Source: Octopus bimaculoides
Taxonomy: Eukaryota
Reading direction: 5' to 3'
NCBI RefSeq assembly: GCF_001194135.2
Contig: NC_068997.1
Coordinates: forward strand, 5,818,145 to 5,882,144
Length of the DNA: 64,000 nucleotides
The position numbers and the translations under genes were made by a program. This document shows, one piece after another, positions 1-64,000 of the stretch (position 1 is its first letter; each line of letters opens with the position of its first letter). A model generated the notes under the pieces. It saw only the letters and a program-made list of their open reading frames with translations, made no database searches and was not told the DNA's origin.

Positions 1-130
1 TTCTGCTGAGGTCGACTTTGCCTTTAATCCTTTTGGGGTCAAATGAAGTACCAGTGAAACAGTGGGGTTGATGCAATTGACTACTCCCCTCCTTCAAAAT
101 TTCAGGCCTTGTGCTTAAGTAGAAAGGATT
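1..130 (+). mobile_element. SINE family A fragment (cut by window start)
   Basis: Same body as other copies (ttctgctgaggtcgactttgcctt...ggggttgatgcaattgact...aaatttcaggccttgtg) ending in (ATT)n. Confidence 0.8.
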
Positions 131-634
131 ATTATTATTGTAGTGACCTGGTAGAATCATTAGGGCATTGGAGGAAAACTATTTTGCAGTATTTGTTTGG
201 TTCTTTACATTGAGTTCAAATCTCATTGAAGGCAAGCTGAGGGCAAGGGTTGATCAAATTAAGTATCAGTCAAATACTGGGGGGTCATTCTAATCCACCA
301 ACCCCTTCCTTTTGAATTTTAAGCCCCTTACCGAACTATATTAGAAACACTTTATTGGTGAAGTGAAGAAATGGCAGAGATAGATATGTTGGACTACATA
401 CTTCATAGGAATTAGTTCTGTAGTTTTAAGGTTCACCTTTCTGGATGTTGTGGTAGTGCCAGTAGTTGAGTACCAGTTATGTACTGGAGAAATTTTTGTT
501 TTTGGCTTTGTTAAAAATAAAGGGGGCAGCATCCACAACCCTTTATGGAACTTCCATGAGTGATGTGAGAGAGAGGGGAAGGGGGGGGTTATGTTCAGAC
601 TAAAGATATGAACTTTGCTAAAGACACTTGAGGA

Positions 635-790
635 CCATGTGGTGGTGTTAAACTGGTTGAACCATGGTCCTGAACTTGGTAATGTATAGGCTATATAGTG
701 GTGTTAAACTGGGTGACCCAAAAGCCATGTGGTAGTCTTAAACTGGGTTACCCAATGTCCATGTGATAGTATTAGAGTGGGTGACAAATT
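635..790. repeat. Degenerate ~34-bp minisatellite
   Basis: Units ccatgtggtrgtnttaaactgggtkaccca start at 635, 691, 725, 759. Confidence 0.75.
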
Positions 791-1134
791 AAATCTACCC
801 CACCAAGAGCAGAACCGCTCCTTCTGATGGGTTCCCATGCAATTTCTATCTATCAAATCCTATTGTCAAGGTTTTGACCAACCCAAAGCTATGATAGAAG
901 ATACTTGCCCAAGATGCTATACAGTAGTATTGAACAAACTGTATAGTTATATAATGAATTTCTTAACTACATAGCCATGCCTGTACTCCAAATCAATTAA
1001 ATTGGTAGCACTAGTTCCCCACCATCACCTTCTGAAAAATGTTGGTCTTTGAGGTGAAAATTAATAATTATTTTTAGTATAATTAATATATTCCTTTGAG
1101 ATGAAAATTAGAAATGATTATTGATATAATTGGT

Positions 1135-1352
1135 AAGGCGGTGAGCTGGCATGATCATTAGCATGCTGGACAAAATGCTTAGCAGTATTTCTTCTGGCTT
1201 TTATTTTCTGAATTCAAATTCTGCTGAGGACAACTTTGCCTATCATTCTTCTGAAGAAATAAAATAAGTATCAGTTGAGCACTAGGGCCAGCATAATTGA
1301 CAAGCCCCCTCTCCCCAAATTTCAGGCCTTGTACCTAAAGTAGGAAGAATAT
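1135..1352 (+). mobile_element. SINE family A, near full length
   Basis: Head aaggcggtgagctggca, B-box-like GAATTCAAATTC, shared body and tail; more than 20 related copies in the window. Confidence 0.85.
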
Positions 1353-1828
1353 ATTGCTTTGACTGGGTTTCGATTTGAGGTGGGAGTGGTCAATATCATT
1401 TCACTTTAGTATTTCTTTTATTCTTTTGCAAGTATATATCTTTTGAAGTGTGGCCATACTAGGGTACTAATTTTCAGATACTTTCCTCCTTCCCTTCTAC
1501 CTGTCTTGGAGGTCCTGGAAAGGGTTACGGGTATGGCACTCCTTCTTGATTTAAAAATCAAAGTGTTTATAATTTTTTGCAGAGAAGTGGTATAGTCGAT
1601 TCTGTGAACTTCAGTACTTGACTGATCCTTTTATCAACCTGGATGGGCAAAAGAGGATTCAGACTTACTCAGCAACATTGCTATGGATTCTGCCTGTCAT
1701 TGATGATAGTGATAGCAATATTAATAATGATTATCATTTAATCACAATTATTAATAGTAATGATAATTATTATTGATAATCATAAATTGGCAATAGGTTT
1801 AAAGACTGTAAAAAAATATATTAACATA

Positions 1829-2249
1829 TCATAATAGTTTAATGTCCACTATTTCATGCTTGCATGGGTCAGATAGAATTCACTGAGGCAGATTTTCTAT
1901 GACCAGATGCCTTTCCTGTTACCAACCTGCACCTGTTTCCATACAAGGTAATAATTTCTCATGGCTAGACATGTTTTGCATGGAAAACTGGAAACAAATA
2001 TCGCTTGTATGATGGTGAGGCTTGTTTAAACCATCACATGATGTCAAGACTTGGGTACATATGTGTGCATGCACATACACACGTTTATGCCACAGGCTTC
2101 TTTCAGTTTTTGTCTAACAATCCACTCACATAGTTTTAGTTGGCTTAAGGCTATAATAGAAGACACTTGCCCAAAGTGCTGGGCAGTGGAACTGAACCCA
2201 AGACCGCATGGTTGGGAAGCAAGCTTTTCAACCACACAGCTATGCTTGT
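1829..2249 (-). mobile_element. tRNA/CORE-like SINE family B with RTE-type tail (B2)
   Basis: Minus strand: gctgtgtggtt..gggttcagttcc..ttgggcaagtgtcttct head, (TG)n hinge, tail ending gcatgaaatagtggacattaaac..atg as in RTE 3' ends. Confidence 0.8.
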
Positions 2250-2899
2250 ATTAAATTATTACAGAAATTAAAATAACATGAAAAGAAAAACAAAAAAATA
2301 TTAAAAAAAAAAAGCCAAACCAATCAAACCCCCACACTGTGTCGACAATTTTAGAATTTAGTATCTCCGATGGAATTCTTGGAAGATCAATGAGTTATAT
2401 CGTAATTGTAGTATGACTAGCATCGTCTGACAATCAATAAATAAGAAAACTTGGAAATGTGAGAGGAAGAAGAATTTAACATTGTTATAGAACTGGTTTT
2501 CTGTGAATGATAGGATTGATAGAGCGAAGACAGAACGCCTTGTGGTATTTGTTATTTCTTGTGTTGTGTTCTCATTTCAAACCCCTTCCTGTGTAAATAA
2601 AATAAAGAACCTGTCAACTATTAGTGGATGGAGTGGCAATATCAACTAAACCATAACTCTCTCCTACAATCTTGTGGGTTTATAAAAGAAATTTTTTTTT
2701 TTTTAGAAATAGCAATTTTATTAACACTGTATTAAATTGTTATTTGGCAATGATTCTGTGTGAGGATAGTTACAGGATGGGCAGGATGAAAAGTAAACTT
2801 GCTGTTGTGAAGATCTGAACTCAGTGCAAAGACCCAGAACAAATATAGCTAAGCATTTTCTCCCCCTAACATTCTAATGATTCTGCCTGCTCTTATTAA

Positions 2900-3120
2900 T
2901 AATGGTTTCTGATCTAGGCACAAGGCCTGCACTTTTAAGGGTTGGGAGTTAGTCGAATCTAATGATCACAAAACTCAACTAGCACTTTATTTTATCAACC
3001 CCAAAATGATGAAAGGCAAAGTTGGCCACAGTGTAATTTGAACTCAGAACACAATAAGCTGGAACAAATGCTGTTAGGCATTTTGTCTGATGCTCTAACA
3101 ATTGTGCCAGCTCACTGACT
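2900..3120 (-). mobile_element. SINE family A
   Basis: Reverse complement of family A from head (agtcagtgagctggcac) to tail. Confidence 0.8.
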
Positions 3121-3224
3121 TACAAATAATAATAATGATATCCTGTTTAATGCTAGTGATGCAAAAAAATACATTCAGTATTATTTACATTTGATGAATA
3201 TTTGTCCTCATCTTGTTTGTTGTT

Positions 3225-3270
3225 AACACAACGTTTCGGCTGATATACCCTCTGGCCTTCATCAGGTGTC
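3225..3270 (-). ncRNA. Minimal type I hammerhead ribozyme motif
   Basis: 5'-GACAC CUGAUGA A GGC-CAGAGGGUAUAUCA-GCC GAAAC GUU GUGUU-3': intact core, stem I GACAC/GUGUU, stem II GGC/GCC, palindromic stem III AACGUU. Confidence 0.75.
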
Positions 3271-3500
3271 TTGGGGGAAATTTTGAACCTGGGTTCTCAT
3301 TCCTAAGGTATTTTTTGATGTTATTATTATTATTCAGGTCACTGCTTGGAATCGAACTCAGAATGTTGGGGTTAGTAGCCAGCGCTCTTAACGCCAAGAT
3401 TCCAAGTTCAGTTCCAAGCAGTGACCTGAATAATAATAATAATAATAATAATATCAAAAAATACCTTAGGAATGAGAACCCAGGTTCGAAATTTCCCCAA

Positions 3501-3543
3501 GACACCTGATGAAGGCTTGAGGGTATATCAGCCGAAACGTGTT
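3501..3543 (+). ncRNA. Hammerhead motif, second arm (probably disabled)
   Basis: GACAC CUGAUGA A GGCUUGA-GGGUAUA-UCAGCC GAAAC GU GUU; 3-nt deletion relative to the other arm removes the cleavage-site and stem I register. Confidence 0.6.
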
Positions 3544-3809
3544 AACAAGAAACAAGATGAGGACAAATATTCATCTAATGTAAATAATGTACATAATTCT
3601 TCATCTCTTAAATATAGAACTGTACATTCAGTATATTCTGTAAAGTGGTTGGTGTTAGGAAGGACATCTAGTTAGAAGAATTATGCCAGAGTGGAATGTT
3701 AGAGTATAATGTAGATTCTGCAAACTGCAAAATAGAGTACTTGTTTAGAAAGCTAGCAGCAGAGAACTTCTCGTGGCATGGCACGGCTTTTCTTGTGACA
3801 GAGGCAGGT

Positions 3810-4035
3810 TTAACTCAAGCATTCACATTATTCTGTCAAAAGTAATGCTTATTTATTCACATGGTTTAAAATTAATCAGGCATTATTTTGTAGCTTTGAG
3901 ATTCAGATGAAGTAACTCTTAATTTTTAGAATGATATTGTAGTGTTGGTTTGAGAGGCTAGGTCTGGCCAGTTTGAATATAAAACAGGTAAAATATTTTG
4001 GCTGGATATGGCTGGTTTAAATGCTAAAGGGTTAA
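3810..4035. mobile_element. piggyBac-like MITE (TTAA-CCCTTTAGCATT termini)
   Basis: Right end aatgctaaagggttaa; degenerate left end ttaactcaagcatt; further copies at 22881-23089 and ~49830-50072. Confidence 0.7.
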
Positions 4036-4056
4036 ATATACTCAGTACATAATGGT

Positions 4057-4349
4057 GATAGAAGAGCATCCATTCAGAATAATGCATGTGTAGCCAAAAA
4101 TAATGCCAAGAATAATGCATGTGTAGCATGTAGACTCAGTAAATCACAAAATTGGTTACCTGTCTAGAAGGTTAGTAATATAGAGGGGAGAGTCTAGTCT
4201 TCAGTGCCAGCTCACATTGATGATAGCAAGAGCATCCACTTAGAGAAACTGTGCCAATAATGATGCATGTGTAGCATGTAGACACATTAAATCACAAATT
4301 TGGCTACTAGTCTTGGAGAGCAGTAATATAGAGGGGACAGTCTAGTCTT
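4057..4349. repeat. Local tandem duplication, ~150-165-bp unit
   Basis: gatag(c)aagagcatcca...gcatgtgtagcatgtagac...gtaatatagagggga.agtctagtctt occurs twice (from 4057 and 4222). Confidence 0.8.
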
Positions 4350-4439
4350 CCTGACATAGTACTGCTTCTCAAGTGTCTGGACTACTTGGCCATGCCTGAT
4401 TGTGAGTTCAGATCTTGTTCAGGATGCTCAATCATTGTC

Positions 4440-4630
4440 ATTGTTTGTTGTTGTTTTGCTACAAGTCAACCCTGATGAAACAGATTTATGACAAAATATA
4501 TTCCAACCATGATCATCCTGTCTATGTTGTTCAACATAGTGTGCTCCAGACTGCATTATTTACTGTGACCCTATTTCAAGACATTAGAGTGTAATTTACA
4601 GAGATTTGGCTGCTATTTCTAGCAGGTAAA
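4440..4630 (+). repeat. Unclassified interspersed repeat (family E)
   Basis: Ends gagatttggctgctatttctagc; related pieces at ~6825-7085, 26330-26500, 36620-36790, 46690-46740, 55925-56120. Confidence 0.65.
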
Positions 4631-5430
4631 TTAACACTATACTTCCTCTTCCTCATGTTGTATGTTTTCAGTTGCAGTCTCAATACTTCAGTAGCCTCTT
4701 TCTCTTCTAGTTTCTGGAAAAGTATTGGTGCATGGAGAGAGATGATAGTTTAGCTGATGATCATCTGGGAATGCTTACAGGAAATAGATTGTCATAGTGT
4801 GTGTGTGTGTGTGCGCGCGTGTGTGCAGTAAATTAGTATCTCCCATTAGATCAGTTCCTTCAGACTGAAGCTAAACACCAGCTCCTTATCAACCTGTTTG
4901 AGGTTACCGATAGAGTAACCTACATTTATTTATATCTGGTAGTCAGAATTCAGTTTGACGAGGGTGATGGTGATCACACACAAACACACATACACATGCA
5001 TATATATACACATATACATGAATACATACATGCATGTATATGTGCATGCACATGTGCATATATATACATACAGATCATTTTTCATGGTAAGAATTATTTT
5101 TACATACAATATGGAGCAATACAATTTGTTTTATTTATCTATAAACACCTCAACTGTGTGTATCTTAGTATCTTACTCATCTGTAATATATATTTTACAT
5201 CCATCTATACAAGCACTGTCAGTTAATATATTCTATATCTATAGTACAGTGTGTGTGTATATACATACATACATTCATTCATACATGCACACGTACACAC
5301 ACACACATAGTCCTGTCTCATTCTTATATGCTAAAACTTTAATCTTTCAAGCTACAATCTGAAGAAACTACTAAATGGCAAACCTGTTAATGTGTACCAT
5401 CTTTGTCATTGCTTTAATGTTCTACTTTAC

Positions 5431-5732
5431 CATTCTTGTAGGGTCTGATGGAATTTGTGGCATATTTTCTACAGCTGGATATCCTTCCTGCCACCTTTTC
5501 TAGTTTCAAGCAAGGTAATGTTTTTCCTATGGCTAGTCATGACAGTGATGCTCATTTACAATCACCACATGGTGTCAAGAAATGAACACACACTCACACA
5601 CATACACATATATGGTGGGTTCCTTTCAGTTTCTGTCTAACTTCACTCCAAGGCTTTGAGTAATTTGGAGCTAATGTAGAAGACACTTGCCCAAGACTAC
5701 ATGGTTGGGAAGCAAGCTTCTTAACCACATAG
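5431..5732 (-). mobile_element. SINE B2 (internally deleted)
   Basis: Minus-strand head and RTE-type tail pieces around (CA)n. Confidence 0.7.
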
Positions 5733-5885
5733 GACAAACAAACAAGAGAAACAGTACTCAATACATAAGAGTAAATACTTTTTATTTTTTTAATTAGCAG
5801 AAAGTTACAAAAGGACAGAGAGTTTCATGCATGCCACTTATGTATATGTATGTGTGTGTGTGTGTTTATGAATGTGTATAGACAC

Positions 5886-6030
5886 AAGCATAGAAATTGT
5901 TTCCCAACCATGTGATCTTGGGTTCAGTCTCACTATGCAGCACCTTGAGCAAGTGTCTTCTACTATAGCCTTGGGTTGACCAGTACCTTGTGAATGGATT
6001 TGGTACATGGAAACTGAAGGATGCCTGTCA

Positions 6031-6068
<38 letters not shown>

Positions 6069-6273
6069 TATGTGTAGCTTTATCTTAATATCACATGTTA
6101 GTTGTAAATGAGCAGTTATCTGTGAAAAAAATGCCTGACCACGGAAGTATTACCTTATTTGGAAACAAGTGAGGGTTGATGGCAGGAAGGGCATCTGGCT
6201 GTAGAAAAATCTGCCTCAACAAATTCTGTTTGACCCCTCCAAGCATGGAACAGTGGACACTAAAATGATGAAT

Positions 6274-6274
<1 letters not shown>
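5886..6274 (+). mobile_element. SINE B2
   Basis: Head ttcccaaccatgtgatcttgggttcagtctc..ttgagcaagtgtcttctactatagcc, (TG)n, tail ..gcatggaacagtggacactaaaatgatg. Confidence 0.8.
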
Positions 6275-6320
<46 letters not shown>

Positions 6321-7127
6321 CATGCATGACTGTGTGTATACATGTCCATAGCAGTTGTTAAAAAGTAATATTTAAATCTCTATTGTGTTGGACCTGATTC
6401 TAGTTGAGATTGATTGTGTAATCAATGTTGATGTTTATTTATGATAAAACAATGTTTAGTGAAAACATTCAGAGCTGTACAGCAATGAGAAACATTGGGC
6501 TTTTGTTATTTTGGGTTTGGTTCAGGAGTGAACTTGATTCTTTTCTACCTGTGTACCACCACCACCACCACCATTACTACTACTACTACCACCATCACTA
6601 TCAACACCATCACCATGACTACTGTCATCAACAGCAGCACCATTATCATCAGCATAATACCATAACACTCCAACTACCACCATCACACCACTGCTACTTC
6701 CACTATTTTCATGAACACCACCACAATAACAATGATACTATTATCACTAACCCACCACCACCTCCACCAGAAGAATATGAACAACAGCAGCAATTCACAC
6801 CATCAAACAGGCATAGGGGACTCTCAAATCACACCCTTCTGTCTTTCAAAATAAAGAAGGATGCATTATATAATGTAGTGCTGGGTATACATTGCCTGAA
6901 CAAAAAAAAATTATAGATGATAGACACTACTTGAATGCCTTTGATTTGAGCTGACCTGGGGCTAAGCAGCATTAGTAGTGTCACCATCATCACTACCAAT
7001 ATTACCAAATGAACTCTATTTCATTCAAATATTTAAAATTATAGGTTGCAATTTAAGGGAAATTTTTGCTGATATTTCTTGCAAGATGAGTAGAGATAGA
7101 CTGGATTATATATATATATATATATAT

Positions 7128-7171
<44 letters not shown>

Positions 7172-7925
7172 ACAATTTTTTTTCATAGACTCAATCTATT
7201 ATTTTGCTTGTGTGGAGACCCCAAAATCTTAAATGGACCATAGGCGTCATATGGTCTGTGGTTGAAAACCACTGGACTATATAGTATCATCTTCAACTAG
7301 ACTGGACAGTAGAGATAGTGTGGTATGTCCACAGTGTCACTGCATCACAGTTGACTGACTCATGTAGTATTGTCCTCAAATAGATTGGACAGTAGAGAGA
7401 CACTGTCTTGTTGTACTATGCTCAAACTGTACCAAGTCCTGACTATCACCTTGTACCATGGCAATTCACTACTGTGTGTCAAACTGTGTAATATTGTGAA
7501 CAAGACAAAAATTTGGCATACATGGAATAATAGACCTGTGGATCAACCCTAGTCATTCAGTCACCTGTCTATGTGACATTGGTCTGTGGTATCAGTCTAT
7601 GACATCGGTCTGCTAGATCACAGCTCACCCAGTGTTACACAACACTACTATGACCAGTACCACCTGTTACTTTATTGTTAAATACTAATGATTGGCAATG
7701 AAATGAATAATTAGTTTTTATCCGAATGTGTGTGTGTGTATGTGTGTGTTATAAAGTATATTTTGAAGCAGAATGGTTGTAACATTAAAGTATTTATGTA
7801 CTGACAAGTTGTGGACTTGATTATAGTATCAACATAATACTTATTCTAAATGAAAAACAAGAACAGGCCACATTCTGAATGAAAAACAATAACAACAAAA
7901 GTAGGCTACATTCCTTTACTTTAAG

Positions 7926-7950
7926 ACTGAATGGTTAGTGGCTTGGGGAG
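7926..7950 (+). CDS. Candidate small exon (TEWLVAWG), unverified
   Basis: Acceptor cattcctttactttaag, donor GAG|gtactc; only frame 0 is open. Confidence 0.25.
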
Positions 7951-8081
7951 GTACTCATTTATCCATAAAAGAAACCAATTCTGCTCCCACAAATCCATCA
8001 TCCCATTGTCAGATAAATTTATAAAACATTGATTTAAAATATCAAATGCACATACCTCCTTCTCTCTTTTCATAATTTCAG

Positions 8082-8115
8082 ATTCTTTTCACAAGCCCCT
8101 TTGTATGACATGTCA
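8082..8115 (+). CDS. Candidate small exon (DSFHKPLCMTC), unverified
   Basis: Strong acceptor cctccttctctcttttcataatttcag, donor TCA|gtatgt; phase compatible with 7926-7950. Confidence 0.3.
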
Positions 8116-8211
8116 GTATGTTGAACATCTGTTGTCTGTGACACAATTAGAAACAAGAATTGTTGTCTTTGAAGTTTGATATTCTTTGTTTGTTAGTGTT
8201 TTCATGTGCAG

Positions 8212-8225
8212 CAGATGCTCAAAAA
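8212..8225 (+). CDS. Candidate microexon (HRCSK when joined), unverified
   Basis: Acceptor gttttcatgtgcag (NAGNAG), donor AAA|gtaagt. Confidence 0.25.
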
Positions 8226-8689
8226 GTAAGTTTGCCTCTTACACCAACAAAAGCAGCATACATGAGGTTGCTTAACATCCTACAAAATAGCAGTTAAAAT
8301 CTTTCTTAAATCATACTCTCACCATTTGAAACCTGTTCTATGCCAACCCTGCAATAAGACTGCTTTATAGTTCTGCTCCCTGATTGTGTCTTTCCTGCAG
8401 GTATTGACCAGCAACAGTTTGAATGGAACATTAATAGCATTAACCACACCAGTCTCAGAGGGTCTTTTAGGCTTATAGGCACTGCTCCTTCCCCTAGACT
8501 CAACAACTAAAATGGAAATTAAAAAAAAAACAAGATCTCTCATTTCATCATTTGAACACACACACACACACACACAACACTGTTGACCTACCTAATCACC
8601 CAATACAGATACATGGCAAGGGGTCAGATTAGCAGATGCAAGTTATGGAAGCTCATTGTGTGTGTATGTGTACACACACACACACATAC

Positions 8690-8800
8690 AAGGATAATAG
8701 TGACTTTTGAAATTTTGTCGGACTTTGGCGAAACTTCAAAATTGTCATCTTGATTGTGTAAATACATTTGATCTTTAGTGAAATGTATTCACTTATCCTT
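8690..8800. repeat. Small foldback element with terminal inverted ends and two internal hairpins
   Basis: aaggataa..ttatcctt termini; ~21-bp imperfect inverted repeat 8701-8747; aatacattt/aaatgtatt at 8761-8789. Confidence 0.5.
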
Positions 8801-9201
8801 CAATAACTAAAACTAGCATAATACATATATATGCCCCCCCCCCACACACACGAGTGTGTGTATATATAATTTTTATGTTTACTTTTCATACTGGTATAGG
8901 TTAGATACTGCTCTCTTAGATGAATTGGAGGACTAAATCTAACTCTTAAATTCCATTTTTGGCATGGTTTTCTATGACTGGAGGACCTTCCCAACATCAC
9001 CCACTTTGCATGGTATTGTTGGGTACATTTTATCATGCTATCAGCACTAGAGAGGGTGTAATTTTCGTGACATAACTAAAAGTTTCTCTTGACCATATGT
9101 TGTCTCTGCTTGTAGGGTTATGAAGGCCTTTTAGCCTTGTTGAGGACATGACAGCTCTCCCTCCCTCTCTCCCCTGTCCCCCCTCCTTCTACTCCCCCCT
9201 A

Positions 9202-9233
<32 letters not shown>

Positions 9234-9390
9234 CACATATATCTTCTGCAACATATATTGAGCACTCCTTTTTCATTTGTACAATATTTAGCAGTGTATC
9301 AACAGAAGATATACATGCCAGCAAGAAAATAAGTATGTTGTGCAAAAATACAATACCTTTGTGGTATTTTTCTTTCTGTCTTACACACAT

Positions 9391-9799
9391 GGTGCAGGAG
9401 TGGCTGTGTGGTAAGTAGCTTGCTTACCAACCACATGGTTCTGGGTTCATTCCCACTGCATGGCACCTTGGGTAAGTGTCTTCTACTATAGCCTCGGGCC
9501 GACCAAAGCTTTGTGAGTGGATTTGGTAGACGGAAACTGAAAGAGGCCCGTTGTATATATGTATATATATGTATGTGTGTGTATAAGTTTGTGTGTCTGT
9601 GTTTGTACCCCTAACATCGCTTGACAACCGATGCTGGTGTGTTTACGTCTCCGTAACTTAGCGGTTCGGCAAAATAAACTGATAGAATAAGTACTAGGCT
9701 TCCAAAGAATAAGTCCTGGGGTCGATTTGCTCGACTAAAGGTGGTGCTCCAGCATGGCCGCAGTCAAATGACTGAAACAAGTAAAAGAGTTAAAGAGTA
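9391..9799 (+). mobile_element. Full-length tRNA/CORE-like SINE family B with tail type 1 (B1)
   Basis: A-box-like TGGCTGTGTGGTAAG, B-box-like GGGTTCATTCCC, ttgggtaagtgtcttctactatagcc, (TA/TG)n hinge, tail ending aaatgactgaaacaagtaaaagag; many CpGs retained. Confidence 0.9.
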
Positions 9800-10370
9800 A
9801 TTACTTTCTTGTTACTTTTACCATCAAAAACAATGCACCAGCAATTGGCCTGTTGGAAATCTATGACCAATGCCATGATGGTTCATAAATGCACATGGTA
9901 TAAAATAGTTATGATATTGATGGTGATGATGATGATGATGATGATGATGGTGATATAGCAGTGTTGATTGTCATATTGACAATGGTACTGATGGTGATGA
10001 CAATGATCCCTTAATAATCCTGTAGGAATTAATGTCTTTGATTAATGATAGTGGATTATTTCTTTTATCCCTCTTTACTGGATCATCTCATTGGAAATCT
10101 AAACTGTTGGTTGCATGTGTGTGTGCGTGTAGTGATTGTGGGTTCACATTAGTTTGAATTGCAATTAACTGAATAAACTAAAAATATTAAAAAAAGGACT
10201 CAATACTAAGGGGTGGAGTAAATTTACATTATTTATTATTCAGTGTTGGTAGTTGTTATGCAGTTTCTCCTTATCTATTCAGGCAACTCAGGAAATGAAA
10301 CTGACTAATGACTCATATAGATTCAACTTTAAATTATATATATCATAATGCAAGAGTTGTAAAATGTATT

Positions 10371-10585
10371 GGTTTCAAATTTTGGCACAAGGCCAGCAAT
10401 TTTGGGGGAGGGGTAAATCAATTACATCAACCCCCAGTGTTCAACTGGCACTTACTTTATCAAACCTGAAAGGATGAAAGGCAAAGTTGACCTCAGCAAA
10501 ATTTGCGCTCAGGACGTAAAAATAGATGAAATGCAGCTAAGCGTTTTATCCTGCCTGCTAATGGTTCTGCCAGCTTGCTATCCTA
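10371..10585 (-). mobile_element. SINE family A
   Basis: Full reverse-complement match to family A. Confidence 0.85.
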
Positions 10586-10963
10586 AAGTTGTAAAAATAT
10601 ATTTGACATAGTGCAAACATTATTTGATATAAAACTCAATGCATTCAGGAGAGTGAATAGATTTATTTATTATATCAAAAGTTCATAGTCTACTCTGAAT
10701 TTTACGCTGGTCTGGGTAGGTCACAACAGTCAAGAACAACCCAGCCCGAGGTGAAACGCCCTCTCTTTGTTTCTGTTTCTCTCTCTCTTTCGTTATGAGT
10801 GTGTATAGATATCAATGTTTGTTTTTACATCAAGTTGTTATAGAGACAGTTTAACATTAAGCTGAAAAATTTCACGAAACTTTTTTATAGAGTACATGTG
10901 TGTTAAACCTTTATAAGAAAACTTTGCAGTTTTGACCTGCTAGACTTTGGGATATATACATAC

Positions 10964-11002
<39 letters not shown>

Positions 11003-11012
11003 CACATACCCA

Positions 11013-11066
<54 letters not shown>

Positions 11067-11427
11067 GAAGAATAGTTAGTGGGCTGTTATGTAGACGTTT
11101 GTATGTGTGTATATATATGTAAATACGTATATATGTAGGTAAATGGATATGAATGTAAACAGATAGGCATACGGATAGATAGGTACATAGATAATATGAA
11201 CAGACAAGCACATACAACAAACACTATCAATAACAAATATATATAGACACCTGTTTTTCAAAAAAAGTGCAATTTTGTAACATTTATGTGGTTATGTAAA
11301 TAGGATGGCTGTTCCAGATATCCTGACTTTCTATGAAGTACTGAATTTCTTCATTAATACTGTTATGTCTGATGTTCACTTATATTTACTTACGTTTACT
11401 ACTTTCATATTAATATGAAAGTGAATT

Positions 11428-11630
11428 AAGGCAGTGAGCAGGCAGAATTATCAGTATGCTGGGCAAAATGCTTAGTGACATACGCTCTGAGTTCAAATTC
11501 TGCCGAGGTCAGTTTTGCCTTTCATCTTTTTGGGGTCAATAAAATAAGTACCAGTTGAGCATGGGAGTTGATGTAATCAATTGGCACCCTTCCTAAAATT
11601 ATGAGCCTTGTGCCAAAATTTGAAACCATA
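11428..11630 (+). mobile_element. SINE family A
   Basis: aaggcagtgagcaggcagaa..gagttcaaattctgccgaggtc..ccttgtgccaaaatttgaaacc. Confidence 0.85.
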
Positions 11631-11634
11631 TTAG

Positions 11635-12410
11635 TTGGTGAATTGGTAAAAATTGTTACAGCAGTATTTATTCTAGCTCTTTACATTGTGACTTGAAATT
11701 TCACTGTCATTTTTGCCTTTCAACTTTGCAGGGTTGATAGAACAAAGTCCAGGATGGTGGGTTGTCTAAATTATCGGAAGCATTGAACAAACTGTGTTTT
11801 GGCGGTTATTCTGGCTCTTTTACATTCTGAATTAAAATCTCACTGAGGTAACCTTTGCCCTTCATCTTTTGCTATTATTAATCTCTCGACATTACTGTCT
11901 TGAGTCTTAGGACTCACAGGGCTGATTACTCAGTTCCCATGGTATGTAAGTGACAAAGAACACAATATTTTCACTGAATGGTGCACCAGTTTATTAAAGG
12001 GTTACTCATTTGTAGCTGACCTGGTTGGAGCAATGTAAAGTGAAGTGTTTTACTCATGAACACAATGTACTGCCCTGTCCAGGAATCAAAACCTCAATCT
12101 TTCAATTGTGAGTGCAGCACTCTAATCATTAGGTCATGCCTTCATCCTTCCAAAGTTGATAAGATAAAGTCCAGGGCGGTGTGTCGTCTAAATTGTCAGT
12201 GTTGGACAAAGTGTGTTGTGGTATTTATTCTGAATTTTTACATTCTGAGTTCAAATCCCACAGAAGTCATCTTTGCCCTTCATCCTTCCTAAGTCGATAA
12301 AATAATGACCCATCCAGAATGATTGGTTATCTGAATTGTCAAAACATTGGTCAAAGTGTGTTGTGGTATTCATTCTGGGCCTTTACATTCTGAATTCAAA
12401 TCTTGCAGAT
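11635..12410 (+). repeat. Tandem array of ~135-bp SINE-A-derived units, interrupted by a SINE C
   Basis: Recurrent unit gataa..aaagtccagg..gtctaaattgtc..caaagtgtgttgtggtatt..tacattctga.ttcaaatc..tttgcccttcatc. Confidence 0.65.
11875..12140 (-). mobile_element. tRNA-derived SINE family C
   Basis: Minus strand gcatgacctaatgattagagtgc..ttttgattcctgg..gttcatgagtaaaacacttcactt, like 44072 and 60549. Confidence 0.7.
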
Positions 12411-13675
12411 TCAGGGAACTTCACTGTATTTAGCCTAGCCAACAAAATGGTGGCTTGTAAAAAATTGCAGAGAGAAGGCAACAGAGGAAATAGCCTTTGT
12501 ATATTGTCTTAGTGTTTGTCACCAAAACAACTCAAGGGATGTTCATTAACTTGATGGTGCAAAAAATATTAGTGATATTTCTGGCAGCTAATTAATCTGA
12601 GATGTTTTCAAGCAGACACACTTGCACCTTCCTTGTTTTAATTTGGATTACATAATGCCTATATCTCTGTAAGAATATGGTTGCACCTTCAGAAGACCAT
12701 TCACTTGACTTCCTGTTGTAAAACTGCCTTTGTTTGCTTTTATTGGTGATATGACCATTTTAAGTGTTGTTAGCAAGTCAAAGACAGCTAACCAGTTCTA
12801 GAATTGTATTGGTAGAAGTAGCTCTAAAAATCAATAATTTAAAAGCCAAGTAATAATTGTTCATCACTCGAATTCTTTGAAAATACACATACACAAACCA
12901 TTTTAAGAATTTAACTGCCTATTGTCACAGATTCTTATCTTGGATGTGATGGCAGAGATACATTTAGACAAATGCACTAATTAGCAGCATAGACAGTAAC
13001 ATGATTTAAACTTTACTTTATTTACAAATGTTTGGTTAGTGATACAAATAAACTGCTACTTTTCAAAGCATATATTGTAATAGTTCTGTTCCAAAGGTGT
13101 GACACTAGGACAGTAACAGAAATACCAACTGAAAGAAATTAATGCTAGACAAAGATGAATGTCTCTTATATATGGTGGACTTATAGAAATAGTTTAACAA
13201 GATCTGACTAGCCTGAAGGCAGTATTGGTCACCAATGTCTGCTTTGGTTTTTTTCACTGCATGCCCCTTGCTAATACCAACCACTTTACAGTATGTACTG
13301 GGTGCTTTTTTTTTTTTTTTGTGCCACCAGCAATAGTAGGTTTGCCAAGTAACTTGCAAGATAGGAAAGAGAGAAAAACCTCCTCAACTAAGTAGGGTGG
13401 AAGATGGATGTGTTTGAAATGAGAGAGAGGCAGTTTTATGTTAGGGACAAGCAGAGGTGTATTGCAATAGAGAAGGTGCATGGCTATCCTGCATTACATA
13501 AGGGTAGGTAGCAATAACTAGGAAGAAAATAAGGTGGTAGTGATGAGGTGCCAGAGCAAACCCTGTGAGCAAGTGATGGTGTGGTCAGTGGATCAGTAGG
13601 TGATGATGTTCAACAGCTGTTTCATATATTAATTGATGTGTATCTTCAAGAGCATGTGTTCATAAGTGTGTGTCA

Positions 13676-14030
13676 TCATCATCATCATCATCATCATCGT
13701 TTAACGTCCACTTTCCATGACAGCATGGGTTAGATGATTTGACTGACGACTGGTGAAATCGGATGGCAACACCAGGCTCAAGTCTGATTTGGCAGAGTTT
13801 CTACAGCTGGATGCCCTTCCTAAAGCCAACCACTCAGAGAGTGTAGTGGGTGCTTTTACGTGTCACCCGCACGAAGGCCAGTCAGGCGGTACTGGCAATG
13901 GCCACGCTCAAAATGGTGTATTTTATGTGCCACCTGCACAGGAGCTAGTCCAGGGGCACTGGCAACAATCTCGCTCGAAAATCCTACGAAGGCCAGTCAG
14001 GCGGTACTGGCAACGGCCATGTGTGTGTTA
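13676..14030 (-). mobile_element. 5'-truncated RTE LINE 3' end
   Basis: (CAT)n tail followed by tttaacgtccactttccatg; matches reverse complement of 54430-54620 plus 3'UTR modules. Confidence 0.85.
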
Positions 14031-14105
14031 AAGGGCATATGCTTATAAGGGGAAGGTGTATAGGTATGTTAAATGTATGTGTTTGTGTGCATATATATAT
14101 GTGTG

Positions 14106-14660
14106 TGTTGGGTTATCCCATAAATAATGTGGGTTTTTTTAATACTTCTTTTACTTTTTAAAATTAAGATAAAGTTCTTTTTTAATCTAAAATATAGTTT
14201 CCTTCATTTTCTACAATGCTCTTCCATCAATGTGGTAGACTTGCAAGGCCCCTCTTCCAAAATTCACTTGTCCATGACAAAAAATACTCCTCTGGTACTG
14301 TTCTGACCTTGTCTACAGAATTCATAGTTTTTCTGTCCAAATGATTTTGAAGACTACAGAATAAAGGATAATCAGATGGAGCAATGTATGGCGAACATGG
14401 TGGGTGGGGCATCATTTCCCATTCAAACTGCTCCAGCCTTTGGAATGTGATCCTCACTGTATGTGGCCGAACATTATCCTGATGGAAGAATATCTTTCAT
14501 CTTGAAACCAAAGATGGTCGTTTTTCTTCTAGTGTTGACTTATGCTGCTCAAGCAGTAGGACTCCTTTGTTATCATTTGGTTTGCGTTTTAAACATTCAA
14601 AGTGAACTAAACCTTTCATATCCCATCAAACAGTTAACAACACTTTATGTGGGTGAAGTC
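14106..14660 (-). mobile_element. Mariner transposase 3' relic with one TIR
   Basis: Minus-strand translation includes HPPCSPYIAPSDYPLF (mariner HPPYSPDLAPSDYHLF) and decayed LHPHKV..WDMKG; TIR ttgggttatcccataaataat at the left end. Confidence 0.85.
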
Positions 14661-15189
14661 TTTTTTTTAGCCTGGGGTACTGGACTACAAGCCCTGGGAT
14701 AGGTAGTGGGTTGTCAGTTTCATGTCACAGGATGAGGGAAATACTATGAGAGAGCAAGGCAGAACTGGTCCCTGCAGAGGGATCTGCATGGCTACTCACA
14801 TCTTGTATAGAAAAAAAAAATGGATGGGGAGAAGAGAAAATGACCAGTAGGAGCTGCAAGACACAGATAATGGTGCCCAGATGGCCCCACAAGGCACAAG
14901 CTGGGTAGAAATGGATGTGTGGGTGGATGGTTTGTAAGATTGTGTGGGGAGTGCAGACTGCAAAAGGGGTAGGACTGAACGAGCTTCTTTCAATTTCATC
15001 TATCAGATCCAGTCACAAAGCTTTGGTCAACCTGTGTAGTTGGAAAGAGAACTTCTTAACTAGACAGTCATGCCAGCAGTTTTGCCAGGAACAACATAAG
15101 TATGGGTATGGGCATATTAAAGGAAGTGGTTATATATAGAAAGTAAGTTAAAGGGTGTGTGTGTATATATATATAAGTATGTTTGTAGG

Positions 15190-15249
<60 letters not shown>

Positions 15250-16774
15250 CACATATATATATATATATGTCGATGTATTAAAGGGAGTGTGGAATATATA
15301 ACAGACATAGATGTGTTAATGAGTGTATATAAATATGTATATATATTTTGGGTGTGTGTATGTGTGCGTTTGATTGTCATAGCAACAATAAAGCACACTA
15401 GTAGGTGTATATAGAAACACTTCAGAGTTGAAGAGTAATAACTAAGTGGACGGAGTGGTGGTGGCAGCGGAGATGCCGGTATTGTCTTTTAATTACTTCT
15501 AAGCTGTAGCTTCAAACCCACTCTGAGTAGTTTGATATGTTTGTGGGCAGAGCATAAGTTTTGAAGCACTATCAACTTTATCTTTGCATTTAGCTGATGT
15601 TGAGGCTTTCAGCTGTTGCTGGATGAAAGCCCCAACATCTCATCGTTAGTTGCACACTTGACTGTCTACAATGCCCAATTATGGACTGGCTGAAGTTCTC
15701 CAGTGGTCAGGTGATTGATTACTCCTGTTATTGGCATTGGTCTTAGAGATGAATTATTTTAAAAAGTGTTTTCCTGGGCACAAACATGGTTGTGTGGCTA
15801 AGAAGTTTATCCTTAAAGCTGTATCAAACTTGGGTTTGATCCTACTGCATGACACTTGGACAGACAGGGATCTTCTACTGTAACTTTGTATTGACTAAAG
15901 CTTTGAGAGTCTTTGTAGATGGAAAGCTGTATGGAAGCTTGCTAGAGAGATAATTCTTGTTTTTGACTGATGATCTTAATCTGTAGACTGGTTTAACCAC
16001 ACAGCCTGGCATTTCATGTATGGAAACTGTACTGAAGACTATTGGATATGTGTGTGCGTGTGTATATATGCATATTTGTCTCCGCATATGTGTGTGTATG
16101 TGTGTATACATGTGTGTGTTTGACATGGGGTAACAGAAAATAGTGTACCTTTTTGGTATTTAGTACCATCCTGATTTACTTAAGTTAACTTGACTTTTCA
16201 TCTCTCATGAATGGCCGTGCATTGTGTCCTTGAGGAAAGCGGTGGAGGTGGTGATAGTTAACTGTGTGATGGGCTTTGTGTCCCATCCAGTGAATAAACA
16301 TATACTCTCTGTATCGCCTGAGTATTCTAGAAACTGGGGTAATCTCTGAAATAATGGAATAAGATGGACTTTGTTTTTTTGTTACACTAAGAAGACTAGA
16401 ATAGTTCTGTGCTTGATTACCTCTAATTAGAAATTTTAAGAACTTTGTAATAGGTAAGAAGAAGTAAATAAAAAGATAATGTGTATTCTGTGCATCTTAT
16501 TCCTTAATTTCAAATTCAAACTTCTAATAATTCAAACTACCAAATATTATTAAGAAATTATCTCTCTTGTATTAACTGTTTGTGAGGGGAAACCACATAA
16601 TGTGGTAGTTCTGCTCACTCCACAGCTAGTTGTATTGTGTTATGGCATTGGAATAATGGGAGAGTGGCAAAAATAAGGATCCTGTGTTTGTTTTCATTGT
16701 GATAAATTTTTGGATGTATAAATTCATTGTAAATTCATTAACCGAAACTAATTTTCATCATCATTGTTTCTATA

Positions 16775-17031
16775 ATCATTGCTTTAACATCCACTTTTCC
16801 ATGCTTGCATGCAGCAGATGAGATTCTTCATTGGTGTAGAATTTCCTCTGGCTGGATGCTCTTTCTGTTGAAAACCATGTCTCCTGTTTTCATGTGAGCT
16901 AATATTTTCTCTGTCGAGTCTGGACATGGTTTCACAGAAGTTTGCAAGCAATAACACTTCTTGTATGATGGTGATATTTGTTTACAATTAACATATGGTG
17001 TCAAGACAAAGATGCACATACATGCACTCAT

Positions 17032-17070
<39 letters not shown>

Positions 17071-17227
17071 ACTAGCTTCTTTTTAGTTTCTGTTTACCAA
17101 ATTCACTCACAAGTCTTTGGCCTGCACTGATGGTGTAATCAAAGATAGTTGCTCAAGGTGCAGTGCAGTAGAACTAAACCCCAAACCATATCATTGCAAA
17201 CTAAACTTCTTAACCATGCAGCCATAG
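16775..17227 (-). mobile_element. SINE B2
   Basis: Head 17050-17227, (CA)n hinge, RTE-type tail. Confidence 0.8.
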
Positions 17228-17597
17228 TTCTATTCTGTATGATACAATCTAGTCTTAATTTTTAAATCTAATAATACAATTCAGATGGGACAAGGTTGAA
17301 GTCTGGAGCTGTCAATGTAACAATATCCTCAGTTGACTACAGAAGTTAATTTTTAAGATTTTAACGTTTGGTATGACAGATTTGACCTTAAATATGACAC
17401 GCTTAAAGTAGTTTGTGATTTATTTAAAGTGTAATTTTTTATTGCTGTAATTCATGCGACCTAAAGTTGTGTTGCTGTGTTTGTAGTGTGTCCCTTGTGT
17501 AATAACTGTCCCATTGAGAATGATCAACGAGCCCATCCATTTGTTTAAGTGAACTGATTTACTAATTGAATTATCATGTAAGAGATTCTCCCCCCCC

Positions 17598-17679
<82 letters not shown>

Positions 17680-17685
17680 GATATA

Positions 17686-18080
17686 TGCTTGGCTATGTAG
17701 TTAAGAAGTTTCTTTACCAACCACATGATTTTCAGGTTCAATACCACTGCATGGCATTTTAGGCTTGTGTCTTCTACTGTAGCCTCAGGCTCACCAAAGC
17801 CCTGTGAGTGGATTCGGTTGATGGAAACTAAAAGAAGCCCATTGTGTATATATGTGTGTGTTTTTGGTTCCTTGTCTCAATATCAATGGTTGTAAATTAG
17901 CTTCACTCTCATAGAAACTGTGCCTTTCATGTCTAATCTTCTGTAAAATTGTTACATTACTTGGAAACAGATGAGGGTTGGTGATAGGAAGGGCATCCAA
18001 GCATAGAAAATTTACTCCAACAAATTCTGTCTGACCCATGCAAGGATGGAAAAGTGGATGTTAAAGTGATGATGATGATA
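17686..18080 (+). mobile_element. SINE B2
   Basis: Head, short (TA/TG)n hinge, tail ending gcaaggatggaaaagtggatgttaaagtgatgatgat. Confidence 0.8.
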
Positions 18081-18087
18081 TCTATAT

Positions 18088-18124
<37 letters not shown>

Positions 18125-18299
18125 GGTATTTTGGGTTTCATTCTCAGTTGAGATAGTACCTACACTCTTGATATCTAGCTGATGTAAGAATTAAGTGTAC
18201 TTATACTACCTAACAAAATACTTGAGGCAAATTTGAACTCAAGTTCTGAGGGTTGGTATTTGTAATGCTGAGTCTAAATCCTTCTTTGTATGTGAGTGG

Positions 18300-18830
18300 A
18301 GGGGGGTGTATTTTTATGGATTGGTGAAAGAGGGACTTCTTGTGACTCGTTTGGCCTATGTCCACTTCATGGAAGAAGGAGAAGACATCAAATGGTGTTC
18401 CTATGTCCCTTTTGGTTATAGGACTTAGCAGAAATAGTCTAAAGAAGTTGGTACTGATATTTGTATTTTAAATCCAAGAAGAATTTTGAAATTGTCATTA
18501 GCAAGTCTAGTGGCTATAGCAGAATTAGTAATAGTGAGGTGGACAGGACTGTGAAGGTTGAGGTAGGTCTTTTTCTCTACAGCCAAGCCCTTATCAAGTG
18601 TTTTCAAGTACTACACAAAGAGGAAGGTGAAGGTGGTGACAGAAGTGCTGCATTTCTGTAAATTTTCTGAAAATATGGTTCAGCTAAATGAGTTCCATCC
18701 TGAACATGCAGTTGTAGGTCAGAAACTAGAAGAGGTTTTTGGAGAGGGTACATATCCGTGATAACCACTGTAATCTGAGATCTGTTGGATGTTGTGGTTG
18801 GCCCTGTGTAGCTGTCCCTCTCTTGAGGTA
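18300..18830 (-). mobile_element. Possible decayed LINE ORF1 (zinc-knuckle-like) fragment
   Basis: Minus frames give HLTITNSAIATRL..FKILLGFKIQIS followed by broken CCHC-like pieces (YNQKGHRNTI; SGHRPNE); family assignment from memory only. Confidence 0.3.
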
Positions 18831-19320
18831 CATTGTATATTTTTTGTTATTTCATTTCATATTCATTCAAGCATGGAGAAACAAACTTAAAATTAATAGT
18901 GGTGGTGTTTTTCCCCCCCATCCAATCATCATCATAATTATCATTGTCATCATCATCATTTAACATCCATGTTCTGTGCTGACATGGGTTGTACAACTTG
19001 ACAGGTCCAAGGACTGTATCATGTTCTAATGTCTACTTTAGCATGGTTTCTACAGTTGGATACTCTTTCTATTGCCAACCACTTTACAGTGAGTACTGGG
19101 TGGGTTTTTTTTTTAGCACCAGCACTCGTGAGTTCACTGTGCAGCCTGCAAGACTAAATTCCCATTCAACTGAGTGGGGCTATAGAAGATTAGGAGTCAG
19201 CTTTGTAAGAAGTGAAAGTATGAGAGAAGTGACCATAATAGATTTGGTTTCTTGCTGTAGATAAAATATATACTAGTTGAGTACTGGGGTTAATGTAATC
19301 GACTCACTCTTCTCCTCAAA

Positions 19321-19826
19321 ATGAAAGGTTTAATCCACTTTGAACTTTTAAATCAAAACCGAACGATAACAAAGGAGGTCTACTGCTTGAGCAGCTTAAA
19401 TCAGCACTAAAAGAAAAACGACCATCTTTGGTTTCAAGATGAAAGGTGTTCTTCCATCAGGATAATGCTCAGCCACATACAGCGAGGAAGACATTCCAAA
19501 GGCTGGAGCAGTCTGAATGGGAAACAATGCTCCCACCCACATATTTGCCAGACATTGCCCCATCTGATTATCATTTATTCCACAGTCTTCAAAATCATAT
19601 GGATGGAAAATATATGAAACCTGTAGACGAGATCAGAACAGTATTGGAGGAGTATTTTTCATCATGGACAAATGAATTTTGAAAGACGAGTCTTGCAAGT
19701 CTACCAGATAGATGGAAGAGTATTGTAGAAAAGGAAGAATATATTTTAAATTAAAAAAGAACTTTGTTTATCTTAATTTTAAAAAGTAAAAGAAGTATAA
19801 AAAACCAGTATTATTTATGGGAGAAC

Positions 19827-19832
<6 letters not shown>
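19321..19832 (+). mobile_element. Mariner transposase 3' relic with one TIR (same family as 14106-14660)
   Basis: FFHQDNAQPHTA..LPDIAPSDYHLF; TIR ttatttatgggagaacccaa followed by TA. Confidence 0.9.
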
Positions 19833-19864
<32 letters not shown>

Positions 19865-20176
19865 AATAAGGGTAGAAATTGATATTAATCAATTAAAACC
19901 AGTGGTCTAGCATATTAAAAAAATCCGAAGATTAAAATTATATTACATACAAAAATAAGAGGAATGACCATCAAAAGTGGACTCCTATATGCTAGAAATA
20001 GATGCCGAATCATCTAACTACGAAGAAATATGTTCTCAGTAAAAAAATTAGCAACACAAGACTGTAAAAGGGCAAGACAAATGAAAAAATACTAAAAAAA
20101 ACGATTAACCTACGTACCATGGTTTTATCTGTTAAAATTTACGTAAGTAAATATATATATATATATATATATGCAC

Positions 20177-20232
<56 letters not shown>

Positions 20233-21289
20233 TTATAAAGACTTGTAAGATGTAATTTTAGGAAGATTTTGCTGCTATATCTAGAAGGTTGAGTGACAAT
20301 GTGGAGACTTCTGTCACTTGTCTTGTTGTGTCATATATGACACACTGCACAAAATGATTAAAATAAGATGTCAGAGGTGAGAGAAGCCCAAGGCATTTTT
20401 AAGTAATTAAAGTTTTCTGTCACTCAAAACTGACACTGACCAATGAGCGACTAACAGAACTAATTTTATTACTGTTTTGTTGTCATGGCAGTGGATGATA
20501 CAAACACAAACTGAACAGCCTATTTTATTGTAAACGTATTGGGTGCATAAAAAAAAAAAAACTTGCACATTTTGTAGATTCACCATTTTTGATAAATATT
20601 TCTGCAGCAAATGTACAGTGAGCACCATTTTGAATCATGATAGTTACTAAAAGAAAAAAATGGTTATACATGAGCTATATGATGACCCCATTACCACCTC
20701 CCTAACCTTACTAGTGCCACAACTGCACATAAAATATGGTGTTTTGTTTTTTCTGTTGCACCCTTTATTTCTTCACGTGTTTACAAAATTATCAACAAAA
20801 CAGTATGGTGGCTTGTGAAGAGATAAATGTATAGATTTATGTCCATATGTATTTTAACTTGCAGCAAAAAAGTCCCATGAGGGTCTTTTTGGTTACTTGC
20901 AATGAGAATTGAACTGACTGGTTTCCCCCTTTTTTTATGGAAATAAGTTTATGCCCAAGAACAATTAATTTACATAAAGGTATGGGGGGTTGATAGCTTA
21001 AGTGTGGGTGATGAACTCAGAGCTGGTTTTGAATACACTGAGGGTTAGGATGTAGTGATGGTTATGAGGGTTTTGAGGGTTATGAACATAGGATTATCAC
21101 TGTAATGTGGGGTTATAAATATAGCTTAAGTTATGAATATAGTATCATTACTATCCACGTTTGCATGTTAGAATGGGTTGGATGGATTTCAGTATCTCGT
21201 TAGTTTGAGTCCTTTGTAATCAAAGCAAGAGAAAAATCAAGCATCTCCAAGCGTTACTCATGGAAACCCTACAAAAGCATATTCATCCT

Positions 21290-21640
21290 GACCACTGAAG
21301 GTAAAGTGTCCTTTTCCAGTTGTCCCCGTCCAATCTCAAAGCACATCGCTCTCATCTGCCTTTCAATAAATTCAGTGGGAGACTGCATTTCCTTCTCCAT
21401 CTTTAGTTTCCTTTTCAAGTGGAACTTGAAAAAAGCTGATGAGAACCCTGGCCAAGGACAAAGTTGTCTGTTTTCTATTCAGCCATTTCAATCTGATTTC
21501 CCACACAACATTTTTTTGTCAAAGTCATCAGATATATGAAAACTGCCTGTCCTTCTAGGCCATAAAAAGGTGGCTGGACAATTTTCACAATTGATTCAGC
21601 TGACAACTGGATTTGTCCTACACATGATAACAGCTATTCA
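21290..21640 (-). mobile_element. Possible L1/Tx1-type LINE ORF2 C-terminal relic
   Basis: Minus frame SAFFKFHLKRKLKMEKEMQSPTEFIERQ resembles Tx1-like ORF2 C-termini as I recall them. Confidence 0.4.
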
Positions 21641-22364
21641 ACATAATACCACAAGCCAGCAATGCTTGGGCACTGATATTTGAATAATAATAGTCATTCA
21701 TCAGTAAAATCAATTCTAGATTATCAGAGACAGGTGATATATATGGCCTGGTTAATCAAAAGTACTTCTGACCTCACATATATTTACTTACACTGTAAAA
21801 TTATGCACCATGAATTTGCAGGATATGCATACATACTCACAAGCAGTTACATGCATATGCACATATATATATATATATATATACATAGTGTCTCTTTCTC
21901 ACTCATAGATGCATACATATATAAACATATTTCTGTCAACTACTAGAGGCGATGATATCCACTTATCTCTCCCACCTCAAACTTGCTGGCCAGTTTCATT
22001 CCTAAATTTGAAACCATTATTATCATAATGGTAGAATTGCTAGTATTGCATTATGTCTTTTAGATGTTTAGTTTGAACATGTGAAGGTCTGAGTTCAAAT
22101 CTGCTGGAATTCATTTTTGTGTTTCATCCATCTAGATCTCATGAAATAAGTATTCATTCTACATTTGAGATTTCTGGTAATTATTCTTATAATTATTTTA
22201 ATTGGACATTTGTCTTGAGTTTATGTGAACAAATTTATAACAGCCAAACAAAAAGATGTTTTTATGTTAATATTTCTTTTCTAATAACTATTACAAAGCT
22301 TGTTTATATTCCAAAGAGCGCATGCTGTTCTATCACATTTGAAGGAATAGCAAAGAATATCTAA

Positions 22365-23260
22365 CTCTTTTGTTACCATATTTCTGTTGAAATATACTGC
22401 TTGTGTTTCAGTTAATTTTGAAAACAATCATGAACTTTGTAAATTAAGTTTGCCTTCATTAATCTGGTGTTTGGAACATAGATTTTTTTTTCAAAGGTTT
22501 TAATTTAGATCAAATTAAAATGGGAAGTTCCTTACATAGAACCAAGGGTGGTCTCAGGTGGGTTGTTTATCAAGGATCAAAGAATGGAATTCTACTAAAC
22601 CCTTTTGGTACCAGCCAGCCTGATAATGCCCTTGATTTCATAATGCAAACTTCCTGTTTTAAAATGATCTAAATTAAAACCTTCCATCAAAATTTCATGT
22701 TAATTTATGTTCCAAATACCAGCTTAACTCCTTTGTTACCATATTTTTTTTTTTACTGAAATACACTGCCTTTGTTTTAGTTGATTTTGAAAATTTGTTA
22801 AAATGACTGTCATTGTTTAGCTAGGATTTAGAACATAAATTAACATGGACTTTTGGTGGAAGGTTTTCTTTTAGATCACTTTAACCCTTTAGCATTTAAA
22901 CTGGTCATATCCAGCACAAAATATTCTACCTGTTTTACATTCAAACTGACTAGATCCAGCCTTTCACACTCAGCCTAAAATATCATTCTAAAAATAAACA
23001 TTCGCAGCATTGATAATGCATGATTAATTCAAAACTGTGAATAAATAAGCATTACACTTGACAGAGTAAACTAAATGCTAAAGGGTCAAAACATGGAATT
23101 TGTATCATAGCTCCTAGGCCAGTCTCAGGTGGGTTGATATCAAAAGGGTTAATAAGGACAGTTATTTTACTAAATTCTTCATTATTTCAACATTAATTGA
23201 AACGAAGGCACTGTATTTCAATATATATTCTGATAAAGAGTAAATAATGACAGTTACACC
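22365..23260. mobile_element. Nested piggyBac-like MITE cluster
   Basis: Two copies of the ttaacyctttgttaccatattt..-terminated foldback family; a second MITE (22881-23089) is inserted at a TTAA inside one of them. Confidence 0.75.
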
Positions 23261-23395
23261 CTTCTCTATCCTTTAACTAACTCCTCCTCATGCTGATTCT
23301 TCCCGCCCTCACTCTTCCTTCTCATACCATCCCTCAAACTGCCATTTTTCTATATATGTAATATTGTCTCAATAGATTCCACTGAAATTAGATAA

Positions 23396-23536
23396 ATAAC
23401 CTTCGAACAGATAGTCAGCAGCGCCGCCTGGCTAGGGCTTGGCTGCTCTGCATTGACAAGGGGCAACACCCTGAAACTAGTCTGCAGATGCCAAACCAGC
23501 AGGGGGACACTGCTGACCTCCCCTGTTCGAAGGTTA
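23396..23536. repeat. 141-bp GC/CpG-rich foldback (inverted repeat)
   Basis: Perfect 15-bp ends ATAACCTTCGAACAG / CTGTTCGAAGGTTAT, then GTCAGCAG/CTGCTGAC, imperfect pairing continuing to a central loop. Confidence 0.85.
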
Positions 23537-23936
23537 TAAAGGACACAGGTTTCGTGTGTCACATAGCTAGCTAGAGGCGATGGCTTCTTGGAGCTAATTC
23601 ACGGCAGCTTTCGTCCTAATTTTGGGACTGCCATGTTGGCTTGGCGATAACTATTAATTGTCTCAATGTTTTTACCAGTTCTATTTTTGAAGAATTTGAA
23701 AGACAATCCGACAGTAATACATTCTTTCTGAAGTTGTGTAGTTTTATTTATTTGTTTATTTCAAATACTTGCCGGTCTAATACTGGGGTCAGTTTGATCG
23801 ACTAATCTCTCCCCTCTCTCCCTTATGCTTATGTTAGAAATTATTGGAATTGTGTGAAAGAAAGGAGGGGAAGGGTGGAATTTTGAGTGAGGGTATTGTG
23901 TGTGATGAGTGAGAGGAAAAGCATGAGTTAATATTG

Positions 23937-23946
23937 NNNNNNNNNN
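23937..23946. other. Assembly gap (10 N)
   Basis: N run next to a poly-G tract. Confidence 1.
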
Positions 23947-24639
23947 GGGGGGGGAGGGGAGACAGAGGAGAGAAACTGAATGAAAAGAAATGGAGAATCA
24001 GATGAAAATTACTTTGTTAAAAAATCTGTGTAAATAAGAGTATGTTGCAGTGTTGGCTAGCTAATGTCAGCCAAACACCACATTGCTTCATAATGCTGGT
24101 TTCAGATTACAATCCTGCATTGGCAAAGGCTTATCAATAAACCTTACCTTATCCATTTTAATCTGATTGCAAAAGCTCAGTTGTGGACTGAGAAGGTTCC
24201 TGGTTTGGCAAAGTAAAGAACTTTCAGACACTTTACTGAATGTCTGTGGAAATTTGAAGCGAGCAGGATGAGTAAGGTGTTAAGTTTTTTTTTGTTTTTT
24301 GTTTTTTTTTTGGCAACAAATACGAGAATAGTATAGATTGTAAGTATATTATATGAAACCAATCAGGAAATGTTGGAATATAGAGTTTGGCACACACAAA
24401 AAAAGAAAGATAAAGATTGAAATGTATCTTATACTTTAGGGTCTATTGGTTTAATTTTTTAATCTTATTTGGTTCTGTTTTCAACATTGCTTTGAGTTAT
24501 GATAGCTTTATCATTTATTGTTATTGTCATCAATGTTGTTTGTCATCATCATCATTGCTATCATTGTGATGATAGTTATTGGTGTTTTTCTAGACAAAGC
24601 CAGGTGTGGTAATATTTATCTCCACTTAAAAGTGGATGT

Positions 24640-24840
24640 TCTTTCAGAGCAAACTATACTGCAGTAGTTTGTTCTATCAGAACATTCACATTTAAATGGG
24701 GATAAATATAATCTCTTGGTATTAATACTGCCTCTGTTGGTAAAATATATTTTTCAAAAAGTCTGTGTGATGTGGGAGCTATTTGGTTGCTGTCTCTGGC
24801 AAATGTGGAGTAACTACATATAGGTCTCCCACATTGGTAT
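24640..24840. repeat. Unclassified interspersed repeat
   Basis: cagtagtttgttctatcagaacatt..ctcttggtattaatactgcctctgt shared with 45545-45720 and 45905-46030. Confidence 0.7.
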
Positions 24841-25849
24841 AGGGACAACAACAATGGTGATGGTGGTAGTATGATGTCCCAATAGAGACTTTGTTGATGA
24901 TCTGATAATGATTTGGTGATGATGATATTATGGTAATGATGATGATATGATGAACATGTAGAAACTTCATCAATACTATGATGATGATGATACAACAATA
25001 GTATGATGATAATGATATTGATGATGTCAATGATTATGATGATATGACAGTGGTATGATGATAATGGTGTTAGAATTGAGCTATTATTTAACTAAGCCAG
25101 TGGCTTATATTCAGTATTCTTGGTTCCATTCTTAACAAGGTAGCAGAAGCAAGAATGTAGTCTTTGTTCTTATGAAGAAAAGCTTTCTTCACTATTCTGC
25201 TGCTCTCAGAACATCAAACAAACAAACCATTGCTGCAACAACCACAACAACAAAATTTTCGCTTTTATTGGTTTCTAAACTGTCTCTTGTCCTGTTCTAT
25301 GACTTTCATTTGACCACTTCTGTCTATTGTTTAGCATTTTTGAGACAAATGCCATATTTTCCCCTTTGTCTGCTTCAAGAAAATTAACAAAGCCTTAGCC
25401 TTTAAACAATCATTGTATTGAAATTGGTTAATGATAATAATAACGATAATAATAATAATAATAATGATTTCTTTATGGTTAATAAAGAAAGTATCATCAT
25501 CATCATTGTTTTTCATGGATACTTTTATAATGAATGTTGAATAATTTCCTTCCCTTGCTCTCTACCAGTTTGGTGACACAAATGTAATTTTTGGTTCCTA
25601 ATTCTATTGTAAATATTTTCTCTTTTTCCTTTTCCCATTGCTGTTCATCATCATCATTGTTGTTGATGTTACTTTATAGTTGCTGTCATTGATGTTTTTA
25701 ATTAAAAGCTTTGCTAATTGCGTTTTAATATTACAATTTCTAAAGCTAAGGAGTTGTTCTGTTTGGTGCTCTGACACATGTGTTTACCTCAGCATGCCTG
25801 GCTGGCAATGTGCCTTACCCTTTCCTATATTTCAGTGGTAAGAATGACA

Positions 25850-25885
<36 letters not shown>

Positions 25886-26247
25886 GCATGGCTGTGTGGT
25901 AAGAAGCTTGCTTTCAAACCACATAGTTCAGGGTGGGATCAGTACCACTGCATGGCACTTTGGGCAAGTGTCTTCTACTGTAGCTTCAGGCTGACCAAAG
26001 CCTTGTGATTAGATTTGGCAGACAGAAACTGAAAGAAGCCTGTCATATATGTGTGTGTGTGTTTGTCCCTCCACCATTGTTTGACAACCAATGTTGGTGT
26101 GTTTATGTCCCTGTAACTTAGCAGTTTGGCAAAAGAGACTAGTAGGCTTACAAAGCATAAGTGTTTGGATCAATTTCTTCAGCTAAAACCATTTAAGGCA
26201 GTGCTCCAGCATGCCCACAGTCAAATGACTGAAACAAGTAAAAGAAT
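25886..26247 (+). mobile_element. SINE B1
   Basis: Colinear with 9391-9799. Confidence 0.9.
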
Positions 26248-27117
26248 ATATAGCAGTTGTTTTGAAAGTACACTAATATACAAACATAGAAGCACCAGTA
26301 AAGAGAGCTTCTACATGGTTTCTTGCCCTGCTAGAAATACCAGCTAAATCTCCCTCACTTTATCTTGACAGTAAAAAAAAAAAAATGCACAGTGGATAAT
26401 GTTATTTTGGATGCACTGAAACTGAAAAAGTAAGAGGTTAGTTACAGCTTAGATTTAATGGATCAAAGCTGACCTATAGCTAAACACTTGTTGCAGTTAC
26501 TTAAAAAATACCCATGCTAGCACTGCAAAAAAACCAAAAAAAAAAAACCCACCTAGTACGCTCTACAGTGGCTGGCATTAAGAAAGGCATCCAACCATAG
26601 AAACCAAGCCAAAACAGACTATGGAACCTGGTGTGGTCTCCAGCCTTCCCAGTTCCTGTCAAGCTGTCCAACCAATGCCAGCATGAAAAACATGTTAAAT
26701 GTTAATGATATATGCCTACTTACCATACAGGGTTTTCACAAAAAGAAATCAACCAATTAACTTCCACATTACAAATACAACCTGTAAGTGGAGTAAGTGG
26801 AACAGTAAAAATATGCAAGATATTTCTCAAGTTTAAAATTAGACATTGTTTTTGTTAGCTACTTTCCAATGATGGAGATTTGCACCTTTGTTAGAAACCA
26901 GTTCCTTCTTCACAGGTAGAATTCAAATAATGGCATTAGGAAGGGCATCCAGCTGTAGAAACCATGCCTAAACAGACAACTGGAGCCTGATGCAGCCCTC
27001 TTATCGGACTGTCCAGTGCATGCCAGCATGGAAAACAGACATTAAATGATAATGATGATGATATTAGAAAATTCATGAAACAAAGGATTTCCATAGGTTC
27101 CCCTAGTAAATAATAAT

Positions 27118-27568
27118 TCTTATTAATTTTTGGCACAAGGCCAAGAATTTTGAGGGGAGGAGGAAATCAGTTACATCAACCCTAGTATTTGATCGGCACT
27201 TCCTTGGCGGAATTTGAACTCAGAATGTAAAGACAGATGAAATGCCAATAAGCATTTTGCCTGGCGTGCTAACGATTCAACCAGCTTGCTGCCTTACTGC
27301 TGCTGCTGCTGCTACTACTACTACTACTACTACTTCCACCACCACCACCACCACCACTAATAATAATCCTTTTTACTATAGGCACAAGGTCTTAAATTTT
27401 GTGGGTGGGTACATCAGTCCTTCTGCTCCACTGGTACTTACTTTATCGACCCTGAAAGGATGAGAGGTAAAGTCAATCTCGATGGAATTTGAACTCAAAA
27501 TGTAAGGACGGATGAAATGCCACCAAGCATTTTGCCCAGCATACTAACGATTCTGCCAGCTCACTACC

Positions 27569-27610
<42 letters not shown>

Positions 27611-27950
27611 GTTTCAAATTTTGGCACAAGGCCAGTTATTTTAGGGGAGGTAGTTAATTACATCAACTTCGTTACTTGACTGGTACTAATTTTATTAATC
27701 CTGAAAGGATAAAAAGCTGAGTCAGCCTTGGTGGAATGTGAACTCAGAATGTATAGAGCCAAAACATGCAATTTTGTCTGACGTGCTAATGATCCTGCCA
27801 GCTTGCTACCTTAATAATAATTTTAATGATAATAATAATAATAATAATAATAATAATGGTTTCAAATTTTTGGGGAGGGGTTAAATTACATCAACTCCAG
27901 TGTATTTTATTGACCTTGAGAGGGATGAAATGCAAAGTTGACCTCAGCAG
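27118..27950 (-). mobile_element. Head-to-tail cluster of four SINE A copies separated by (AAT)n/(ACT)n
   Basis: Copies at ~27118-27295, 27370-27575, 27610-27812, 27848-27950, all on the minus strand. Confidence 0.85.
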
Positions 27951-28331
27951 AATGATGATGATGATGATAATATTTAGTGTGCTAAATACAACATCTAATA
28001 TTGTTATCAAACAAAAATCAACGCTATTTGGAGCTGCTTATAATCCTGCAAAACACACACTCTATCTGAAGTCATGTGACTTAATGGAAAGTACTGAGTC
28101 CCTACCCAGCCAAGATTGAAGCCATGCTAGAAATTAATAATGATGATAACAGTGAAAAAGTACTGTAAAGTTAAGAAAAAATGTTAAAAATAAAATGGTG
28201 AGTGTAGTTTTGGCAGCATCCTACTTATACAACAGGAAGACTAACATTAAATATTTATACTTTTGTTGCAATGTAAGTTGTACATATTTTACTATGCTAG
28301 CTAATATTCACTGTTGTTTTGTTTTTTTAAG

Positions 28332-28346
28332 TCTCTTTGAAGAATG
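28332..28346 (+). CDS. Candidate 15-nt microexon, unverified
   Basis: Branch-like CTAAT at 28301-28305, tgttgttttgtttttttaag|TCTCTTTGAAGAATG|gtaaga. Confidence 0.35.
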
Positions 28347-29761
28347 GTAAGATGGATGGATAATATTGTCTGCTATTTAGAAAATGGTCATTAACAAAAT
28401 AACACCAAAATAAATATAAATTATATAAATAAAAGTAAAAATTTAATATAAACAATGAAAAAGATGTATGAAAGATTAAGAGAAAAAATGGAGAGTCACT
28501 TAATTTATAATTATTTATAGTAAGAAGGAGAGAAATAGTGTTTGTGGTGTGTGAGAGGGAAGGGAAGGGAGTAGAAAGAAAAGGAGAGATAGGTAATGAG
28601 AGAGGGAAAAGAATGTTTCTGTGTATAAGAGAGAGACAGTGGAAGATGGAGAGGGAAGGAGATAGAGAGATAATGTGAGAGAATGTGTGTCAGAGACAGA
28701 GAAGTGGAGTGAGGAAAAGAGAAGGAAAGATAGGTAGTGTGAGTGAAGTAAGAGGTAAGAATCAAAAAGTACATGAGAAAGAGATAGACTGTATACGAGT
28801 GTGTGTGTGAGAGATAGAGAGAGACAGAATCTTGTGTGTGTATGTGTATGCATTTCTCCCCCAGTCCGTGTCTATATCTCTCTCTATATATATGTATATA
28901 TAATATTGAGTGAAATAGAGAGAAATAATAATGGTATGTAAGTTAGAGAGAGGGGGAAGAGAGAGAGAGAGGAAAGTCTTCAGTTTAATGATACCAAGAT
29001 CTACTAAATTATATGAAACAGAAAAATATAGTTTCATTTTCTATATTTGCCACTATACATACAATAATAAAACACTTTCTACTATAGACACAAAGCCTGA
29101 TATTTTAGGGGAGGTGACTAGTTGATTAACTGGTACTTATTTTATTGAACCCGAAAGGATGAAAAGCAGCTGAAAGAAATTCTATTAAGCATTTTGTCTG
29201 ACACTAATGATTCTTCAAACTCACTACATTATTAATAGCAGTTTCAAATTTTGGCACAGGGTTGGTAGTTTTTGAGGCGGGGTGTGGGGGAGCGATTACA
29301 TCAATCCCAGTACAAGACTGATACTTATTTTAATGACCCCCTCCCCCTCCCAGTACATGAGTGGTACTTATCTTATCGATCCAAATGGATGAAAGGCAAA
29401 GGTGACTTTGGTGATATTTGAGCTAAGAATGTAATGATGGATGAAATTCCACTGAGCATTTTGTTCAGCATTAACTATTCTTCCCGCTGGCTGCCATATT
29501 AATAATGATAATAATGATTTCTTTTATCTTTTAGTTTATATTATTTTATAAAAGACAAAAGAAAAATTATTATTATTATAACAGCAAGCTAATAATAATG
29601 GTTTCAAATTTTGGCATAAGGCCAGAAGTTTTAGGGAGAGAGGTCTAGTTGGTTACATTAACACCAGTATTTGACTGGTACTTATTTTATCGATCTTGAA
29701 AGGATGAAAGGCAAGTTGACCCCACTGAGATTTGAAATCTGAAAATAAATAAATTGACCTA

Positions 29762-30727
29762 GAGCTATAGTGGCAGGAATTTCCTCAAAGGGCTGCATAG
29801 TAGAACTGAATTCCGGTCTAGTGACTTTACTCTTGAAAACCAGCCCAAGGTGGATAATGATGAGATGGAAACAGTAGTGGAAGCGGATACATCTCAAATT
29901 ATGTGTGAGTTAGCAGCAAGGTTTGATGTTTCAATTCCAACTGTATTGGACCATCTGAAACAGATCGTCAAGGTAAAGAAACTGAACAAGTGGGTACCAC
30001 AGGAACTGAACGAGCATCAAATGACACATCATCTTGAAACTTGCTGTTTTTTGCTGCCATGGCATAAAAGCAAACCATTTTTACATTGTATTGTTATGTG
30101 TTATGAAAAATGGATTCTTTCCAGCAATAGCAAGCATTCTGCACAGTGGTTGGATAGAGATGAAGTACCAAAACACAATCCCAAAAAGCTAATGGTGTCT
30201 GTTTGGTGATCCAGTGGTGTCATCCAGTACAGTTTCATGAGACCTGATGAGTCCACTACAGTGGATGTATGCATTAAACAATTGGATGGAATGATGAGTG
30301 AACTTGCAATCAAATAACTGAGATTGGTCAATAGAGATAGGCCAATTCTCTTGCAAGACAATGCTTAACCACATGTTACACAAGAAATGCTACTCAAGTT
30401 ACAGGAACTGAACTTGGAAGTACTCGGCCATCCACCATATTCACCAGACCTTGCACCAACTGACTATCACGTTTTCTAGGTATTAGAACATTTTTTGTAA
30501 GGAAAAAACTTCAAATCTGAAGAAGATGCAAAAACAGCCTTTGTGATTTCATCACCTCTTGCTCTCTAGAATTCTTTGCTGCCAGCATAAATAAGCTACT
30601 GATAAAATGGGAAAATTGTGTTGATAATTTAGGTGCATACTTTGATTTACTGCATTGCTTTTTGTTGAGATAAAGTAAAATAAACTTTCAGTTTAAAATC
30701 AGACGTTTCATTCTTAATGATCTGATA
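29762..30727 (+). pseudogene. Decayed mariner (DD34D-type) transposase, 5' end missing, 3' TIR region present
   Basis: KWVPQEL, YEKWIL (DEKWI), LLQDNA, HPPYSPDLAPTDYH motifs with stops and frameshifts. Confidence 0.9.
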
Positions 30728-31244
30728 TATATATGCGTGTGTGTGTGTCCGTGTATGTATGTATGACTTGAGGTCAGTGACTGAAACTGACTTAGCAATT
30801 TCAATAAAATGTAGACATACACACGACTGAACTTTACACTATTTCAATGCTGCTCCCATTTTTTGACTCACTTCTTGGCAGTTTTCCAAAATGACAAACC
30901 AGTCACTTCAGCAAGAACGAAGAAATCGGATGAATGCCCCCACCTTTTTTTGTTTATTTTGGCTTTTTGCTTCCTTCTCCCTCTCTCTGTTTCTCTTCTT
31001 CTCCCTCTTCATCTGTCTCCCTCTCTCTGTTTCTCTTCTTCTCCCTCCTCCTCTCTCATGCTCTCTTAATTTGTTTACAAATCAGACATTTTTTTCTTTT
31101 CCTAGAAAATGTTTTTCACATACATAATTTACAGGAAATTATTTTCATAAACAATTACTTTTTCTGCTTCTCCTAACTTTGTACTGAAAAGAGAAGAGAA
31201 GCGATCATCATCATATAATAATAATAGCAATAATAATAATAATA

Positions 31245-31925
31245 ATAATGGTTTCTGATTTAGGCTCAAAGCCAGTAGTTTTGAGAGAAGGGGAGAAATA
31301 GATTACATTGACCTAGTACTTGACTGGAATTTATTTTATAGACCCTGGAATTATAAAAGGCTAAGTTGACTTCAGCAGGATTTGAACTCAGAACATGAAG
31401 AGCTAATGGTTTCTGATATTTGGCAGAATGCCAGCAATTTTGAAGGGAGAGGGGACAGTCAATATCATCAACCCTAGTACTTAACTGGTACTTTTATTGA
31501 TCCCAAAAGTATGTAATGTAAAGACTACTCTCCTCCCCTTTAAAACTGCTGGCATTGCACCTAAATCAGAAATCACTACTTTGAATCTTTACATTCTGAC
31601 TTCAAATTCTGCTGAGGCCTATTTTGTTTTTCATCCTTTCGGGGGTGGGGGTGAAGGGTTGATATAATTGACCTGTCCCCCTCCCCTCAAAATTGCTTTT
31701 TTTTTTGGTCAAAATTTGCAACCATTATTAAAGGTGGTGTACTGGCAGATCTGTTGGCACACTGGACAAAATATTAGCAGCCTTTTGTGCTGTGTTCAGG
31801 TTTCACAGAAGTTGATTTTGCCTTTCATCCTCTCAGGGTCAGTGAAATAGCTACCAATTGAGTACTGGGGTAATGTAATCAAGTAGTCCCCTCCCCCAAA
31901 ATTTCCGGCTTTGTGTCCATAGTAG
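31245..31925. mobile_element. Cluster of SINE A fragments (minus, then plus)
   Basis: Family A body and tail segments repeated. Confidence 0.75.
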
Positions 31926-31959
31926 AAACTATTATAATAATTTTATTATTTGATGAAAA

Positions 31960-32220
31960 TTCTCAGCCTATTGTTATTATGGCTCATGTGAATGGGCCTA
32001 CTCTGGACATTGACTTGTAAACCAGTGGAGTTGTGAAGGAGAGGCACCAGCTGAGGGGTAACCAGGATGTGTGGGCTTCTTTGGTTGCCCCCTTTTAGGA
32101 ATTTTACTGTTGTTTTTTTACGTGACTTTGTACTAAATCCCACTTGTCCTTTCTGTTGTATTGTTCCTATGTGTTTTGTATTCAGCTCTTGTAGCCAATA
32201 AAGAAAACATTATTATTATC
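31960..32220 (+). mobile_element. Possible Tx1-like LINE 3' end
   Basis: Ends ttttgtattcagctcttgtagccAATAAAgaaaacattattatt; short coding remnant IMAHVNGPTLDIDL*. Confidence 0.35.
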
Positions 32221-32480
32221 ATAGCGATCTGGCAGAATCATTACTGCATCAGACAAAATGCTTAGCAGTGTTTCTTCCAGCTCTTTATGTACTGTGTTCA
32301 AATTCTGCTGAGGTCAACTTTGCCTTTAATTGTTTCAAGTTGATACAATTAACTCCTTCCTCTGAAACTGTTGGCCTTGTGCCATATATAAAGACAACAA
32401 CATATCTAGCATCATTATTATTAATGTTTACTAATGTGTTTAAGACATACCATTTTATATACAAACATTAAAAATACTAA

Positions 32481-32770
32481 AGTGTTAAACCTTTGACATG
32501 ATACACCACTCTACATGAATATATCAACAGTGTTGTTTACTAGTGTTTAGCTTTAGACAAGGTGCACTACTCTACTCTATACAAATGCATTGATATATCT
32601 AACACAATGTTTCCACAGTGTTAAACCTTAGACAAGACACACCACTCTACATTATATAAATGCAATGATATCACTAACACCATTAGTATTATGAATATTA
32701 AAGTATTAAACCTTAGACATGAGTTACCACTCTATTTCATATAAAAGCCCTCAAAATATCTCGCACCATT
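32481..32770. repeat. Degenerate minisatellite, 61-85-bp units
   Basis: Core agtgttaaaccttagaca.ga.acaccactcta at 32481, 32542, 32617, 32702. Confidence 0.75.
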
Positions 32771-33219
32771 TTGTATTACAGATTATAAGGATTTCATAAT
32801 AAATTTGTGGTCCTTTTTTTTTTTTCAATATATATATTTTTTAAGAAACCTAAATCAATCTTCCCCGTTGCTCCCCCCACTCTATTTCATTTCCACCCAC
32901 CTGCTCAATCTGAAACAATTGATATAATACAATACGCAGCAACAGATATTTTCTAGCTCATATTTCTTCATGACTTAAAAATAAATTTGAAAAGAGATCT
33001 CATTATCTTTATTCACTCTTATTTTTGTTTGTTTTATTTCATTTGTGTGTGTGTATGTGTGTTTGCATCATCATCATCATCATCACTGTTGCTGTCACTG
33101 TCACCACCACCACCACCATCAATCACTATCTCATTATTACCATCTTCATCATCGTCCCCATCATCAGCATCACCATTATCACTACCACCTTACCATAATC
33201 ATCATTGTCATTACTATTA

Positions 33220-33905
33220 TTGGCAGAATTGCTAGCATGTCTGACAAAATGCTGAGTGGCGCTTCTTCCAGCTCTTTATATTCTGAGTTCAAATTTTGCC
33301 ATGGTCAACTCTGCCTTTCATTTTTTTAGGATCCTTAAAATAAGTACCAGTTGAATACTGGGATCAATGTAAATCAACTTGCCCCCTTCCCCACCATATT
33401 TCAGAGCTGGGCCTATAGTAGAAAGACTTAATATCATTATTATAATGGCAGTGAGCTGGCAGAATTGTCAGCATATCGGACAAAATGCTTAACTTACATT
33501 TCTTCCAGTTTTCATTCTGACTTCAAATTCTGCTAAAGTTGACTTAGCCTTTCATCTTTTTAGGATTGACAAAATAAGTACTAGTTGAATTAATCAGCCC
33601 TTTCTCCCCAAATTTCAGGCCTTGTACCTATAGTAAAGATTATTATTGTTGTTGTTGTTAATTTTCGTTTATGTTGTGAATATTTTTATTAGGGCAGCAA
33701 ACTGGTAGAATTGTTAGCATGCTGGGCATGATGCTTAGCAGCATTTAAGCAGTCTTTGCGTTCTGAGTTCAAATTCTGCCAGGGTTGACTTTGCCCATAA
33801 TCCTTTCGTGGTTGATAAAATAAGTACCAGTTGAACACTGGGATCAATATAATTGACTTATCCCTTCTCCCAAAATTGCTGGCCTTGTGCCAAAATTTGA
33901 AATCA
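33220..33905 (+). mobile_element. Head-to-tail cluster of three SINE A copies
   Basis: Copies at ~33220-33425, 33445-33645, 33690-33905 separated by ATT/GTT tracts. Confidence 0.85.
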
Positions 33906-33939
33906 ATATAGATATTGTTATTGTTGTTATATCAGTGAA

Positions 33940-34290
33940 ATTGTTGTCATGGCCAATGCCAATGTCACATAACTGGCACCTTCTGAATGTTGGCCCTCAC
34001 AGAAGCAGTGACAGTGACTGAGACCTTTGGCGGTATACTGTGCTTGAGAAGACCTGTTAAGCCAAATGAGATCGTAGCTGTGGCCAATGCTGGTGTTACG
34101 TAACTGGCACCTGTGCTGGTGGCATGTAAAAAGCACCCACTACACTCTTTGAGTAGTTGACTTTAGGAAGGGTATCCAGCCATAGAAACCATGCCAAATC
34201 AGATTGGAACTTGGTGCAGCTTACCAGTTTTTAGTCAAACCATCCCACCCATGCCAGCATGGAAAATGGACGTTAAATGATGATGATGAT
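33940..34290 (+). mobile_element. RTE 3' end
   Basis: ..taaaaagcacccactacactc..ccatgccagcatggaaaatggacgttaaatgatgatgat. Confidence 0.8.
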
Positions 34291-34779
34291 GTTCTCATAG
34301 TGGTGATGGATTTTGAGAATCATTAGAGTATTGGTTAAAAATATCTTGAGATATCTAGTTTCAACTGTAGATTCTGAGTTCAAAGCCTACTGGCACCAGC
34401 TCTACCTTTTATTTCTTGGAGAAGGAGTGTGTGTGTGTGTGGGGGGGGGGGGCAGGTCAATAAAATAAGTACTATTAAGAACTAGACTACCCCACCTCTC
34501 CTTAAAATATTCTGGCCTGAAGCCTAAATCAGAAATCATATTATTTATGTTGCTGTTTTTCTTAATGTTATTTTGGTTGCTGTTGTTTTGCTATTTTCTA
34601 CCTTCTCTCTTCATAAATGTTAATAAGAAATTATATAAATAGCCAACAACACCAACTCCCTCCAATTCTATCATTACCATCCTCTCTTAAGAAATTAGAG
34701 CAGACTTCTTAGATTTCAATCATCTCTGCAAATGCTAGAAAAAAGGATTTTTGTCTGTTTACCTGTGTTTTTGAAATCT

Positions 34780-35260
34780 TTTATCTCTCTCTCTCTCTTT
34801 CACTTTGTCCTTCACTCTTTATCTCTCTCTCATTTTCTTTGCATGTCTTTTTGTCTCTCCCTCTCCCTTTCCCTCCTTCCTTCCTCCTTCTCTTTCCCTT
34901 CCCCTCTTCCCCCTCCCACTCTCTTTCCCACCCCATCTACCTCTCTCCCTCTCGTTTTCTTCTTTTTCTACCTGCACTTGTATTTATATTTTATATTATA
35001 TATTTTTGATTTTTTTTTCCTTGTTTTTAAATTTTCATATTTTTTTCATTTCTCTCTTTCTTTGCCACTCTTTCTCTTAATTTGCTTTCTGCCTCTCCTT
35101 TTCGCCACCCCACCCAATCTCCTTTTATCTTTTTCTTTTTCATTCTTTTATTACTTCCCTCTCTATTTATCACTCTCTTTCACCACACCCTTTCATCACT
35201 CTCTCCCTGTCTCCTCTCTCTTTCTCTCTCTCTCCTTTAGAATTTTCTTGTTCTATTTTC
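34780..35260. repeat. Long polypyrimidine low-complexity tract
   Basis: C/T-dominated on + strand; similar purine/pyrimidine tracts at 28510-28790, 37230-37760, 40720-41240, 48400-48660. Confidence 0.85.
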
Positions 35261-35321
35261 ATTTATATCTATATTTTCATAGCATACATATATCTACTCA
35301 CACACACACACACAAACCAAG

Positions 35322-35369
<48 letters not shown>

Positions 35370-36016
35370 GTGAGAGAAAGAGTGAATCAATAAATACTAC
35401 ACAAGTTGTTCAGACTCCAGTCAGATTCCACAGTGTTACACCTGGCACCTTTCGCCACAAGCACACACACACATGCACACACATGCACACACACAGACCA
35501 TATGTGTATTCTGTAGTGAGAATGTGCTAATTGGTTTTGGAATTGTCAATAATATTCCTTTCCGAAATATGTTTAAAAGAAACAAAAAAGATCAAGAAGA
35601 CATGCACATACATACATACATACTTGAACACTTAATAAACTCACATGTATACGCATAAATATATGCATAATAAGAGGGCTGAGGGGAAAGTGCCCCAGCA
35701 CAGCATCCTATATACTCAATACACATGTATGTAGTTGAGTTGAAAAGAAAAAACTTCCAGTTAACTGAAGTTATCCATGCAATTAGTAAATAAAAACTCC
35801 CTCTGAAGGTGCTTATTGAAAAAAAAAAGTAACACCAATGAGAATAGCTAAGTAAAGTTTTTGAAAAATAAGCATGGTGCAGATAGGGGTCAATCTGGTC
35901 TTTAAAGTCAGCTGGCAACAGCGATGCACATGTTCCAGTCTTATTAGCCTCTCTAGCAAAGGGTAATAAGTGAACATTTATAAACATAATGTAGTGTCAG
36001 TACATAGTGTGTGTAT

Positions 36017-36061
<45 letters not shown>

Positions 36062-36267
36062 GACTGTTGTATTATGACTGTTTTTATCTTGTATTTATTA
36101 TTTCTGCTTTGTTTGAGCATGATTCTTTGCTTAAATAAGAGTAGTATTTGCAATTAGTTTTTAAATTTTGATATTTTCCATGATAAAATTTTGATTTAAA
36201 TTTATTTATTGCAAGAAACAGCAAGGTTTCTTTCTCTAATGTTTTGCATAGTTTAACAAGTTTCCAG

Positions 36268-36430
36268 CTACTGAAACGTGTTCTCTCAGAGTGCTGTTGC
36301 AAAACTACACGAGTGAATGTATGAAAAACAAAATAGGAATTTTGCAAGCAGTATCAAGAAAACTACTTTTTAAACTTCAAATGGCAATGGGGGTCCACCA
36401 GAATAAAGCAGTAATCAAAGGCGTTCATAG
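36268..36430 (+). CDS. Candidate 163-nt internal exon, unknown product, unverified
   Basis: tttaacaagtttccag| open frame xTETCSLRVLLQNYTSECMKNKIGILQAVSRKLLFKLQMAMGVHQNKAVIKGVH |gtaaaa; in-frame stops lie just outside both splice sites. Confidence 0.25.
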
Positions 36431-39190
36431 GTAAAATTAAGGACCAAGTAAAAATAATAAATATCAGCAGCACTTATGTCAGCAGGGGACATTAAGAAAT
36501 TATTGGGAATCTGTGAGCTAAAGTTGGAAATTGTAAAGTGTGCAACCTTTTAAAAGCTTGGGGTCTTGGAGAAAGGGTGGGAATCACCTGCTATACATAC
36601 TCACTGAATTTTTAGAAATAGCAGCCAAATCTTTTTATGAAATGCCTACCATCCATTGTATAATATAGTTCAAAATACATTCTATTGGAAAAACGAAAAA
36701 AATCAAGAGTAGTCACAATTGAAACACTTTTGAGAATGTGTCTGGTTGTTCAGGGTTGATCTGGGCTAAGCAATAACAAAAACAGCATTTGCTGTGTGTC
36801 TATCTATCTGTCTATCTGTCTGTCTCTCCATATATATATATATTTCTGTATATCTGTCTGTCTCTCCATATATATATATATTTCTGTATATCTGTCTATC
36901 TACCTCCATATATATATCTCCGTATATCTTTCAATCTATCTATCCCTATCTACACATCACACACACACACATGTGCGCATGCACTATTGTTGTGTATGTA
37001 GGGGGCCCTAGTGCATTGCACTTCTCAGGGCCTATAGGCATTAAGACAGCCCTGGTTATGCTAGGGTGTTTTTGATGATAGATTGACAGGTCTTTTCTGT
37101 TTTGATAATAGATTGGGTTTAAGCTAGAGCTAGTCCTTCTTTCTCTTTACATATGAGGGAGCCCCAACAGGAGTCACTTAATTTGTTAGAAATAATCACA
37201 AGGGACTAAGAATTAATTACTTTCAGTTAATGTTTTTCTGTTTAAGCACTTACTTTCTGCTATCTCACCTTTCTCTCTGTTGCCTCCACCACCTCTCTCT
37301 CTCCCCCCTTGGAGCTCTCTCCTTCCCTGTCTCCCCCAGGAGCTCTCCCCTTCTTGCTCTCCCCTTTCCCTCCCTCTTCCCCTTTTCTGTTTCTTTCTTA
37401 CCCTTCTCCCTTCCCTTTCCCTCCCACCAACTATCCTCTCTCCCTCCCTCTCCCTCTCTCATACCAGCCCTCCCCCTCTCTCATACCAGCTCTCCCCTCT
37501 CCTTCTTTTTTCCTTTCTTTCTATCCTAGTATCTCAAATTGTTTTTCACCCCCCCCCCCCATTCTGTTTCCCAACTCCTCTCACACTACTACATGCTGTA
37601 CCTCAAAACCAGTTATTCTTTCTTTCTTTCGTCCTGTTTTACTTTCTCTATTTTGTCCTCTCTTTTTTTCTTTTCACTTGTCTGTCTGTCTGTCTCTTTT
37701 TTCTCTTCCTACTATTACTCTCATACATTTTCCCTCTATATCATCATTCTCTGCTCTCATCCACTCTCATCCTACCATTCCATAACTTAGTTTTAAACCA
37801 CTATTACGCTCCCCCCACATCCCTGCCACACATCTGTACTGTCATCTTCTTGACACCAGCTTCTTGCCATGTCTCCTTTCAAGTAAACCAAAGAGGTGAG
37901 GGAAGAAGGGAAGTTCTACTAAATTCGCTCTCTTTCTCTTTCCCTCCCCACCTCCTCTGTATTGGAATCGGAAACCGAAATGATGATCGTTTTACAATCA
38001 ATTAGTTTAGAAATAGAATGAATCAACGAAATATGAGAGCTGATGTGCATACATGTACACAGACGTATACATGTCCATGTGGATACACATGCATACATGC
38101 ATGTATATATAGACAGAGAGAGAGAGAGAGAGAGAGACATAGGTATAAGAAACACTTCTAGATATTATTATTCACAGCAAACATGTATACATGTCTGTTT
38201 GTGTGTGTATGCATATGTGTATGAAGGTTCTTGGATCAAAGATCAAGGAGACCAGAATTCCAAAGAGGATTCGATATGAGTTAGAGGTAACTGTAAAGTG
38301 AATTAAGCTATATTTTATAGATTTAATGTTTTCGCAAAGAAACTCTGTTTCTGCTAATTCAGTAGCTTTTCTGAAACAGTGCATCTGTGTGTGTATGTGT
38401 GTATATGTGCACACTCATGCACAGTACATCCAAGAATGGAAGTTTATTATATTTGTTCCTTCACTACAGTTGTTTCAACAAACATGGTTCAGATACATCA
38501 TGACTACAAATCATCATCATCGACATTTAACATCTGTTTTCAATGCTAGTATGTGTTGGATGGTTTGACAGGTGCTGGTCAGCTGGAGAACTGCCAAGGT
38601 TCCAATTTTCTGTTTTGGCATGGTTTTTACAGCTGCATGCCCTTCCTAATGCCAACCACTTCACAGAGTGCACTGGGTGCTTAAAAGCACCCACTCTGTG
38701 AAGTGGTTAGTGTTTGTCCATGTTCATCTCATCAAAGGTCAGAAAAGCAATACAATTTACACTTGGAAAATTATGATGTGTGTGTGTGTGTGTGTGTCTA
38801 GTTATTTGTTAAGACCTTAGAATGAGGAGCATTGTATGTAAAGAGAGGAGATGAATGTTCTAACATGCAGCAAGCAATAGGGTAGGCCAATATTGAAAAT
38901 GGAGATTAGTTTATTTGTATTAAATGAGGTTGTTATTGTATTATGAACTGAGAATAAAGCTTGCCTGTATAAACCCCCTACAGTGTCAGACCAATTATCT
39001 GGCCAACTTGGGACTACAAGTGTCCCAGATTTTTGAATTTTTTGCTTCCTGGAGAAATATAAAATAAACTATAAAATAAACTATGAAAGGAAATAGCTAA
39101 ATTATATTTAAATTAATAGACTTCTAAAGCAGGGTCTGTTTGATGTTTTTTAATCCACTTAAAATTCTTAAAATGTATCGTACTGTACAA

Positions 39191-39452
39191 TACAGAGTGG
39201 GCCAAACATCACTCACCAAAACACTTGACATTTTATTTATATTACATTATTTTTATTCATTTTGTTCATGTACAAGTATTTGTGTATTCAGCATTACTTT
39301 ATTTATTTTATTCAATTTTTGAAAGATTGAAGTATGTCTTTAACAATTCACGATCATGTTGAACTTATTTTCATTTATCATCATCATCATCGTTTAATGC
39401 CTGCCTTCCATGTTGGCATGATTTTGTGCATGACGTTTTGGCCCACCCTGTA
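39191..39452. mobile_element. Tc1/mariner-type MITE
   Basis: TIRs tacagagtgggccaaacatca / tgacgttttggcccaccctgta with TA ends; contains a short RTE tail at ~39378-39420. Confidence 0.8.
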
Positions 39453-39727
39453 TAATGTTTGTGGGATGAAAATTATATGAAGCAAAGTAAAGAATATGGT
39501 TTTGTTTAACAAATACATGTACAAATTAATACAATTCTAAAGCATAGTATGTTTAATCCCTATTAATTCACTTAAAAGAGTAAAGAACAAAGCTAATTTT
39601 TAACATACTGTATGCAAGTTAGCCAACTTCAAAAACAAGGTCTTTTTACTCAATACTAGACATAGTATATTGCGCAGTACTGCACAGTATTCTTGGTTGT
39701 CTGGAAGTCAGATAAGAGGTCTTGGTA

Positions 39728-39775
<48 letters not shown>

Positions 39776-39992
39776 CTAATATAGGATAAATTCTTTATAA
39801 GAATTTATCAAGTAGTCAGCGTGAAAAAACCTCATAATGACTTATTTAGTCCCTCGATAGCGTGAGGCATTAATACACAGTTAATGCCCTTTATATATAA
39901 TTAAATATATATATATAATCAATAGACATTAAAAAGAGCAACACAGATATGGTATTAGTTTAAAGGTTGAGACATTGAAATGAGAGTGGAGT

Positions 39993-40030
39993 ATCTTAAT
40001 ATTTCAGATGTTAGTCCATCATCAGAAAAG
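39993..40030 (-). ncRNA. Minimal hammerhead motif, second family
   Basis: CUUUU CUGAUGA U GGA-CUAACA-UCU GAAAU AUU AAGAU; palindromic stem III AAUAUU. Confidence 0.55.
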
Positions 40031-40298
40031 AAAATGTTAGGGACAGAGAGAGTGAGAAAGAAATAATAAATATATATAAAATGAAAAATTACTAGAAAAT
40101 TATAAAATTCAGATCAAAATTACAAAATCGCTAAGCTATACACATACATTGATGCCTATTTATGTATGCATAACAAATCCATACATCTATATATATAAAT
40201 AAATAGTATGGCTAAGTTTTAAGTTCACAAGTATCGGTATGTATAGTATACTAACTTCTGTTGACCAGCAATTCTAATATACTAATTAGCATTAGTTT

Positions 40299-40450
40299 AT
40301 GGACTATAATGTACTAATATCATTGGTCCATGGACTATAATGTTCCAATTAGTACTGATTATTGTCTATAATGTAATAACTCATGTTTACTAGTGTCTAT
40401 AATGTTAGTAACTAGTTCTCACTAGTTTGCATATTGTGCTATAATACTGT
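40299..40450. repeat. 31-bp-period array with conserved CTATAATGT motif
   Basis: Units start at 40299, 40330, 40361, 40392 (exact 31 bp), fifth at 40433. Confidence 0.75.
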
Positions 40451-41241
40451 AGTGTTGAAAATGGTGTTTGGTACTGCAGATCAGTATGGTGAGAGAGACA
40501 TAGGAAACAACATGCAAAAAGTCAGATTTAGAAATACACAAGGGGGAGGGGCAATTGTTTCTCTAATTTCTTTGAATATTGACAAGTTCACATGATACAA
40601 GTGTCATCATAGTTTAGTTTCCAGTTATGTTGTTGCACTTTAAACTTATTGAATCTCCCTGCAGGTGGTGGTATGTTTATGGGGTGTATGGATAGTAAAC
40701 TTGTGTTTCTTGATTTCTATTTCTCCATTTAAAGTACTCTTCACACTTCCTTGTTTAATTGCCTCCTCTTTATCTCCTCTCTTCCTCATCATTATCTCTC
40801 TTCTCCCTTATCCTCCTTTTCTGCTTTCCTCTTCTGCCTCCTCCTGTGTTTCTTTCAACTGGTCTTCTTTCTTCTCTTGTTCTTCTGTTCCTCCTGTTCC
40901 TACTAACCTCCATCCAAAACCCACCACCACCACCACCATCTGTCCTCCCCTCTGCCTTCCCTCTTCCCCATTCTTTTTCTTTTTGTCTTCTTTTTCTATT
41001 TCCTCATGCTTCTCTTCCTCCTCCTCCTTTATTTAACAGCAACACTTTTTCTTTATAATATTCCTTGTTTTTCATTGAAACAGACAGGGAGAGAGTTAAG
41101 AAACACAGAGGGTGAGTGAAAGAAGGGGAACAGAAAGAGGGAAAGAATGAATAGATACACGTAGAGAGAAAGACAGTGAGTTATAGTTGAAAGAGAAAGA
41201 AAAGATGAGAGAGACAGAAAGCTAGTTATAGTGAGACAGAG

Positions 41242-41278
<37 letters not shown>

Positions 41279-41530
41279 AAGGTTTGGAGGTGATGTACAG
41301 AAATTATATAGAAAAAAATTTTAATTAAGGTACTCAGAAACCTGGATGTTTGTACATTTACAGATTTTTATTAATGTCACATATTAAATGAAGCGCTTTT
41401 CACCTAGTCGTGTTGGTTTTTCAAATTATATATATATATTTATAAATATATATATTTATAAATATATATATATATATATATTTATAAGAAAGAAGTTTGA
41501 AAACGCCAATATATAAAAAATGAATTTTAA

Positions 41531-41575
41531 TTTAACATGTTTCGGTTCTTGTAAAAACGAACCTTATCAAAACTA
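41531..41575 (-). ncRNA. Hammerhead-like motif with U3-A8 core variant, third family
   Basis: UAGUU UUGAUAA GGUUC-GUUUUUACAA-GAACC GAAAC AU GUU AAA; perfect 5-bp stem II, palindromic stem III AACAUGUU, weak stem I. Confidence 0.45.
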
Positions 41576-42856
41576 CGTATTTAATAAAATGAAATTAAAT
41601 GAAGAGTTCATAATTGTTCCTTACTGGTGTCAATAGTCCATGTGAGGGCATTTTTTGTTGGTTGTAGTAGTAGTAGTGTCCCTGTTGGCAATGGTATATA
41701 TATATATAATGAATGAGGAGCTGTGTAAATCCTTTACAGCAGGAAATCTGATTTGTTCTTGCTCTTTCTCTTACACATTATTGCCTTGTTCCATAGTGTA
41801 AATCTACCTCCATCTCTACTGTAGTGTCACTCAGTCAAAAGGGATCTTAGCTTTGTAGGTTGCATAGTGACCTCACTAATGCTGGTGCCATGAAAAATGT
41901 ACCTGGTACATGCTGTAAAGTGGTTAGCATTAGGAAGGGCAGCCAGCCACAGAAATTATGCCAAAGGGGACACTGGAGCTCGATGCAGTCATTGAATCTG
42001 TCAGATCCTGCTAAGCTGTCAGCCCCTTGCCTGCAGGAACACAAACATGAAAAGATGATGATGATAATAATGATAATGATACATGTATAGACTCACACGT
42101 GTGTGTGTGTGTGTATGTATATCTATCCAATTATCTATCTATCTATACATACATTCATATACATATAAAGAGTGATATAAAGCTAAATAGCTAGAAAGAT
42201 AGTCATTAGTATATTGTATGTGTGTTGTCTTCTTCAATAGCGTTTGATGGTTTACAGACAACAAACTTGTATGACATCCATTTTAATGAGTTGCAGTGAA
42301 TTTATTCAAAACTACTGGATTAATGATTCTATTCCTGGAACACACAAACAAAACTTTTAATTAAACCTATTTCATTAACAGGTTTCGCATTTCTCCTCAC
42401 ACCCTACCCCTTCTCCATCTCCATTCTCACTCATTTTCTTTCATTCTTTCCTCTAATCTATCTAAATATTTCTCATATCTCTCTTTCTCCATCTATCCTT
42501 CCATCCATCTGTCTGTTTCTTTCTCCATTTAGCTATATCTGTCTAGCTCTTTATCCTTCCTCTGTCTCTCTCCATGAAAATTTGTTCGTACTTTGAAGTG
42601 TAAAAGCCTCTTCCATTATACCCTACTCAATAACATTCCACTCAAGAACAATGGCACTCCACTCAACAGCATCTTCACCAAACTCAACAGCCACCATACC
42701 CCACTCAATAACAGCCAATAAAAAATACTGTTTCTAATTTATCATGTTAAAACTTCCACTCCCTTCAAAGATGTAGAAAAAAAGAATACAAACTCATTCG
42801 AACATAACACAAAACCAAAAATCAGCTATCCCTTTTGTTGTTGCTGTATTTTTTAT

Positions 42857-43589
42857 GGTGGCTGTTTGGTAAAAAGCTTGCTTCCCAACCATATGGTTCC
42901 AGGTTCAGTCCCACTGTGTGGCATCTTGGGCAAGTGTCTTCTACTATAGCCCTGGGCCCACCAAAACCTTGTGAGTGGATTTGGGAGATGGAAACTGAAA
43001 GAAGTTTGTTGTTGTGTGAGCACTGCCTTCTAGCACTTGTGCTGGTGGCACGTTAGAAAATCATTCGAGCGAGGTCATTGCCAGTACCGCTGGACTGGCT
43101 TCCGTGCAAGTAGGACGTAAAAAACACCTTTTTGAGCGTGGTCGTTGCCAGTACCGTGTGACTGGCCCTTGTGCCGGTGGCACGTAAAAGCATCCACTAC
43201 ACTCTTGGAATGGTTGGCGTTAGGAAGGGCATCCAGCTGTAGAAGCTCTGCCAGATCAGATTGGAGCCTGGTGCAGCCTTCTGGCTTGCCAGTCCTCAGT
43301 CAAATCGTCCAACCCATGCTAGCATGGAAAGCGGATGTTAAACAATGATGATGATGATGATGATTGTGTGTGTGTGTTTTTATATCTGTGTTTGTCCCCC
43401 CACCCGCATCACCACTTGACAGCTGGTGTTGTGTTTACATCCATGTAACTTAGCAGTTTGGCAAGAAACAGATAGAATAAGTACTAGGCTTAGAAATGAT
43501 AAGTCCTCGGGTCAAATTGTTCGACTAAAAGCCTTCAAGGCAGTGCTCCAGCATGGCTGCAGTCAAATGACTGAAACAAGTAAAAGAAT
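42857..43589 (+). mobile_element. SINE B1 interrupted at its microsatellite hinge by an RTE 3' end (~43021-43363)
   Basis: Head 42857-43010, RTE 3'UTR modules plus (ATG)n tail, then B1 tail to 43589. Confidence 0.85.
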
Positions 43590-44071
43590 GTTTTAATTAG
43601 TTTTGAAAATAATTAATTTACAATAATTTAGTAACACAACCAACTTTCTCATCTTTAGCTGATGTTTAGAATGTAGAATTATGTTGAAAGGCTTTAAGGC
43701 ACATGTGTGACAGTATAGCTGAGAAGTTTGTTTCCTAACCACATGGTTTCTGGTTTGGTCCCCGTGGTCTCTTGGGCTGACCAAAACCTTGTTAGTGGAT
43801 TTGGTAGGCATATGTATATATATATATGTGCATGCATATGTGTGTCTGTGTGTGTACTACTGTTCCATTGCCTGGGCATCATGTGATAGATAGTTGCGAA
43901 CAGTTAACACTGTTCATACAACTGTATTTTCAATCTGTGGAAACATGTCTGACCACAGATGCTTGGCAAAAGGTGAAGGTTAGCAACATGACAGATTACC
44001 TATCATAGAAAAAAACTTGCCTCACTGAATTCTGTCCAACCCATGCAAGGTTGGAAAAGTGGATGTTACGT

Positions 44072-44385
44072 GAAGGCACATGGCTCAGTAGTTAGAGCAT
44101 TGGGCTCACTATCATGAGGTTGTGAGTTTGATTCCAAGACCTGGCTGTGTGTTGTGTTATTGAGCAAGACACTTTATTTCATGTAACTCCAGTTCACTCA
44201 GCTATCGAAATGAGTTGTGACGTCGCTGGCATTGGCCTTTGCCTTTCTCTTGGATAACATTGGTGGTGTGGAGAGGGAAGGTTGGTTTGTATGGGTGTCT
44301 GCTGGCCTTCTATAAACAATGTTGCCTGGACTTGTACCTTGGAGGGTAACTTTCTAGGTGCAATGCCATGACCATTCATGAACAA
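44072..44385 (+). mobile_element. tRNA-derived SINE family C
   Basis: A-box TGGCTCAGTAGTTAG, B-box GAGTTTGATTCC, CORE-like ttgagcaagacactttatttca. Confidence 0.8.
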
Positions 44386-46169
44386 AGCTATGTTGAGGTC
44401 AGTCTGTCCAGAATCTCAACTGTCCTGCTTACACAAGCATGAGCTGCATGTAGTTTAGATATCTTATCCACACAACCACTATATTGCCTCCCCTCAACAT
44501 ACACATTCACTACCTACAGAAGAAAACGGTTTGATTCATTGAAGAATTAACACTCTTCCTCTATCTCACTCACTCACTCACTCACTCACTCATTCACTCA
44601 CTCACTCACTCAAATGCATGCATGCATACACAGACAGACAGACAGACAGTAGTTATTTCCATAGAAAGACCATTCCAAGAACCATGAAAGGAAATACTTT
44701 GGTTGCTTTTGCTTCAAAGACTTTTTAGAATCATGCTTTTATTTTGTTTCTGATTGACTCCTGATTTTGTATTCATCATGAACCAACAGCTCTGGTGTGA
44801 TTAGAAATGTAGTAGTAGTAGTAGTAATAATAATAATAATAATCTGTGTATAAACAGTGAATACGTGATATGTTTCATGTTACTCTGGAATAAATATTTT
44901 AATAAAGAACATTATATAAAAAAAAGTCAGTCATTATTGTTGTTATTAAAAACACAGTGGAGTAACAAGAACTGGTACTGTTGGACCAAATACTTTATTG
45001 GTGGTGATATTGTTATTTAGTCTTGGTCAAATCAGGTATGATACATTTTGGCATAGTTGTTTTGGCATTACCTATTTGGTTTTGCTGGCTGACTCGACAT
45101 TAGATATTTTCTTTTCTTTTGTTCTCTCTCACTTTCTCTCCCCATTTCTGTGTGTGTGAGTATATAGTATATATATATATGTATGTGTGTGTGTGCGTGT
45201 GTGTTTGTGTGTATATATACACATACATGTTTCATGTATAAGAAAGAGGAGGAGTGTTTATGTCCATTGTATTTAATTCAATTAATAAATCACGTCTCAC
45301 TTTCTTCCTCTCTCTCACTCTATCTGTATGTGTATATTTTTGTGTGCCAGCATGTGTGTATGTTTGTCTCCAAGGCCAAAATGTACTGTTGCTAAAACAG
45401 GCTGAATGTCCAGTCAGCCATGATTGACATCCAAACAGCTGCACTCAATTATCTCCTTCCAGATTGTGCAGACATGTGACCAAAAGTCTTTCAGCTCTGA
45501 CCATCCTGCCCTTTTCTTATATGCAGAAAATCTAGGCCAAAAATCTACATCCACTAGCAATACAAACAAGAGTGCATTTTCACCTAGAGCCAATATGAAA
45601 GTTTCTCTCATGGCATCTACTACAGTATAGTTTGTTCTAACAGAACATCCTTGTTTAAGTGGTGATAAGTATTACCTCTTGGTATTAATACTGCCTCTGT
45701 CACTAATATATATGTTTTTAAACAACCCATCTGACTAATCGCAAAACCAGCGCCTTTTCTCTCACTGTTTTTCCATGTATCACTGACAGAGAAATGAGTC
45801 ACTTCTATCTCTAGCAGTTGAGTGTCATCACTGACAAAACCAAAGAAGGTCAAGATCATGTGATCTGGTGGTCTCGCCATTGGAGGTGGTAGGGATTTAT
45901 CTCCCCACAAGCAATATAGACAAAGTGCATTTTGCACCAAAAGCCAATATATGAGTTTCTCTCATGATATCTACTTCAGTATAGTTTGTTCTAACAGAAC
46001 ATCAATGTTTAAGTGCAGATAAATATTACATCCAGTATGTTCTTCTCTTTATGGTCTTTCAAGTTGACTTGAGTAAGATCAGCTCACTAATTTACTGTGT
46101 AAGGGACAGGAAGGTGTGCAGATCCACGATCACTGATGCATATTAGCATAGCATAGGAAGACAGAGATA

Positions 46170-46672
46170 TTCATCATCATTATCATTTAATGTCCACTTT
46201 TCCCATACTTGCATGGTTTAGACAGAATTTGTTGAAGCAGATTTTCTATGTTAGAATCCTTTCCTGTTGCCAATCTGTACCTGTTTCCAGGTAAGATAAT
46301 ATTTTTCCCATAGCTAGATATTTTTTTCACTGAAAACTGATGACCCCAATTGTATGATGCTGATGCTAATTTTTACAGCCATTATATATCTAAAACAAGG
46401 ATACACACACACACACACACACAAATATACGGTGGTGCACCAGCATGACCGCAGCCACTTGGCTGAAACACATAAATAAATAAATAAATACATACATACA
46501 TACATATATGATAGGCTTCTTTCAGTTACCATTTACCAAATCCATTTGCGAGACTTTGGCCACCTAGGTCTATAGTGGAAAGCACTTAGTTGCCAAAGGT
46601 GTAACTCTGTGAGACTGAACCAGAGACCACATGGTTTGGAAACAAGTTTCTTAACTACACAACCATGTCTGT
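46170..46672 (-). mobile_element. SINE B2 (with an extra B1-tail fragment at the hinge)
   Basis: Head 46500-46672, RTE-type tail 46170-46380. Confidence 0.7.
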
Positions 46673-47865
46673 GCTTTTTTTTTTTTACAAGAGTATGATA
46701 TAATTTGAGCAAGATTTGGCTACTATTTCTAGCAATTTCAGTAACCTTGTAGAACTTCCTTCATTAGCTTGTAAATACCTAGCGGTGTTTTGTTGTGTCT
46801 CTTTATGTCAAAGCTTATACTGACCATCTTGTCTTTGAACCTCTAGGATTGTATTATCCTATGTATCTTTCATGGTCTGAGTCTCTTCATATTCAAAGTT
46901 ACTGCCTTCATAAGTAATTCAGGGACTACATCTTATTTATGCATTCCATTTTGGGTATAGTTTCTATGGCTGGAACATTTTCCTATTCCCTTTTTGTTTG
47001 CCAACTACTGTTACAGAGTGTACTAAGTGCATTTTATTGTAGCACCAGCACGGAAATGGTTCTCTTGTTCCTAGCAAGACTGAAGAGTCATTTCTACCTT
47101 ATTATAGTCTTCATTTATTTGCTATACATTTCTATAGGGTGCTCTGAGTGTATTGCAATAAGGTATCTGCACCAAAGAGATTTTCTTGTATCTAGCTTAG
47201 CTGCAAAATCTGCAAAATTCTACCCTGGCTCATCTCTGTTTGCTAATCACTTTGCTGGGCATACTGGGTGTATAGATAATAATAGCACTAAGTACATTGA
47301 TGGTGATGGTGATGATTATTATTAATTTATAAGTGCAGCAGGAAAGTCATAGTGGTAAATATTGTTGATTATGTTGACTGACCACTGCCTTACTCAACTG
47401 GTTTTTATTTTAGCAGAGACTGCCCGGAAGTATGACATTAGAACAACACAAGTAGTGGTAGTGCTACTACTAATAATAATAATAGCAATTAATAATAATT
47501 TCTTTATTTATCACAAGGGGAATGGATGGGTTTGGAGGATTACAAGAATAAATTATGTTAACTTCTTCATTCCACCCAGGAGGGTTTCCATTGAAGGATT
47601 GCATAAAGGGGACAGACCATGGAAAAACCCATATAACAAGAGAGGATTCCTGACAGAGAGAGAGAAAAGTTTGTGTGTTAGTATCTGTGAAACTGCTTAA
47701 TTAATAAATTATAATTGGACAAAGTTGGGAGGGAGAGCAGAGCAATGTTAGAGAGGGGGGAGTAAACAGGAAATTCAATGTAATTTACCTAACATAGAAA
47801 ATCTCGACATTATTAGAAATTAATAATAAAAATAAACTTCAAAAAAATGTGTGTATTGTTTTTGT

Positions 47866-47908
<43 letters not shown>

Positions 47909-49189
47909 GGATACACATTTACACGCACATCTACATTATACACATACACACTCACAATGTATTTCATTAAGTGACTTTCTTTGTGATTAAATCTCTGTCT
48001 GTCTGTCTTTCTCAAAGGAAAATATGTTTGCATGTAGTTTCTGTCTGCCTATCTATCTCTATATCTAGCCAGCTAGTGATCTATCAAACTATCTTTTAGT
48101 CACTGAATACATACATTATGTGCACTCATATATACATAAACATACATAGACATGTCCATCTCTTGCCAGAAAAAAATCAGCCCTCCTCAAGATTATAGAA
48201 TTTGTGGGAAAAAAAAAAAATATCATATCGAAAACTAGAGATTACGAAAACAAGTTAAAGCCATTGACAAATGCCCAGTGGATATTTTACTGAATGAACT
48301 GTGATGATATAGTTAAAAACTGAAAAGCTGAAGCCATTTTTGGTGTCTGTGTAATTGGAATTGAATGTTTAGTCTTCATACAAGAGTGTGGTAATGTGGT
48401 GGAGAGAAAAAGAGACATAGAATAAAGGAGGGATTAGGAATAAAGAATATAAGAGAGGAGGAGTAGAGAATGCATTGGAGACAAAGAATAATTGAGGGGT
48501 GGAGAAGAGAATGTATAAGGAAGAGAAAGAGACAATAAGAGAGGGAAGGAGGAATAGAAAATTTATAAGAGAGGTGTAGAAGTAGACAGTATACCAGAAA
48601 GAGAATAAGAGGTTGAAAGAGAGAAGAAAGGGAAGGATAGAGAGACAGAGATAGTGTTAGAAGTTCTGTGTTCTCTCTTTTGTTCTTGTCTCTCTAACTG
48701 AAAAAATGTTTAAAAAGTGTAAGAACAAGAGAAAAGGACAGATAGAAGATTCCTATAGCTGTGGGGTCATCAGTGGGGAGAGTCCTCTCTTGGAAAGGTT
48801 TGTGTAAGATTAAAACATTCACATGTTTATATAAACTCATGCATATACATCTGTATGTCTGTTCATGTGTATAGAAAAGTATTTGTGTCTGTGTGTGTGT
48901 TATTTTACTAGTTTCAGTCACTGGATTGCAGCCATGTTGATGGAATGTCTTCATGGTTTTTAGCCAGTCATAATGTATTATTTCAGCATGGTATTTATTT
49001 CATTGAGTTGAGTGTGAGAGAAATGTGGAGTCTGATCTATTGGAATGTAAGAGGACAAAGCTGAGTATAATCTGTTGGCATGTAAGACGGAAGAGTTGAG
49101 TGTGAGCTGTTAGCATGTGAAAAGGAAGAGTTGGGTGTGATCTGTTGTATTTGCAATGCAATTTTCCTTTTTTTTTTTTTCTTCTAAGT

Positions 49190-49480
49190 TGTTAAGAAAA
49201 GAAGGGACTCTTGCAGATATTCCACTGGGGCTGGATAATGTTGATGTGGCCCATATGTGTAGGTTCTTCCTTTCAGATTCTACCTGGTGGTTATGGTTCA
49301 TGTTCAGTTTGAAGATGGTATTCTAAAAGTTCGCAGTTGTGGAGCAGAAAGACTGGAGGGGAGGAATGTTTCCTGTGGATAATGAAAGATGAGGTGCAGT
49401 AAGAGTGGATATAAAAAGAAAGATTAATATAGATGGAAGGGATTAGGCAGTTAGCTACTTGAAGAGGCTGTTGTAGTTGC
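49190..49480 (-). mobile_element. Possible Penelope-like RT C-terminal relic
   Basis: Decayed minus-strand frames resemble the PLE HSYL..SSHP..IP..QF segment; from memory, no alignment run. Confidence 0.3.
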
Positions 49481-50457
49481 AATAGAAGAAAGGAGACACT
49501 GTGTTTGTATGCAAGATATTGTAATAGTTCATGTGTGAATCTTTGCTAATCAATCTTATGACCTTCTTTTGAATGTGTGTGTGTTGTAGATTGACTGAAT
49601 TGTTACGGTTATTTGGCAATCGAGAGGTCCCATATCAATTCTGCTGCATGGCATCTTGCTGTCTTTTAGTGTAACTGCAGGGTAATTCAAACTCCTGGAA
49701 TGAAATTAGGCCAACGGATACTGTGTCAAAGCCAAGCAGATGGACTGGGCCTGAAATTCGAAAGGTATTACCTTCCTTGTCACATGCTGTGTGTGTTATG
49801 TTGATTCTACCTGAGGGTTACGTTTGATTAGCATTCAAACCAGCCATATCTGGCAGCGCCAATATTATACCTGTTTTATGTTCAAACTGGCCAGATCTGG
49901 TCTCTCACACCTATCCTATCATATCATTCTATAAGTAAACAACCACATCATCAAAATCCCAAAGCTATGAGAAAATTAATTCAAGATCCCAAAGCTACAA
50001 GATAACGATTAATTCAAAACAGTATGAATGAGTGTTACATTTGGCAAAGTAATCTGAATACTAAAGAGTTAAGTGTGCATGTGTCTGGAATTCTCAATTA
50101 CTTACATTAATTCAAGGCGTTTCCTACTTTGGTTGGTCAAACAACTGGATTCACTCTGATAACATCATTGGAGGTCTATTGAAATTCAGTGTGTGTGTGT
50201 GTGTGTGTGTGGCAGTGGTGCCGTCATGTGAGTAGTACTCTGACGAAGAGCTTATTCAGTAATGTAACAGAGAGTAGGTTTCCACCCTGGATAATGCTTT
50301 TAGTGTGACACTTTTGTGTCTGTTGTGTAAGACTATAGACTCGGTGCCCGGAAGGATGGGATGGGCAAACTTGAGAACTGCCATGGGTGGCACACACTCA
50401 GGATATGTTACTGGTCTTATTTTAAATGACATATCTACACAAGTGTGCCCCCCCTCC

Positions 50458-50770
50458 AACTTTGTTTCCTCATAACTTCTAGAAAAATGGATATCTTTTA
50501 ATGAAAGTATCTACAAATACTCTTCAGATAGTGCAGATTCTGATTATATTAGAATTTATTGTGAAATTTTTTTTCCTGAGGGTGGAGAGAGGAGTTTCAG
50601 AAAATTCACTAAAGTTGGCTTTGTTTCCTCATAACTTGCATAAATTTTTCTTTTTAATGAAATTTACTACAAATACCCTTCAGATGCTGTAGATTGATTA
50701 CGATTTTGAAAAAATAAAATTGTCTGGCACACATAGATACATACTGACACATATCACAATTTTTTAAAGA
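50458..50770. repeat. Tandemly duplicated ~159-bp unit
   Basis: ctttgtttcctcataactt..tttttaatgaaa..ctacaaatac.cttcagat at ~50458 and ~50617. Confidence 0.7.
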
Positions 50771-52384
50771 AATTTCAAGTTTCATTTTGGGGACTATAGG
50801 TGACAAAACAAAAACTGCCAGAAAGAAAATAACAAACAACTTAAAACAAAACCCCCAAAATTATTATTTTTTTTTTTTTTAATATTTTTTTGTTCTTTTT
50901 AAAAATGTGAGGTAGAAGATAATGTAAGAGTATGTGTATGTAGATTTAGGTATGTGCATGTAGTTGTGTATATTTGTAGTTGTGTATGTATACTTATGTA
51001 TATGTGTGTACATTTGTGTGTATGACTGTGTATATATGTTTATGTGTGTATGGTTGTGTGTATGTGTGTGTATATATATATATGTATATATAGTTGTTTA
51101 TATGTATGTGTGTGTGTGTATTTTGTGACCTTTGATTTAGTTTGTGTAGAGGTTACAGGTTTCTTTTTTCTAGTTTTTTTCCTAAAATGTTGTTTGACCT
51201 TTCTAATTATTCACTGTTAAAAGTGGGAAACTCTCCCATTAAAAAAACTTTGTTCTGATTCCTTTCTCACAGGATGTGATTGGCTTGGAGGGAATTAATT
51301 ACAGACAATTCCTACACAGTTGAAACTGCTGAAATGGTAAACAGCTGTTTACTGATAAATGTTGCTGTACATGTGTGTGTATGCATATATATACACATGT
51401 ACACAATGCATATTCATTAATGCCTGAGCAGATGTGGTGGTATGTTAGTGTACAAAAGTTACTCTTTTGTTGTAGAGCTTTTGTATTGTGAGAAGACTGA
51501 TGCACTTCTCCTCCCATGTCTCTCTTTAATCTTTTTCACACTTTATATATATATATATATGTGTGTGTGTATGCCAGTGTATGTTTGTAAATATATGTAT
51601 ATATTGTATATTTTATGTTTTAGATATATATATATATATATATGCATATGTATGTCCATTGTGTGTATGATATTTTTGTGTGGAAATATGTGTATACACA
51701 TGAGTTTATATACATACTCACATGTATATGTAATAGAAATGTGTGTGTGTGTTTATATATATACACACACATACACCCACACATACATGCACAAATCTCT
51801 CATGCACACACACACACACTCAGAGCTAGTTCTTCTCTGGTGTTAATTAACTTAGAACTGCAACCCAATAATAGTTAATATAATTAGGTACAACAAACGT
51901 GATTCTGAGGTTAATTCTATAATAGGATGGGGGTGGGGGGTAGGCGGGGGTGATCACAGCACTATTGAGTGTTAACTACTTTTGGAATAATTAGTCACTG
52001 TTGCTGTGGATTGGCAGAATGATATAAGATAAATTGCCTTGTGGTATTTAGTTACAGCTCTTTATGATCTGAGTTCAAATTCCTTTCATCCTTCCAAGGT
52101 ATCTAAGAATCCAGAATTTCTGATTGGCAGGGTCTCTCTTCCATCTTAATATCATCAATGTTTCCATCGAGCTCAACTTTGCCTTTTGTCCTTCCAAGGT
52201 ATCTAAGAGTTCAGGATTTCTGATTGGCTGGATCTCACCCCCACTCTTAATATTGCCATTGTTTTTCAAGAAAAACGTAAAGGAGGATACATTTTGGTAT
52301 CTCTGTTGTGGCAGGAGAATTCAGAATGGAAGAAATACTGCAAGGAATTTTTGTCCAGTGTATTAGCAATTCTAACAATTCAAT

Positions 52385-52625
52385 GTTCTGGCGGAATCAT
52401 TAGCATGTTGAACAAAATGCTTAGCAACGTTTCTTCCAGCTTTTTATATTCTGAGTTCAAATCCCACCGAGGTCAACTTTGCCTTTCATCCCTTCGAGAT
52501 TGATAAAATAGAATAAATACCAGGCTTAAAAAAAAGTACTATTGTTGATTCAGTCAACTAAAAATTCTTCAAGGCAGTGCACCAGCATGGCCACAGTTCA
52601 ATGACTGAAATAAGTAAAAGATAAA
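52385..52625 (+). mobile_element. Chimeric SINE: family A head with B1-type tail
   Basis: A head to gataaaatagaataa, then aaggcagtgcaccagcatggccacagttcaatgactgaaataagtaaaaga. Confidence 0.7.
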
Positions 52626-52729
52626 CTGAAATGAAAACTACAAGGCATTTTGCCCATTTTTCTAATGCTGTGGGTAAACTGCTCTAATAAGAAATATGAG
52701 TAAATGATGATGATATAAGTGTTTCTGTT

Positions 52730-53500
52730 TTAGGCAGTTTTGAGGGGAGGGTTAGATGATAACATCAATCCCAGTATTTGGTCAGTATTTTATTTTATTG
52801 ACCTTGAAAGGACAGAAGGCAGAAGTTGATAGTGATGGGATTTGAACTCAAAATGTAAAGGGCTGAAATATAATTGTTTTAGACATGGGTACATGGCTTG
52901 AAATTTGGTGGAAGGAGCTTTGTTGAAACCATCATTTCCAGTACTTGACTGATACTTTATTTCATTGATCCTCAAAAGAAAGAAAGGCAAAGTTGACTTC
53001 AGCAGTATTTGAACACAAAATGTAAAGAATTAGAACAAATACTGAAAGACATTTTTTCCCTCTTGGGCTAGTGATTCTACCAATCCATCACCTTAAAAGA
53101 ACTAGAGTATAAATGGTTTCAAATTTTGGCACAGGGCCAGCAATTTCAGGGGTGGGTGGATAAGTCAATCACATCAACCCCAGTGAGCAACTAGTGCTTA
53201 TTTCATTGACTCCAAAAGGATGAAAGGCAAAGTTGACCTTGGTGAAATTTGAACTCAGAGCTTGAAAACAGGTGAAAAACTACTAAGCATTTTACCCAGC
53301 ATGCTAACAATTCTGCCAGCTCGCTGCCTTAGAACTGGGATATAATAATAGTTATAATTATTTCTGATTTAGACACAAAGCCAGTAATTTTGAGGAAAGG
53401 GGTTTTGTTGATCACAGAAAGATGAAAGCCAAAGTTAATGTTAGCAGAATTTGAACTGAGAATATAAAGAGCTGAAATAAATATTGCAAGGCATTTTGTT
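52730..53500 (-). mobile_element. Head-to-tail cluster of SINE A copies
   Basis: About four minus-strand copies or fragments in tandem. Confidence 0.8.
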
Positions 53501-53595
53501 TCATGCTCTCACAACGATATATATAACAACAGTATCATAATTTTGTTGCCATCTGTAATTTTTTGTTGTAGTTTACCTTCATTAATTTATGCAAA

Positions 53596-54620
53596 TTGTG
53601 TTACCTAGGCGACCAAGTCTGTAGTAGTGGTGGTGGCTGCTCTGAGAGTGTAGTGACTAGAGTAAGAATAGCCCGGGCAAAGTTCAGAGAGCTCCTACCT
53701 TTGCTGGCAATTAAGTTCAGGGAGCTCCTACCTCTGCTGGCTCAGGTAGACTGTATGATTCATGTGTGTGAACTGCCATGCTACATGGCTGTGAAACATG
53801 GGTCATAAATGCTGAGGACATGCATAGGCTTGAAAGAAATGAAGCTAGTATGATCCACTGGATGTGTTATATCAGTGTGCACACACAAGAGAGTGTAAGT
53901 GCCCTGAGAGAAAAGTTGGGCACAAGAAGCATCAAATGTGGTGTACAAGTAAGGCATCTGCGCTGGTATAGTCATGTTATGTATGAATGAAGACAGCTGT
54001 CTGAGGAAGTGCCACTCCCTAACTGTAGAAGGAACCTGTGGAAGAGGTAGACCCAGGAAGACATGGTATGAGGTGGTGAAACATGACCTTCGAACACTGG
54101 GCCTCACAAAGGCAATGACAGGAGTCCGGGACCTTTGGAGATATGCTGTGATTGAGAAGACCCAGCAACTAAAATGAGATGGCAGCCACACATATCCAGG
54201 CCTGATGCGTCGGGCAATATGATATGGTTGAGAAGACATGTTGACTCAAGTAAAACCAATATCGTAGCTGTGGCCATTGCCCCCTGACTAGCTCCCATGC
54301 CGGTGGCATGTAAAAGGCACCATCTGAATGTGGCTGATGCCAGGTCCGCCTGACCGGCTCTTGTGCCAGTGGCACATAAAAAGCACCATCCGAATGTGAT
54401 TGATGCCAGGCCCACCTGACTGGCTCCTGTGCTGGTGACACGTAAAAAGCACCCACTGCACTCTCAGAGTAGCTGGTGTTAGGAACGGCATCCAGCTGTA
54501 GAAACATTGTCAGATCAGATTGGTGCCTGGTGCAGCTGCTGGCTCTCCAGTCCTCAGTCAAACCACCCAACCCATGCCAGCATGGAAAATGGATATTAAA
54601 CAAGGATGATGATGATGATG
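53596..54620 (+). mobile_element. 5'-truncated, frameshifted RTE-clade LINE (RT C-terminus, 3'UTR, (ATG)n tail)
   Basis: LCYLGDQ, MLHGCETW, LRWYSHV, GRGRPRKTW motifs; 33-bp internal duplication near 53680-53745; three 66-bp 3'UTR modules; gatgatgatgatg tail. Confidence 0.92.
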
Positions 54621-54830
54621 AAGTTAACCACTGAATGGATAAAATTGGGTTAAATATTTTAATTAAACTGTGAAGCTTAGTATTGCATTTATTTGTCATT
54701 GTGTATGTTAAATCCTTCTTATTGATATTTTTCAGCAGAATTATACTGACTATGCATTTCAATTAATGAAGGTTTAAAAACAATCAAGACTTTAGGAGTG
54801 GGTTCAGTCTCTAACAGCTAACATCTTTAT

Positions 54831-55207
54831 TAATACTTTTGTTACCATATTTCTGTTAAAACACACTGCCCTTATTTCAATTACTCTTTGAATGTAATGA
54901 AGTATTTTGCAAAATAGCTTTGTCCATTATTCAGCTGGTATTTGGAACGGAAATTAGCAGGGAAGTTTTAACTTAGATCACATTAACCCTTTTCATACCA
55001 ACCCACCTGTGACTGCCCTTGGTTTTATGATATGAATTTTATGCTTTAAGGTAATCTCAAATAAAACTCTCCATCAAAATTCAATTTTAATTTATGTTCC
55101 AAACCAGCTTAATAATGACATTATTTTACTAAATTCTTCATTATTTCCAGAATTAATTGAAACAAAAGCAGTGTATTTCAACAGAAATATGGTAACAAAA
55201 GGGTTAA
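54831..55207. mobile_element. piggyBac-like foldback MITE
   Basis: Termini ttttgttaccatatttctgttaaaacacac / gtgtatttcaacagaaatatggtaacaaaagggttaa. Confidence 0.85.
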
Positions 55208-56566
55208 GATGGGAAGCTTGTATAATAGAAAAGAGTTAGTCTCAGGTAGTGGGTAGGTGGGTGGGGTATATTAAAATGGTAAAATTAATGTTCGGCACAT
55301 AACATAATGGGGAAAAAAAATGGTTCTCGCATAAAATTATTGTAGAGCATTTAAATTCAAAGAATCACTTTAGAATGAGCAGTTTTGTGTAATAGAGGCA
55401 AGGGCGGTCTCAGGCGTGTTGGCTTCAAAGAGTTAAATAACATTGACACAGGCTATTTTATGGTTCATAACTTGGCTTTTCGCCATTAAAAATTTGGAAT
55501 ATATTTCCAACAGATTCCAATTTGTTTTTCAGACTCTCTTTACTTTCTCTGTTTTATCAAGACAGTTTCTTTTTTTTTTTTTTTGCATGTTGAAAATTTT
55601 AAATAGAATTTATTGAGGAATTTGTTTTTTTTAAAAAAGTTTTTGACATTTTTTTTCTATAAGTTGTTGACAGAATTAAAAATCTGACAAACAGCTTGTT
55701 TAATAATTAGTTTAAGCTTATGTTCAAGGAAAAAGAATTAACAAAAAAGAAAAAAACAACAAAAGACAAAAAAAAAGAAAATTATAAATAGTTTACATAT
55801 TATTTGCATAATTCCAAAATGTATTCATAATTTTCTGAAGTAAAATAAAAAAAAATAAATTTGAAAAGAAAATCAGTTTGAAATTTGTTTATAACATTTA
55901 AGTGGTCTTAACTTACTTAATGGCTGTTGTTGTTTAACCCCAGGCCAATCCTGACCAAGTAGATCTAAGGATCAAAGTTGTTCCAGTGATGATCATTCTA
56001 CCTCTTGTTCTTAGACATAGTGTCTTAGATTACATTATCCAGTGTATCGTTCCATTTATTTTAAACAGTTCATTGTGATTTGAGGGAGATTTGGCTACTA
56101 TTTCTAGCTAAGGAGGTGTCATGTAGAGGATCTGTTTTCAGCTCTGTACAAATTTGCTTTATTTGATTAGCACAGTTGGTTCAGACACGATAGTACATAT
56201 AAGAGTTACTGGGGAAGTTACTTGTGACATACAATTTCCTATCCAGGGGCAGTTGAAATTTACTTGATGTTTATTTTGAAAACATTAAGCCAATGCTGAT
56301 CAATGACTTTTACCAATCCTTTGACATTTCTGCAGGTATTTTCATATTGGCATCAGCTGCATATTTGCTCAAAGAAAATATGGTGAAAAATCAGAAATTG
56401 TTTTGATGGATCAGAGAAAAAACACAAGGGTGGATGTTAAAACACTACTGAGAATGCTAATGATGGTGGTGGTGAGGCTGATAAAAATGGTGATTATGAT
56501 ACTGATGAGAGGATGATGGAAATTATGATGATTTTTAGCAACATGGTGAGGATGATAATAGTTTCC

Positions 56567-56598
<32 letters not shown>

Positions 56599-57627
56599 AG
56601 CAAAGCTGATTGTAAGCAGGATGAAAATGAAAGTAATAATGATAGTGATAATGGTGTTGATGATGATGTCTTAGTATGTTAAGCATTGATTGAAAATGAG
56701 AAAAAAATAATTCCTTTATGCTTTTATGCAAAAGAAAACGTTACAAAAAGAAACGAAGCAAAAAGAGAACAAAAAGCAACCACCAAACACTTGATGAAAC
56801 AGCTTGTCTAACAAAAAAACAAAACAAAAAAAAACCAATAACGAAAGTCAAATCTCAACAAACATGAAAGCTATCAAAGGATTCAGTTGAAGCCCTTTTA
56901 AGTCTATAGTTCCTGGCAGTATTGTGTAATGGCTACAGCTAGATCTGCAGTTATCTACATATGTATAATTATACATACATACATACACACATACATACAT
57001 ACATATCACTATGAATAACTACAGACCTACCAACCTAACTACCCACATACATATCTATCTACCTATAGACCTATTCGCATACATAGAACTATAGTTATAG
57101 ACACATAGATACATATATACTTACATATCTATTGTATAGTAATGCCCTTATATAAATATCTATATACCCTTATAGCCCTTCCTATATACATAGAGCTATA
57201 GTTATAATTATATAGGTACATTTATATAGATGTTCATACATATATACCTACCTGTACATCTAACTGCATGCCCAGAGCTAGAGCTGCATTTACCTATTTT
57301 GATATCTACCTCTGTACTTATAACTAGAGCTATGTACCCACATACACACATATAGACATACATATATATTCATATACACACATGTACATGCATACATGCA
57401 TATAGACATACATCTATACGTATATGTATGCTAACTTGATGACGTCTTTTTGGTCTAGAAAGGAACACAGGATATTCCAGTTGAAATTTTGAACTTCTGC
57501 ATTTCTGTGTATTTCTTGTTTTGAACATGAAGAAGACAAGACACTCTGTCAAAATATTGTTCAGTTCAATAAACCATGTGTTTTATTATTGATCACTTTG
57601 TGCTCTTTTTATTGTATTTACCTTCGT

Positions 57628-57865
57628 GAAGCGTTATGCCAGAAGTGTCAGCATGCTGGATAAAATGCTTAAGGGCATTTCTTCTGGTTTTTTGTTCTAA
57701 GTGCAAATCCCACCAAAGTTGACATTGCCTTTCATCTTTTCAAGGTTGATAAGATATTACATGTCAGGCACTGAGGTTGATGTAATCAACTATCCTCCTC
57801 TTTTCCCATACACACACACACACACAATTTCAAGCCTTGTGCCTATAGTAGAAAGAATTATCATT
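57628..57865 (+). mobile_element. SINE family A
   Basis: Diverged full-length copy with internal (CA)n. Confidence 0.7.
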
Positions 57866-58247
57866 ATTATTATTTGAAGGTGCAAGTTCTTATATCGTTT
57901 CTCTGAATTTCATGTTACTAATATTACAATCAATTAATGAAGGGAAGCAGTGTGATAATACATAAGCAAAAATACACATAAACACATCAAAATATCATTA
58001 ACCACAAAAAAACTTGTTAGAATGCATCACACATTCATCTATTCACATGCAAAAACAATTAGCATTTTCAAGTCTAAAATAATATATACGTATTTATGTA
58101 AAATTTATGTAAAACACATAAACGCATAAAAGCATGCAAAATTTTTTTGCATGTAGAAGAATTATATAACGTGCCATGTTTGTGCACATAGAACGTTTAA
58201 TTAAATGAATGTCTCAAGACACATATCGCCTGTTGTATGTATAACAA

Positions 58248-58400
58248 TTAGATGGAGGATTGTGTGACCCATTTTACAAAGATTTTTTGGCGACCAGTCA
58301 AATCTTGATAAGTAATTGTACTTTGATGTTTATAAATATTTTTCCTGTATATGTCAGGGTGATTCCCTTGATCAACTGGTTTAATAATCAACTGGTGCTC
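58248..58400 (-). mobile_element. Possible Penelope-like RT N-terminal relic
   Basis: LIIKPVDQG resembles the PLE IIKPADKG motif; single motif only. Confidence 0.25.
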
Positions 58401-59170
58401 AGAGTAGTGATTTTTATAAGCTTCAGCATCTGATAAAATATGCACACTAATTTATGCATTGCGTACTTTTTCATTGCAAACACAAATGTTCAGCTATCTA
58501 TCTATGCACCTTCCCATTCTTTGTGTCTGAAAGTAAAGGTGAAAGCAAAATAATTTAATTGCAAACAGACATCATCATCGTCGTTGTTATTCATCAGAGC
58601 CTTAAAGTGCATATGAATTTCATATTGTAGTAACAATACCATTAACTCCTATACCATGGGTTTGTTGTACAAGTGGCAGGGGTAGGGGGATGATGATTGT
58701 GAGAAGCTAGTTGTTTATGCCTTCATGTGTGTGTGAGTGTGTGCTTGGATATGTATGTAAGCATGTGTAGGGGTGATTTCAATAAAATTCTTTGGCTTTT
58801 CACAATTCTATTTTAATCTTTAATGGCTTTCATCCACTCAAAATGGAATTAATTTCTGAACAATTCAGCAGAAACTATTGAAAAACGAAAAAATATTAAA
58901 AAAAAGGAAAGATTTGAAACAGTCAGATCTTTTGTATGTGAGTGTGCACATGTGTGTATGTATGTATATATGTATGTATGCATATATGCATGTGTATAAT
59001 GTATTTCTGAATACACTCACACACACACGTTTACTATAGACATGCACATATTTATGTATGTATGTTATAAAAAGCTATTTGGTGCCACTTTAATTGTTGG
59101 TACTCTGAGTTTCTTGTTGTCAGTTAAGCTCAAAGTAATGATTAAGCAGCTCCATAAATGTTCATCAATC

Positions 59171-59201
<31 letters not shown>

Positions 59202-59847
59202 ATATTCAACACATTGCTCTTTATGAAGTGAAACTTCAAAATCCACTGATTATTATTATTATTTTCACATTATATTCTATCATCATCATCATCATGGCTA
59301 CCATGTCTATTATCATTATTATTATTAGTAGTATTTAATCTTGCAAAAACTGAAAAAAAAACAAAAAAAAAACAGACTGAATTAAAAAATTATTTTTTAT
59401 TTTATCTATTTGTTTCTTGCCTCCTGTAAGTATAAAAGTAGGGAGAGAGAGAGCGAGAGAGAAGCAAATGGAGGGATGTTTGAAGTGAAGAAGTGTGAGC
59501 CATATCTCTAACATTGGAATCATTTTAAAGATTTCCGTAAAATATGTATTGAATTCAGAAAATTCACCTTGAAATATAAACTGGGTCACATAATTTTTTT
59601 GCTCTCTTTTAAATTTTTTTACATTTACAACTTTTTGTATAGCATGTAAATGTTTATAGATGCTTTTATATAGTTATATATGCATATATATGTATATATA
59701 TGTGTGTGTGTATGCATGTACTTTTCATGTGTACATGAAAGTGTGTGTGACAGTCAATAAATATCTAACAAGTTATTTACAGTTTATTTTTACCAAACCG
59801 GAGTGCTTACTTTAGTATGTATGTATGTATGTATGTGTGTGTATCTG

Positions 59848-59885
<38 letters not shown>

Positions 59886-59895
59886 NNNNNNNNNN
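59886..59895. other. Assembly gap (10 N)
   Basis: N run beside (TA)n. Confidence 1.
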
Positions 59896-60039
59896 TTATC
59901 ATTTTGTCCATGTTTTTTTGCAACGTCATGTACCCAGATATGCATCTATATATACATGTAGATGAAGGTATGTACATACATGTACATATATATATATATG
60001 CATATACTCATATATTATATATATATATATATATATATA

Positions 60040-60418
60040 CTAGCTGTTGGACTTGGCGTTGCTCGTGTTTTCCGTGTTGAAGATAAGCCCACCTTTGATC
60101 TTGTATTAAATAAGTATTTCCTTAGAGACTATTCTATCGATTTTGTTGAAATTTTACACTTGAAAAAATGCAAAAGTTGCAGGAAAAATAACATTATTTT
60201 GGAAATTTCCATTCAAACGCCCGATTGAGCTCACAAAAATCGATGCCAACTGTGCATTATCAAGTTTTCGAAAAATTCTGGCCTTATTTGAACTTCAGGG
60301 CATGTGATCTACCGATGTGCCAAAAATCATTAACAGTGTGGGAGGAGTTAAAACAACCCCAAACACAAACACAGAGACACCATTACACATTTATATGTAT
60401 ATATATATATATATATAG
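60040..60418 (-). mobile_element. Non-autonomous Helitron-like element
   Basis: Plus strand aCTAGctgttggacttggcgttgctcgtg = 3' CTAG end with decayed subterminal hairpin; other end ggagtt..caaacacaaacacaga..atttatat; set in (TA)n. Confidence 0.6.
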
Positions 60419-60548
60419 TTAAAGTATCTTAAAAGGATGAAACTATTAGTTGCTTTTTGGTTGTGTATCAAATTGATACTTATCTTCCTCTGGATGCAAT
60501 ATTTTTTTTGTTGATTCTACCTATATTGGATCTACAAACTATATATAG

Positions 60549-60872
60549 TGAAAGCACATGGCTTAGTAGTTAGGGTATTCGGCTCATGATCATAAGGTCA
60601 TGAGTTCACTTCCCGGTGATGCGTTATGTCCTTGAGCAAGACACTTTATTTCATGTTGCTCCAGTCTACTCACCTGGCAAAAATGAGTTGTTACACCTGT
60701 ATTTCAAAGGGCCAGCCTTGTCACACTCTGTGTCACACTGAATCTTCTTGAGGACTATGTTAAGGGTACACGTGTCTGTGGAGTGCTCAGCCACTTGCAT
60801 GTTAATTTCATGAGCAAGCTGTTCCGTTGATCGTATCAGCCAGGATCCTCATCATCGTAACCAACAGAGTGC
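60549..60872 (+). mobile_element. tRNA-derived SINE family C
   Basis: tggcttagtagttaggg..gagttcacttccc..ttgagcaagacactttatttca. Confidence 0.8.
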
Positions 60873-60896
60873 TCCTATATATATATGTATATATAT

Positions 60897-61295
60897 GCGT
60901 AAGAGTGGCTGTGTGGTAAGTAGCTTGCTTACCAACCACATGTTTCCGGGTTCATTCCCACTGCGTGGCAACTTGGGCAAGTGTCTTCTACTGTAGCCTT
61001 GGGCCGACCAAAGCCCTTGTGAGTGGATTTGGTAGACGGAAACTGAAAGAAGCCTGTCGTATATATGTGTATATATATATGTGTGTGTATGTTTGTGTGT
61101 CTGTGTTTGTCCCCCCCAACATCGCTTGACAACCGATGGTGGTATGTTTACGTCCCTGTAACTTTGCAGTTCGGCAAAAGAGACCAATAGAATAAGTACT
61201 AGGCTTACAAAGAATAAGTCCTGGGGTCGATTTGCTCGACTAAAGGTGGTGCTCCAGCATGGCCACAGTCAAATAACTGAAACAAGCAAAAGAGT
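60897..61295 (+). mobile_element. Full-length SINE B1
   Basis: Close match to 9391-9799; CpGs retained. Confidence 0.9.
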
Positions 61296-61340
61296 ATATA
61301 TGTATGTATATATATATATGTGTGTGTATATATATGTGTG

Positions 61341-61373
<33 letters not shown>

Positions 61374-61865
61374 NNNNNNNNNNNNNNNNNNNNNNNNNNN
61401 NNNNNNNNNNNNNNNNNNNNNNNNNNNNNNNNNNNNNNNNNNNNNNNNNNNNNNNNNNNNNNNNNNNNNNNNNNNNNNNNNNNNNNNNNNNNNNNNNNNN
61501 NNNNNNNNNNNNNNNNNNNNNNNNNNNNNNNNNNNNNNNNNNNNNNNNNNNNNNNNNNNNNNNNNNNNNNNNNNNNNNNNNNNNNNNNNNNNNNNNNNNN
61601 NNNNNNNNNNNNNNNNNNNNNNNNNNNNNNNNNNNNNNNNNNNNNNNNNNNNNNNNNNNNNNNNNNNNNNNNNNNNNNNNNNNNNNNNNNNNNNNNNNNN
61701 NNNNNNNNNNNNNNNNNNNNNNNNNNNNNNNNNNNNNNNNNNNNNNNNNNNNNNNNNNNNNNNNNNNNNNNNNNNNNNNNNNNNNNNNNNNNNNNNNNNN
61801 NNNNNNNNNNNNNNNNNNNNNNNNNNNNNNNNNNNNNNNNNNNNNNNNNNNNNNNNNNNNNNNNN
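61374..61865. other. Assembly gap (492 N) between (TA)n tracts
   Basis: N run. Confidence 1.
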
Positions 61866-62384
61866 ATATATATATATATATATATAATGTGTGTATATAT
61901 CTATATATATGGCACCTGTGCCCAGCGTCACCTTTCTGGCACTTGTGCCCGCAGCATGTGTAAGGACTTTCGAGAGAGATTGTTGCCAATGCCCCTGGAC
62001 TGGCTCTTGTGCGGGTGGCACATAAAATACACCATATGGTATCTACTTGGATAATTTATCCCTGTTTTTTAATTGTAATTGATGTAAGATTGAATAGTTA
62101 ATGCTTATGATCATAACACAGACATTTGAATTAATTTTTACAATCCAGCTGTCCTTCCCAGACAGGATTTCGTCTTTCTGAAGTGACTTATATATAATTG
62201 AACTGTGATTTTGTACATTGTTGGCCTTTTACGGTTTTGATAATTATTTATATAATATTATGTTATGTTATATATTATATATAATATATTATATTCATAG
62301 TATTTAATGTAATATTGTAATATAATAAATTATTGAATGTCAATAGAATATCTATATTTAATTTATCTTTCTTAATATAAATAT

Positions 62385-62470
<86 letters not shown>

Positions 62471-62754
62471 GCATATATGGGTACAGGACTTCACCAACAG
62501 TTAACATGAAATATGAAAACAAATGAGTTTAATATGCAAACAGTGAGAGAAACAAATGGAACACAGGACAAGTAACATAAAGAACGACCTTCATCAGTTG
62601 TTGGCTGTCTCTCTACTCCTCATTTTGAGCATTGAACAAGTTTATCTTATAGTAACCAAAGCTCAAATTTTGGCTACATTAAACTTCATATCATTGTGTG
62701 TGTGTAGATGTGTACATCACACACACACACACACACACACTGTATGAAATTAAC

Positions 62755-62960
62755 CATGAGCTGACAGAATTGCTACCATGTTGAAAATAAATATGCTTAG
62801 TGGCATTTTTTGTTTCATTAAATTCTTAGTTCAAATCCCACCAAGGCCAACTCTGTCTTTCATCCTTTCAGGGTTGATAAAATAATTACCAGTTGAGCAC
62901 TGGAATCATTCTAATTGATTACCCCACTCCCCATAAATTGCCAAAATTTGATACCATTAT
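62755..62960 (+). mobile_element. SINE family A
   Basis: atgagctgacagaa..agttcaaatcccaccaaggccaac..aaaatttgataccattatt. Confidence 0.8.
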
Positions 62961-64000
62961 TATCGTTATTCTAAATTCTATTTATTATATATTTTTTAAA
63001 GTTTATATGAATTGAAAAAAAATATCCATAATAGAATATGTGACTGTGTGGGTGGTTGCATATATCAATTTGTCTACTGTTAATGAAATGAATTTTATTC
63101 TCGTGCTTTAAAAAATTTACAGCAATTTTGAGATGAGAATGTTTTAGCTAATTGGTAGGGGGTGGAGGACAGGAGGTGCAGTGGTAGATGTCAAATATTT
63201 GTTGAAAAAACATTTCTAAATTGTAAGAAATAAGTTTTTTTTTTTACTTTTAATTTTTCATGTAGCAGAAAGCTAATTCTGGAGAATGCAGATAGGTGGT
63301 AGGGGAGTTCATGAAGCACTCTCATCATCTCATCCTCATCCACTCCTCCTCTTCTTCCTCTTTCTTTCATCCCTCCTCCTCTGCCTCATCTGCTATCTCT
63401 TCTTCCTCCTTCATCACCCCCTCATACTTGGTTGATCATTTTATTTTATTTATTTATCCTGGAAAAAGGACACAATCACCTTATGGTACCTTTATGCTGC
63501 TAAGTAGTCTGGGCTTTAGAGAGTTAAGTGTTAAATGAATACAATATGAAGTCTTGATTCTTCTACTTAAATATATGAATATATATAATGATGTATATAT
63601 ATATGATGTGTTTATGTGTCTATATATATGTCTGTGTGTGTGTGTATATATATGCACACACACACATACATACATAGACACATATTTCTCTACTCATTCT
63701 TATGCATATTTAAATGTCTGTATGTGTGTTGTGTATCATTATCATCTAAAAAATTATCTATATGTGCAAGCATAAACATAAACATACTCTTTTCACCCAA
63801 ATATATATGTATATAATTGTGTGTGTGTGTGTGTAGAAATGATGATGATATATTACATGATCTCTATCAGTTGATCTCTTGGCAAGCAGCTTTGAAAAAA
63901 GGAACCTGAGGGAGAGAGAGAGACAGGGATGAGGAAAGAGATAATAAAGGATGATAAGGAGGGGAGTTCTGACAAAAGATTATAAAATAGAATAAAACAT

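Follow-up and report, generated by a model that had tools for sequence, protein, structure and literature searches.

A CpG-rich, hairpin-bearing island in the Octopus bimaculoides genome as a candidate young mobile-element insertion

How does a short island that is rich in GC and CpG, folds in part into a strong hairpin and is bracketed by a perfect direct repeat come to stand in DNA that is otherwise AT-rich and depleted of CpG? The question is raised by a locus in a 64,000-nucleotide stretch of the Octopus bimaculoides genome (the whole of this stretch is referred to here as the window), which is packed with repeat families and resembles invertebrate, cephalopod-type repeat-rich DNA. A first-pass annotation of the same letters had read the island as a young insertion with the bracketing repeat as its target-site duplication, and had seen in it a rod-like structured element akin to retrozymes, viroids or viruses or, alternatively, a conserved locus of noncoding RNA or regulatory function. 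The analysis presented here retains insertion as the best-supported reading, on the strength of a perfect bracketing repeat (P ~0.01) and of a GC and CpG content like that of young SINE copies, and finds no support for kinship with replicating RNAs or viruses. We put at about even the chance that the 283-bp unit between the repeats (23374-23656) is a young, low-copy, non-autonomous and non-coding mobile-element insertion with an 11-bp target-site duplication.

Extent and composition of the island

The perfect 11-bp repeat ATTGTCTCAAT occupies positions 23363-23373 and 23657-23667, its right-hand copy lying one base further right than first described (23656-23666), and the two copies, a putative target-site duplication, stand 294 bp apart from start to start. 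Between them lies the putative inserted element (23374-23656), whose GC content of 0.498 compares with 0.357 for the window and whose nine CpG dinucleotides give an observed-to-expected ratio (o/e) of 0.51 against 0.20, a count at the 99th percentile of 283-nt windows; the claim that the island is richer in GC and CpG than its surroundings is borne out by these figures. Nine of the 20 CpGs found between 22000 and 25500 sit inside 23404-23645. What the island comes down to is one strong hairpin, preceded by 22 bp of AT-rich leader and followed by a tail that is rich in CpG but weakly structured: the leader (23374-23395) has a GC content of 0.27 and no CpG, and would form the 3' end if an RNA were made from the minus strand; the hairpin, referred to as the rod, spans 23396-23537; and the non-palindromic remainder of 119 bp (23538-23656) has a GC content of 0.47 and five CpGs. 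CpG o/e reaches 0.36 in the rod and 0.77 in the tail versus 0.23 and 0.39 in the two flanks, and the enrichment of both parts suggests that they arrived together.

The unit shows none of the usual end features of a mobile element. An A-rich or simple-repeat tail is absent at both ends, no inverted repeat joins the outer ends of 23374-23656, and no tandem repeat or array was found at the unit. A second copy within the 64-kb window was found neither by blastn at word size 7 nor by nhmmer at E<=10, in agreement with the first-pass annotation, which had seen no other matching repeat in the window.

The repeats of the window itself provide a calibration for the age of the island. Two SINE-like families, SINE-A and SINE-B, account for the other three CpG-richest loci (~9.4, 13.7 and 43.0 kb), and their members in the window lie at 9398-9790, 60903-61295, 25879-26252, 13678-13979, 43064-43364 and 54335-54621; SINE-A has, by eye, a tRNA-like head. 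The youngest pair of SINE-A copies, 91.6% identical, has a CpG o/e of 0.54-0.66, and an older copy at ~73-75% identity has no CpG left (o/e 0), while in SINE-B the younger pair, at 84% identity, has an o/e of 0.58-0.65 and the older copy one of 0.26. Since CpG o/e falls with SINE divergence, CpG richness can serve as a within-window clock of insertion age, and by this clock the island, with an o/e of 0.51 and a GC content of 0.50 like those of the young SINE copies, reads as a young insert. Its richness in GC and CpG would then be the look of any young insert here before methylation-driven CpG decay. This also counsels caution: in this CpG-depleted genome, a short GC- and CpG-rich hairpin island would be the normal signature of recent insertion and not that of a special RNA.

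The same composition could in principle mark a small unmethylated CpG island that serves an unannotated transcript as its promoter or first exon, the presence of rod and repeat then being incidental. The enrichment in GC and CpG agrees with such a promoter, as does a minus-strand ATG followed 32 nt later by a possible splice-donor GT, but the young SINE copies in the window give the same compositional signature, the reading frames of the unit are short and match nothing, and neither an exon-like ORF nor a Pfam domain occurs within ~2 kb on either side. No recognisable gene was found around the unit, and we hold a CpG-island promoter at this locus to be very improbable.

How much weight, then, can the bracketing repeat itself bear? 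Non-simple direct repeats of at least 11 nt at spacings of 150-600 bp number 77 in the 64-kb window, and a repeat of at least 11 nt is found around random 200-400-bp intervals of the window with P ~0.009. This value is suggestive and not decisive, since the reader who singled out the island was free to choose among several, which weakens the significance of the repeat. A near-repeat pair, ACTGCCATtTT at 23338-23348 and ACTGCCATgTT at 23627-23637 (P ~0.06 on its own), lies on nearly the same diagonal, its spacing of 289 bp being 5 bp below the 294 bp of the ATTGTCTCAAT pair; the duplicated region may thus be longer and degenerate, which would be a poor fit to a simple target duplication. Clear target duplications were found at none of the window's SINE copies, so that these offer no yardstick for the 11-bp repeat, and the immediate flanks of the 283-bp unit are unique within the window, in which no paralogous empty site was found.

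The palindromic rod and the remainder of the unit

Over 142 nt (23396-23537), one more than the 141 first reported, the rod forms an imperfect palindrome, closed at its base by perfect terminal inverted repeats of 15 bp (ATAACCTTCGAACAG / CTGTTCGAAGGTTAT). Beyond this base the arms are ~75% complementary, with several indels and an arm divergence of ~20-25%, and the hairpin is best paired at the base and opens into large distal loops. Folding of both strands against shuffled sequences, which the first-pass annotation had proposed as a check, gave minimum free energies (MFE) of -73.0 kcal/mol (z -7.7) for the plus strand and -80.9 kcal/mol (z -8.7) for the minus strand as RNA, with 0 of 200 shuffles as good in either case, and a folding z of -6.7 as DNA; the earlier description of a rod at this place is sound in all but its length. 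Strong hairpins are nonetheless common in this DNA. In a 142-nt sliding MFE scan of the plus strand over the whole window the rod ranks second among hairpin loci, others being found near 38.6, 24.6, 13.8, 37.0 and 63.6 kb, and the strongest is a ~390-bp palindrome at ~3190-3580 with a 142-nt plus-strand MFE down to -78.8. To the eye, this palindrome seems to be built from two tRNA-like repeat units, inverted about an (AAT)n tract; mirror-image ORFs lie on both strands.

The remainder of the unit behaves differently from the rod. Its small features were for the most part described faithfully: the GACACA/TGTGTC hairpin is present at 23542-23560, one base to the right of the place first given, the palindrome TAGCTAGCTA spans 23564-23573 and the core of the last hairpin 23600-23635. 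As a whole, however, 23538-23656 folds with a z of -1.7 on the plus strand (13 of 200 shuffles as good) and of -2.0 on the minus strand (7 of 200), and is not clearly structured beyond chance. The picture of consecutive hairpins along the island, although its listed elements all exist, thus holds statistically only for the rod.

This restriction of significant structure to the rod, together with the nature of the rod's ends, invites the proposal that the rod alone was mobile. Its perfect 12-bp termini resemble terminal inverted repeats, the left one ACCTTCGAACAG at 23399-23410 on the plus strand with TA before it at 23397-23398, the right one CTGTTCGAAGGT at 23523-23534 on the same strand with TA after it at 23535-23536. 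A 136-bp palindromic Tc1/mariner-type MITE or foldback element (23399-23534) could have inserted at TA, the ATTGTCTCAAT repeat being a chance occurrence, which the 77 non-simple repeats of such length in 64 kb show not to be rare, and the 119-bp CpG-rich right part being unrelated debris of a young repeat. The perfect termini (15 bp with the TA included) and the TA on both sides fit this proposal, as does the finding that in Octopus vulgaris no other TIR superfamily has as many recently active families and insertions as Tc1-mariner (PMC13282606). In human, palindromic mariner-derived MITEs of the MADE1 type reportedly fold into hairpins and gave rise to hairpin microRNA genes (PMC1784062). The rod is like MADE1-type elements in being short and non-coding, in consisting almost entirely of two inverted arms, in having its termini beside TA and in forming a hairpin on either strand, and differs from them in being GC-rich, in being part of a larger unit that also has a non-palindromic tail of 119 bp and is flanked by an 11-bp repeat, and in having no other copy in the window.

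Other points tell against movement of the rod alone. TA is self-complementary, and any palindrome in AT-rich DNA can therefore look TA-flanked; the rod termini are unrelated to the ends of the mariner copies in the window; and insertion of the rod alone leaves to coincidence both the CpG-rich tail and the repeat that frames the whole island. We regard a mobile rod in an unrelated setting as possible, if rather unlikely, and favour movement of the whole 283-bp unit as one piece, with the ATTGTCTCAAT pair as its presumed target-site duplication. The perfect repeat stands against divergent rod arms, which indicates that the imperfection of the arms predates the insertion and is a property of the source sequence.

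One further feature of the rod concerns its possible life as RNA. The minus-strand fold contains five G:U pairs and the plus-strand fold none, an asymmetry with P ~0.06 that hints weakly at selection acting on the RNA; were the rod to function as RNA, the minus strand, alone in gaining G:U pairs, may be the relevant one.

Searches for related RNAs, ribozymes and proteins

Rfam 15 at gathering thresholds returned no family anywhere in the window, and in permissive searches with segments of 1001, 141 and 176 nt the best match, to mir-6505, scored 16.9 bits where the gathering score is 96; the Rfam scan, likewise proposed by the first-pass annotation, thus yielded nothing near threshold. Matches to snRNA, 7SK, RNase MRP, vault, Y, SRP, 5S and tRNA families were absent from Rfam at E<=10, and ARAGORN found no tRNA at the unit. 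Resemblances to promoter boxes, an Sm-type site, internal polymerase III boxes and 5S RNA found no support in Rfam or ARAGORN and were dropped.

These searches bear on the proposal that the island holds the gene for a structured small RNA of ~290 nt specific to the lineage, or a retrocopy of such a gene. Such a gene could be a polymerase III type-3-like unit that relies on the TATA-like octamer TATATATG (23351-23358, plus strand, left of the repeat) and terminates at a run of five T (23669-23673, plus strand, right of the repeat), or it could be a hairpin-RNA locus whose rod yields small RNAs or serves as an RNA-editing substrate. The octamer precedes the AT-rich beginning of the unit by ~25-30 bp and the five T follow 2 bp past the right repeat, the rod is very stable, the G:U asymmetry between its strands points weakly the same way, and CpG retention would also be compatible with an unmethylated, active locus. 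Known type-3 genes (7SK, RNase MRP, vault and Y RNA) offer a likeness in the ~290 nt between TATA-like motif and five T and in the stable stem, but the unit matches none of those Rfam families and carries an internal run of four T (23620-23623) on the plus strand, while on the minus strand, favoured by G:U pairing, no T run follows downstream. Should the repeat be a target duplication, moreover, both the octamer and the T run would belong to the adjoining, ordinary AT-rich target DNA. Again, the part outside the rod has no significant structure, and the best Rfam score lies far below its gathering score. An animal microRNA precursor would be a hairpin of ~60-80 nt with an even stem of ~22 nt that gives rise to small-RNA reads; the rod measures 142 nt, is best paired at the base and has large distal loops. 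Strings from the unit do not occur in the supplementary files of an octopus microRNA study, although these files may not include precursor sequences.

We consider a small-RNA gene or retrocopy unlikely, and give slightly less credence still to the more specific statement that an undescribed structured small RNA of the cephalopod lineage, ~290 nt long, has in the island its gene or a copy retroposed very recently, with the rod as its functional core, be it as a source of hairpin or double-stranded RNA or as a protein-binding scaffold. The unit would gain in significance, as a structured RNA new to cephalopods, only if it turned out to be single-copy, conserved and transcribed.

More exotic is the suggestion that a small replicating RNA, circular or rod-like (a retrozyme or a viroid-like or delta-like agent), or else the terminal hairpin of a virus, was copied into DNA here, the 11-bp repeat being the overlap left by a copy slightly longer than the unit. 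The unit shares with retrozymes and viroid-like circular RNAs its small size, its structure, the lack of an ORF and its repeated ends, that is, its terminal redundancy, and on the minus strand the hairpin and following purine-rich stretch of 23600-23635 looked somewhat like part of a hammerhead. That hammerhead-like impression had no Rfam support and was dropped: no hammerhead, twister, hatchet, pistol, delta-like or hairpin ribozyme was found at E<=10, even when the search was narrowed from 1001 nt to segments of 141 and 176 nt. Unlike such RNAs, the unit is a rod over only 142 of its 283 nt, the remainder folding like shuffled sequence, and it has neither tandem multimers nor long terminal repeats. 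Four exact-pattern scans of a viral contig collection gave 0 matches, and the ten ORFs of the surrounding region (~21.2-25.4 kb) include none of viral type and none that passes the curated cut-off of a Pfam family. The retrozyme-, viroid- or virus-like character first suggested for the island is therefore not upheld, and we judge an origin from a replicating RNA or a virus to be exceedingly improbable.

Protein and nucleotide comparisons, made against collections that contain no cephalopod genomic DNA, were uninformative as to kinship. A frame of 82 aa across the unit had no homologue in a protein search, the unit's reading frames carry no Pfam domain, and three ORFs of the window had no record in an exact look-up. 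Prokaryotic genomes (exact-pattern scan) and plasmids and phages (blastn) gave no match, the single match in a metagenome scan was a chance one in high-GC bacterial coding sequence, and of the literature searched with strings from the unit only unrelated primers matched. LTR-style and Helitron-style ends were looked for by eye and rejected as not fitting the unit. A pyrimidine-rich tract lies to the left of the island (23270-23345) and a purine-rich one to its right (23810-23990); the alignment score of a larger inverted repeat formed by such flanks around the island exceeded the shuffle mean by ~1.6 sd without reaching that of the best shuffle, and this candidate was likewise set aside as unconvincing.

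Proposed mode of insertion and repeat context

In light of the composition of the unit, its bracketing repeat and the searches described above, we propose that a 283-bp element inserted fairly recently into AT-rich, repeat-filled DNA and in doing so would have duplicated 11 bp of its target, ATTGTCTCAAT. The rod may represent a palindromic MITE or foldback module, with perfect 12-bp termini beside TA and a degenerate interior, that was already present in the source copy and travelled with it. Retroposition by a LINE enzyme appears the likeliest mode because of the length of the repeat: flanking duplications of retroposons measure ~5-20 bp, a range that includes the perfect 11-bp ATTGTCTCAAT. 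A Mutator-type event, the class with target duplications of 9-11 bp, would fit less well, because the terminal inverted repeats that it requires are absent at the unit ends. At this locus the element is probably inert; were the region transcribed, the rod would be expected to give an interrupted double-stranded RNA of ~55 bp.

Retroposition is not without its own difficulties. ARAGORN, Rfam and comparison within the window revealed neither a 3' tail nor a tRNA-, 5S-, 7SL- or snRNA-derived head with a polymerase III promoter, and the lack of a tail, of a recognisable head, of a second copy in 64 kb and of an empty site weakens the case for an insertion. On the other side stands the base rate. 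The curated annotation of Octopus vulgaris assigns 66% of the genome to repeats and lists 893 families of "unclassified SINE", whose recent insertions total only 4510, alongside 65 families of MITEs; families with recent insertions number 73 in Tc1-mariner and 21 in Mutator (PMC13282606). Young low-copy families are, by these counts, very numerous, which favours reading the unit as an insertion. With the low-copy "unclassified SINE" elements and other young non-autonomous retroposons of octopus (PMC13282606) the unit has in common a length of a few hundred base pairs, the lack of coding capacity and a GC and CpG content raised above background, and its direct repeat is of a length typical of LINE-mediated insertions; it differs from octopus retroposons in having neither a tRNA-, 5S- or snRNA-like head nor an A-rich or simple-repeat tail, in being unlike the other repeats of the window and in carrying a 142-nt palindrome. 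If a young insertion it is, the island would be one more copy of a young, low-copy mobile element among thousands in the genome.

The DNA around the unit has a rich repeat content of its own, and the 283-bp unit is placed at the edge of a repeat nest. A further repeat family with direct and inverted copies occupies 22360-23230, immediately to the left of the unit, and recurs at 54836-55212; within the left-hand cluster, 70-nt arms at 22659-22728 and 22815-22884 are 86% complementary. A MITE-like repeat of ~200 bp, whose 19-bp inverted ends start with TTTAACCCTTTAGC, has three copies in the window (22880-23090, 3818-4036 and 49828-49967), one of them 280 bp to the left of the unit; its ends are presumably piggyBac-like, with TTAA as target. 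Runs of N at 23937-23946, 59886-59895 and 61374-61865 are assembly gaps, and since the first of them begins only 270 bp to the right of the unit, the right-hand context is incomplete. Beyond this gap, 1 kb to the right of the unit, lies an AT-rich hairpin of 98 nt (24612-24709) with 45-nt arms that are 82% complementary and stand 8 nt apart, and the segment 24657-24758, which overlaps the right arm, is matched at 45618-45722 by a paralogue of 82% identity. Mariner-type fragments occur at 14091-14619 and 19321-19847, in inverted orientation and 85.6% identical to each other, and also at 29850-30209, where a 119-aa ORF has its best match, at 57% identity, to HTH_48 / Transposase_1 proteins.
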